From the NCBI RefSeq assembly GCF_006345805.1, contig NC_043006.1, positions 58,714,001 through 58,778,000 on the forward strand: 64,000 bases of DNA, written 5' to 3'. The position numbers and the translations under genes are program-made. The notes beneath the pieces are model-generated. The model searched no databases. It saw only the letters and a program-made list of their open reading frames with translations, and was not told where the DNA came from. This document shows, one piece after another, positions 1 to 64,000 of this stretch; position 1 is the first letter of the stretch, and each line of letters opens with the position of its first letter. This stretch comes from Octopus sinensis. Taxonomy: Eukaryota.

Positions 1-1637
1 TAAATCCGTTATAAGCATTGACGTCAAAAATGGGTAGAAGGAGGAAGTAAAAATAGGTAGGGGACAGTATGTTTGCTGTATGTATGGAGATGTGCAGGTG
101 TGTACTTGTGTTAATGAGTGTGAGTGTTTGTGTGTGTGTATATAACTGCATTTGTGTGTGTGATTGTGTGTGTGAGAGAGAGACATACGTCAAATATACG
201 TAGTAGTAAGGGGAAAATTTGTGTCTGTTTGATTGTGTGTGAGAGAGAGAAAAAAACATACGTCAAAGATATGTAGTAGCAATGGAATATATGAGTAATA
301 GGTAGGGAAGAGGAATTGAACGTTGATTGAAAGAATGTTCGGAGGCATAGGAAAGAATTTCTCTATGGCAGTGGTGTGGACGTGAAACTAATTGTTAAAA
401 CTAAAGTGGCTATCTTTATCATTTATATGAGTGGAAAGTGTGTTTCTGCCAATGTTTACATTTGTACGATTTTTCTGAGTGTGTTTACTAGGGGAACCTT
501 AGCGAAAAGAATATGGAAGAGCTCAGAGTTACAAATGTTACAAAATCTGCCCTTATCAAAAGGAAAGGATACAGACAATATGAACCAATCCAACTTGAAA
601 GTTATATTGTTGTCTTTAAGACTCCAAACTAATTTACTTAGCCCAGTACTATGCCGTTTTTTCCTATCTCTGAATGTCAAATAGTGATTGGAAATTCTCT
701 TGGATAACTGAGAAGTGGTCGCACCTATATAGAAGATATCGGTACCGGAAGAAATTCTACACTGGTAAATGGAATTAATTTTGGAATTACTGGACAAAAA
801 TTTTAATCTGTTAGGGTTTTCCTCCGAGATCGAGACGGAGTTTTTATTGTTATGGTTATTGTTTTTATTATTACTAGCGCTAACAACTACACTATTTCTA
901 TTATTATTATTATTAATTGTACTACAACCAGCAATATCACCGACAATAGTACCGTTATTGTTGTTAGCATCAACACTACCATTGTTATTAACCCGACTAA
1001 TACTATTATTAATATTATCATTGTTAACACTATCGCTGCTACCAATGCTGGTACTATTAATACTATTTCTATTATAATTGTATGATGGGTTGGAATCTGT
1101 AAGATTAGTGTTGGAACTCCTGGGTGAAGAATCTTTGTTTAGCAGCTTGTTATTATGGGAAGAAATAATTTGTGAAAGATTCCTAGTGTTAGAGAATGCA
1201 ATTCTTACCTTATGTGAATTGATAATAGAATGATATCTATAATTACTGGGAAAGTTCCTAGCAACGGCTTCATGGAACTGTAAGGGAAGGTTCGATTGGA
1301 TTTGTTTTCCGAAAGGTATTACAAACCAGATACAGTTTTTTGTGGACTTTGAATTGTTCCTAGTGTTATTTGTGACAGTAAGGGGAAAATTTCTGTGTTG
1401 GAAATTTGGGGTTGGATGGCGCTTACCTCTCCTAGTCCGTAAAGGATTTATCTTATGTACAGGGGTGCTGGCACTATTAGAATTGAAATCATTATTTTTA
1501 TTACGAGTTACTTTACTATCTTGAGAAGCAGATGTTGGTTTAGAATGAGCTGGGTCGATGTATGATATTTTTTCCTTATAACCGGCTCTTGACAAGGCGG
1601 CGTTATAGAATTCTGCTTTTTGGTTAAAGATGTCGAC
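1..1637 (-). mobile_element. Penelope-like element (Naiad-type), 5'-truncated; 3' UTR probably runs off the window start
   Basis: Minus-strand translation gives RT thumb end (DIFNQKAEFYNAALSRAGY), PLE linker (NCIWFVIPF...NFP...KVRIAFSNTRNLSQIISSHNNKLL) and a GIY-YIG endonuclease (SIYQCRI...FYIGAT...KRISNH...TGLSKLVWSLK...W.I...CNIC). The 5' truncation abuts a (TA)n tract at ~1637. Confidence 0.9.
419..1637 (-). pseudogene. PLE RT-thumb/linker/GIY-YIG coding remnant (track ORF 456..1595)
   Basis: 379-aa open frame. A frameshift near 480 moves the terminal C-K-H motif (KSYKCKHWQKHTFHSYK*) into another frame, with the stop at 419-421. The RT catalytic core is absent. Confidence 0.85.
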
Positions 1638-1662
1638 ATATATATATAATTGAAGAAGTTAC

Positions 1663-1795
1663 CATTATTGTTGTCAGCATTTATGTCTGCTTCATGTGAA
1701 ATCAATTTGCTTATTGATCCAAAATGACCTCCACAGATGATGAGAAGCAGAAGTGTCATACTTTCAGAGTTCTTAATTTCTAAATTCATTGAATC
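1663..1795 (-). other. Isolated ankyrin-repeat exon-like unit (copy 1 of 18)
   Basis: Translates EIKNSESMTLLLLIICGGHFGSISKLISHEADINADNNNG, followed by a GT donor (AATAATG|GTAAC). Candidate AG acceptors lie at 1780-1781 (TTTAG|AA) and 1796-1797 (CAAAG|GA). Confidence 0.65.
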
Positions 1796-1823
1796 CTTTG
1801 TGGAGGTAAAAATAGAACATATA

Positions 1824-1864
<41 letters not shown>

Positions 1865-3344
1865 AATTGAGATAGGGGTTGTAAATGCAACCCTCCATGG
1901 GATAACATATATCCAATATACTGCTAGTGAAGTACCCAACAAAGTTAATACATAAATGTTAAGAATTGCGATGCAATTAATTCATTTACTGTATTATATG
2001 GGCAAAGGTAAAATGTTTTACCACAAATTAATAATACAAAATAAGAAAATGGAGAAATACATCTAAATCAATGATCAACTACCAGATAATACCCAATCAC
2101 ATGATTTATTAAACTACTACATATGAACATTAAGGTCAAACATAATAATATAGAACAAAACAGTGTACATGGAGTAATATGATACAATAAATACAGTATG
2201 TATAAGTGAATATAAATAAATACAATATAAATATAAACTACATCTTACAGCTGTTTCGGCCATGCAGATATGGGTGTCTCATTTTGCTGATATTAGCCAT
2301 GTGTGATAGGTCAATATGTAGTTATAAATGAGACACTTAGAAAAATATCCCAAGGCCTCTTCGGAGATTATGAAATACAAACTAAATTAAATATGAATAT
2401 CAGAGGAGGTACACCCATACAAGGGTGGGTACATACCCATAATATATCATATACACATACATATGAGTGCATATACATATATATATACATATATATATCA
2501 ATATACATACATATGTTCCATATTCAATGTTACAGTTTTTCAACTTAATATTATGATATTACAATGTAGAAAACATACACATATTAATATTCAAATGCAG
2601 ATATACAAAGTCAAGAGTACATTATATTAATTTACAAAATGTCATTAATATTAACATCATTACTATTATCATTACCATTATTGCTACTAATATCATTATT
2701 ATTATTATTAATAACACTAATACTAGCAAGACAATATATGCATCACATGGTTAGCAACATAATAGCAAAAACAAGAACAACAATAATACTACAGTACCAG
2801 GCAAAACATTAAAGATCTGCATATACATATAAAATGAAAAATAAAAGTATTTGGTTTACATGATATTAAGTTCCACAAGTGTATAAATGTGCATGCGAGT
2901 GCAGTCTATAATTTTGACTGTGTCACATATACAGTATTACGTTCAGAAATAGTTAAGAATCAAACGCTAAATATGATTGGCCTGTACATTTAAATTTCAA
3001 TTTCAATTGTCTTCGTTACGGTTGGTTTGTTAAGAAACACCCACACACGCACACTTGCAAATGTGTGCCCACACACACATACACAGACAAACCACAACAC
3101 AAGAGATACCAACCCACACACACACACACACACTCACACACACACACGTTTACATACAAATCTACTCACGTATATCCATGAAAATGCATACATGCAAGCA
3201 CACAGTTATCTATACCCAGTTGATGTACATTATTATCATAAGATACATAATTAAAATAACACCGTATATTTCGTAAACAATTTATCTATCGTGCTACTGA
3301 AACTTCCAGATAGTCACAATTTCGACTGTGTTCTCATTCATATA

Positions 3345-3392
<48 letters not shown>

Positions 3393-3403
3393 GAAAAAGT
3401 TAC

Positions 3404-3902
3404 CATTATTGTTTTCAGCATTTATGTTTGCACCATACGAGATAATTTTATGTATTATTCCAAGGTGTGCCGTAGAGATGACTAGAAGGAACAGTGTCAT
3501 ATTTTGAGAGTTCTTGATTTCTAAATTCATTGAATCCTTTGTGGAGGTATATATAATTGAAAAAGTTACCATTATTGTTTTCAGCATTTATGTTTGCACC
3601 ATACGAGATAATTTTATGTATTATTCCAAGGTGTGCCGTAGAGATGACTAGAAGGAATAGTGTCATATTTTGAGAGTTCTTGATTTCTAAATTCATTGAA
3701 TCCTTTGTGGAGCTAAAAATAGAACATATATAATTGAAAAATTTACCATTATTGTTTTCAGCATTCATATTTGCACCGTGTGAAATAATTTTATGTATTA
3801 TTCCAAGGTGAGTCGTAGAGATGACTAGAAACAATAGTGTCATATTTTCAGAGTTCTTGATTTCTAAATTCATTGAATCCTTTGTGGCGGTAAAAATAGA
3901 AC

Positions 3903-3935
<33 letters not shown>

Positions 3936-4105
3936 ATTGAAAATGTTACCATTATTGTTGTCAGCATTCATGTTTGCTCCATGTGAAATGAGTTTATGTA
4001 TTATTCCAAGGTGAGTTGTAGAGATGACTAGAAGCTATAGTGTCATATTTTCAGAGTTCTTGATTTCTAAATTCATTGAATCCTTTGTGGCGGTAAAAAT
4101 AGAAC

Positions 4106-4136
<31 letters not shown>

Positions 4137-4306
4137 ATTGAAAATGTTACCATTATTGTTGTCAGCATTCATGTTTGCTCCATGTGAAATGAGTTTATGT
4201 ATTATTCCAAGGTGAGTTGTAGAGATGACTAGAAGCTATAGTGTCATATTTTCAGAGTTCTTGATTTCTAAATTCATTGAATCCTTTGTGGCGGTAAAAA
4301 TAGAAC

Positions 4307-4337
<31 letters not shown>

Positions 4338-4507
4338 ATTGAAAATGTTACCATTATTGTTGTCAGCATTCATGTTTGCTCCATGTGAAATGAGTTTATG
4401 TATTATTCCAAGGTGAGTTGTAGAGATGACTAGAAGCTATAGTGTCATATTTTCAGAGTTCTTGATTTCTAAATTCATTGAATCCTTTGTGGCGGTAAAA
4501 ATAGAAC

Positions 4508-4538
<31 letters not shown>

Positions 4539-6012
4539 ATTGAAAATGTTACCATTATTGTTGTCAGCATTCATGTTTGCTCCATGTGAAATGAGTTTAT
4601 GTATTATTCCAAGGTGAGTTGTAGAGATGACTAGAAGCTATAGTGTCATATTTTCAGAGTTCTTGATTTCTAAATTCATTGAATCTTTTGTGGAGGCAAA
4701 AATAGAACATATATAATTGAAAAAGTTACCATTATTGTTTTCAGCATTCATGTTTGCACCGTATGTGATAAATTTATGTATCATTCCAAGGTGTGCCGTA
4801 GAGATGACTAGAAGGAACAGTGTCATATTCTGACAGTTCTTGATTTCTAAATTCATTGAATCCTTTGTGGAGGCAAAAATAGAACATATATAATTGAAAA
4901 AGTTACCATTATTGTTTTCAGCATTCATATTTGCACCGTATGTGATAATTTTATGTATCATTCCAAGGTGTGCCGTAGAGATGACTAGAAGGAACAGTGT
5001 CATATTTTGAGAGTTCTTGATTTCTAAATTCATTGAATCCTTTGTGGAGGCAAAAATAGAACATATATAATTGAAAAAGTTACCATTATTGTTTTCAGCA
5101 TTCATATTTGCACCGTATGTGATAATTTTATGTATCATTCCAAGGTGTGCCGTAGAGATGACTAGAAGGAACAGTGTCATATTTTGAGAGTTCTTGATTT
5201 CTAAATTCATTGAATCCTTTGTGGAGGCAAAAATAGAACATATATAATTGAAAAAGTTACCATTATTGTTTTCAGCATTCATGTTTGCACCGTATGTGAT
5301 AATTTTATGTATTATTCCAAGGTGTGCCGTAGAGATGACTAGAAGGAACAGTGTCATATTTTGAGAGTTCTTGATTTCTAAATTCATTGAATCCTTTGTG
5401 GAGGTAAAAATAGAACACACACACACATATATATATAGTTATACATATATATAATTGAAAAAGTTACTATTATTGTTGTCAGCATTTGTCTGCTTCATGT
5501 GAAATCAATTTGCTTATTAATCCAAGATGACCTCCACAGATGCCGAGAAGTGGAAGTGTCATATCTTCAGAGTTCTTAATTTCTAAATTCATTGAATACT
5601 TTGTGGAGGTAAAAATAGAACATATTTATATATATATATGTATGTATATATAATTGAAAAAGTTACCATTATTTTTGTCTGCATTTATGTTTGCTCCATG
5701 TGAAATCAGTTTCTGTAGTATTCCAAAGTAACCACTGGAGATGACTAGAAGCAATAGTATCATATTCTCAGAGTTCTTGATTTCTAAATTCATTGAATCC
5801 TTTGTGGAGGTAAAAATAGAACATATATAATTGAAAAAGTTACCATTATTGTTTTCAGCATTCATGTTTGCACCGTATGTGATAAATTTATGTATCATTC
5901 CAAGGTGTGCCGTAGAGATGACTAGAAGGAACAGTGTCATATTCTGACAGTTCTTGATTTCTAAATTCATTGAATCCTTTGTGGAGGTAAAAATAGAACA
6001 TATTTATATATA

Positions 6013-6073
<61 letters not shown>

Positions 6074-6239
6074 GAAAAAGTTACCAATATTGTTGTCAGC
6101 ATATGTTTGCTCCATGTGAAATCAGTTTACATATTATTCTAAGGTGACCCCTAGAGATGACTAGAAGCAATAGTGTCATATTTTCATAGCTCTTAATTTC
6201 TGAATTAATTGAATCTTTTGTGGAGGTAAAAATAGAACA

Positions 6240-6285
<46 letters not shown>

Positions 6286-6459
6286 TATATAATTGAAAAA
6301 GTTACCATTATTTTTGTCTGCATTTATGTTTGCTCCATGTGAAATCAGTTTCTGTAGTATTCCAAAGTAACTCCCGGAGATGACTAGAAGCAATAGTGTC
6401 ATATTTTCAGAGTTCTTGATTTCTAAATTCATTGAATCCTTTGTGGAGGTAAAAATAGA

Positions 6460-6499
<40 letters not shown>

Positions 6500-6637
6500 G
6501 AAAAAGTTACCATTATTGTTGTCTGCATTTATGTTTGCTACATGTGAAATCAATTTTTGTATTATTCCAAGGTGACCCCTAGAGATGACTAGAAGCGTCA
6601 TAATTTCAGAGTTCTTCATTTCTAAATTCATTGAATC
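3404..6637 (-). repeat. Tandem array of 17 ankyrin-repeat exon-like units (~166-230 bp period, 177 bp in the shortest regular block, spacer length set by (TA)n)
   Basis: Unit low ends (donor side) at 3404, 3570, 3747, 3950, 4151, 4352, 4553, 4730, 4907, 5084, 5261, 5468, 5667, 5844, 6085, 6306, 6511. The peptide MTLLLLVISRGHLGIIQKLISHGANINADNNNG aligns without gaps to the ankyrin consensus xTPLHLAAxxGHLEIVKLLLxxGADVNAxDxxG. Confidence 0.85.
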
Positions 6638-6665
6638 CTTTGTGGAGGTAAAAATAGAACATATG

Positions 6666-6709
<44 letters not shown>

Positions 6710-6984
6710 CATATGTTCTATTTTATATATATATATACAAAATAAGAAAATGTAGAAATACATCCAAATCAAATATCAATTACCAGATAATACCCAATCA
6801 CACTTTATTAAACCACCACATAAGAAACTTTAAGGACAAATATATTAATGTAGAGCAAAACAGTGTACATAAAGGAGTAATGCAATTACTCAAACACAAT
6901 TATATTTACTTTATGTATATTTGAAATGATGGATAGATAACAAGATAACAGACAAGGCAATGCAACCATGGATAATAAATATTT

Positions 6985-7088
6985 TTACAAGCGCAAGTCG
7001 AGAATGCAACTCGCGCAACCTGAACATTCGGTATCAAAAAGTTGGCTCGCGCAAGTCGAATTTCGCACAAGTCGGGGAATCCCTGTAT
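6985..7088 (-). mobile_element. Possible Tigger/pogo-type terminal fragment
   Basis: Minus strand reads TA-CAGGGATTCCCCGACTTGTGCGAAATTCGACTTGCGCGAG, resembling pogo-family subterminal repeats. No partner TIR found. Confidence 0.3.
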
Positions 7089-7669
7089 ATGAGTACTTTT
7101 GGCCAATAGCATCCCTGAATGAATTTTGAAAAAAAGTTCTCTTTTTATTTGCATTAAGCCTATTTTACTTATATTTTCGTATAGGAGACAATTGACTATA
7201 CTTTGAATAATAAAAAAACAAACAAACTCTGGTTTTGATATTTTTGCTTTTATGAAGTTTATATATTTACCACATAAATGTACGTCATTGACATTCTTGT
7301 TTGTTATGTAATAAATACACAACTACTTCATCCTTGTTAGACAGTAGTCTGTGCTTAGCATGAATAGCTTCTAGCTTCTAAAGTACAAGGAAAACTTTTC
7401 TAGCCTATGGCTATCACTTATCTGGCATATTTATATTTTCATATATTAAAGATAGTCAAATATGACATTCATCCCTCAGTAAAAAAAAAAAGGTAGACTT
7501 TCAGTGTTTGCCTTGAGGTTGAAAGCTCGAAGCTAGTTGTTGTCATTTATGAAGTTTCAGGTGTTTTTTTTCTTTTTTTAACTCTTTTACCACTTGTACT
7601 GACTATTTTTCCTCTCTTTTGCAAAAACAAACTTTCACTTAAAAAACACACACAAATATATACATATAC

Positions 7670-7731
<62 letters not shown>

Positions 7732-8228
7732 GTGTGTGTGTGTGTGTGTATATGTATGTATATATATACATATACGTGTGTGTGTATAGATATATCTGTA
7801 TTTATATACACGTGTGTGTGTGTGTTTGTATATATATATATATGTGTGTATACACACACACACATGTATATATACATTCATGATGTACTGCTTTTTATTT
7901 TTTGATTTACTGTTTTTGTCTATATATGTGTGTACAAACATGGTCACACACCTGTGACAGACTGGTGTCCTACCCAGGACACCAGTCTGTCACAGAATTC
8001 AGGAAGCCAGCCTCATGGAAAGGAACTTTGATCCTTTTGTTATACATACATTATATATATATATATACACACACACATATGTATGTATATGTATGTATGT
8101 ATATGTATGTATGTATATATGTTTGTATGTATATATATATATATATATATGTAGATAAGGATAAGATCGTTATTTAAAATACCGATATATCAGGTGGCTA
8201 GCATGGGAATAAAAACCTCATAGATACT

Positions 8229-8312
8229 AATTATAATTCAGGGTATCAAAAAGATACCACCATGCTAGATGTAGCAGCCAAAACTTGACTCTAAAACCAT
8301 ATTAAATGTTCA
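8229..8312. repeat. Left arm of ~83-bp inverted repeat (partner 11681-11764)
   Basis: AATTATAATTCAGGGTATC...GCAGCCAAAACTTGACT...ATTAAATGTTCAT matches the reverse complement of 11681-11764 at about 90% by eye. Confidence 0.8.
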
Positions 8313-8370
8313 TACAGCACCAGAAGAGAAGACAAAGAAACAAAATAAACTAGCAAAAAATTATTGGATA

Positions 8371-8429
8371 ATTCCAGATCCCTGATTTCTGGTTCTGCAA
8401 AAAAAATGTTTTACCCTCATCAGTGGAAT
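8371..8429 (-). ncRNA. Type I hammerhead ribozyme motif (PLE pLTR-type)
   Basis: Minus strand: ATTCCA-CTGATGA-G GGT...ACC A-GAAA-TC AGG GA-TC-TGGAAT. Stem I is a perfect 6 bp, stem II has 3 bp with a G.A at the base, stem III is minimal, cleavage triplet AUC. Confidence 0.7.
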
Positions 8430-8467
8430 ACACACAAAATAACACATAAATACAAATATATATAGAG

Positions 8468-10977
8468 ATTTTTAGAAGTAGAAAGAGCCCACCTCCGAAC
8501 CCATTACTTGAAAACTTTGAAAAGGATCTACTGGACCTTATCGCGAATATAAAATTCAAGGAGTATCCATTGAGATAAAATCCACACCTTAAACATCTTG
8601 AGGATTTCATTAATTCTATTCAGAATAAGCAAGGGATCTTAGTCCCAGCAGACAAAACTGGAAATCTTTACAGATTGGATTATACGTTTTACAGCAGACT
8701 CATTAGAAAGGAACTTAAGGTATAAAATAACAACCAAGAAAAACTTGAGAGAAATCAATCTAGAAATCAAAAAAGTTATGGAAAATTACAATTTGACTGA
8801 CAGAACCATGTGAACCCAGGATCAATCTTAAGGACCATAAAAAAAATTTCTTAGAAAACCCCTCGGTAAGACTCATGTCCAACTAAGTCGGACATTGGCC
8901 GACTTAGCAAATCTATTTTGGACAACATTCTACCCCATATAATTCCTAATCTTCCCTTAAGTCTATGGTTTAATACAGATGAAGTAATAGATTGGTTTAA
9001 ATCTCTAGATAACACTAATAGAATTTCTTTTATCCAATCTGATATTAACAATTATTATTCTAGTATATCCCCCATTCTACTAAATAAATCGCTTATTTTT
9101 GCTATGAATCGCTCTCTTATATCTAGAGAAGAAATTGACATAATCCTATTAGCTAGAAAAACTATCATTGAATTTGAAGGGAAATTATGGACTAGGGCGG
9201 ATACCCCTAATAATTTTGATATACCTATGGGCTCTAGTGACTCAGCTGAGATAACGAATCTAGTAGGGGCATACTTATTAAAATGTATAAATAAGGATAT
9301 CCCGGAGTTACAAGGTGGTCTATATAGGGATAATGCTTTGTTTGTTGTACCTAACAATTGTAAATCAAGTATTGAAAGGATAAAAAAGAAAATTAATAAA
9401 TTCTTTAAAAATTTTAACCTAGGCATTACTTACGAACCTGGCACTAAGATAGTTAATTTCCTAGATGTTACCTTAAACCTTAATTCAAAGCTACATTACC
9501 CATTTAGAAAAGAAGGCGAAATCACTAGATATGTAAATAAGTCATCTAATCATCCCCCAAATATAATAAAATCATTAGTTAAAAATATTTCCCTAAGAAT
9601 TTCTAAATTGTCATCTAATAGTGATATATTTAACTCTCACTCTAACCATTACAATACCGCATTATCCAAAGCGGGATATGATCAAGACATTACCTTTCTC
9701 GATAAGGATAGCTTATATCTCCCGAACAATGAAGTGAATATAAATAACGTAAACAATAATAGCTATCATACCCTACATAAAAATAGATTTATGGAGATGA
9801 AAAATCTAGTGTATAAACCAAATTATAAGAATAAAAATATTGACCAGATCATAAACAAATTTGAAAATACCAATCTAGATAAATCTAATAGACATGAAAA
9901 TAGGAGTAAAAAGAATAATAATTCTCGTGCGAATAGTGATAACGCATCTCCCTCCAACTCATACTTAAAAAATATCATTTGGCTAAATATTCCCTTTAAT
10001 TGTGCGATCTTGACGAATGTGTACAGTAGATTTAAATCTACTAGAAAAAAACTTCCCAGCCTCCCATAAAATAATTTCTAAGAGATCAGTAAGGATTTCA
10101 TATTCAACCCTCGCAAACATGGCTACCATAATAGCTAGGCTTAATAGTAAAAACATTAAGTTAGCCAGGAGTAGAATGAATAGTAACAACAAGGATAGTA
10201 ATAGTAATTGTAATAATAGCATCAACAATAGAAATAATAATAATAATAATAATATTAATAAAAATAGTAATAATGGTAATAATAGGGATAATAAAAATAC
10301 TAAAAATGATGATAGCAATAATAATAATAACAATAATAACAATATTGATATAAATATAAATAATGATAATAGCAATACCAGTAATGTAGATAGTATAGGT
10401 AGATGGGAATGATGGTGAAAATGGATTAATAAATAGTAACCCTATTTTGGATATCAATATGACCACTAAAAATGAAAATAATACTAATAATATTTTAAAT
10501 AACAGTAATGTGAGAGAACTACCCTTAAATAATTCCAAATCTGAATATTATCCCCCCAGTTGTAATTGTAGGATTAGATCAAATTGTCTGGTATCTGGTC
10601 GTTGTTTGGTCCAAAACGTAGTTTATAAATGCACTATAACTTCTAATGATAGCTTTTTTTATCTTGGGTGTTCTGTGGATTTTAAACGACGTCTTAACAA
10701 CCATTTCTCCTCTTTTCGATTAAAACACAAGGCAGGTTGCACTACACTATCTAGCAAAATTTGGGAACTTAAAACAAATAATATAGGATGCAACCTAAAA
10801 TGGGATATAGTTAGAAGGGCAAAACCTTATAGAAATAGTAGAGTAGGCTGTCAACTCTGTTCTATGGAAACCTATGAAATTTTAAAGTATCGAAGTAACA
10901 AAAATCTACTGAATAATCGTCTAGAGTTAGGATCTTGCATACATTCCACAACTAGAACATTTAAATACTTTAAATAG
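8468..10977 (+). pseudogene. PLE reverse transcriptase-GIY-YIG endonuclease polyprotein (track ORFs 8918..10069, 10017..10412, 10447..10977 are pieces)
   Basis: The pieces join by frameshifts into one RT-linker-EN protein. The catalytic YRDD is YRDN in this copy, and there are TAA stops in the N-terminal part. Confidence 0.9.
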
Positions 10978-11416
10978 AAATTTAAGTTTTCCTACATTTT
11001 CAAACTCTAACTTTTTAATATAATAATAATGAGATATACTACACTAACCTTTAATTTACTTTCATAGTCGACTAGAATAACTTCACTGTAATCTTGAATT
11101 TGGTTCTTTCCCCAAATCTATTCTAATTTTAAAATTTAATACTATTCCCCCAGTTATAAAATATGATACCTACTATAAATTAGATGATAGGTTTGTTTCC
11201 CTTATCCTTTGTAAAAGAATTTAATTGACCTCTCGACATTGACCTAGATTTTTTTCTCACCACATAAAAAAACTGGCTTTTTGTTCTAGTGACAACCTGA
11301 ATTCCCTTTATGTATTCTAAATTCTTCCTTTTTTCTGCAACTAACTTAAATCCCTTTCTTCCCTAAGATGTTATTAATTGATTTGAAAACTTTTATATTA
11401 TTGGAAAACCTATATA

Positions 11417-11508
11417 AAATTAGCTGAAGATTACTCAGCATCTTAAATCTGCTGTAATATTTACAGATTTTAATAAAATGTTGTAGTATGAAACAATTGT
11501 ACTAAATT
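11417..11508 (+). ncRNA. Type I hammerhead ribozyme in the PLE 3' pLTR
   Basis: AAATTAG-CTGAAGA(11424-11430)-long stem II-GAAA(11490-11493)-CAATTG-TA-CTAAATT. Triplet GUA with predicted cleavage after 11501; palindromic stem III. Confidence 0.8.
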
Positions 11509-11612
11509 ACCGGATTCATTCTTGTTGCTTATTTTTATGGGTAACACCGTACAAAATTCTGGTGCATCTAAATTAAGTACCATATTCATTTGAATCTAAA
11601 TTGTTGCTGAAC

Positions 11613-11653
<41 letters not shown>

Positions 11654-11680
11654 ACATACTAATACTTAAATATACATTTA

Positions 11681-11764
11681 ATGAACATTTAATGTGGTTT
11701 TTTAGTCAAGTTTTGGCTGCTATATCTAGCATGGTGGTATTTTTTAGATACCCTTAATTATAAT
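11681..11764. repeat. Right arm of ~83-bp inverted repeat (partner 8229-8312)
   Basis: Reverse complement of 8229-8312. Confidence 0.8.
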
Positions 11765-13204
11765 TTTTATGTGTGTGTGTATATATATATATATATACAC
11801 ACACATGCATACACATCCGTGTGTGTATATATATGCATACATAAACATCTGTGTGTGTGTGTGTGTGTGGTGTGTGTGTATGTATATATATGTATACATA
11901 TGTATACACACACATATATATACATTTATGATTTGCTCTTTTTTTTGTTTGATTTACTGTTTTGTCTGTATATATATGCGTACAAATATGCACACAAACC
12001 TGCGATAAACTGGTGTCCTACCCAGGTTGAGTGGAATATACACTCTGCACAATCCAAGACCCCAGCTTTATGAGCCTATGGCTTGGAAAAGAACTTTTCT
12101 CTTTTTGATATTTATACACACACACGTGTATGTATGTTTGTATGTGTATATACATATATATACATACATACACACGTGTGTGTATGTATGTGAGTGTGTG
12201 TGTGTATATATATATATATACACACACGTGTGTGTAGATGTATATATACATACACATACACACACACACATATATATATATATTCATGGATGTGTATGTA
12301 TGTATGTATACATATATACACACACGTGTGTGTGTATATATATATGGTGTCTTCTTTGTCAGGAGGTAATAAGAAATATTCATTGCCAAAAAATCACAGC
12401 ACTTCTATTTTGTTTTTAATTTTTGTTTGTTATTTGTATCATTGTACTTTTGATATTCATTAAAAAGTTTTTAGAAAAACCATATTTGTTGAGTTGTGTT
12501 TTTTTTTGTATGATAATTAGGGTAATGTCAACCTAGAAATGATCATCATCAATTGTACCCACCTCTTCACTATGTGATCATTGGAGGGCACTGACCTGCT
12601 TTTCCTCTTTCACATCATCACTGTGATTTCAACAATAAATTTAGTCCTTCCGACACTTGAAGATGACTTATCACTTAGGTGAAAGTGATTTTGAATTTGT
12701 CTGCCAAATCACTATTTCTCTACAAATCTTTCCAAGAATTTACACACTGATAAACATCAACGTTTATATAGATATAAGATAAGAGGTCAGCAAATTTATA
12801 TCATTGATCTCTTCATGGAATTGTTGAGGTCTTAATTTAGCACTCCATAATTCTCCAAATTGTTTTTGGTGTTTATTGACCTATTGGATAAGTTTTGGGT
12901 GTTTAACCCGTCCACCTTCTTGGTGGTCTCTATTGATCACTTCACTTAATCCCTGATATAGATAAATGGCAAAAGTGCAATCATGCAATTTTTGGAGAAA
13001 AAGAATTTGAAAAAAGAATTTACTTTAAAAAAAAGCAAAAAAAAAAATTTAATAATAATAGAAATAACAGCTTCATTAATAGAATTAATGAAAAAGACAT
13101 TGCATTAGTCATTAAGATTTTAAATATAGTTTACAACTTCAGTAAAAAAGAAACAGATTGTTATCAAGCACACTGGATGAAATAGAACTCCAAATTTTTT
13201 ATTC

Positions 13205-13570
13205 TTTCATTTCTTTCAGTCATTTGACTGTGGCCATGCTGGAGCACTGCCTTAAGGGATTTTAGTTGAAGAAATTGACCCCAGGACTTATTCTTTGTAA
13301 GCCTAGTACTCAGTTTGTTTTGCTGAACCACTAAGTTACAAGTACATAAACACACCAGCATCAGTGTGTCAAGTGATGGAGGTGGGGACAAACACACACA
13401 CACACACACACAAGGCAGGCTTCTATCGGTTTCCATCTACCAAATCCACTCACATGGCTTTGTTCGGCCCAATGCTATAGTAGAAGACACTCACCCAAGG
13501 TGCTACACAGTGGGACTGTGCCCAGGACTATATGGTTGGGAAGCAAGCTTCTTACCATGCAGCCACTCCT
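13205..13570 (-). mobile_element. tRNA-derived SINE, family A (internal TG/TA microsatellite)
   Basis: Head GGAGTGGCTGTG(C)ATGGTAAG..., tail ...CCAGCATGGCCACAGTCAAATGACTGAAA; same family as the other A copies. Confidence 0.85.
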
Positions 13571-13759
13571 CAATGAAATGGTGTGAAGTTTTCTAAGTTA
13601 TCCAGCAACATTACTTTCTTGCTGCAACAGCATCTCTTCTTAGTTCTGTCTGCGCCCCTCTTTTTTTTTTTTTTTTTTTTTAGTAAATAAAAGTTTTTAT
13701 TTAGTAACATTTTTACAAATAGAAAAAATAACATTAAAAGTTTCTTTTGTATTTGAAAG

Positions 13760-15173
13760 TTCAATGATGATTTGTTGTACTTGGCAACATTTATAAGAGA
13801 TTTCTTCATCATTATTATAGTCCAAACAGTTCTTTTGAGGTAAGTTACTGCCATACTTATAGAACAATGATGTTTGAGTTAATTTTTTTCCCACTAAGAC
13901 CAATGAAAAGACCACTTGCCGGAATTGTTTTGTTTATTTTTTGTATTTGAAAGTTCACCTGTGGAAGAGGAAGACCTGGGATGAGGTGGTGAAGCATGAC
14001 CTTCGAACATTGGGCCTCACTGAGGCAATGACTAGTGACCGGGACCTTTGGAAGTATGCTGTGCTTGAGAAGACTCAGCAAGCCAAGTAAGACAATAACC
14101 TCGTGGCCTATGCCATGGTTGTAACCAGCCCACTTATATAATGCGTACCTTTCCTTCATTGGACGCTAAACTCTGTGAAGACCTGTTGAGGCAAGTGAAA
14201 TCGAAATCAAATTCGATGACTGGCATCCGTGCTAGTGGAGCACTAAGAGTACCATCCGAGCGTGATCGTTGCCAGAGCAACAAACTAGCTTCCGTGCTGG
14301 TGGCACGTAAAAAGCACCATTCGAGCGTGATCGTTACATGCGTCGCCTTATTGGCACTTGTGCTAGAGGCACGTGAAAAGAACAGTCGAGCGAGGTCGTT
14401 GCCAATGCCGCTGGACTGGCTCCTGTGCAGGTGGCACATAAAAAGCACCATTTGAGCGTGGCCCCGTTGCCAGTACCGCCTGACTGGCACGTAAAAGCAC
14501 CCACTACACTCTCAGAGTGGCTGGCGTTAGGAAGGGCATCCAGCTGTAGAAACTCTGCCAGATCAGATTGGAGCCTGGTGCAGCCATCTGGTTCGCCAGA
14601 CATGTACTATCGTCCAACCCATGGTGGCATGGAAAGCGGACGTTAAACGATGATGATGATGATTTTGCTATCTTCATTGTCTCAATGATTTTATGTGCTT
14701 AGATTCCAATGATTTGCCCGGTGTTGCAACAATCATTAAAATTTCGATGGCACATGATCTTCCACAGTATTTGTAGTCTATGCTGTTAAATGGCATAATC
14801 TGGGTCAGAGTTAATGTTACATTGTGCTCTAAAGTGTAAATGGCCAGGTAGACTGCACGCTAAAGTGGTACCGATATTCCTTCATCCTTGCTGTGGCTTG
14901 AACAGTTCTTCAGCAGTAAGTTGTCTCTATAGTATATAGACTAATGATACTTAAGTTTGAGTTGATTTTTTTTTTCATTAAGGCCAATAAAAAAAAATTT
15001 TCTCTCCAAATTATCAAGCAAGGTTTCCACTTACTTTCTTTAACTATTCTGTTAATTTTTTAATTTTTTTTATTACAAAATTCATTCTGCTATCTTCATT
15101 AATCTCATAATACTTAACTGTTTTAATTCATAAGAAATTTCTTCATTATCGTAGCTCAAACAGTTCTTTTAAG
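13760..15173 (+). pseudogene. Three paralogous decayed exon-like units with GTAAGT donors (hydrophobic peptide)
   Basis: Units end ...AAACAGTTCTTTTGAG|GTAAGT (13839), ...AACAGTTCTTCAGCA|GTAAGT (14915) and ...AAACAGTTCTTTTAAG|GTAAGT (15173). Units 1 and 2 start TTGTATTTGAAAG|TTCA. Downstream intron-like flanks are also homologous. Confidence 0.45.
13958..14660 (+). mobile_element. RTE-clade LINE 3' end with 3' UTR and (GAT)n tail
   Basis: GRGR..WDEVVKHDLRTLGLTEAMTSDRDLWKYAVLEK is typical of the RTE C-terminus. The UTR has short internal repeats, and the (GAT)n tail merges with target ATGATGAT. Confidence 0.8.
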
Positions 15174-15257
15174 GTAAGTTGCTGCTATACTGTGTAGACT
15201 AATGATACATAACATTGAGTTGATTTTCCCTATTAATGCCACCTACAATCTTACATT

Positions 15258-15455
15258 CCACCATCATCATCACCATTTAACGTTCGTTTTCCATGCTAGG
15301 ATGGGTTGGACGGCTGACAGAAGCTGGCAAAGCCATGGATCACACCAGGTTCCATAGTCTGTTTTGCCTTGGTTTTTACGGCAGGATGCCCTTCCTGACG
15401 CCAGCCATTTTACAGAGTATACTGAGTACTTTTTACGTGGCACCATCCCCAGCAA
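15258..15455 (-). mobile_element. RTE 3'-UTR fragment (same family as 13958-14660)
   Basis: Reverse complement of the AAGGGCATCC...CCAACCCATG...GGAAA..GGACGTTAAA(TGA)n tail. Confidence 0.7.
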
Positions 15456-15884
15456 TAGAATGACTGAATAATTAACAGTGAAGACTCAGAAAGAGTAGAC
15501 AGAGCAGCTTATATGGGGAAATACAATGCATGTCAGAGATATGGAATAAGATTGAATAATACTTACGAAGAGGAACAAAGAGAAGGAAAGAGGTTAGATT
15601 GGGAACTTTATTTAAGCTCTAAGTTGGGAGCGAGGAGCACAGATCAAGAAGACAGAGAAAATAAGAGGTACACAACTGTTGCAAAATGAAACCGAAGAAG
15701 AAAGAATGATTGAAAAGAGACACAGAGCAGTTCAGAAAATAAATAATGAAAGTAATGAAGATGGGTGAAAAGAACGATTAGAAAATTTAAGATACTGGAC
15801 TGAGTTAAGACATGCAAATGAAATAGAAAACGAAATAAATCTTAGAATGAGAGAAAACATGCTCAAGAAAGATCCAATAATCAG

Positions 15885-16230
15885 GCGCAGGGTTCTGGGT
15901 TCAGTTCCATTGCATGGCACCTAGGGCAAGTGTCTTCCACTATAGCTTCGGTCCGGCCAAAGTGGATTTGGTAGACGGAAACTGAAAGAAGCCCGTTGTG
16001 TGTGTGTGTGTATATATTTGTGTTTTTGTTCTTAGTTTTGTGTCCCATCCTCTACAATCGCTTGACAGCTGATGCTGGTGTGTTTATGTCACCGTAACTT
16101 AGCAGTTACGATAGAATAAGTACTAGGCTTACAAAGAAGTCCTGGGGTCGATTTCTTCGACTAAAACCCTTTAAGGCTGTATTTCAGCATGGCCGCAATC
16201 AAATGACTGAAACAAGTAAAAGAATAGAAT
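15885..16230 (+). mobile_element. SINE family A
   Basis: Shared body and tail GGCCGCAATCAAATGACTGAAACAAGTAAAAG. Confidence 0.8.
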
Positions 16231-16234
16231 TACA

Positions 16235-18020
16235 AGAAGACAACGAGATGTTGAAATTATGAGACTAGGCAGACATGATGTAAATAATGTGATACAAATG
16301 AACATGACTTTCATTGAAATAGCATCGCAAAAAACATTTGTGTGGACAGTTAGATGTATTGTGCCAAGTTCGTGGAGCCAAGCATTTCCTTGCAGAGAAA
16401 CCAACTGATGGAAAATTCAACAATTGTTACCAGAAAGGAATGGTACAAGTTCATCATCAAAGACCTATTCTAGAATGTCTCAGAAATGTAATGAGTCAGC
16501 CTGACCATCCTCATTTCAGATGACGGAACATTATTCTCAATATCTCCAGTCCAAATCTGGACCCAATGACATATACATTATTTTATCCATTTGGTGAGCC
16601 AGTCTAGCAACCCAATTTGACGGCTGCTAAAGAAGCAGTGAGAGCTAATGAACGTTATATCACAATGTTGCAACATAGAATAGCACAACTGTGGTGAGGG
16701 ATGAATTTAACTCAATACCACATGGTGACAAATTGTTTCAGCAATGATCGATAGATAACTATTTGTAGGTAATGGCTAATAGCCCCAACTACCAATGGTT
16801 TCTCCAGAGACAAGAGTTCAAACTACACTGGATTTGCTAATAAGGTTGCAAATGGGACAAACAAGAGCGTGTAGGGTGGACTGTGATACTCCCTTCATTA
16901 TTTCCAGGATCACCCCACAACATGAGTGTTACTGCGGTGCAATGGCATTAGTTTCAAAGAAGTATGGAAAGCCCGACGTCTACATTACTATGACATAATC
17001 CATCATAACCAGAAATAATAAAAAAATTCCCTCTCGGGTAAAGCGCTTCTGATTGGCCTGATTTGGTTGCGCGCCTGTGTTAAAATTAAAATCACTTGTA
17101 GATGTAATTGCAAGATCCTGCTTTGGAAATACTTAAGTATTTTGTTATTCCACTGAATTCAAAAACGAGGTCTACCTCACGCTCATATTCTAATCATATA
17201 AATAAAGATATATTCAATGATCCCATAGCAACTGATAAAATAGTATGTGCCAAGTTTCCAAACGTGGTGACAGAACCCTCTCTACGATATTGTATTTAGA
17301 AAATGTCATACATAGTCACTGTGGCGAAGCAAATCCAGTCCCTCCTTGCATGGAGAACAACAAATTCACTAAAGGGTTCCCAAAAGACTTCAGGAATGGA
17401 AAAACAAATGTTGGTGGATACCCTCTCTACAGAAGGTACTGTAGCCCAGTTTGCCACGATCATTCTGACAAGTTAGACAATTGATATGGTGTACCATATA
17501 ACAAATATAAGTACATTTGCCACATCAATATAGTTCTTCCCTTATAAAGTGTATTTTAAGTATATACACAAAGGGTATGGTCAAATGCAAGTTCTAGAAA
17601 AAAATACTCCTCTTCTTGACAAAATAAGGTAATATATAAATGGTCGATTTGTTAGTGCTCCAGAAGAATGTAGACGTAGCTGGGGTAAAGATGCATGACA
17701 AGTAACATACATTCGTCTCCCAGTACGTTTTGAACACCAGCATCTTGTCTGTTTTCAAGAGGGCACTGAATGGAGACACCTAATTGCATAGTTCAAACTC
17801 AGTCAAACTGATGAAGCTGCCAAACAGTATCTCCTACACTGAAATATACCAGTATATCTTCGACTAGGAAGCATCAGCATGGAGACATTGGTTAGAGGAT
17901 ATAAAGTTCTTTCCAGAATGTATGTAGTGCTTGAAACGGATTTCACCTTCGATTATTGTCGCTACTTTGTGAAAGAATCTACAAATTACCAAGATATTCG
18001 CACTTATATATACGAAGGAG
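16235..18020 (+). mobile_element. Helitron Rep (HUH) domain remnant, heavily frameshifted
   Basis: CQVRGAKHF..E...GKFNNCYQKG (Zn finger), AMALVSKKYGKPDVYITMT, EF(Q)KRGLPHAHILI (HUH), HSHCGEANP.PPCM..KGFPK.F...GGYPLYRR, VPYN, KVLSRMYVV...YQDIRT. No helicase part seen. Confidence 0.9.
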
Positions 18021-18738
18021 TGGACAAACGAAAGAAGGGCACTCAACCAATTTATTGGGAGCTACATGTATGGATCAAATTCGTTGGTACTTAAAGAGTT
18101 TCAGGCGCGCTTGAAACACGAGTACCAACGAATTTGATTCAAACTGTTTTTATCTATACACATACACACAGCACAATAAAATAAATAGAATAATTTAACA
18201 AATGATTCTATCTACAGAAATGGAATATTTTACTCATTTTTAACTTTAGGATAGTCTATATTTTTCATGAAAGTAAATCCTCTATTAGTTCTCACACATA
18301 CAAATGTTAATGGCTGTGCACATAAACACATACGCACACACCTAAATGCCGTGCGTGTGTATGTGTACACATACACACACACTCACTCACTTAACCACAG
18401 CGTAACATTGATTACTCCACAGGAATTTCTTCTTAGCACTTTACCTAATAAATATTTTGTTGTCAGGACGTTTTATCTGATTTGAAGGTTTTTGATATGC
18501 TGAATCTAAAAATAGAATCCATTTTTTACCATCACTTCTAGATATCAAGATATCCAAACCCCCCAATTTTCGCAATTTTCCTCATTTTCCAGAAAAATGC
18601 ATTGTTTACTTGTGAATTTTACTACGAGTGTTTATTACGATCTATATTATTATTTTATTAAGAACCAGGGGAAAACATTGGGTGATCAAAGAACGACTGC
18701 AGCGAACATTATTAGTTCCGAGTTTTTTTTTAATGTGA

Positions 18739-19050
18739 CTGAAGAGCCTTCGGTTCAACCGGAAAAAATCATTTTACCTCCACTCCATGTCAAACTTGGT
18801 GTTACGAAGCAGTTTGTTAAAACTCTGGATTAAGATGGACCATGCTTTCACTATATCTACAGAATATTTCCCAGTCTGAGCAGTGAAAAGATAAAAGCTG
18901 GTGAATTTGCTGGGCCTCAAATCAGAAAATTGATGAAAGATGGGAACTTTATAAATCTAATGGATTGCATTGAAGCAGCAGCATTCATTTGTAATAGTCG
19001 CAAATGACTTTCTGGGTATAAAGATAGTAGCCAACTATGCCGAAATTCAT
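18739..19050 (+). mobile_element. DNA-transposon coding fragment (PPLHxKLG family; Chapaev/CMC-like from recall)
   Basis: EPSVQPEKIILPPLHVKLGVTKQFVKTLD*DGPCFHYIYRIFPSLSSEKIKAGEFAGPQIRKLMKD. The superfamily assignment needs a Dfam/Repbase search. Confidence 0.65.
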
Positions 19051-19089
19051 GTAAGAAATCGAGTATGTTGGAAATAAAAAACGCTGATT

Positions 19090-19880
19090 GTGGCTGATGG
19101 ATGGATGGAAACATGAAACGAGAAACCGAAGCGCTGATTATAGCCGCTCAGGAACAAGTTATTAAGTCGAATTTGATAAAGCTAAATATTCTTCTCACAG
19201 ATTCTGTGAGGAAGACGAGAGTATCAAGCATTCCTTGAGTGAATGCAGTAGCTAGCACAAGGAAAGAATAAGTGCCGGCATAATTTTGTAGGTAAAAGAG
19301 TGTATTGGGTTCTTAACCGAATGTGTGAATTCAAAGCAATAAACTGGTTTGAACAAGAATCAGGCTGTAATAGAGAATAAGAATTACATGATTTTATGGG
19401 CTTCACCCATAAAGACTGACTATATTATTTAGGCAAAAAGACCAGACACCGTTGTGTAAGACCATAGACTTTACAGTACTTGGCTTACAAAGAATAAGTC
19501 CTGGGGTCGATTTGCTCGACTAAAGGCAGTGCTTCATCATGGCCGCAGTCAAATGACTAAAACAAGTAAAAGAGTACCATGCCAACAGAGTGGATACCAA
19601 ATTTGAAAAGATCGAGAAATATCAGGACCTAGCCACAGAGAGACACTGTAGAAGACTAACCTGACAATTATTCCTGTGGTGATTGGTGCACTTGGCACAA
19701 TAACCAGACTGCTACTCAAAAGCCTGAAGTCTATTGGAATTGAGACTCGCATTGTCAACCTGCAAAAAAATACACTATTCTGCTAGAATCCTAAGGAAGA
19801 TTCTCGAGATTTGAAGTGATTTGTCACCAAACCTCGAAAGAACATCTTTTCTAAATAATGTAATATGTGGTAATAATAAT
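19090..19880 (+). mobile_element. RLE-type non-LTR retrotransposon 3' remnant (R4/Dong-like) with a SINE-A tail inserted at ~19470-19575
   Basis: KRETEALIIAAQEQ, ILW..IKTD....AKRPD, EKIEKYQDLA, IIPVVIGALGTI, LQK...ARILRKILEI*, then (TAA)n. Confidence 0.8.
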
Positions 19881-19899
19881 AATCCTTTCTACTATAGGC

Positions 19900-20092
19900 A
19901 CAAGGCCTGAAATGGGGTGTGTGGAGGATAATCGATTACATCGGCCTCACTATGCAAACTAGTACTTATCAATTCCGAAAGGTTGAAAGGCAAAGTAGAC
20001 TTTGGCGGAATTTGAACTCAGAAGGTAAAGACAGACGAAATACTGCTAAGCATTTTGCGCGATGTGTTAACGATTCTGCCTGCTCACCGCCT
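19900..20092 (-). mobile_element. SINE family B (GGCGGCGAGCTGGCAG head)
   Basis: Diverged copy; body GTCGACTTTGCCTTTCATCCTTTCGGGGTCGAT resembles the Deu/Nin-type central domain (recall). Confidence 0.7.
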
Positions 20093-20249
20093 TTATAATG
20101 ATAAAAATAAAATTGATAATAATTTGGAAATTATTACCATAATAAGTAATAAAATATGTTTAAATATTTGAGGAGAATAGTAGGACTTATATATACATTT
20201 TCTTAATATTCTATTATTATCATTGTCTTTTGCTAAAATTTCAGGCAAT

Positions 20250-20455
20250 ATTCTTTTCTAGGTCTGAAATATGTGGAGAGGGGGCCAGTCGATTAGATCA
20301 ACCCAGTACGCAACTGGTACTTAATTTAATCGACCCCGAAAGGATGAAAGGCAAAGTCGACCTCGGCGGAATTTGAACTCAGAACGTAAAGACAGACGAA
20401 ATACCGCGAAGCATTTTGCCCGGCATGCTAACGTTTCTGCCAGCTCGCCGCCTTA
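20250..20455 (-). mobile_element. SINE family B
   Basis: Near-consensus body and head. Confidence 0.85.
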
Positions 20456-21108
20456 AAAATGTCAGACTCTTATTGATTTCAGAATCTTTATACAAAACTT
20501 GTGGTTAAAAATTAAGCAACTCAGCGAACTGGTTGTTAAAATTTTGGCATTTCATCGGCAACAATCTGCAAAATGTTACTTAATGATCAAAACCCAAAGT
20601 TAGTTAGCTAACATGGCAAATAGTAACTGCAAAAAATTGCATCGTGTAAATAGTACCCACACAGCATACATGAACTACTCTATTTTTCAGCAACGGCTCA
20701 GTAAACCGCTTTGTACCAATAATGAAAATTGAAATAATTTACGAGACACCCAGCTATGTATCTGTAAACTCATTGAATTATACATTTCTGATTGCAAATG
20801 CAATTCTGAAGCGTTTGTTTTTTGAGTTGATGTTATTTCTCTCGACTAAAAATAATATTTAGGTTTATGTGAGGGCTTCTTTTAGAGTCGTTATACGAAC
20901 CACGGATCTATATTTAAATTCGTATGTGAAGAACACAACAACCATGTCAAGTTATATATTGGAATTAAAAAAAAAAAGTATATTTTAAAATCTGTTAAAA
21001 CAACATTCTAAACAGAAAGCGATGTTAATGACCAAGCGTCATCATGAAAATAATTCTAACTCAACAAATTACAAAAAAGAAAAAAAGAAAAAACAAAAAC
21101 GAACTGAA

Positions 21109-21273
21109 AGGCGTAGTAAGTAGCCTGCTTACCAACCACATGGTTCCGGGTTCAGTCCCACTGCGTGGCACCTTGGGCAAGTGTCTTCTACTATAGCCTC
21201 GGGCTTGGGAGTTGATTTGGTAGACGGAAACTGAAAGAATCCCGTCGTATATATGTATGTATATATATGTGTA

Positions 21274-21343
<70 letters not shown>

Positions 21344-21570
21344 ATATATGTACGTGTGTGTATATGTTTGTGCGTCTGTGTTGTACCCCCAACATCGCTT
21401 GACAACCGATGTTGGTGTATTTACGTCCCCGTAACGTAGCGGTTCGGCAAAAGAGTCCGATAGAATAAGCACTAGGCTTACAAAGAACAAGTCCTGGGGT
21501 CGATTTGCCCGACTAAAGGCGGTGCTCCAGCATGGCCACAGTCAAATGACTGAAACAAGTAAAAGAGAGT
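21109..21570 (+). mobile_element. SINE family A
   Basis: Head, internal (TA)n, tail. Confidence 0.9.
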
Positions 21571-22293
21571 AAATGAATCTGTCCATTTATATATCGTTGC
21601 ACTATCAAAAGTTTACCAAGCGGGGAAACGAAGAAGCCAAGCACAATCGATCTGATCTGAACGTCAGGCGAGATGTGGAGTTTGTTTCGGTTCTTTGTGT
21701 TCTAAGTTCAAATTTCGCCGAGGTGTGATAGAGGGCGCAGTTGATTCAAACAATTGGCTAATATGGAGCATAGGCTTACCACCCACAGCCACAATGGTCA
21801 AACGGTTCAATGGAATGGTAAGGAATATTGAATGAGTATGCTCAGACGTATCCTTTATTCGCTACGGGGTTGAAGAATCCATGGTTTGTTTCATTACCAT
21901 TTGTGTTGCTTCTTAGAAGTACCTTTTGCGTAACATTAGACACCAGAGAGAAAAATCGCGATCACACTGGCCTCTATGTAGTCGCCTGACTTGCTAGAAA
22001 TAGCAGCCAAAGTTTCCTTCAAATCACTCCCTACCATCTTAAAAAAAAAAAAGCGGGCTCATTGAATAATGTGATTCTAGGAATATTGCGTTTGGAGAAC
22101 GATCACGTTACAGTTGGTATGTCGTTTGATCATAGGACTGAACAATCAGAGCTAAGCTGGGATTAGACAATGTTAGCAGCAACCGTTTGAGAGGGTTAGT
22201 AAGTGGTTAATCTAATGCTAGAAGTAGCAGCAAAGTCTCAAAACGCACCATACCGACTTGAAAAAATAAATATTACATTGGTCAATGTAGTAT

Positions 22294-22662
22294 AGGCGCA
22301 GGAGTGGCTGTGTGGTAAGTAGCTTGCTTACCAACCACATGGTTCCGGGTTCAGTCCCACTGCGTGGCACCTTGGGCAAGTGTCTTCTACTATAGCCTCG
22401 GGCCGACCAAAGCCTTGTGAGTGGATTTGGTAGACGGAAACTGAAAAGAAGCCCGTCGTATATATGTATATGTGTGTGTGTGTGTGTTTGTGTGTCTGTT
22501 GCTGGTGTGTTTATGTCCTCGTCACTTAGCGGTTCGGCAAAAGAGACCGATAGAATGAGTACTGGGCTTACAAAAGAATAAGTCCTGGGGTCGAGTTACT
22601 CGATTAAAGGCGGTGCTCCAGCATGGCCGCAGTCAAATGACTGAAACAAGTAAGTAAAAGAG
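22294..22662 (+). mobile_element. SINE family A
   Basis: Full tRNA-like head GGCGCAGGAGTGGCTGTGTGGTAAG...GGTTCAGTCCC and tail. Confidence 0.9.
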
Positions 22663-23589
22663 TAGTCTTAGATATACAAGGAAATGGGATGGTCACGGCA
22701 GATTGACGTTTATCATGTCTCCTCGATAAGAGTTGACTTGGGTCTTAGCACCCTCGTCGTCGTCGTCGTCATCGTCATTACCTACAACAATAACAACGAC
22801 TGTTCCTTGAGGTCCCTTGTGATTTTGAAAAAAAAAAAAAAATAGAGAAAGGGATTTAGTCTGTTGGGTTTTTGTATAATAACCTTTAAAAGGGAAAATT
22901 GAATTTATCATTGATTAATTTTTGCCAGCCATACGTTTACTGAAAGGAACCAGAAAAAAAAAAAAAAAAAAAAAAAAAGATTGTCTTATAGAAAACAGGA
23001 ATTATTTGAAAGCAAACTGCAGCAGACTTTGTTTGTTGCCAGAGACAGTGTTGAATACTAACTTTTCTGAAAGAAAAGAACTTTCTCCTGGCAAAATACC
23101 GAATAAATTTACATCAATATAAAAGATATATTTTTAGATCAATATGTCTAATGGCAGTTTACCAAAATACAAATTCCGACAATAATGTAAAAATACAAAA
23201 CAAAACAAAAAAACAAGAGGAGAACCCCCACCTCTGCAAAGAAAACTAAAAATAAAATTTAAAACATCAATTATATGAACGTTCAACAAAATGATTTGTT
23301 TGCATTTTATTTCTAAGGGCCAATTATCTTACATCACCTTATCTTACAAATTATATCTGTTGAGAGATGAAGACAATGGGTAGAAACAGGGAGAATTGTG
23401 AGATGTTTTGCAATGTTCTATCAATGTCTTGAGAGCAAATATTGTTCTGTTTTATTTTTCCATGTTGATGTTGATATGGGTCCTACGATCCTACTTCATA
23501 GCGGTCTACAAAAGTATCTGATTCCATTCATCTCTTAGATGCTCTTCGCTCTTCAGTGCTATTATTTTTATCACTTCTGTAAAAATGAA

Positions 23590-23965
23590 ATTGTAAATTT
23601 GACTCTGGCTGATCGCAATTTGAATTCATTAAAAAATACCACGAGATCCTGGAAACGTTCCAAGCCAGTATCTGCAGTCAAGTTGTCGATGTAAGTGTGA
23701 CGACGTATTCTTCTCTTACATCACCATGAAGAGGGTGCCAGAAGAAAATTTGGATGCTTTCAGTTCAGAGTGATGCACCTAATAGTCGCCGCCGTCTTTG
23801 CCTGATATTCTGACCAATCCTATCAGAACCCGTTTAATAATTTCTTTGTCAGTGTCCAAGTTTCACTGCCATATAATAGCACTGATTCGACAGTTGCAAT
23901 GAACAACTTGGTTTTGATTATGAATAACAAAATCGTTAGGGCTTTACAGTATCTTATGAAACTCT
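23590..23965 (-). mobile_element. RTE-like LINE C-terminal remnant
   Basis: KTKLFIATVESVLLYGSETWTLTKKL ... YIDNLTADTGL. Confidence 0.75.
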
Positions 23966-24737
23966 ACGTTCTGTGTCCAAATTCCGTCGAAGACAACCAT
24001 ACCTTTCTTTATCTTGCTTTACCTTGTAAAGACAACTTTACCTTACTTAAACTTTACATTACCTTAAAGACAACTTTACTTTACTTTATCTTGCCTGTGG
24101 GTCGAACGGACACGTAGAGATGTTCTCATGGGATCGCTTTTAGATAATTGTCTTTCTTCCCATACTGGAGTTGATAAAATGTAGCAACGGAATTGATGTA
24201 ATCGACGAACCACCTTCCCCTTAAAACTGCTACTTTGTGCCTAAACGAAACACTATTATCAGCACTTTTGCTTTTCTCTCTTTCAGAGTTGATAAGTAAA
24301 GAAATAGTCTGGAGACTTAGATTAGCGGAATTGTTAGAATGTCAGACGAGATATCTTGTGATGTCGGTTTTGGTTCTTTGCGTTCTGAGTTCACATTTCG
24401 CCTAGGTGTGATAGAAGGGGAGCAGTTGATTCAAACAATTGGCTAGTATGAGACATAACCTTACAACCAACAGCTGCAATGAAATGTTGAGTCTTCATCA
24501 AGCCGTAGATCGCACGGCTGAATAGGATCGTTAGCGTGCCGAATAAAATACTTAGCAGCATTTCTTCTGGATCTTTACGTTCTGAGTTCAGATCCCACCG
24601 AAATCAAGTTTGACCCTCATCTTTCAGTGGTCAATAAAATAAAGAACTAATCAAGTGCAGGGGTCGATATTATCCAGTCCCCTCGCCTCAAAATTACCTG
24701 ACTTGTGCCAAAATTTGAAACACTTATTAACTGTTAC

Positions 24738-25055
24738 GGCACTGAAAACTGAGTCTTTGAATTCTTTTGTGCCACATTTCAGGCAATATCGTCAGTTAAG
24801 TCCTCAACCGGATTTTCTTTAACAATTGTGATTTACTGTGTGGGGCACTGAAAACTGAGTCTTTGAATTCTTTTGTGCCACATTTCAGGCAATATCGTCA
24901 GTTAAGTCCTCAACCGGATTTTCTTTAACAATTGTGATTTACTGTGTGGGGCACTGAAAACTGAGTCTTTGAATTCTTTTGTGCCACATTTCAGGCAATA
25001 TCGTCAGTTAAGTCCTCAACCGGATTTTCTTTAACAATTGTGATTTACTGTGTGG
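24738..25055. repeat. Three identical tandem copies of a 106-bp unit
   Basis: GGCACTGAAAACTGAGTC... starts at 24738, 24844 and 24950; no differences seen. Confidence 0.9.
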
Positions 25056-26429
25056 TTGGTCTTGATCGAAGATGTTTCAACTGTGAACATGCTGTCTTTT
25101 TATGGGTGCCTTACGGTTACACTGCCGAGTGTGTCCTTTATCAAGTCAGTAGCATGTGAATTAAGTTAGATTGGGATACTTTATCTTGCCTTTGGGTCGA
25201 ATGGACACGCAGAGATGTTCTCACGGGATCGCTTCTAGATAACTGTCTTTAGGTCTTGTAGAGCAAAATAAGACAATTTCTTCGTATGAATATTTCAAAT
25301 GAGAAAAGTCAACTAACAGGTACCTGTAGTTTCCTGAAAATAATTCTGTCGACTACATTTCACCTCAACCCATGAAACGTGCGTTTGGGTCTACTGTAAC
25401 GAAATCAATAATATAATGTAGTTCGGAAATAAAACGTTAGGCTGCTTAATTTTATCCCTCTTGATTTCAAGTTCAAAATTCTGCTTGAACTATCCTTCAG
25501 CTGTCAATAAAATAATGAAGTGCAGAGAGGTGTACTGTTGCACAATGCAATCATAGGTCTCAAAAAGAACAGCGACGATGAAACGCCTGTCAGACTCAGC
25601 TGAGACATGCTCAATGTGCTTATGGACAAAGAGAAACGATATCTGGAGCTGAAATAGAATACTCTAAGCCGTTAAACAGAGGAAAATAGAAGGAAAACTC
25701 AGATTTAAATAGATCCACAGTGCAAATTCTCTCGGTGGTCTTCGTGGCCGAACGGTAAGCACAACAGCACAAGGAAATAAGATCACCCGAAAGTAAAGGC
25801 AGCATTTCAAATGCACGGCTCCCTTAGAGTGTCAGGAAGTAACAGACCGAAACACTTGCTTGACAGGAGTTTTCCCTCTGAAAATTTCTCCTGTTGTCTG
25901 CTTGTTACATATCGAGTTCCCACTTACTACTGGTATGGTGGTTAGTTGTTTGACAATGCTCTTCAACAAACAAACCTGAGCTCAGTATAGTTGTTTAACC
26001 GTAAAATTGACCTCATTGAGCAAACTTATAAAGTAAAGCCACTCTAACGGTGACCATCTCGCCTTTTCTTCAAGTATTTTATGCTGAGCACTATTGTATC
26101 CAACTTGTTAAAACACACACCATGCGATTTTTGTCCCGATTTTCTATACTCGGAGTTCAAATTTCACCGAGATCAACTTTACTTTTCATCCTTTCGGGAT
26201 TGACAAAAAAGTACCGCTCGAAGACGAAGCATTGTTGGAACTGTACGAGGGTGGGGCCAAGTGTACTTTGCTTCTTTACGTTTGAGACGACATTGGTGCC
26301 AAGCTGTATCTGCCCAAGTTGGCAGTCATTTTCTTGGATAACATCGATAATACAGAGATGTGGAGACTTGCATGCATGGACAACGGTCTTTCTTCTACAA
26401 AAAAAAAAAAAAAAGAAAAGATAAAAATA

Positions 26430-26795
26430 ATGAAAACAATGCCCAGGCCTGTATATACAAAGAGATATATGGTCAACTCTGAACGGCTGAGACTGTCTCC
26501 CATCCTCTGCATACATAGGCATCTTCGTCTATATCAAATAACAAAGAACAAACCAGTTGCTTGACAGCCAATGATTCATTCATCAACACTCTACGACCAT
26601 TAGCGTCCCAAATAGATTGTTTCCTCTAATCAAAGGATGTACAATTCTACTGTATCTTATCAATTTCTCTCCTGTCAACATTTGCTTGAAGATAGACTCT
26701 GTCCGAAACGTTGAATTTTCCACTCCCCACCGCAAGTTCATCTTGCCAATGCAGACTAACACTTGTCTCTTTGGAGCTTGTTTGATTACACACAT

Positions 26796-26868
<73 letters not shown>
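26430..26868 (+). mobile_element. Probable degraded PLE 3' end/pLTR ending in (TAC)n
   Basis: Weak EN C-terminus-like peptide (GLYIQR...STLN..LSPI), a degenerate hammerhead-like core CTTGAAGA-TAGAC TCT GTCC-GAAACGTT at 26685-26712, and (TAC)n at ~26797-26868. Confidence 0.35.
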
Positions 26869-26869
<1 letters not shown>

Positions 26870-27311
26870 GTCTTCGGACACGCTAGTTGCATAACCCTTC
26901 TAATCAGGTTCGCTTTATACCCATGAGTTTCTCTCCTCTTCTCATCCTTACTGTACTTCTTTCACAAGAGCCCACTTTATACACTTTGCCCCAAATTTTA
27001 GGAATAAGTTCACTCTTAGAGTATCCCATGGTCACGAAGACTTCCCCTCTGACCCCACCATATTAATTTGTTTATATTATGTCTTCCGTTTTGGCGTCTG
27101 TTCATGTTATTATCTCTCCGTTAGTTGTGATACCAGAAGAAAAGTCGAGTTGGCATTAACTGTCCATGCTTCATGGGAGAAGAAAAGAGTAGTTTTAGCA
27201 TTCATTTTTAGGATTCTGAAAAATATAGAATTCACTTCCCCCAAATTAAAACTTGCTTTACATTTTGTTCCCCATATCTTCTGTATACTTTCCCTTTTCT
27301 ATGAGATATGA

Positions 27312-27500
27312 GTGAAGGCACGTGACCTAGTGGTTAGGGTGTTGCACTCACGACCTTACGAATGTGGTTCCGATTTCCAGACTGGATGGTGCGTTATGTT
27401 ACTGAGCGAAACGCTTCCAGTCCACTCAGCTGTGAATGAATAACCCTGTGACGGACTGTCGTCCCATTCAGAGTAAATATGATCTCGGTCACTCATAGGC
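27312..27500 (+). mobile_element. tRNA-derived SINE, family D
   Basis: GTGAAGGCACGTGACCTAGTGGTTAGGG head; related to 53130-53391 and 60530-60680. Confidence 0.7.
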
Positions 27501-27614
27501 CATGGAAACCCAGTAATTGGTCTGATTAGTTTTAGAGCTCAAGACAGAACCAACGTAACAAATTATGAGGTATTGAGACATTTAATTCGAAAATGCGATA
27601 AAAATTAGTTATAC

Positions 27615-27842
27615 TTTCTTTTGTTTGTTTCAGTCATTTGCCTGCGGCCATGCTGGAGCACCGCCTCGAGGTGGGTTTTTAGTCGAACAAATCGACCCCT
27701 GGACTTATTTTTAAAGCTTAGTACTTATTCTATCAGCCTCTGTTGCTGAATCGCTAATTTACGGGGGTGTGAACACACCAACACCTGTTGTCAAGCGGTG
27801 ATGGGGGACAAACAAACAAACACACACACGCACCACACACAC

Positions 27843-27899
<57 letters not shown>

Positions 27900-28090
27900 A
27901 CACACACCACACACACCACACACACCACACACACGTGACGGGCTTCTTTCAGTTTCCATCTACCAAATCCACTCACGAGGCTTTGGTTGGCCTGGGGCTA
28001 CAGTAGAAAACACTTGTGCAAGGTGCTACGCAGTTGGACTGAACCCAGAACCATGTGGCTGGGAAGCAAACTTCTTACTACACAGTCACG
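27615..28090 (-). mobile_element. SINE family A
   Basis: Tail, internal (CA)n, head. Confidence 0.85.
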
Positions 28091-28442
28091 CCTGTGCCAA
28101 CTGTATATTTTTTCTTTCTATGTCATCATACCAACAAGCGATTCCACTCTTAGTGACTTGCCTGACAGCATCATATCCTTTTCATGGAAGTTTCTTTGGT
28201 TTCCGATTGCCATTCATTAAGTATTTTATTTTTAGAAACCCCTGGCTGAGATTCGAACTCTACTTCTCAGATTTTCCTAGTTTACCGTCAAAGTTATTAA
28301 CACGTAAACGAATACAGTTTGATCAATCAGCAATGGTTGAATTATGGCTTAAGCAGAAACTTCGGAAGATGGATTCTAGAATTTTCTGGGCTAACAGTTA
28401 ATTAAAAATGCGAGAATTAGAGCAGAACTAAGCTAGGTTTAT

Positions 28443-28507
28443 ACGGATCATGTTGCTTTTACGGATCATGTGGCTTTTACAGATCATGTTGCTTTTACGG
28501 ATCATGT
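28443..28507. repeat. Short minisatellite, ~19-bp unit ACGGATCATGTTGCTTTT(T), ~3.5 copies
   Basis: Seen directly. Confidence 0.8.
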
Positions 28508-28779
28508 ATTTTTTTGGTAGTTTCTCGCCTCTCTCATCAATTCTCCTGGTTAATTCAAAAGACTTATTTCAGAATTTGCACAAGTCAGTCGTTTTTCTTG
28601 TCTGCTCTCTGAACTTGCTTATCCTTTCTTCTATTCACAGGTCTTAACTAGAAGTGTCATTCAACAAATATACATTACATGCAATGATTCATATGCCATG
28701 TAGCATTTACACAGTATTAATGTATTGAATGTTAGATATATGCGCACTTTAAGTGTATTCTATGAGATATGAACTGTGG

Positions 28780-29410
28780 GACGTGGATTGAAGCTGTCGT
28801 CCATGGGATACAAATGGGCTATAGGTGTAATCTGTGAGGTAAGGAACCTGTAATGTTGATTGTCAAGTGCAAAAACGTGAGGTAAGGACTCTTCTGCACT
28901 CTCCCGAAATGCCCAGATTCCATCCTCAAAGTATGAGCTGCAAGCCCTCGACTCCCAACTCCACAGGTAATTACATTGTTCTCCACCCATTCATCCGACA
29001 GTCTTCCGCCAATTCCTGATACTTGGCTCTGTTGCTGTCTTGAGTCTCTTATATCCTCTCCTACGGTTGCACAGTTAACTCCAGAAAGACTAACTAGCTG
29101 CCTTGTTACCCTGAAAACTAAGATGATGTAGACTGAGATATTGAAGGCAAGATGTGAAATATGGACTGAGATATATCTCAGTCCATATTTCACATCTTGA
29201 CTTCAGTTGGAAGCAGGATGTGGATGCAAGTGGAGACTGCTTATACAGATAGATGTGAACTGCAAGTAAATAAAGAGAGGAAATATGTAATAATGTTGAC
29301 TCACAAGAGCTCATCCGTCCTTTCACAGGACCTGCAGAGTGCCTACAGCACACCTCTTCACCTGGCAAGCCAGCCGGTTCAGTTGCTGGTCGCCCGACCA
29401 TGCAACAAGT
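28780..29410 (-). mobile_element. RLE-endonuclease non-LTR retrotransposon remnant (HERO/R2-like)
   Basis: Frameshifted LELTV.P*E..., NRAKYQELAEDCRMNGWRT, (E)VGSRGLAA match the restriction-like endonuclease region. Confidence 0.55.
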
Positions 29411-29459
29411 AGTATTGGGTTACATGATACTTGTAGCAGGGTTTTCCTACACACACATG

Positions 29460-30222
29460 TGTAACGGTAATTAGTTGTAACGATAAAGTTTTTGGTTCAA
29501 GTCGAGGGTCGCCAGTTGTAACGGTTTTAATTAACCAGTAAACATTATTATGAAATGTTGTGGCCAGCAGTTGTAACGGGAGAAATTGTTTACTGTAGGA
29601 TGTGAATGATGGAACAATGCATGAAGTTGTAAGGAAGTATTTATTTACCGTTATGTTACAATACCTTGCCTCGACGAGCAGGTTATGTTAAATCCAAAAG
29701 CATGCGAAGTAAAGTTTGTGTTTGTGTCCTCTTCATTATTTAGTAGTAGTAATTACAGAGAGAGATAGAATGATGTTGTAAGAGAACAGAATTAGAGCTA
29801 GAGAGAATTGTTGGGTGTTGTCTGACTGTTGCTTTCTCCTTCTGACCAAGGTTCTAGCTGGTCAGCCAGACTTCGTTGTGCTGTCACCGACTGTGACTAA
29901 CTCCGTTGAGTCGTCACAACTGTGACGAACTGATTTTTGCTTGGGATGTGCTGGCTTATATAACTATCCAAAAGGATAGATATATCATTAAGAACAATAG
30001 ATTTAGTTGGTGGTCTTGTTATCTCTATTCTAGCTTTTTGTGAAGTAGAAAGGGTCAAGTGGTGAAGACATTATTTCGGCCTAGCTAAAGACATCTGGAA
30101 AATGTAAAACTGCTGTAAGAGAAAAACCATTGTTCCACCGTGGGAAAAAGTTCTGTTGCAGTGTTAATTTAAATTCGGCTATGATGGATCAAATCCACTT
30201 CATGCATGCAAGATTCACTACA
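29460..30222 (-). mobile_element. Solo LTR with CATG target-site duplication
   Basis: CATG|TGTAACG...TTCACTACA|CATG. Termini match those of the LTR element at 36301-38979. Confidence 0.8.
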
Positions 30223-30712
30223 CATGCACACTCACACACTGAGATGGTAGATTCGTTAATGCGTGGACAATTTACAGGATGCGACAAAAACCCTTCCTAC
30301 ATTGCTGAAAAAAGCATGGTGTCCATCACCCAAGCCATGATAATAACAGAAAACACCTGGGTCCGCTACAAACCCCAACTCAAAGCCACAAAACATTAAC
30401 TACATGAGGATAACCACCGGCCTAACTTTACTTGAGCTGCGCTAATGGCTGCATAAAATATGGGAGTTTTTTTCTGCCGCAACCGGCACCACGCTTTATT
30501 TCATTTCCAGCTCAGCCTTATTTACGTTCTATGTTGAAATACCGTCGAGGTTTCAACTTCACTTTTCCTCCTTCAAGGTTCGATAAAGGAAAGTATCTAC
30601 CGATAACTGGTGTAGATTTGTGTCCATTTAGACCTATGCTACATTTAACTGGAAATATAATAGAAGAAATATAAGTCGGGTTTGTGGTTAGAGAGAAACA
30701 GCTAACAAACAT

Positions 30713-30858
30713 AGGCGTAGGAGTGGCTGTGTGGTAAGTAGCTTGTTTACGAACCACATGGTTCCGGGTTCAGTCCCACTGTGTGGAACCTTGGGCCGAC
30801 CAAAGCCTTGTGAGTGGATTTGGTAAACAGAAACTGAAAGAAGTCCGTCGTATATATG

Positions 30859-30925
<67 letters not shown>

Positions 30926-31092
30926 TTGTGTGTCTGTGTTTGCCACTTGACAACCGATGCTGGTGTGTTTACGTCCCCGTAACTTAGCGGTTCGGCAAAA
31001 GATACCGATAGAATAAGTACTAGTCGATTTGCTCGACTAAAGGTGTTGCTCCAGCATGGCCACAGTCTAATGACTGAAACAAGTAAAAGAGT
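30713..31092 (+). mobile_element. SINE family A
   Basis: Full head, internal (TG)n, tail. Confidence 0.9.
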
Positions 31093-31453
31093 AAACAGTT
31101 GCGCGCGCGCGCACGCACGCACACACATATACCCACAGACACACACACACACGCACACACAGAAGCAGGTAAATGTAGCTATAATAATCCTTTCTACTAT
31201 AGGCACAAGGCTTAAAACTTTAGGGGAGGGGGCTAGTCGATTTCATCGACCCCAGTGCTCCACTGGTACTCAGTTTATCGACCTCGAAGGATGGAAAGCA
31301 AAGTCGATCTAAACATAATTATAATAATGAACATAGAAGCATTTACACAGCGCAGACCAACAAATATATGCATATATGCATACATACACATACTTACGTG
31401 CATGCACATAGATACATGCATACACACATACATACATATACACATACATGCAC

Positions 31454-31531
<78 letters not shown>

Positions 31532-31559
31532 GCAGCCCTGTGTGGCTAATAAAGAAACA

Positions 31560-31633
<74 letters not shown>

Positions 31634-31699
31634 AAGGGCGGGGTGGAGCTCTCCTTACCTGTTTGAAATCATTACATTGCAAATATTTCATCATCATTT

Positions 31700-32350
31700 T
31701 GTACAGTTGCATCATCCTCAGGAATAAAATATTGGTCAGCATAGTCGTTGTTATTGTAGTTGAGAGAATTTGAAACATGGTCAGGGGACAGGTATTTTTC
31801 TGTCAAGAAATTTTTCCTCAACTTTAACCCGATTGTAATTGGCGTTGCTAATAAAACATCAGGATAATTTTGGTGTTTGACTATCAATATTCTTTTCTCT
31901 GTTGGATTCCAAGTTAATTCCCCCCCCCCCCAAACTAATGTCTAATTTTGTCATTTCCAATTTCCAAAAACTGAGGCCTGGAATGGGGTAAAATGAGTAA
32001 TGACTGATTTCATAAACTTCTTCAACTTACACAACGCGAAGGGAGACACTCCAGAATATTGTGAAGAAACTATAGAGAATATTTTGTCTAGAGTTTTCTT
32101 TAGTATTTCGTTGAGTTTTGTTGATTTCATACCATGTGTCATTTTCCCCTGACCCTCTTTCATTGCATTTTGATATTTAATATTTTGTTTTGTTTCGCAT
32201 TTCTGATGTCTAAGGATAGATATTGAGTATGAGTTTGTTTTCTTGAGAACTGAAGCGGCATTTTTATATTATCTTGTCTTACTCGTTTTGCCCCAGCCAA
32301 ATTTATCTTTTATTTACTCAAAGAGATCGGCGATAATTTTCTGAAATAGT
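31700..32350 (-). mobile_element. Highly degraded LINE reverse-transcriptase remnant
   Basis: With frameshifts: ENYR(P)ISL, QFG, LDIRNA, LSP. Confidence 0.4.
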
Positions 32351-32369
32351 GATCAGGATTACTCTTAAC

Positions 32370-32770
32370 TCTTTTACTTGTTTCAGTCATTTGACTGCGG
32401 CCATGCTGGAGCACCGCCTTTAGTCGAGCAAATCAACCCCGGGACTTATTCTTTGTAAGCCTAGTACTTATTCTATCGGTCTCTTTTGCCGAACCGCTAA
32501 GTGACGGGGACGTAAACACACCAGTATCGGTTGTCAAGCAATGCTAGGGGGACAAACACAGACACACAAACATAAACACACACACTTATATATATATATA
32601 CATATATATGACAGGCTTCTTTCAGTTTCCGTCTACCAAATCCACTCACAAGGCATTGGTCGGCCCGGGGCTATAGCAGAAGACACTTGCCCAAGATGCC
32701 ACGCAGTGGGACTGAACCCGGAACCATGTGGTTGGTTAGCAAGCTACTTACCACACAGCCACTCCTGCGC
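32370..32770 (-). mobile_element. SINE family A
   Basis: Near-consensus full-length copy. Confidence 0.9.
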
Positions 32771-33645
32771 CGATTATATTATAATGTTTTTAATGCATTT
32801 AGGGAAGACCATTTGCTTAGCAGATATAGTTTTTGTAAGATCGTGAACATTTCTAAAAAATACATTTTGTCTCAAAAGTCAGAAATGCAGTAAAAATACT
32901 TTATATTCTGCCCACTTCTCCATATATATAAGCACGTAAGATAAGAGTGTCTACGCAGTCTCTCGACTTGTTAGAAATAGTAACTATATTCCTTCAAACT
33001 ACATATTACCGCATTAAAGAAGGACATGGCCAATTTAGTCTGGGATAAAACGAAAAGGTAGGATGGCCATGACTGGAACAACTTTTTATCACAGAGTTTG
33101 CTAGGTTGGCGCTGACCTCCTACTAAACGCAACATACAAACACACGCAGTCAAACACACACACGCACATACACAAAACAAACACACGCAGAAACACAACA
33201 CAACATATGCACTACACGCACTCATGCACGCATATACTCATACACACACACGCACACACACACACACACACACACGCGCGCACACGCACACACACACGTA
33301 CACACACACATACACTCAAACACGCGCACAAACACTCGGCCATACATATACTCAAACGCGGGCACACACACACGCGGGCACACACACACGCACACGCAAC
33401 AATAACAGACGCAATAGCTAAAAAGACAGACGGAAAGAGACGGACGACTACGCTGTTAGAATTTGTGCTTCTCTTCAGCGTGAATCTCGAGAATATAGAT
33501 TTAAATAATTCATTAAAGATAAGAAATCAGTGAATATAAAGTTCACCAAAAGCAACTGATAACATTGAACACAATAAATAATATAAAACTATCGTTATTA
33601 AATAATTTATTTATATATATTAATTTTTACACACTTACTGTCGCA

Positions 33646-33727
33646 GACGAGGTGGCCGAGTGGTTAAGGCGATGGACTGCTAATCCATTGGGGTCTCCCC
33701 GCGTGAGTTCGAATCTCATCCTCGTCG
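33646..33727 (+). tRNA. tRNA-Ser-GCT: tRNA-Ser(GCT), apparently intact
   Basis: Acceptor GACGAGG/CCTCGTC, D arm, anticodon GCT at 33679-33681, long variable arm GGGG-TCT-CCCC, T loop TTCGAAT, followed by an oligo-T Pol III terminator. Confidence 0.95.
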
Positions 33728-34183
33728 ACTACCTTTTTTTTTTTTTTCTTTTTTTTTTCTTCCCTCTACTGTTATTAGTATTACTGCGATCATTGTTCTG
33801 TGGTCATGCTGGGGCAACGTTATTGAATTTTCTGTCAATAGATATTTTGTTGTTTGAAACTTGTTTTCTTCTTTCGATTATATTTTATATTGTGTTTTAA
33901 GTATTAAGTATCTGTTCCAACCACAAAAATTAATCTACACCATTACAAGTGGTGCCACCAAATACTGCTGACACTACTGTCACATCAGCGACAGCAGCAG
34001 TAGCAGTACCACCACCGCCACCACCACCACCACCACAACAACAACAACAACTACCTCCGCCAAGGCCCTCTCCTATCTCTGCCGCCGCCGTTGTTCTTGC
34101 TGCTGCTTGTTCTTCATATGGTCGCGAACAACTTACTGAAATGTAGAAATGAGACAACCCAGTGCATGGCATTGTTGTTGTTA

Positions 34184-34953
34184 CTATTGTTGTATAGCCC
34201 AAGGTCAATTCTGAGAGAGCAAGTATAATGGCTGCAGTGAGTTGCGATCCGCACATTCATTGATCCCTCCATCTTCTCCATTTATTATTCCTTAGATGAT
34301 CGTGGGGAGGGGTTAGAGTCTGCAGGCACGGTCTCCATTGGGTCCTATCAGAAGTAACCTATTTCTTTACTACCCACAAAGGGCAAAACACAGAGAGGAG
34401 AAACAAGGACAGACAAACGGATTAAGTCGATTATATCGACTCCAGTGCGTAACTGGTACTTATTTCATCGACACCGAAAGGATGAAAGGTAAAGTCAACC
34501 TCGGCGGAATTTGAACTCAGAACGTAGCGGCAGACGAAATACCTATTTCTTTATTACCCACAAGGGGCTAAACACAGAGGGGACAAACAAGGACAGACAT
34601 AGGTATTAAGTCGATTACATCGACCCCAGTGCGTAACTGGTACTTTGTTTATCGACTCCGAAAGGATGAAAGGCAAAGTCGACCTCGGCGGAATTTGAAC
34701 TCACAACGTAATGCAGACGAAATACCGCTAAGCATTTCGCCCGGTGTGCTAACGATTCTGCCAGCTCGCCGCCTTGCTATTGTTGTATAGCCCAAGGTCA
34801 ATTCTGAGAGAGCAAGTATAATGGCTGCAGTGAGTTGCGATCCACATATTCATTGATTCCTCCATCTTCTCCATTTATTATTCCTTAGATGATCGTTGGG
34901 ATGGGTTAGAGTATGCAGTCACCGTCTCCATTGGGTCCTAATCAGAAATAACC
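34184..34953. repeat. 176-bp direct repeats (34184-34359, 34777-34953) enclosing a SINE-B concatemer on the minus strand
   Basis: About 10 differences between the repeats by hand alignment. The enclosed segment is one full SINE B plus a second headless body. Confidence 0.85.
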
Positions 34954-35037
34954 GTCATTAGACTATCCAGTTGGATTCCCAAGCACGACCAACTGAGACA
35001 ATGGATACCATACAATCATTTCGTTCTTCGTCTAGCC

Positions 35038-35384
35038 CAGGGATTCTCAACCCCTTTTGCTTATGGACCCCTTTGATTACTATTTTAATTCTGGTGGACC
35101 CCCCATAATCATTCAATGTTTAAAAACTAGATTTATAGAAACTTTTCAGATTCCTATTTTGTTTTTCAGACAATAATTTGTGTAGGCTGAACCATGTAAA
35201 ATGTTAGAGAAAGAAACCTAGCTGTTTCTTGCAATACGTAACAATACATACATCTAAAGCAAATTGTTTTTATGGGTCCTTAAAATACTACTATGGATCA
35301 CCAATTTACTGTTTTGCGGTGTGGACCCTCAAAACTCGTATATGGACTCTCAAAGACCATATGGTCCCCAGTTGAGAACCACTG
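35038..35384. mobile_element. hAT (Charlie-like) MITE
   Basis: TIRs CAGGGATTCTCAAC / GTTGAGAACCACTG; perfect 8-bp TSD GTCTAGCC at 35030-35037 and 35385-35392. Confidence 0.9.
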
Positions 35385-35639
35385 GTCTAGCCCTAGGTCT
35401 CTTTGCCGGATGGCTCGGACTGAAGAATCCGTCTTGTGATTCTGTAACAGGATACTTTTTTTTTTACATTAATAGGAAAAGTGTTCAGGCAATACAATTA
35501 ATAGAAACGATAATATGAAACGGCGTAATATGACACGGAGGGAAAGTCTCGGTTAGCAACTCAACACGGTGGCCAGTCTTTTTATATACCAAGTAAATAT
35601 TCAGGTTAAATAAAAGAATCGAGCTAATAAACCAATACT

Positions 35640-36260
35640 TTCAACCTACATTTACTTCCATCAAGATATAGCCCAGAATGTTTATCCCCTAGTCTAAAGA
35701 AGACCCATCTCATCTACCAAGATCTAATCTAACCGTAGTTTACTTCTTAGAAGTAACACTCGATTTAGGCACAGCTCATACAGGCCATACTGTAAACCAA
35801 TCAAAAATGTGCCTACTTCAATATAACTCCCTGCCACTCGCCTACAGTGTTTAAAAATCTATTAACTCTTTAGCGTTCAGATTATTCTGTCAAAAGTAAT
35901 GCAATTACATGTATTAAATTGTTTCCAGTTTAGCAAGCATTAACCACTAGCTTCGAGATTTCGACGATGTGATTGTTTATTTTAAGAATGACATTGTAGG
36001 ATATGTATGAGAGTCCGGATCTGGCTGATTTGAACATAAAACAGGTAGAATATTTTGACCGGTTATGGCCGGTTTAAATGCTAAAGGGTGTCAGTGAGAA
36101 TATCTTGAATCTGTCTTCCAATAAAGATGTCTTCGCTGTAGCGGTCTCCTACTATAACGAGGCTCTGACAACCAGTACATTTAAAGATCGCATTACTTAC
36201 ATGCCCGACCTAATACCCACATGCCCGACCCTAATACCCAAGAGAAAGCACAGATGTAAA
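35640..36260 (+). mobile_element. Third Naiad-type PLE remnant (RT thumb), interrupted by a MITE
   Basis: VVYFLEVTLDL, then after the MITE SENILNLSSNKDVFAVAVSYYNEALTTSTFKDRITY, homologous to the thumb of the element at 8466. Confidence 0.65.
35866..36088. mobile_element. piggyBac-type MITE
   Basis: TTAA|CTCTTTAGCGTT ... AATGCTAAAGGG terminal inverted repeat; the right TTAA is degenerate. Confidence 0.65.
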
Positions 36261-36300
36261 GTTGGTAAAGATATATAACGATGTGATAATTAGAAGCATG

Positions 36301-38979
36301 TGTAACGATCTTAGTGTGAATATATCTTCTTCTCTTGTACTTTCGGGGTACAAGAGGCAATCACTATTCGTTGCTTTAATAATCCAGAATCCTACCCGTC
36401 AGAAACAAACAAGACGCAAACGTAAAATATATATAACTACTTTATTCTCTAATGTGGTAACAGTAACAATAAGTGGTTATCTGATATCCTTGGTTCTGGG
36501 CGCGCAAGGCTGAAAGTTAATGGATTGTAATATTTACAATGTTCAGCCGCTAAAAACAGAACGGGTTAAAGATGGCGTCCGGAACAGGGAAGATGTGGTC
36601 GGCAACAATTTGGTTAAAGGCCTTTTGGTAAGGTGCTGCTAGAATCAAGTTCGGACGGAGGAAAAATATACGTGACCGTCGCCTTCAGTCGCTGCTGTCT
36701 CAAGTCCTGCTTGCTGGACGCTGGTGGTCAACGTCTTACGATCCCCTTGCCTCGGCTAACTGCTACGTAGGCAAAAGGGTTCTTCTTCCGGTGGTGAAAG
36801 CACCAACCCCGCACGCGCGAAATACAAATGGACGGTGCGCGAGCGCGCGCCGTTGTATAGGATCACTACAGAGCTCCACCCCAGTGCGTAAGCACGACAC
36901 AAAATTCCCTGTAGTGACTATAAAACTCAAGGTGGATACCAGATAACCAAATAGCACACAATATAATAAAATGGCAAAATTTACATCATACACAAGAAAT
37001 TTACTAAAGGAAAAAATACTCAAAATGAGCAAAATTCAAAAGTGCATGCATGAAAGTGGATACGTCACAAAGTATAGAGCCTTCCGCTAAAGGAGCGGAG
37101 GGAAAGCAAAACTCACAGTTAATGAACCTAGGCGAAATTAAAATCCAACTTCTCTAAAGGTGGTTGATCCTGCGAAATAGCAGTTAAGTCAATTGCTGCA
37201 GGAGAGGAAATGGAATCGACAGATAGATCGCTAGTAACACAAAAGGCAAAAGTGCAAGCATGCTGGTGTGATGCGCGACACAGATAAGTCTCTCTGTTAA
37301 TTACGTGACCAACAGGGGTCTAACAGGGAGAAATTACGCCTATACATGGCGCAGCGCATGTGAACATCCGACATTCTATGAGTCGGGAAAAGAATTAAGC
37401 TAACGCAAACGTGTTGCAAAAACAAGGCAATACACGTGCGAAGCAAAGGCGCATGAAATGCAATAGTGCTTGCCAGACCGAAAAACAGCAATGAATATGC
37501 CAGTGGTTAAGCGACTATATGCCTCGTTCGTACAGGAACAAAAGTATGACATGCTGACGCGCTATAATGGACAAACAACCCTCTCTATGTATACGTGACC
37601 CCTAGGGTCTATAGAAATGAGGTGTGTCCAAAAAGGCATATTTAGCATGGAAAAAACAAGCGAGAAAGCATGTGTGACGTATGTATGTGAGAGAGATAGC
37701 ATTTATGTGTGTATACGTGTGTGCGACAAAAATACATACAAGGTGAATGCGAGCAAAATATAAAAAAAATACAGCGCATAGAAAAATGTCTCTCATGGCT
37801 ATCCCAGACAATGGAGTTAATTTACCAGTCTCTAATAGCCTGATGCACAATAGCAGTTCGTTCTGTAACAGAATGTTGAAATCACAAATGCAGATGCCGG
37901 TTGAACACAATGTGTAGCGGTTGTAGCTTCGATGCTGTGACATGTTAAATCGTTACAGAAGAATCTCGCAGATAGACGGTGCTGTTAATCCTTGGTGTGC
38001 ATATGCACAAACAGCGTGCACGCTAAAGTTCCGCGAGTTGCTATGTACATCTTGTGGAGGTCGACGGTGTTGAAAGGCGACGGTGGTGGTGGAAGGCGAC
38101 TGTAGTGGACTTGAGACAACATTGTTCTTAGTGGTGATGGCGACGAAGATAACGACGACGTGAAGTAGAAAGACGACGATGGCGATGACGAAGGTGGAGA
38201 AAAGGCATCGTTGATATGATGGAGTTCGTCATCATGGCTGTAGAATAAGAAAGAGGCTCCTTCTACAACTGTTTGTGGTGGCCGGAAACAAATCGTCGAA
38301 AGATGATGACTGCGTAGAGTTAAATCGTGTTCCGACTTCGCAGAAAAACTGGATTTTTTTTGTTGTTCAGTGATCTCTGGTTTTAGACCAGAATCACGTC
38401 GGGGTCACCACTGTAACGAACTTTAGTGTGAGTGAATCTTCTCTTGTACTTTCGGGGTACAAGAAAGCAATCACTAGCCGTTGTATAGATAATCCAGAAT
38501 CCTACCCGTCAGAAACAAACAAGACGCAAACGTAAAATATATATAACTACTTTATTCTCTAATGTGGTAACAGTAACAATAAGTGGTTATCTGATATCCT
38601 TGGTTCTGGGCGCGCAAGGCTGAAAGTTAATGGATTGTAATATTTACAATGTTCAGCCGCTAAAAACAGAACGGGTTAAAGATGGCGTCCGGAACAGGGA
38701 AGATGTGGTCGGCAACAATTTGGTTAAAGGCCTTTTGGTAAGGTGCTGCTAGAATCAAGTTCGGACGGAGGAAAAATATACGTGACCGTCGCCTTCAGTC
38801 GCTGCTGTCTCAAGTCCTGCTTGCTGGACGCTGGTGGTCAACGTCTTACGATCCCCTTGCCTCGGCTAACTGCTACGTAGGCAAAAGGGTTCTTCTTCCG
38901 GTGGTGAAAGCACCAACCCGCACGCGCGAAATACAAATGGACGGTGCGCGAGCACGCGCCGTTGTACAGGATCACTACA
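36301..38979 (-). mobile_element. Non-autonomous LTR retrotransposon (Ty3/gypsy-like structure), two LTRs + 1.5-kb non-coding internal region
   Basis: LTRs at 36301-36870 and 38412-38979 (TGT...ACA), CATG TSD at 36297-36300 and 38980-38983, PBS at 38392-38410, PPT-like GGGGTGGAG on the minus strand at ~36874-36882. Confidence 0.93.
38392..38410 (-). promoter_or_regulatory. Primer-binding site complementary to tRNA-Trp 3' end
   Basis: Plus strand AATCACGTCGGGGTCACCA equals the metazoan tRNA-Trp 3' end including CCA, 1 nt from the LTR. Confidence 0.9.
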
Positions 38980-39319
38980 CATGTAAATTGGTGACGTAGA
39001 TCCCTTCTGGTAATTTCTTACTGTGCATCCATTGACTGAGAAGCATTAGAGAACGTGACATATCAAACTACTGATGTGACACATCAAACTACTAATGATC
39101 CATCAAGTGTAGAAGAGGTGTTGGTTCTTCCTACAACTACGTGAATCTCACTAAACTATGAGAGCCTGCGACGGTCATGTGCATTCCTTCTCCTCTTCCT
39201 TCTTCTCCTAATGACAAACCTACCATTAACTTCTTAGTAAAACAGCTGATGCATGTGGCTTATTGCTATAATATTTTTTTAAACTGTAGACCACTAAATA
39301 TTGGCTTTGAATTTTGGCA

Positions 39320-39500
39320 CAAGGCCAGTAATTTCAGGAGAGAGGATAAGTCGATTACATTAACTTCAGTGTTCAACTAGTACTTATTTTATCATCTCCG
39401 AAAGGATGAAAGGCGAAGTCAACCTCGGCGGAATTTGAACTCAGAACGTAAAGACGTACAAAATGTCAGTAAGCATTTTGCCCGGCGCAGTAACGATAGC
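39320..39500 (-). mobile_element. SINE family B, diverged
   Basis: Body motif GAAAGGATGAAAGGCGAAGTCAACCTCGGCGGAATTTGAACTC. Confidence 0.75.
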
Positions 39501-39924
39501 CAATCAAAAACTGACATCAAGCTTGCAATATATTAGTATATAAAGTTTAGAGGAAAAAACCCGGCTTAAATGTTTACCTAGTGAACAGGGTGTAATATCT
39601 AGAAATAGATCACTTTAAATCACTAGAAACTGGAGTAGAAGATGGTATTCCTCAGGACTCAGTAATTTGACACCTATTTCCAATATACTTAACCTGATAT
39701 ACATATGTAAAGAATCATCAATGTGGAAAATATACAGTGTAAAATGTAAGCAATGTAAAAGGTTACCATTGTAAATGTGCTTTTGAGAAGCACATATAAA
39801 TGAATATCAGAGGGCATGTTTATAAACGAAACATTGCAACTTTATTTGAATGGTAATGAGAGCTGACAAGTGATGGGCGAAACGGGCGTATATGTAGGAG
39901 TCAGAGGAGAGCGATAAAACTTAC

Positions 39925-40280
39925 GATTGAACAAATGATTTAGCTGTAAGCCGTAAAAAGCTAGCAGAGACGGAAATAAACCACTCATGATGTATGTAGC
40001 GTTGTGTAGATAAAGACTAACTGAAAAGGTACTCGCAAGGTGGAGTTGACAAAAACGTAATAGGATGACCATGATCTGGTCAGTATTGAGAGCTTAATTT
40101 GATTCAGTAGCTTGCGGCGCTGAGATGGTAAGAAATACTAAAAGGCAGGTTCCATTATAGAGAAGCAATGTGGTCCGTGTCGAGTCCAACCGTTGATTGT
40201 CAGAAAATCGCGCGCCAACCGAGAGGGCGGATAACTGCCTTTTGGTATCCCTACACGCCCAGCTCTGATTGGTCGAAGTT
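39925..40280 (-). promoter_or_regulatory. Possible promoter and first exon
   Basis: Unique, relatively CpG-rich DNA with CCAAT (CTGATTGG ~40265) and GC box (GGGCGG ~40225), and a minus-strand donor AATC|GTAAGT near 39924. Motif-only evidence. Confidence 0.25.
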
Positions 40281-41178
40281 GCCATAACACGACTGTGCTA
40301 TTGCACAACAACACCAATGGCTTCCCTGACTCCTACACATACAATTATATGAGTTTATTTTTCTTAGCACTGTTTTCTGAGTCCATATCCTACCAAAGTA
40401 AACGTTTTGCACTTTTTGTCCTTCTGAGTCGATAAAGTGCCATTCCAAGGTGGAAAACTCGTGGAACGGAATCATTAGCGCGTTGGATGGGTTGCCTCGC
40501 GGTATTTGTCCCGCTCCTTTGTGTTTTGAGTTCAAATACCGCTGTGACCAACATAGGGGATAAGGGAGGCCAGCGCCTATAAACCTTTATATTTTAGAGC
40601 TTCGGATGGGGATGGAGGAAGAGAAGAAGCTGTCTTCAAACTGGAGATCTGGCCCGAACGCTTGCAACAGAATAAACAGCAAAGAATGTTACCCCTCCAT
40701 GGACCAGGAGGTTGTGTTAAACTGGATAATACAACTCGGAACAGATAGAGAGGAATTGACAGAGATGTTAGAATATCGGACAATCGGACAGAATGCCTTC
40801 TGGTAGTTATTCCGGCTTCTTGCACTCTGAGTTCATATGTCACTGAGGTCAACTTTGCTTTTCATCTTTTTGGGGTCGATAAATATAACTGCAACTTAAG
40901 GTAGCAAACTGGTGGAATCGTTAGCACAATGAATGAAATACCTTGCAGTATTTGTTCTTGTTCTTTGAGTTCTGTGTTCAAATTCAGCTGTGGACTACTT
41001 AAGTAGTAGACTTAATCCGTCAACCAGTCTAATCGTACCATCTTGGGTCATTGGGTGCCTGTAGCGGAGTCCACTCTGCTGCAAGCATTCGGGTTAGGCC
41101 ATCGGTTTAAAGATACTTTCCTCCCTCTCACCCATTAATTTCAGACGTCCTGTAAAAGAGTATAAACATTCCTCTTGA

Positions 41179-41400
41179 CTAATCATCCTGAAAGATTGCG
41201 TTTCCCTCAGGAAACAGTTCTGCAACCATAGGATGAATTTGATCAGATAAAATGCTTAAATAATTTTGACAATTCTGCCCAAGACATGGTACGATGGTAT
41301 CCCCACAACTCCATCAAGGAGTTAAATAAAGACCCATGCTACCCCATAGTAACTTTGCTTCACATCTATTCAGAGTTGTTAAAATATAATACCAGTCCAG
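41179..41400 (-). mobile_element. Tc1/mariner transposase remnant
   Basis: NYLSILSDQIHPMVAELFPEGNAIFQDD* matches the second catalytic Asp region of Tc1 DDE domains. Confidence 0.6.
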
Positions 41401-42182
41401 GGCAGTGGCTTGGTACCGGACGAAATAGCTGGCGATATATATATATGCATACACTACGACTTCAGAAAAAATATTTTCGAGGTAAAATATACACAATTTA
41501 AATGTGAACATATTAATTCACATTCTGTATATATTTGATAACGTAACATGTAATTCACACTCGGGAAAATGTATTTCTGTAAAATGTTAGAAGTTGGGGT
41601 GGGGGTGAAATTTCCGAGGGTTCCATTCCACCCCACCTCGTTTTCTGGACCCAACAAAGGTTTTGTGGCATTTTAGGAGGTCACTGTAATTCATTAAACG
41701 AAAAAAAAAAAAAAATTCCAATGATTCCGGGATAGCGGGGTGGGTCCGTTTCCCTTCCCTCTTTTTTTCCGAACAAAAATAAAGGGTTTCCAGCATATTA
41801 GGAGGTCAGAGTACTTGATTCCACGCAAAAAAATCCGAGATTTTTTTTTCTTACTAAAAATCGTGCGGGCGAAAGTATCAAGATCTACCGAAATTTCTTC
41901 GTTGGCAGACATAAGATTGAACTGTGGAGAGAGTATGGCATATTCAGGTTATCAAACTAACATTACATGCCATTCATCATTACATGTCGACGGAACAGCT
42001 TGGTCCCCATTTTAAGAGACATGATCTAATGAGGACAATGCTAATCTTTCGACCGACTTATCTGCGTGACAGAGTTTGACTCGAGACTACACAACCACAT
42101 ACAGCTACAAGTATATTTAACGCATTTTATTGCAGTGAAGACGCATTCTTTCGTGAAAAAAAAAATCAGGATGAAACCAACA

Positions 42183-42256
42183 GGCCGGTTGGCTCAGTTG
42201 GTTAGAGCGTCGTTCTAATAACTCGAATGTCGTGGGTTCGAACTCTATGCTGGCCA
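42183..42256 (+). tRNA. tRNA-Ile-AAT: tRNA-Ile(AAT), degenerate, likely pseudogene
   Basis: GGCCGGT...GCTGGCCA cloverleaf with anticodon AAT at 42217-42219. There are two mismatches in the anticodon stem and three G.U pairs in the T stem; TTTTT follows downstream. Confidence 0.75.
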
Positions 42257-42272
42257 TATCTGTTTTTATCTT

Positions 42273-42640
42273 TAGGCGTAGGCATAACTGTGTGGTAAGA
42301 GGCTTTCTTGCAAACCATATGGTTCCTGGTTCAATCCCGCTGCATGGCACCTTGGGCAAGTATCCCCGGGATGACCAAAACCTCAGGAGTGAAACTGATA
42401 GAAGCCCGTCGCACACTCAAACTCACACACATATATATCTGTGTCTTTGTGTCTGATTTTGTCCCCATCACCGCTCGACTGCTGGTGTTGGTGTATTTAC
42501 GTCCCTGTAACTTAGCGGTTTGGTAAAAGAAACCGATAGAATAAGTACCAGTACTTTAAAATATAAGTACTCGGGTCGGTTCATTTTCCTAAAAATTCTT
42601 AAAGGCGGTACTCCAGTCTAATGACTGAAAGGAATAGACG
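42273..42640 (+). mobile_element. SINE family A, diverged
   Basis: Head and tail recognisable. Confidence 0.7.
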
Positions 42641-42999
42641 ATAAAGGAGATAAAGAGTATCTTCGACAATGCTAGGGGTGATTGGTAGCAATTGTAGGGC
42701 GCTGGTGGCTGGAAGGTGGTCAGCAGAGGCGGGAGTTGTACGATCACCATGGTATGTCGCATGAATAATTGCAGGACACTTAAATCAAAGAACAAAGAGT
42801 TATACTACAATAATACCTGGCCACAAACCACCAGGTAGGTGGCCTTTGTCTAGTGATTTCTCTCGATGATGTGCATCAGCAATCTCTTAGGTTGCCTGCC
42901 AATTTTACTTGGTAACCAGGCATTTAGCGTGTGCCCCTTCGGTACAGCCCGATCATGCGGATGGAATTTTGCTAAGTAAAAATTTTTTTATCTTTTATT

Positions 43000-43177
43000 T
43001 GCGGCACCATTTTGAACAGTTTTTAGTTGAAGGAATCGACCCCATTTCTTAGTTTTGTTTTTAAGTCTGGTACTTATTCTACCTGTCACTTCTGCCGAAC
43101 TGCTAAGTTACGGGGACGTAAACACATAAACCAGTTGTCAACGGTGGTGAGATGACATACAGACAGACAGACAGACA

Positions 43178-43252
<75 letters not shown>

Positions 43253-43410
43253 CGGGCTTCTATCAGTTTCCGTCTACCAAATCCACTCACGAGGCTTTAG
43301 TTGGCCTGAGGCTATAGTAGAAGACACCTGCCTAAGGTGCCACGCAATGGGACTGAACCCGGAACCATATGGTTGAAAAACAAGCTTCTTACTACACAAC
43401 TACGCCAGCG
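43000..43410 (-). mobile_element. SINE family A
   Basis: Internal (CA)n and body. Confidence 0.8.
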
Positions 43411-43464
43411 CCTATAACGGTTGTAACCAGACTTAAAATAAGTATACTTTTCTTATTCCTATAT

Positions 43465-43680
43465 TGCCCACAAGGGGTTAAACATAGAGGGAACAACCAA
43501 GGACAGACAAACGGATTTAGTCGATTACACCCAGTGCGTAACTGGTACTTAATTTATCGACCCCAAAAGGATGAAAGGCAAAGTCGACCTCAGCGGAATT
43601 TGAACTCAGAGCGTAACGGCAGACGAAATACCGCTAAGCATTCGCTCGATGTGCTAACGTTTCTGCCAACTCACCGCCTT
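43465..43680 (-). mobile_element. SINE family B
   Basis: Head, body and long tail. Confidence 0.85.
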
Positions 43681-44329
43681 AAATAAGTATTATTTTCTTC
43701 CACGATTCCGTATCTACCAGACCACAAAACACGGTACTCTACTTTACTGGTCTTGCAACGGTATTTCTCATTGAAAAATGCCGTTGAAACTTTCTTTTGG
43801 AAAACTGAGCAGTGAACTAATCAATAGATTAGACCAGTCTGGTTCACAAATTAATATTAAACAATAAACAGTCAAATCATTACTCCACTCATATGCAAAT
43901 ACTATTTATACTACTACTCACACACAGTGTATTAGTATAATTAATACGCAAACATAGAGAAAGAAGATAGGAGAATGTGATAGACGCACAAATACATGAC
44001 GCACAAATACATGACAAAATCACATAAACCGACCAAGTTAATTTAATCAATTTATAAACAGCTAAAAATCTGTCTTTACGATATAACCAGATGCAATTAA
44101 TTCTTTCCTATAAAAACATTAATAAACTTTTTATTCCTCCCTCGAGTAACCACTTCTATAATATAATATTATAACTTGGGAAAATAACAAGAAAATCAGT
44201 GCTAAACGTCAATGAAGAACTTCAGAAAATGGTTTAAAAAATGGCATAGTGAGATGACTGTGTTTTCAACCATCGGACTCATATTTCTCAGCTTCAGACC
44301 ACGGATTCCATAAAAGTCATTAGGCTCAG

Positions 44330-45960
44330 GCAATTGTGGATCGGTAAATTAGATCGATTTGTGAGTGGAAATCTTGCCGCCAAACAGTTTGCAGAATGTT
44401 CTGGAACTTTTTTTTACCAACAGTATATAAAAAGATGGACAACAAAAGAGAGTTATCAGACTCTGCGGGCAGGGGGTTATGTAATTTATCTCTGTGATGG
44501 CTTTTCTTTTTCTATCTTCAAATATTGATAACAGTTGCAGATACCGCATGGAGTTATGTTGGTTAATCTCAGGAAAATAATTTTTGTAATCAATTTAAGT
44601 GGCATAGGTGGAATTCCTGTTGTTTCGTTTGCATCCTCTGCTTCTTTTGCTAACAGATAAACCTTCTCTCTGGGACACTAATAACTCAGTTATATCATCT
44701 TCTATGGCTTCTTCAAATCCTATATCTTTTGCAAGTGTTACAATATCTTTCTGAATTTTATGTAGACTTTCTGATTCAGGAAAACTTACAATGTTACGGA
44801 TACAGTCTGGCCATATATATTTTCCAAGCACTATTCAAAGTTGAATGTTTCCCTTCATCCCATGACTTAGGTATATTATCAACAGCATCCATTATTTTGG
44901 ATTTCATCCAGAACTCTCCATCTCTATGTTTATCTTCCATGTCAATTGTTTTCATAAATTGTTTGAAAATTCAAATATAATATGTCTTGAAGTTAGCTAT
45001 CACATCCCAACCCATTGACTGTAACAGCGAAGTTGAATTCTTGGCGATATATTCTATTCTCACATTATCAGAAAGGTCGTCTAAGTTCACTGGATGGCTC
45101 AGTGCATTTTTTAAAAGAATTAACGTTTTATTGGAAATATTATACCTGGCACTGTATATCAAGCTAAGGTAAAACAAAAAATATTTGTAAACCACTCTTA
45201 GTCATCCGTGCCTTCTTATTCGAACATCAAATCAGAGGTAGATTAAACTTTGTGTAACCCTTCAAAGCCCTTGAATTTTCGGAATGATACACAAATAGGG
45301 GTCTTAATTTCATAATATCAGCAGCATTTCATCCTCAAAGAACTGCCAGGCGATTTTGGAAGCTTTAAAATCATGGTGTTGATTTTCCTTCTCGAAAAAT
45401 AAAAATTCTAGCGGGCAGGCGCTTCAAGAAAAGTGAAGTTGCATCTACATTTTAAACTTGCTCTGGTGTGTAGCCCCCTTCACTAATCATTTTCTTCAAT
45501 TACTCAGGATAATTAGTAACAGTCTCTGTATCAGCGCTTGCAGTTTTATCAGTCATTTTACATTGTACAAACTCATACGCCTCTTAAACCTTTCAGCCCA
45601 GCCATTACTAGCTGAAAAGGTGTTTTTCATTAGAAGTTTCACCTTCCTTTTTCTGCAAATCATATAGACTTTTGGCGTTTTTGTTTTTGAATTACCAGCA
45701 TGTTTATTGGTATAATGCACCGATTCTGATCCTCGATCCATACACTCGAGAGTCGTTCCATATTAAGCACTACATTAGATCTATGAAGAAATGAGGTCCG
45801 GACAGTTAACAAGCAGTTTCTTGTGCACCGGATATAATTTTCTCTCTGTTGTCACGTTCTATTCCGGCCGTAGATGTTATAAGATTTAATGTTTCGGCAA
45901 TATAATTTAATTTCGCTCCCGCATCAAGTTTAATATCATTGTCGTCCCTTTATGGTTCGC
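44330..45960 (-). mobile_element. Tigger/pogo transposase pseudogene
   Basis: NMERLSSVWIEDQN, FSASNGWAERFKRR, ASADTE...YP..LKKMISEGGYTPEQV*NVD, IWP.C...IVTLAKDIGFEE..EDDITELL. TIRs not located. Confidence 0.85.
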
Positions 45961-46991
45961 TTTTACACATTTCCTTCGAAGTTCGCCGCATCAACCATAA
46001 TATGTCAGCCTGTGCTGATTGGCCGAATCATATTCATGAAGATGTTAATGCCTCTTACGGCAACATATTGCCTTTTATGCGATAATGTTGGTCTCGTGGG
46101 CTTGAGCTTAGAAATTCCGTGAGTGATGGTTCAAAACTCAGCAGGAACCTTGCTACAAGACTATCTGATCATTCAACAGAATACAAATATATTAAGAGCT
46201 ACCACACGCACGTTTAAAACAACAACAAAAACACTCTTTAAAATATGGGATGAGTCATATAAAAAAAAAACATTTTAGATAGTAATCCACTATCTTACTA
46301 ATATTATAGAAGAATGAGAGAGGAAAAGAAATTGTAATATCATCTACGAGATTCGAACTCTGTTTCTACATTAAATCGTATTGCTGCACTAACAACTACG
46401 TCAAAGCGACGTAAAATTAGTAAAATTAGTAACCAAATGAAATTATAAGTAATTTTAGGTGCTATGACGATGAAAAACTATAAGTGGATAACGTATTGCC
46501 ATATATCAAGCTAAGGTAAAATTATAACGAAGCAGACGCGAATCAATTATAGGTTGAAATTAGACTACATGCGAAACTAAGCATTTATACATGTACGAAA
46601 TATTATTGGAATATAACACGCATGTATATAATACATATTCAATACAAAACTACATTAAAAATATGAACCCAAAACCGGGAGAAAAAAATGGATAGAGAGG
46701 AACATGGAAAGAAAAAGAAAGAAAAAGAGAGAAAAAGACAGAAAAAAGAAAAAAAAAAGATCGAAAACTGGATAAAGAAAGAAAGTAAAAAAAGGAAAAG
46801 AAAAATACACATGGGTTCAACACCGAGTGACTCAATTGGTTGCACACCACAAGGTTCAATGGAACCTACTGAAGCAAGCCAACACGCCCGCGGCATTAAC
46901 ACGGGGCGATTTCAAGTGCTTTTCTGAAAGAACGTTCTGGAAGTCAGTAGAAGCTCAAATCATTGCTATTTTATTATCTAACTCTGTCTAA

Positions 46992-47455
46992 GGCGGCGAG
47001 CTGGCAGAAACGTCAGCACGCCGGGCGAAATGCGTAGCCGTATTTCGTCTGCCGTTACGTTCTGAGTTCAAATTCCGCCGAGGTCGACTTTGCCTTTCAT
47101 CCTTTCGGGGTCGATAAATTAAGTACCAGTTACGCACTGGGGTCGATGTAATCGACGTAATCCGTTTGTCTGTCCTTGTTTTTCCCCTCTATGTTTAGCC
47201 CCTTGTGGGTAGCAAAGAAATAGGTATTTCGTCTTCAGAAGGCGGCGAGCTGGCTGAAACGTTAGCACGCCGGGCGAAATGCTTAGCGGTATTTCGTCTG
47301 CCGTTACGTTCTGAGTTCAAATTCTGCCGAGGTCGACTTTGCCTTTCATCCTTTTAGGGTCGATAAATTAAGTACCAGTTACGTACTGGGGTCGTTCTAA
47401 TCGACTGGTTCCATCCCCCCCAAATTTTGGGTCTTGTACCTAGAATAGAAAAGAA
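46992..47455 (+). mobile_element. SINE family B head-to-tail dimer with shared TSD
   Basis: Copies start at 46992 and 47241; 15-bp direct repeat TATCTAACTCTGTCT at 46975-46989 and 47456-47470. Confidence 0.85.
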
Positions 47456-47698
47456 TATCTAACTCTGTCTGTCTGTCCAAGTCGCTAAGTTACGGAGGTG
47501 TAAGCACATCAACAACGTAAACACATACATACATACATGCATGCATGCATGCATGTATGTATGCATGTATGTATGTATGTATGTATGTATGTATGTATGT
47601 ATGTATGTATGTATGTATGTATGTATGTATGTATGTAGCACAAATCCAAAAACAAGAAGCACACTGTAACATGTAGGGTAATATATGTTAAAAATGGT

Positions 47699-47995
47699 GA
47701 AGGACGGTTTATGGGATTGCCGTAGGTTTCCCAACCATAAAGGGTTTGACTTTATGGCGTATCGCGTCAGATCTCAAAAACCTGTTCGTTCACGACCTCT
47801 TAAAATATGGAGGGCGAAATGCCTTGAGTAGTGAGGCATTTCCCCCTCCATATTCTAAAGAGATAATGATCCGACATTACCTGTCGGCTCATTAAAGAGG
47901 TAATGAGCCGACAGGTTTTTGAGATCTGACGATACGCCATAAAGCCAAACCCTTTATGGACGGTAGACCTAAAGTAATCCCATAAACCGGCCTTC
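47699..47995. mobile_element. Palindromic (foldback) element with two divergent degenerate hammerhead motifs
   Basis: Arms 47699-47785 and ~47911-47995 with two internal hairpins. Hammerhead-like motifs at 47713-47775 (-) and 47921-47981 (+). Followed by (CTAT)n. Confidence 0.65.
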
Positions 47996-48005
47996 CCCGT
48001 TTTTG

Positions 48006-48087
<82 letters not shown>

Positions 48088-48282
48088 ACTAGCAGAGACA
48101 CCCGGCCTGGCTCGGGATTAAAATGACATAATTTTCAAATTGTTTTACTCGTTTTAGTCATGTCACTACGGCCATGCTGGAGCACTGCCTTTGGTCGAAA
48201 AAACCGACTACAGGATTTATTCTTTGTAAGCCTAGTATTTACTGTATGGGTGTCTTTTGCCGAACAGTGGCTATAATATATA

Positions 48283-49229
48283 TGTAGTGGCTTCATGCAG
48301 GTGTAGCGTGGACGAACCTCGATTGCCAAATTTCACTTAACAGTTCAACAGCACTTTTCTCACGGTGAAACAATAGTTTCTCAGTGAGTGATAATAGTTA
48401 CATTTGCTAGATGCCTTCGCTAAGCAGAATAATGTCTTTGCCACTTGACTCTTCTAACTTCTTCAAGGCCACCAAAAGCTAGACTAAAGATAAAACACCG
48501 CCAACGAAATCCATTGTTCTCAACAATATGTCTATTCTTCTGGCTGGTTTTGAACAGTTATAAAACCAAGAACTCCGTAAGCCAGAGTCAGTTAGTGAGA
48601 ACCGAGTCTGGCTGACCGGCTGAACAAAACTCCGTCTCTGAAGAAAAAGGTACAAAGGGACAACTATGGTAACTCACCAACGAAGCAGTTGCTCCGTCCT
48701 AACACTCACCTTCACTAACTCACTTTCTTTTCTCTGTAACGTTACAATATCTCAATATATATACTATTATGAGGCGGCGAGCTGGCAGAAACGTTAGCAC
48801 GCCGGGCGAAATGCGTAGCCGTATTTCGTCTGCCGTTACGTTCTGAGTTCAAATTCCGCCGAGGTCGACTTTACCTTTCATCCTTTCGGGGTCGATAAAT
48901 TAAGTACCAGTTACGCACTGGGGTCGATGTAATCGACTTAATCCGTTTGTCTGTCCTTGTTTATCCCCTCTGTGTTTAGCCCCTTGTGGGTAGTAAAGAA
49001 ATATATATACTACTATGAGATCGTGCACACACATATACAGGCCGAAATTAATATTCTTTACCTTGCATGTTTTATGAACTGTGTTATACTATTACACTAG
49101 CCTATCCGTCGTGGTATGGCATATATTAAAGTAACGGTAAATATATACTTCTTTACAACTTCGATCACTGTTCTTCTTTCATCTTTCACATCTTACAATA
49201 TGACGTTGCAATAAATATTTGCCGTTATA
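48283..49229 (+). mobile_element. Solo LTR (same family group as 29460-30222) with a SINE-B insertion
   Basis: TATA|TGTAGTG...CGTTATA|TATA; shares GTAACGGTAAAT..ATACTTC with the 29.5-kb LTR in opposite orientation. Confidence 0.6.
48772..49001 (+). mobile_element. SINE family B, young
   Basis: Near-consensus; flanked by a near-perfect direct repeat AATATATATACTA(T/C)TATGA. Confidence 0.9.
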
Positions 49230-49625
49230 TATATACTAGCAACTAAGCCCGGTTTCAACCGGTCCCGTTTGGATGATGTGTGATGTGGCTGTGATCGTTT
49301 TCGATTAAGCATAATCTATAATAGCGTTTCTCAACCATATCATTTCGGGTCCCCTGTTTCGATTGGAGCCTCCAGCCGTATGAAAATTTCCTGACTCCCC
49401 CCACCCTCGCCTTGTCAGAAAACAGCTTCAGGAGTTGTGAAGGACGGATTTGTACGTAGTCTGTTTCTGAGAGCTATTCTATTGGACCTCTGCCTAATTA
49501 TTGAAACATTGATTTAATTATGAACATAGAAAGAAATTATACATTAATCCCTATTTTTGAAAGCAGTTGTATCCGTAAAAAATTTATTTGCAGAGAGCAG
49601 AAATTGAAAGAAGATATATAAAATG

Positions 49626-49661
<36 letters not shown>

Positions 49662-50252
49662 TGCGCGTGTGTATTTGTTTACAATAGTTGATTTATGGAA
49701 AAGATAATGTTAAATTTTTGAAATGCAATTATGTGAATGAAAATTAAGTTCAGACCTCTACATGGCTGCTAGACCTGGTAGAAATAGCAGCCAAATCTCC
49801 CTCAAAACACCCTACTGTCTTAATCCGACAATTCTGCCTATTATGTAGTTTGAATGAGAAACTGTAATTAAAGATTAAGATTATTGACCCCACAAAGAGG
49901 TGAAAGAAGAGAGACAGCATAGCGAAAGTTTTGGCTGAATGTCATCCTGTATATCCCCTTGTTGCTAGCGAAATGGTATATGTCGGCTGTGTGAGCAACT
50001 GGTTGTTTTAATGGCGGAACATCAGGGGAATTCCATTAGAAAAAGTTTTAATCGATTTTCTCGATAAGTATGGGGGCTAGGAAAAAAATACAAACCGCAT
50101 TCCAATGTATGCACCCATCTGCACATGTGTGCCATTTTTCACTTGAATCCACCCAGCCGTTTGGCTGTGACCCTCAAGACAAAAAAAGAATACAACGATC
50201 GCCCATGTCCAATCTATATTATTTATATTATATTATATTATATTATATTATT

Positions 50253-50301
<49 letters not shown>

Positions 50302-50319
50302 CTATATATATACCTCTTT

Positions 50320-50670
50320 TACTCTGCTACTTGTTTCAGTCATTTGAGTGTGGCCATGCTGGAGCAGCGTCTATTAGTTGAAGAAATCGACCCCTGAAGT
50401 ATTCTTTGTAAGCCTGGTGCTTATTGTATTGATATCTTCCGCCGAACCGCTAGGTTACACCAACATCAGTTTCTAAGCGATGGTGGGGGGAACAAACACA
50501 GACACAAATACACCCCTCCACACACATATTGGACATACTTCGTTCCGTTTCCGTCCACTTTGGTCAACCCAAGGGAATAGTAGAAGTTACTTACCCACGG
50601 ACTGAAGCCGAACCGTGTGGTTGGCAAGCAAACAAGCAAGCTTCTTTGCACACACCACGCCCGTGCCTAT
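50320..50670 (-). mobile_element. SINE family A, diverged
   Basis: Tail and head recognisable. Confidence 0.65.
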
Positions 50671-50716
50671 AGATATACATACATACATATATACATATAT
50701 ATAAATATATGTATAT

Positions 50717-50796
<80 letters not shown>

Positions 50797-50879
50797 TATA
50801 TATGCATATATATATATATATATATAATATGCATATATATATATACATACATATATTTATATATGTACATATATATAAT

Positions 50880-52073
50880 TGTTACGGTTGGCTAAGTGCA
50901 TTTCGGGTTTAATTAGTGTAGTGTTTCTGGTGACCCACATAGGAATAATGGCACCATCATGTCTGGTGAAAATGTGACAGTCTTTTGTCTAATGGAGGAC
51001 TGATGGTTTTTGGAATGACCTGTGACCTCGTGCGGCTGAGAAGAGGGTCAGTGAGCAGTGGAGAGAGAGGACAGATTAAAGGGAATCTAACAGATGGAGA
51101 GGGTATTGACAGTAAGAGAAAAGGGACAGAGTAAGGAATCAGATAGCAATAGAAAGGCTAAGAGACAGCAGGCGATATAGATAGGGTATAAGGACCAGGG
51201 CAGTTAGAAAGGGTAGAGCGATATAGAAGAGGGAGATGAGGAGTGGAAGCGAGGACAGAGACGAAGTGAGGTCTTGGTAGTCGTTGAGCGGTCGTCGAGG
51301 AACACAGACGGATCTTGAGTCGCTGGCCGCCCTCGAAGATGGCGCAGACGGACTCTGGAGGTCAGAGCGAGTGGATGGACCCTTGGATTTAAGAGAGCAA
51401 GCGTTGGATTCCTGGGAGCGAGCTGGATGCGAGGAGGCCTAGGAGCAGCGATGGAATATGCACAGAGGGGAATTAGCAGAGTATTCAGAGGATTTAGCAG
51501 GATTGAGAGGAATGGGACACTGGCAGATTCAATTAGGAATTAAGGTATGTGATTTGTGTATTGAACAGTGAAGAAAAAGAAGGACTCTGTCGATGTAGTC
51601 GATAAAGAACATTGTGAATTGAGTAAAGGACTTGTTGAATTGCAACGTGAATTGTTGTGATACGAACATTTTATAGTTATCGAAGTGTTCTGATTGGACT
51701 GTGACGTATCGTGAACATTATTTGATCTGGACTTGTTGTTGTCGTTACTGAACCTGTTATATTGTTACATGCATGTTGTTAAACTTTGATCCGTGGTATA
51801 CCTCGTATGATGTATTGATTTGTTGTTTGCCTTAAATGTATTTGATGTGTAGCAATTGATTGTCGTATAAACTGTTGTTTGAATATAAGCCAGTGTTGCC
51901 ATTTGTTGCCTTGCCTCTTTGGGTTGTATCTCGGGTTGTGCCTCTGTATCTCTGTGCTGTTGAGGTTGTGGCAGTATCTATCTGTACTCCTCTCTCCGCC
52001 TTCTTTGGGTTCCGTGGCGGAACTTGTGTGAGCTTTCGGGACGGGCGACGACGGGTGATTCCGTTTCGTAACA
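50880..52073 (+). mobile_element. Probable solo LTR (~1.2 kb) in a (TA)n tract
   Basis: Termini TGTTACG...CGTAACA and non-coding LTR-like composition; no clean TSD readable in the microsatellite. Confidence 0.55.
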
Positions 52074-52504
52074 ATATAATATATATATATATATATATAT
52101 AATATATATATCTATATATATATATATATAATATATTAATATATATATATAATATATATATACATATATACACCACATATGTATACACACATAAATATAC
52201 ATACATAAATATATATATATAATACATAAAAATATATATATACATATATATATATAATATATGCATATCATACATATGCATACATACATATACATATATA
52301 CGTATATATATATATATAAAATATCTACGGACGTACGATTTATCATAAATGTATGATAGAACTTAAAATTGTATGATAGTACTTAAAATTATATAACTAT
52401 ATATATATACACCTACATATACATATATATATATATACACATATATATACACATATATACATATATATATGCATATACACCTATATATACATACATACAT
52501 ATAC

Positions 52505-52547
<43 letters not shown>

Positions 52548-52954
52548 CAAACTTGCATACATACATATACATACATGTACATAAATACATTTTGAAAGTA
52601 ATAGAAATGAAACTAATATATATAGTAACAAAATAACCATCTACTACCATTCCATAGCAGTTCGCCAAACGCACTCTAGCCCACACACCACCCATGAGTC
52701 TATCTGCTACTACTAAATTCAAACCACGACGGATGGAGGAGATAGTCTCGAAATCGACGATTTTAAACCAACGATTTTAAACCAACGGAGACAACACCCG
52801 CATATGGCCTGAGGAAGGAACTAGATCTCATTATGTAAACAAACAGCCGCATAATCAAATGCCTGTATTTTGGAGAGAACTACGTTGCGTTGAAAGAATT
52901 GCAGCGATTAAAAAATAACTCAGTTCTATATTTAAGAGATGAGGAATTATGTAC

Positions 52955-53074
52955 ATTATTTACATTTGACGGATATTTGTCGTCATCTTGTTTGTTGTTG
53001 ACACAACGTTTCGGCTGATATACCCTCCAGCATTCAAACAAGATGAGGACAAATATCCGTCAAATGTAAATAAT
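52955..53074. repeat. Foldback with 40-bp arms; loop contains a truncated hammerhead (stem II + GAAACGT) on the minus strand
   Basis: Arms 52955-52994 and 53035-53074 (1 mismatch). The loop reverse complement is GCTG-GAGGGTATAT-CAGC-C-GAAA-CGT-T. Confidence 0.75.
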
Positions 53075-53129
53075 ATAGATAATAAAAAAAATAATAAAAA
53101 AATAAAATAAAAAATAAAAAAAATCAACT

Positions 53130-53391
53130 GTCCAACCGTACACCTTCCGGGCAAGGTTGTTTATGGAAGACCAGCAGTCGCTCATGCATACCGGCCTCCC
53201 CTTTCCATGCCACTAGTGTTATCCAAGGGAAAGGCAACAACTGATTCAGCATGGCATCTGGGACGTCGAAATTCATTTCTACAGCCTAGTGTCTTGCTCA
53301 AGAACACAACACGCAGTCCGGTCCGGGATTCGAACTCACAACCTCATGATCCTAAGCTCGACGCTCTAACCACTTAGCCATGCGCCTTCAC
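53130..53391 (-). mobile_element. SINE family D
   Basis: Head GTGAAGGCGCATGGCTAAGTGGTTAGAGCG...GTTCGAATCCC. Confidence 0.8.
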
Positions 53392-53562
53392 TATATACCA
53401 TAACTATATATATATATATATATATATAGTTAACATACCATAACTAAATATATAATGCACGTACGTACGTACATACATACATACATACATACATTACAAA
53501 CATATGTATGCATGTATACATTATAAACACACAAACACAAACACATAAAGGAATAAATGAGG

Positions 53563-53812
53563 AATAAATGATTATCTTATCAACTTCATTAGCTTACAGG
53601 TGTTTCTGCCATAAGATGTAGCGGATTCATATTTGAGTGCCCGAATAAAATATAGCTTCATCAGAGCCTCGAATATGAAGTGTAAATTGCATTTCATATT
53701 CCAGGTTCTGATGAAGCTATAAGGTGTTATTCAGGCACTCAAATATGAGTCCACTGAGTCTTATAGCCTAAATATCTGCAAGCTAATGAAGTGCATAAGA
53801 ATAATAATTCAT
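53563..53812. mobile_element. Palindromic (foldback) element with two divergent hammerhead motifs
   Basis: ~110-bp arms around the central hairpin GAATATGAA...TTCATATTC. Hammerheads at 53591-53668 (-) and 53704-53784 (+). Confidence 0.8.
53591..53668 (-). ncRNA. Type I hammerhead ribozyme motif, core intact
   Basis: GGCT-CTGATGA-A GCTATA...TATGGC A-GAAA-CA CC TG-TA-AGCT; triplet GUA, with A.A at the base of stem II. Confidence 0.7.
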
Positions 53813-53842
53813 TCTTTTGTCATCGCTATTTCTTATTACTGT

Positions 53843-54140
53843 GGAGGCGCAATGGCCCAGTGGTTAGCGCAGCGGACTCGCTGTCGGAGGATCGCGGCTT
53901 CGATTCCCAGACCGGGCGTTGTGTGTATTTATTGAGCGGAAACATATAAAAGCTCTATGAGGCTCCGGCAGGGGGTGGTGGAGATCCCTGTTGTACTCTT
54001 TCGCCCCAACTTTCTCTCACTCTTTCTTCCTGTTTCTTGAGTAACGATGCGATGGACTGGCGTCCCTTCTAGCTGGGGGGAACACATACGCCACAGAAAC
54101 CGGGAAACCGGGCCCATGAGCGTGGCCAGGCTTGAAAAAA
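53843..54140 (+). mobile_element. tRNA-derived SINE, family C
   Basis: GGAGGCGCAATGGCCCAGTGGTTAG...TTCGATTCCC head. Confidence 0.85.
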
Positions 54141-54177
54141 GCGCATAAATAAAAATTTTAAAAATTTCTTATTACCA

Positions 54178-54220
<43 letters not shown>

Positions 54221-54221
54221 A

Positions 54222-54256
<35 letters not shown>

Positions 54257-54338
54257 TTCTGCATACATACATACATACATACATACATACATACATACAT
54301 ACATACATACATACATACATACATACATACATACATAC

Positions 54339-54716
54339 GAGGTGCAATGGCCCAGTTGTTAGGGCAGCGGACTCGCGGTCGTAGGATCGTGGTTTCGATT
54401 CCCAGACCAGGTGTTGTGAGTGTTTATTGAGCAAAAACGCCTAAAGCTTCACGAGGCTCCGGCAGGGCGTGGTGGCGAAACCTGGTGTACACTTTTACCA
54501 CAACTTTCTTTCACTCTTTCTTACTGTTTTTGTCTTACCTGTATTTCAGAGTGCAACAATGTCACACTCTGTGTCACGCTGAATCTCCCCGAGAACTACG
54601 TTAAGGGTACACGTGTCTGTAGAGTGCTCAGCCACTTGCACGTTAATTTCACGAAAAGGCTGTTCCGTTGATCGGATCAACCGGAACCCTCGTCGTCGTA
54701 ACCGACGGAGTGCCAC
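54339..54716 (+). mobile_element. SINE family C (different tail)
   Basis: Same head as 53843; longer tail ending GACGGAGTGCCAC. Confidence 0.85.
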
Positions 54717-54878
54717 GATAACATACATACATTTGGAAAAAATGTATAAGGCTTGAACTTTCATTATAGTAGTATCTATGGAAGGCCGGTAGGATTATTA
54801 TTTATATGGACTTAAAGATGGATCGCAATTTAGCATATAATTTAGTTATTGCAGTTTACTTTTAATATCAATACAATG

Positions 54879-54978
54879 NNNNNNNNNNNNNNNNNNNNNN
54901 NNNNNNNNNNNNNNNNNNNNNNNNNNNNNNNNNNNNNNNNNNNNNNNNNNNNNNNNNNNNNNNNNNNNNNNNNNNNNN
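54879..54978. other. Assembly gap (100 N)
   Basis: Run of exactly 100 N, the usual placeholder for a gap of unknown size; the two sides may not be truly adjacent. Confidence 0.99.
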
Positions 54979-57058
54979 CAAGAAAAGTAGCATTGATAAC
55001 GTTTGTAATTGAATTTGACTGTATAGTATTGTGGTACTACAGTGTGCGTTCTGTGGCAGTAACACATTGCTTTAAGGTGGTAATAGCTATCCTGATACAT
55101 TGATATACAATATATGTGTATATCATCTTCAATATCACACGTAACATGGTAAGTTTATGATGGCTGTGTATGATTTATTACCCACTGTGATAATATTCAC
55201 ATACTGTTGTTTAAATAACGATATCTCTCCTTAACGGTTTATTGTATTATGCTGTAGTGTAGTGATATCCTGTCCAACGAAGTGAAATGCTGTTTGCAAC
55301 AATGCAGTCGCAAAAACTGATACAGGTGCGTGAGATATTATTGCATACACTGTAAAAAGATGTTACCTATATGTATTTTTAAAACATCATATGCTAGAAT
55401 AAAATGGATTTCCATCTGATTCGACGAGCAAGATTCAGTTGTTGGAGCTACTGAATTATCTGCTCAGTGACTTACCGTATAAGTGATTGAGTATTCCATG
55501 GACACATGTATCCTTAATGTATTTCTCAGGTAGAAAAAATTTGAGCATAGTGTGTGACAAGGCCGTACCTTTGAATTAAAAGGGAAAAATCCATCCATTC
55601 GACGAGTTTCCACGCAGTTTTCTTCTACTCAATTTTATTCACAAAATTTAGGTTGATCCTAGGGAATGATATAAGACACGCTATAGGTATCACGCAGTGG
55701 GATCGAATCGTGGATTTTGTGATTGCAAAGCGAACCCCTTAATCATTCGGCCATACTGCCTCTACAGTACAGCACATAGAAATATCATATATGCTATACA
55801 ATACATACAAAATACTAAGAGTATAACAGCTCTAAATATCAAATGATTGCGCACAGTACAAACAATTATCATATGCTTGAGTAAAGTAACGGATTCAAGT
55901 ATCACATATTCTATAGTGCATTCAAGTGTCATATACTATAGAGTAGCATATTCCAGTATCATAAGTTACTGTACAATATATTAGATATCATATAACTATA
56001 GTACATTCAAATATGTTACGTTATTGTACAATAGGAATATGTAGACAAATAGATTACTTCATATCACATACTACTTAGAATATACCGGTATATGATGCCA
56101 ATAATATATCGCCAAAATAAACTGAAATAGCTATAACAATATAGTACATTTGTAATATAAAACAGAGTACAGCGGGAAGAAACCGTCCAAAAAAGCTGTC
56201 ATAGTATCAGTTGGTATTTTTTGTTGTTCAGTAATTCTATAGAAATCAAAGAATGATACTGTTTATGATAAATGGTTGGTATTCTGTCGTATTTAATGTT
56301 TCCACAAGCATACGTTGCTAGTGGCATTGATTGAGGAGACGTATGATCAAAAACATTTCAGTCGTAACCATCCCTTCATTTTATATTTAACACTACATTG
56401 TCCAATGCGTCCTTCTGTTTTTTTGAAAACGACAGAGTGTGAGTTGATGGAATTTGCTGTTATTTCTAGTAAATCAAGCGACTACTTAGCTGCCTTCTCA
56501 TTACTATGTCAATATCTTAACAAGTCTACCAACTGAATGGTGTAGATTTGTACTTTTTTCTGCTAGCATAGAGAATTAATGGGGTTATGTTGGAGATTAT
56601 TGGCAATCAATTTCCTCTGATAAGTCTGGCTGTGTTGCATGTTCGATTCTTACCCAAGTCATTTCCCTTTATTTACTATTTATTTTTTCTTTGTGAGTTC
56701 GTGCCTAGTAAAGAATGGAGCTTATGGGAATGACTCTTAAATCGAAATATTAGTTGTTCGAACGACACTTTAAGAGGTCGGGACGTATTTCATCGTTTAT
56801 AGAAGCGTTGAGACGTCAAAATAGATATTAAATGAAACGAATCATTCGGTTAGGGCAGTGACGTGATGAAAAAATACCAAATCGGCAGATTACTTGGCAC
56901 ACATATTTCTCTACTGTGTTCTGCTAATGTTTCTTGAGTTCTTTACAGTTATACACAAAGATTGGTTGTTTTCGGCTTTGGGATTCAAGATTCGACAGTA
57001 GCTGCTCCGTGTAATTGATTAGAATGGACGAAGACTACTGCACACAGACACACACACA

Positions 57059-57161
<103 letters not shown>

Positions 57162-57276
57162 CACATGTACTTTGTTGTGAGAGAACGAGAGTGTATTTAT
57201 GTGTGTAAGAGGGTAAGAAAATGTATCTAAGTGTATATGCATGTGTACGAATATATATATGCATAAATGCATATAT

Positions 57277-57308
<32 letters not shown>

Positions 57309-57426
57309 GCACCTACATATATACATACGTATATAATATATGTATTATATATATTATATATATATATATATGTATGTATGTTATATATATATATAATATA
57401 TATATATAATATAATATATATATATG

Positions 57427-57478
<52 letters not shown>

Positions 57479-59093
57479 TATATAATATATATATATATAT
57501 CTTTGCGAGTGAGTGGACAAACGAAAGAGAAAGGCACTCAACACAGGTAGTAAGAATTACATTATTATTTAAAACAGCGTGATTCGGGTCCATATGACTT
57601 GAAACTTAGCTTGTTCAAGCTCAGATTACAGTAATCTGGGCCTGAAAGAGTTAAGTTTCTGTTAGAAGTCTGCGAAACTTTAGGTCGCATAGAATTGAAT
57701 CAAACTGTTTTACATGAAAATAACAATATCTGTCATACAAGGAAAACTTTATAACAGATTGCGTTATGAAATAACCGGAGATTGTGCAATATTCATAAAT
57801 AACCCTTAAGATTTACAATGGACTCCCGACGGTATTATGTATCAGTGACCATGACCAATCAGTAGTTATGATCATTGATATCATAGCACTGTTTGGAGTC
57901 CATTATATACAGATTTGAAAGTGTTACGCAATCTCTGATGATTTGATAATGGAACCAGCTTAAAAGGTTTTACTTATATAATAGATATTATTAATGAAAT
58001 ACGCGCAGGATGACAAATAATTGGCGATCAATCTTTCATGTTTTTTTCCTTCTCTCCCTCCATCTCTGTGTGTGTGTATATATTTTTTTTGTGTGTGAGT
58101 GTATATATATGTATGTATGTGTGTATGTATGTATGTATCTATATATGTGTGTGTATATATATCCATATACAGACATACATACACACATACATACACAAAT
58201 ACATATATACATGATACATATATCTACACGTGTATGCTTTTAATCATCAACACAAGATTTATTTTTTGATCAGGTTATATTTTTAGTGAGTTGTTATAAC
58301 GTTGATTCCATTTTGAGGCCATAGACAACATATTATTTACAGCAGAGAAATTACGAGAGGTTATGACGTCAATATATTAACAATGGAAGTGAAGTGAGTT
58401 GACTTTCATCAGCAATCACTGCTATAACATAGAGAAAGATCACCAAAAGATTACCTGTTGGTGTTTGATGGTTCTCCCACCTATATTTCAAACATTAATT
58501 ACGTTTTCGAACTTGGAAAAAGTTCGTATGAGGAAATTGGTTGCTGCTATGTTCAAGCTTCCGAGAAGTTTAGCGATGCGAAGGTGGCGTGAAGTTTGCT
58601 TTACAACAAGAGGAATGAAATCTTTTCACAGATCTGGTCTATTGCTCTTCATATCAATTATCCATTATTGAAATATTGATTCCACATGAGCAGTAAGAAA
58701 AGATGGAAAGCCATGATTTGAATTAATTTAACTATTGTACAGGAATGCTGATTTAATTGTGGCATTGTTTTTCAATTGATTTTCAAAACTCCCGGCCAGA
58801 TTCTTTCATAACGTCGCGTATTCAATTCTCCATAGTAAATAATAGTGATCGCCATGAAGTTTAAAACTATCATATTATAATACTGGAAACAATCACCATG
58901 ATCACCATCATCTTAGTCATCATCACCTTTATCATCATCATCATCATCATAATCTAGATCTTGATCACATTCTTCAACCGTACTGTCAGCCCTCCACGCC
59001 TCTTGCCTCACATGTTTTTGCTGTACTGCGGTCACCTCTCGAACTCACATGAAAAGAATGCTGCTACTGTTGCTGCTGCTGCTGCTGCTGCTA

Positions 59094-59165
<72 letters not shown>

Positions 59166-59419
59166 ATGTGGTGACCTAATTTACTCTATAGGTATCTATA
59201 GTTAGCGGACTGGACTGGCGAGAAATTGTTTTGACCATGGATATAACACTAGATTCGAACAACCAGTCTTTTCAATTCAAACATCTGTGCCTCTCATTAT
59301 GTAGTAATATACCACTACTATACTATACTACACTATACTATACTATACTATACATATATATATATATATATATATAGTTGTATGTATACTATTATAGTAG
59401 AAAATCTCTATCTTTTTTT

Positions 59420-59850
59420 TCATCGTTTTACTTGTTTCAGTTTTGCTGGGGCACTGCCTTGTAGAATTTTAGTCGAACAAATCGATCTCAATATTTATGT
59501 TATAAAGCCTGGTACTGATTTTATCAGTCTGTTATGCCGAACTTCTACGTTATAGGAACGTAAACATATCAACTCTGTTGTCAAGCGATGGTGGGAGACA
59601 AACACAGGTACAAAGACACACAGGCGCAAAGACACCCACACCCACACATACACGCACACACACACACACGCACGCATTTCAGATTCCGTCTACCAAATTC
59701 ATTCACAAGCCTTTGGTTGCACCGAGGCAATAATAGAAAATATTTTCCCGAGGTACCGAGGCAATAATAGAAAATATTTTCCCGAGGTACCAGGCAGTAG
59801 GACTGGACCCGGAACCATGTGGCTGGGAAGTAAATTTGATACCACACAGC
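59420..59850 (-). mobile_element. SINE family A, diverged
   Basis: Tail, (CA)n, body with a small internal duplication, head. Confidence 0.75.
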
Positions 59851-59941
59851 TGTGTATGTATGTATGTATGTATGTATGTATGTATGTATGTATGTATGTA
59901 TGTATGTATGTATGTATGTATGTGTCTATCTATCTACCTAC

Positions 59942-59980
<39 letters not shown>

Positions 59981-60529
59981 CCTATCTATCTATCTATCTA
60001 TCCATCTATCTATCTATCTATCTATCCATCTATCTATCACATGTGTGTATACTACCACTATATACAGTAGTTTTATAACACCACTTAAATAGTATATTTA
60101 AATATATTGTGATATATCTAAAGTATATTTATATTATTATCACTGTCATATAATTGAGAATTGAGTTATTAGATTTAAATATATCAAATTTCTGGCAATA
60201 TCACGTGTTATTTCCCAATGTAGGTCTTTAAGAGCTGTTAGCTAAAAGACTTCTAATAAAACAGTTGCAAGTGCGAATTGTCAACCGTCTGAATGGACAA
60301 ACTATTTGTATGTAGAATATTGATTAATCTCTTGTCAACGAGTTCATTACTATACTCCTTTACTTTATATTAAGTGTTCATAATTAGTTGTTGTTGTGAA
60401 GCCCTTGGATCCCTCCTGTTCAAACAAGACAAATAACATTGTGGTAGCTGATCAAACATCTGAGTTTGTTTACTGATCGAGCTGACTTGTTTGTTGTGTC
60501 AACAGTGACACTATTATAATTGTTATTAA

Positions 60530-60680
60530 TGAAGGGGCATGACCTAGCAGTTAAGGATGTTCGGCTCATGATTATAGCGCCATGGATTCAATTCATGGGC
60601 CGGACAGCTCGTTGTATCCTTGGGCAAGGCACTTCATTTTACGTTGCTGCGGTCCACTCAGATATAAATGAGCACTAGTC
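60530..60680 (+). mobile_element. SINE family D, diverged
   Basis: tRNA-like head plus CCTTGGGCAAGGCACTT core. Confidence 0.65.
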
Positions 60681-62039
60681 GTTTACTGTCAGGCCCTATC
60701 TCCCTCCAGTAGTCACATCCTACATGTTCCACCGGATCAAGCATGACCTCACATAGGCATCTAAAACAATTAATGAAAGCATGGTACATATTACCAAGCC
60801 ATAACCTGCACTTTTTCGACACCTTGCTGTACTGGCCCAACTGTAATTTCTGTTGTTATTAAGGGAAATAAAAGACGAAGCGATGACCTCGAAGGCACAC
60901 TAACTCGTATAGACGATACATTAAAATATTTAGCTTTATTTCGCTTTCTGTGATCAGATCTCACCGGAGTTGGCTTGGCACATGACTACCTTGGAGGTTG
61001 TGAAATTAAATTCTACGAATATATTGGAGTTCGGTTTAATCAACTATAATGCAATTGTTTAAGACACTGTCTTGGTTATCCAATGAAAAGTGGTTTGTAT
61101 CATTAATGAGAAATACTGTGGCAGTTGTAAATTACTCTATACGTTACTGCACCACGCGAAATTAGTAGACAGCGTTGATGAGATGAATGAGAGTTCATGA
61201 CACCGTTGTTGGCCTTTTGTGGCGTGACGATATTAGGAGCGGAACAAAATGTTTGCTTGATGGGTCAAATGGGGTGATTATATAATACGTGTGAAGGAAC
61301 TGAGAATAATGGTTGAGGAAATACAAGATCGCTAATGTTTGATATAAATGTAAGTAATTCAAACAGTCAAAATAAACAAACGAGCGAAAATCTGGAAAAT
61401 CTGAAGCATCTGCGAAGGAACATCAAATTCTTTGACTCACTAAACCACGATTTCTCACAATTTTTCAAACTCACGGTAGACCACGATTTCTGGCATTATT
61501 TGTCATTCAGTGGTGTCACAAAATTTGAGGAAACCTGCAGAGGTCTCTTCATTGATAGATGGGTGCATGTACGAACTCAGTTCGCAACCACCTGGTTCTG
61601 GGATCGAGCTCTTTGCGTAGCATCTTGGGCAAATAGTTTCTACTGTAGCTCCATTGTGTGGAATACCGTAAGCGAAAATGTGCCGAAGCATTTCCAATGT
61701 ATGTAACTAATAACCTTGATTGGCCTTCGCAGTCCGACAATATTAAAAATATAACTAACAATCTCTACTCGGCTTGTCGGTCGGATGATACTAAGAATAT
61801 GCTTAATAACTTTCACCGGGCTTCAAGGTTGGTTCATCGGTACTAAAAATTAAAAAAAAAAAAGAAAACCAGAACAAAAGCAAACGAAAAGATTTAATAC
61901 AGCATTGCGACATATTTCAATATCAGCGGTATTAACTAATCAATGAGGCTTTTTGTGTCTTCTAGGACTGTCTAAGTATTACATGTCACCGCGGCGGTCC
62001 TTAACTGTAGTAAACAGTAGTTCAACCAATGCTTTGGTT

Positions 62040-62157
62040 GTTTATTTTATTCAATAAAACCCAAACCAGACAGTAACAGAACACTCGCACAGCATCTGAT
62101 AATAATCGCAATTGACACGAGTAACTATCAATAGTAGTAGTAGTAGTAGTAGTAGTG

Positions 62158-62202
<45 letters not shown>

Positions 62203-62350
62203 TAGTGGTAGTAGTAGTCGAAGTAGTAGTAGTAGCAGCAGGAGGAGCAGCAGTAATTCCCCACCCCACTCGACATGTTATTTGTCGTCCGGAACCCTTA
62301 TTTATCATCATCATCATCATCATCATCATCATTAAAATGATGATTATTAA

Positions 62351-62382
<32 letters not shown>

Positions 62383-62930
62383 TAAGTACTAGTAGCAGAA
62401 GCAGTAAGAGCAACAGCAGCAGTAGTGGTGGCAGTAGTAGTAGTAGCAGTAGCAGCAACAGCAGTATTTCTTCCATAGATTATGCACCATTTTCTAACTG
62501 GACTGATATTTCTCGCAATTTCGATTTGTTTCATAAGCTGTTGTGTTTGGAGGGCAATAGAAGGGGGGGGGGTAGAGAAGATGTTGTTGTTGTTGTAAGG
62601 ATGTAATCTTATTATTGTTATTGTTGTTGTTGTTGTAGAGTCAATATCAATATTTATTTTGAAGAATGTCCCGTTAATTTATTCAAACAAATCGATTTCC
62701 TTGTTTCACAATTGCCTTAACGTTAAAAGAGCCGGGATATTTCTTATCACCATCATCATCATCATCATCATCATCCTCAACATCATCATCGTTATCATCA
62801 CTATCCTCATCACCATCACCCCTCCTCCTTTTCCTCCCCCTCCTCCTCTTCCTCCACCTCCTTTTATTCTCCTCCTCCTCCTCCTCCTCTTCATTATCTT
62901 CATTATCATCATCAGTAGTGATGTTACGTC
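62040..62930. repeat. Cluster of trinucleotide microsatellites ((AGT)n, (CAT)n, (CCT)n, (GTT)n)
   Basis: Seen directly; these tracts are the source of the poly-S/L/I/M ORFs. Confidence 0.9.
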
Positions 62931-63301
62931 ATGAACATTTTCGTCTTTTAACATTCTTTTCTGGCATTCTTTTATACTCTGGCGATAACATCATTTTTTT
63001 CTTCCCTTTTATATCAATTCCTCCCCTTCTATAAAAGCTCCTGATGTTCATAGGCTTAAAACAAACAAACAAAAAAAAAAGAGGTAAACAAGCCTTAAAA
63101 CGGGGATTTGTTTAATCCACAATATGGAGAACAAATGGGAGGTTTTCAACCATCTCAGGAAACAAGCAGTTTGTTTGTAACAATACTTTATAAAAATGAC
63201 GTGCTCTTTAGTAACCACCACGTATGTGTACTGGCGGTAAAACCATTAACTGCAGCATTTCCTCTCTCTTGCCCGTCTGTCAGTTTCTCTCTCCATGCAA
63301 G

Positions 63302-63333
<32 letters not shown>

Positions 63334-63472
63334 TATATAATAGATATGTATATATATAGATATGTATATATATATATATATATTATATATATATATATTA
63401 TATATATATGTATATATATGCATAGGCATATATGAGTACATGCTTATAATATATATATGTATACATATATTG

Positions 63473-63505
<33 letters not shown>

Positions 63506-63548
63506 TATATATATATACATGTATACATTTATTGTACATATATATATA

Positions 63549-63586
<38 letters not shown>

Positions 63587-64000
63587 TTACACATATATAT
63601 GTATACATACATGCATAATTATATGTCTTTGTTCCCTATCTTCCTGCAAGCGCGCGCATACACACACGCACAGAGACACGCTCACAGACACAGATACACA
63701 CGCACGTACACACACACACACACACACATACACACACAATATATATATACATATATCTATATATGCATATATATATTTATGTATACGTATGCATGTAAAT
63801 GTTGCTGCAGTTAAGGTAGTACAACTACTTAAATGATGATAGCTACACACGTCCACAGCTGTCGCCTTGTCCTCAGAGAATAAGACTCTTTTCCTTAACG
63901 GTACAACAGTTTTAGAGAATTCTTGCTTCAAGAATTATTTTCTGCCTCTTTTCGTTTGGCGTTGTTCCAATTGCAGCCAAGCAAATTGCTCTACCACTCA

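What the first reader, a model, noticed from the sequence alone, without database searches (positions are those of the whole stretch)
1663..6637. Array of 18 ankyrin-repeat exon cassettes: a possible diversified exon bank
Seen: 18 copies of a minus-strand unit whose peptide fits one ankyrin repeat without gaps. Every copy ends at a GT donor after one base of the Gly codon (phase 1). The YAG in TTTAG|AA is retained in every copy, and in copy 16 it changes to TTCAG, still a YAG. The upstream AAAG is lost in two copies. The retained acceptor defines a 117-nt phase 1-1 symmetric exon and a 60-nt intron in the shortest regular spacers. Established: symmetric exons can be chained or skipped in frame, and ankyrin repeats are modular binding scaffolds. 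Inference: this is either an expanding, alternatively spliced ankyrin cassette array in a gene whose other exons lie outside the window, or an exon-seeded minisatellite. Against function: all copies lack the canonical P and H of TPLH, so the founder may already have been degenerate.
Basis: partly seen in the sequence, partly recalled or inferred. Interest (0 to 1): 0.8.

Follow-up and report, generated by a model that had tools for sequence, protein, structure and literature searches.

The report
Decaying ankyrin-exon tandem repeat in octopus
The window holds a real tandem array of a 177-base unit that looks like one ankyrin-repeat exon plus a tiny intron, but it carries stop codons, frameshifts and transposon insertions and sits in transposon-rich octopus DNA, so it is most likely a dead exon-derived repeat rather than a working exon bank.

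Summary
The repeat is real. There are 18 minus-strand units in the window and 3 more just beyond its start. The sequence is Octopus sinensis chromosome CM016868.1. Each unit is a 117-nt ankyrin-like segment bounded by AG and GT, plus a spacer of 21 conserved nt, a variable (AT)n tract and 39 conserved nt.

Four units carry an in-frame TAG, two are frameshifted and one has a 6-nt deletion. Two of the three outside units are also broken, so 8 of 21 are disabled. Splicing all units together hits a stop in the third.

The substitutions look close to neutral:
- Minimum events are 21 synonymous and 39 non-synonymous, against an expected synonymous fraction of 0.25 (p=0.06).
- Codon positions are hit evenly.
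- The number of stops seen matches the neutral expectation.
- Broken units were themselves re-amplified.

The spacers are far more uniform than the ankyrin cores. However, the conserved block is centred on the (AT)n tract and runs into the exon, so it does not follow the splice sites. This points to local gene conversion.

No other ankyrin exon lies in about 69 kb, and no spliced product exists in the protein collections. Penelope-like and Helitron elements interrupt or abut the array.

Verdict: an exon-seeded, mostly dead tandem repeat, of modest interest.

The parts
6511..6621 (-). u1: ankyrin-like exon-shaped segment, 111 nt, with an in-frame 6-nt deletion
6306..6422 (-). u2: 117 nt, open frame (type B)
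6085..6199 (-). u3: 115 nt; a 2-nt deletion causes a frameshift and stops; preceded by TTCAG
5844..5960 (-). u4: 117 nt, open (type A; exon identical to u10)
5667..5783 (-). u5: 117 nt, open (type B)
5468..5582 (-). u6: 115 nt; a 2-nt deletion causes a frameshift and stops; last base is A instead of G (type D)
4730..5377 (-). u7-u10: four 117-nt open units (type A, 97-100% alike) separated by 60-nt spacers. The frame also stays open through the spacers, giving the 262-aa ORF 4638-5426. Database 'protein' P0001 (214 aa) is the part of that ORF from an internal Met to its stop
3950..4669 (-). u11-u14: four units with identical exons, each with an in-frame TAG (TTG changed to TAG at codon 11), separated by spacers of 84, 84 and 84 nt (the 86-nt spacer follows u14). 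A disabled unit was amplified four times
3404..3863 (-). u15-u17: three open 117-nt units. u15 is a mosaic of types C and A. The spacer between u16 and u17 is 49 nt (an 11-nt deletion)
1663..1779 (-). u18: solitary open unit (type D, 92% identical to u6)
6651..6724 (.). Perfect 74-nt palindrome (two 37-nt arms, no loop) at the upstream edge of the array, made of (AT)n plus the first bases of the spacer
6735..6881 (-). Flank A', 149 nt upstream of the array, 86% identical to 2034-2178
2034..2178 (-). Flank A'', the second copy of the flank, upstream of solitary unit u18
1865..3340 (.). About 1.5 kb of non-repeat DNA between u17 and u18, bounded on both sides by (AT)n tracts
456..1640 (-). 5'-truncated retroelement of Penelope-like type with a C-terminal GIY-YIG domain. 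It starts inside the (AT)n tract of the spacer after u18

Best explanation
This is a non-functional or no-longer-functional tandem repeat that descends from one ankyrin-repeat exon together with the ends of its two flanking introns.

Origin (inferred). A tandem duplication joined the first 21 nt of the downstream intron (GTAAC...) to the last 39 nt of the upstream intron (pyrimidine tract ... TTTAG) at an (AT)n tract. This produced a 177-nt unit that still looks like an exon plus a mini-intron.

Growth (shown by the pattern). Unequal crossing-over has since changed the copy number. The signs are blocks of identical units, interspersed unit types and a three-unit higher-order pattern.

Homogenisation (inferred). 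Short-tract gene conversion or recombination, probably started at the unstable, palindrome-forming (AT)n tract, keeps about 100 nt around each microsatellite nearly identical in all units. The 81-nt core farthest from the tract drifts apart.

Decay (shown). The coding frame is not maintained. Stops and frameshifts accumulate at the neutral rate and are copied along with the units. Transposons with a known taste for microsatellites have landed in the (AT)n tracts.
For: Disabling mutations:
- 21 units are present, and 8 are disabled by at least 4 independent events. These are 2-nt deletions in u3 and u6, a TAG in u11-14, and a +1 indel with TAG in u19-20.
- The youngest blocks (u11-14, 100% identical) are copies of a disabled unit.
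- Splicing all 18 window units together gives a stop in the third unit.

Substitution pattern:
- Minimum events are 21 synonymous and 39 non-synonymous. The neutral expectation for the synonymous fraction is 0.25, and the binomial p is 0.058.
- Events by codon position are 23:21:30 (p=0.40).
- 1.0-1.4 stops are expected from 60 neutral events among the frame-intact units, and 1 is seen there. A second stop arose in the indel-bearing u19/u20.
- There are about 6 indel events against 74 substitutions in the exon parts.

Conserved block:
- It does not follow the splice sites. It runs from about 10 nt before the donor, through the spacer, to 27 nt inside the next exon. The differences lie at exon nt 28-108.
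- Comparing type A and type D consensus sequences, the spacer has 0 differences in 60 sites and the exon has 30 in 117 (P=1e-6).
- Synonymous sites in the core vary as much as the rest, so the contrast is regional and not due to protein selection.

Recombination:
- 154 of 946 pairs of informative columns fail the four-gamete test, and there are mosaic units such as u15.
- A perfect 74-nt palindrome sits at the array edge.

Context:
- The 149 best ankyrin proteins match only the units themselves across the window plus 5.3 kb.
- Penelope-like, Helitron and pogo remnants surround or split the array.
- The only close database protein is the genome's own read-through ORF.
Against: - The spacers are about 3 to 5 times less variable than the exon parts. 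A pure single-founder neutral model does not predict this. It needs the added, untested assumption of conversion focused on the (AT)n tract.
- Pairwise dN/dS values are mostly 0.2-0.6. The event-based estimate is about 0.6, with p=0.06. Some past purifying selection cannot be ruled out.
- All 21 units keep GT and AG, and 15 keep exactly 117 nt.
- No RNA data could be examined.
- The parent gene was not found.
Confidence: 0.62

Rival explanations
1. This is the remnant of a once-working multi-exon ankyrin domain. Several already different one-repeat exons (types A-E) were spliced constitutively. The gene then died, and parts of it were amplified and homogenised in the introns.
For: - Exon cores of different types are 70-89% identical, with synonymous distances up to 0.5-0.87, while the spacers differ by about 3.6%.
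- dN/dS estimates are below 1.
- The unit types are interspersed in a B-E/D-A order that occurs twice.
Against: - No neighbouring ankyrin or other host exons lie in about 69 kb.
- The repeats are much more alike than the repeats inside ordinary ankyrin proteins.
- The conserved block crosses the exon borders.
- dN/dS below 1 is not significant.
- The upstream array edge is a palindrome, and the downstream edge is a partial spacer that abuts a truncated Helitron. Neither is intron-like unique DNA.
Confidence: 0.15
2. This is a working cassette array. The open units are used as alternative or mutually exclusive exons of an ankyrin-repeat gene whose other exons lie outside the window. The broken units are skipped.
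For: - The units have equal length and symmetric phase 1-1, and GT/AG is present in all of them.
- 13 of 21 units are open.
- The sequence upstream of every unit is near-identical, as selector sequences would be.
- Very short spacers could prevent neighbouring units from being joined (established for mutually exclusive exons; my own knowledge).
Against: - 8 of 21 units are disabled, and disabled units were re-amplified.
- The number of open units is what neutrality predicts.
- There is no flanking ankyrin exon.
- No protein with chained units was found among 5.8 billion clusters or 1.84 billion representatives.
- The splice signals are mediocre, read directly from the sequence. The donor has C at position +5, the 20 nt before the AG are purine-rich, and a competing AAG lies 16 nt upstream.
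- Helix 1 is degenerate, and a single-sequence AlphaFold model of the chain is poor (pLDDT 49) and not an ankyrin stack.
- The conserved block has no RNA structure (z = +2.1).
Confidence: 0.12
3. This is the internal tandem repeat of a mobile element, for example cargo or a satellite carried by a Helitron-type element. It would then occur at many places in the genome and have nothing to do with a local gene.
For: - A Helitron Rep/helicase remnant lies on the same strand directly after the last unit (Helitron_like_N, E 1.9e-10).
- The unit length of about 177 nt is typical of satellites.
- Helitron-linked tandem repeats are known in molluscs (my own knowledge, not checked here).
Against: - The Helitron remnant is truncated at the junction, so no complete element encloses the array.
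- The unit occurs nowhere else in the 64-kb window.
- No other ORF of this kind was found in the protein collections that include this assembly.
Confidence: 0.06
4. This is a single unspliced coding exon with a 59-residue repeat, as the database gene call P0001 implies.
For: The 60-nt and 84-nt spacers keep the frame open, giving ORFs of 141-262 aa.
Against: - (AT)n and this spacer have no stops in that frame, so openness is close to trivial.
- Five spacer lengths (49, 86, 88, 106, 124 nt) break the frame, in addition to the stops and frameshifts in the units.
- The spacer-encoded peptide matches no family.
Confidence: 0.03

Closest known systems
Tandem exon duplication arrays used as mutually exclusive exons (for example the Dscam1 exon 4/6/9 clusters)
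   Same: Head-to-tail copies of one exon with its intron ends, equal length, symmetric phase, and a conserved sequence in front of each copy.
   Different: - In those clusters every variant is open, constitutive exons flank the cluster, and transcripts are documented.
- Here 8 of 21 units are broken, no flanking exon was found, and the conserved block is centred on a microsatellite and has no RNA structure.
Minisatellites and short satellite arrays that evolve by unequal crossing-over and gene conversion, with conserved and variable segments within the monomer
   Same: Blocks of identical neighbouring units, interspersed variants, mosaic units, a strongly homogenised segment next to a variable segment, and a near-neutral substitution pattern.
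   Different: The monomer is recognisably derived from a protein-coding exon with intron ends, which is uncommon for satellites. The array is short (21 units, about 8.5 kb including inserts).
Coding minisatellites such as the PRDM9 zinc-finger array
   Same: Tandem copies of one small protein-repeat module in which most of the unit is kept uniform by concerted evolution.
   Different: - PRDM9 is one uninterrupted exon, and its variation is almost entirely non-synonymous at the contact residues.
- Here the frame is broken, the variation is one-third synonymous, and it is spread over 20 of 27 core codons.
One-repeat-per-exon ankyrin genes (vertebrate ANK1/2/3 membrane-binding domain)
   Same: One ankyrin repeat per small exon, so that exon duplication adds a repeat in frame.
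   Different: - Those repeats are 33 residues with TPLH and are all expressed.
- These are 39 residues, lack P and H, have a very hydrophobic helix 1, and score below Pfam's threshold singly.
Donor cassette banks for somatic gene conversion or copy choice (chicken pseudo-V genes, lamprey VLR cassettes)
   Same: Many promoterless module copies with conserved ends and a variable middle. Some donors are broken without harm.
   Different: No acceptor gene, no known ankyrin-based system of this kind, and no evidence of somatic change. This is a resemblance of layout only.

Membership tests
Ankyrin repeat (Pfam PF00023, clan Ank) | The sequence matches the Ank profile above the curated threshold. 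| tested here: inconclusive
   - A chain of 7 open units scores 50.5 bits against a cut-off of 21.1, but the units are 59-92% identical to each other.
- Single units score at most about 16 bits. 6 of 9 distinct units hit Ank, with a best E of 0.007, all below the cut-off.
- Ank is the only family hit consistently.
- A profile of the unit finds only designed or natural ankyrin proteins in the PDB.
Ankyrin repeat (Pfam PF00023, clan Ank) | A 33-residue unit with the TPLH motif and the GH..V..LL..GA..NA framework. | tested here: not met
   - The framework GHLGIIxKLIxxGANxNA is present.
- The unit is 39 residues, with 6 extra in the hairpin loop.
- TPLH reads T-L/F/P-L-L in the units where that stretch is intact, and helix 1 is LLVIS.
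Ankyrin repeat (Pfam PF00023, clan Ank) | It folds as a stacked helix-turn-helix solenoid. | tested here: inconclusive
   The AlphaFold2 single-sequence model of the spliced chain has mean pLDDT 49, and helix 1 is predicted as a strand. The model is too poor to decide.
Mutually exclusive or cassette exon cluster | Variants have equal length and symmetric phase, with splice dinucleotides. | tested here: met
   15 of 21 units are 117 nt and phase 1-1. GT and AG are present in all 21.
Mutually exclusive or cassette exon cluster | All or nearly all variants have an open frame. | tested here: not met
   8 of 21 units have stops or frameshifts, and 1 has a 6-nt deletion.
Mutually exclusive or cassette exon cluster | Flanking constitutive exons of the same gene. 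| tested here: not met
   tblastn of the 149 best ankyrin proteins finds nothing outside the units in the window plus 5.3 kb. Exons farther away, or of other domain types, were not excluded.
Mutually exclusive or cassette exon cluster | Spliced transcripts. | not testable with these tools
   No RNA data were available. Indirectly, there is no protein with chained units in the collections searched.
Neutral tandem repeat (minisatellite or satellite) | Head-to-tail copies with blocks of identical neighbours and mosaic variants. | tested here: met
   (u8=u9, u11-14 identical, u4=u10, u15 mosaic; 154/946 four-gamete failures).
Neutral tandem repeat (minisatellite or satellite) | No coding constraint: dN/dS about 1, even codon positions, and stops and indels at the neutral rate. 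| tested here: inconclusive
   - Codon positions are 23:21:30 (p=0.40).
- Stops seen equal stops expected.
- The ratio of indels to substitutions is about 1:12.
- However, the synonymous share is 0.35 against 0.25 expected (p=0.058).
Neutral tandem repeat (minisatellite or satellite) | Copy number varies between individuals. | not testable with these tools
   Only one assembly was available.
Transposon-borne tandem repeat | The same unit occurs at many loci inside recognisable element ends. | not testable with these tools
   No octopus genome search was available. The unit is absent from the rest of the window, and the adjacent Helitron is truncated.

The most novel reading that the evidence does not exclude
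The open units are a working bank of ankyrin modules. They would either be chosen one or a few at a time by splicing into an ankyrin-repeat receptor, or be used as donors with conserved ends and variable middles for gene conversion into an expressed ankyrin gene elsewhere. Either way, an octopus would gain combinatorial diversity in an ankyrin binding surface.
Probability: 0.07. Interest if true: 0.8.

Novelty: new member of a known kind. Interest (0 to 1): 0.25.

Why it matters
As read here, it is a small, clear example of how an exon with its intron ends can seed a tandem repeat. It also shows how an unstable (AT)n tract can keep one part of each unit uniform while the rest drifts. That is useful mainly as a caution in three ways:
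- The array produces a long open reading frame that has already entered a protein collection as a 'protein' (P0001).
- The ankyrin score of the spliced chain is inflated by redundancy between the units.
- Retained GT/AG and symmetric phase look like function but are not evidence of it here.

Only if transcripts showed regulated use of the units would it become important, as a new way of diversifying a repeat-protein surface in a cephalopod.

Tried and rejected
- **Word-index protein searches.** I treat these as uninformative. The parent gene was therefore not found.
- **Exhaustive HMMER search.** It gave only generic long ankyrin proteins at 22-34% identity, from fungi and from mollusc STAND-ankyrin proteins. 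A parent gene sharing only one or two similar repeats would not reach the top 150.
- **DNA scan of metagenome contigs.** The conserved spacer/exon junction gave 0 matches.
- **Literature search.** A search for an octopus satellite of this kind gave nothing relevant.
- **Structured RNA, or docking/selector pairing in the conserved block.** Rejected. The minimal spacer with its exon ends folds worse than shuffled sequences (z = +2.1). Only the (AU)n expansion forms a hairpin. Rfam finds nothing in the array.
- **Diversifying selection on binding positions.** Rejected. One third of the changes are synonymous, 20 of 27 core codons vary, and the hairpin-loop residues are the conserved part.
- **Base composition as the cause of the spacer/core contrast.** GC is 0.25 in the spacer and 0.38 in the core, with one CpG. 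This is too small a difference for a 3- to 5-fold effect.
- **Six-frame ORF packs for a Pfam sweep of the minus strand.** I prepared these but scanned only the ORFs that looked like a transposase.
Full report
**Where the window comes from.** The only database protein close to the units, P0001, is an ORF called on a 105.9-Mb record, CM016868.1 of assembly GCA_006345805.1. A paper names this assembly as the chromosome-scale Octopus sinensis genome. Window position w equals record position 58,714,000 + w, derived from the ranges. Fetching that locus (L001) gave 5,362 bases beyond the window start. L001 plus strand is the window minus strand, and window coordinate = 15283 - L001 coordinate.

- Fifteen exon-shaped parts are 117 nt, one is 111 nt and two are 115 nt.
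- Each spacer is a constant 21 nt (GTAACTTTTTCAATTATATAT), an (AT)n tract of variable length, and a constant 39 nt (GTTCTATTTTTACCTCCACAAAGGATTCAATGAATTTAG).
- Without expansion the spacer is 60 nt (six cases). One is 49 nt, nine are 84-124 nt, and one gap is 1,624 nt.
- Three more units lie beyond the window start, at L001 15741, 15920 and 16932. The locus therefore has 21 units.

- u11-u14 carry an in-frame TAG.
- u3 and u6 have 2-nt deletions that run into stops.
- u1 lacks 6 nt.
- The outside units u19 and u20 have a +1 indel and a TAG.
- Eight of 21 units are thus disabled, by at least four independent events.
- Two of those events were copied afterwards: u11-14 have identical exons, and u19-20 share their lesion.
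- Splicing all 18 window units gives a stop in the third.
- After splicing, the junction codon is GAA (Glu). Gly appears only in the unspliced reading.

**Is it an ankyrin repeat?** Very probably it derives from one, but it is degenerate.
- Seven open units chained score 50.5 bits on Pfam Ank (cut-off 21.1), and they also pass Ank_2 and Ank_3.
- That figure adds up near-identical units. Single units reach at most about 16 bits (best E 0.007), and 6 of 9 distinct units hit Ank.
- A profile of the unit finds only designed and natural ankyrin proteins in the PDB. The match is GHLGIIxKLIxxGANxNAD to GHLEIVEVLLKxGADVNAD.
- An exhaustive HMMER search of 1.84 billion representatives gives 4,433 hits. 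The top hits I examined are long ankyrin proteins at 22-34% identity, from fungi and from mollusc STAND-ankyrin proteins.
- The unit is 39 residues, not 33. It lacks the P and H of TPLH, and helix 1 is LLVIS.
- A single-sequence AlphaFold model of the chain is poor (pLDDT 49) and not an ankyrin stack.

**Is it under coding constraint?**
- Pairwise Nei-Gojobori dN/dS is mostly 0.2-0.6, but the pairs are not independent.
- Counting minimum events per codon among the frame-intact units gives 21 synonymous and 39 non-synonymous. The neutral synonymous share is 0.25 at the observed transition bias, and p is 0.058.
- Events by codon position are 23:21:30 (p=0.40).
- A random substitution makes a stop with probability 0.016-0.023. 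So 1.0-1.4 stops are expected in 60 events among the frame-intact units, and one is seen there. A second stop is in the indel-bearing u19/u20.
- The fact that 13 units are still open is therefore no evidence of selection.
- About six indel events against 74 substitutions in the exon parts is an ordinary non-coding ratio.
- There is no sign of dN/dS above 1.

**The one odd feature.** The spacers are much more uniform than the exon parts.
- Mean pairwise distance is 0.036 in the spacers and 0.168 in the exon parts.
- There are 14 events in 60 spacer sites against 74 in 117 exon sites (P=0.001).
- Between the type A and type D consensus sequences there are 0 differences in 60 spacer sites and 30 in 117 exon sites (P=1e-6).
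- This is the opposite of a normal exon/intron pair, and it is not what a single-founder neutral repeat predicts.
- The border of the uniform block is not the splice sites. It starts about 10 nt before the donor, crosses the spacer, and continues 27 nt into the next exon-shaped part. The differences lie at exon nt 28-108.
- Synonymous sites in that core vary freely. Selection on the protein therefore cannot explain the contrast.
- The block is not a structured RNA (z = +2.1 for the minimal form).
- The block is centred, somewhat off-centre, on the (AT)n tract.
- Units are mosaics, and 154 of 946 pairs of informative columns fail the four-gamete test.
- The upstream end of the array is a perfect 74-nt palindrome built from (AT)n plus the first spacer bases.
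- I therefore infer that breaks or hairpins at the (AT)n tracts start short conversion tracts. These keep the surrounding 100 nt alike, even between units separated by kilobase inserts. This is an inference, not shown.

**Surroundings.**
- The 149 best ankyrin proteins match nothing outside the units in the window or the extra 5.3 kb.
- A 5'-truncated retroelement with a C-terminal GIY-YIG domain begins inside the (AT)n tract after u18. It is collinear with the fuller copy at 8229-11765, at 36-52% amino-acid identity. The next units follow its end.
- Endonuclease-bearing Penelope-like elements are reported to prefer microsatellites, including (TA)n (PMC8557442).
- The 1.5-kb stretch between u17 and u18 and the 0.77-kb stretch between u20 and u21 also sit at (AT)n tracts.
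- After u21 the array stops inside the 39-nt spacer part and abuts a truncated Helitron remnant (Helitron_like_N, E 1.9e-10; PIF1-like start).
- A 149-nt flank is present upstream of both the main array and u18, at 86% identity. Part of the locus is therefore a larger duplication.
- A pogo-type transposase remnant lies at 44.6-45.9 kb.

**Expression.** No RNA data could be used. No protein with chained units exists among 5.8 billion clusters or 1.84 billion representatives. The only close entry is the read-through ORF of this same locus.

The splice signals, read from the sequence, are mediocre. The donor ATG|GTAACT has C at +5. The 20 nt before the TTTAG are purine-rich, and the pyrimidine tract lies farther up, followed by a competing AAG. 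Whether octopus can splice 49-60-nt introns is unknown to me.

**Conclusion.** The best reading is an exon-seeded tandem repeat that is not maintained as coding sequence. It is shaped by unequal crossing-over and by conversion around an unstable microsatellite, and it has been invaded by transposons (confidence about 0.6). A decayed multi-exon ankyrin gene is the nearest rival (0.15). A working cassette array remains possible without RNA data (0.12). A transposon-borne repeat (0.06) and a single unspliced gene (0.03) are less likely.

It is a new example of a known kind and of modest interest.

Noticed in passing
L001 15741-15859, 15920-16036, 16932-17048 (beyond the window start; window coordinates about -458 to -1765): Three more units of the same repeat. 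Two share a +1 indel and an in-frame TAG, and one is open. The array therefore continues outside the window.
   Followed up: yes
window 456-1640 (-) and L001 13643-15662: A 5'-truncated Penelope-like retroelement (C-terminal GIY-YIG) is inserted in the (AT)n tract of a spacer. Its tail (L001 15429-15662) resembles the sequence in front of another copy at L001 19261-19487, as a pseudo-LTR would.
   Followed up: partly
window 8229-11765 (+): A fuller copy of a related retroelement. It has an RT-like ORF at 8918-10069 and a GIY-YIG ORF at 10447-10977 (Pfam E 0.0011, below the cut-off). It is bounded by 85-nt inverted ends (8229-8313 and 11681-11765, 92%) and by TA-rich microsatellites. The ORFs are very asparagine-rich.
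   Followed up: partly
L001 17200-19105 (+), just after the last unit: A Helitron remnant (end of Helitron_like_N, then a PIF1-like helicase start), broken into several frames and truncated at the junction with the array.
   Followed up: partly
window 6651-6724: A perfect 74-nt palindrome (37-nt arms, no loop) at the upstream edge of the array. It suggests a fold-back event at an (AT)n tract.
   Followed up: partly
window 2034-2178 and 6735-6881: A 149-nt sequence occurs upstream of both the main array and solitary unit u18, at 86% identity. Its nature (part of a larger duplication, or the end of a repeat family) is undetermined.
   Followed up: no
window 4638-5282 (-): Database 'protein' P0001 (214 aa) is just the read-through ORF of four units plus their in-frame spacers, and it is the only gene called in 20.6 kb. 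It is most likely a spurious gene call.
   Followed up: yes
window 44598-45851 (-): A degenerate pogo/Tigger-type DNA transposase remnant (HTH_Tnp_Tc5 E 2.5e-5, DDE_1 E 1e-6), split over several frames.
   Followed up: partly
window 33646-33727 (+) and 42183-42256 (+): tRNA-Ser(GCT) and tRNA-Ile(AAT) predictions (Rfam 64.6 and 43.2 bits). They could be genes or tRNA-derived SINE heads. Several ORF translations in the window contain a recurring SINE-like peptide.
   Followed up: no
window 54879-54978: A run of 100 N, which is an assembly gap.
   Followed up: no
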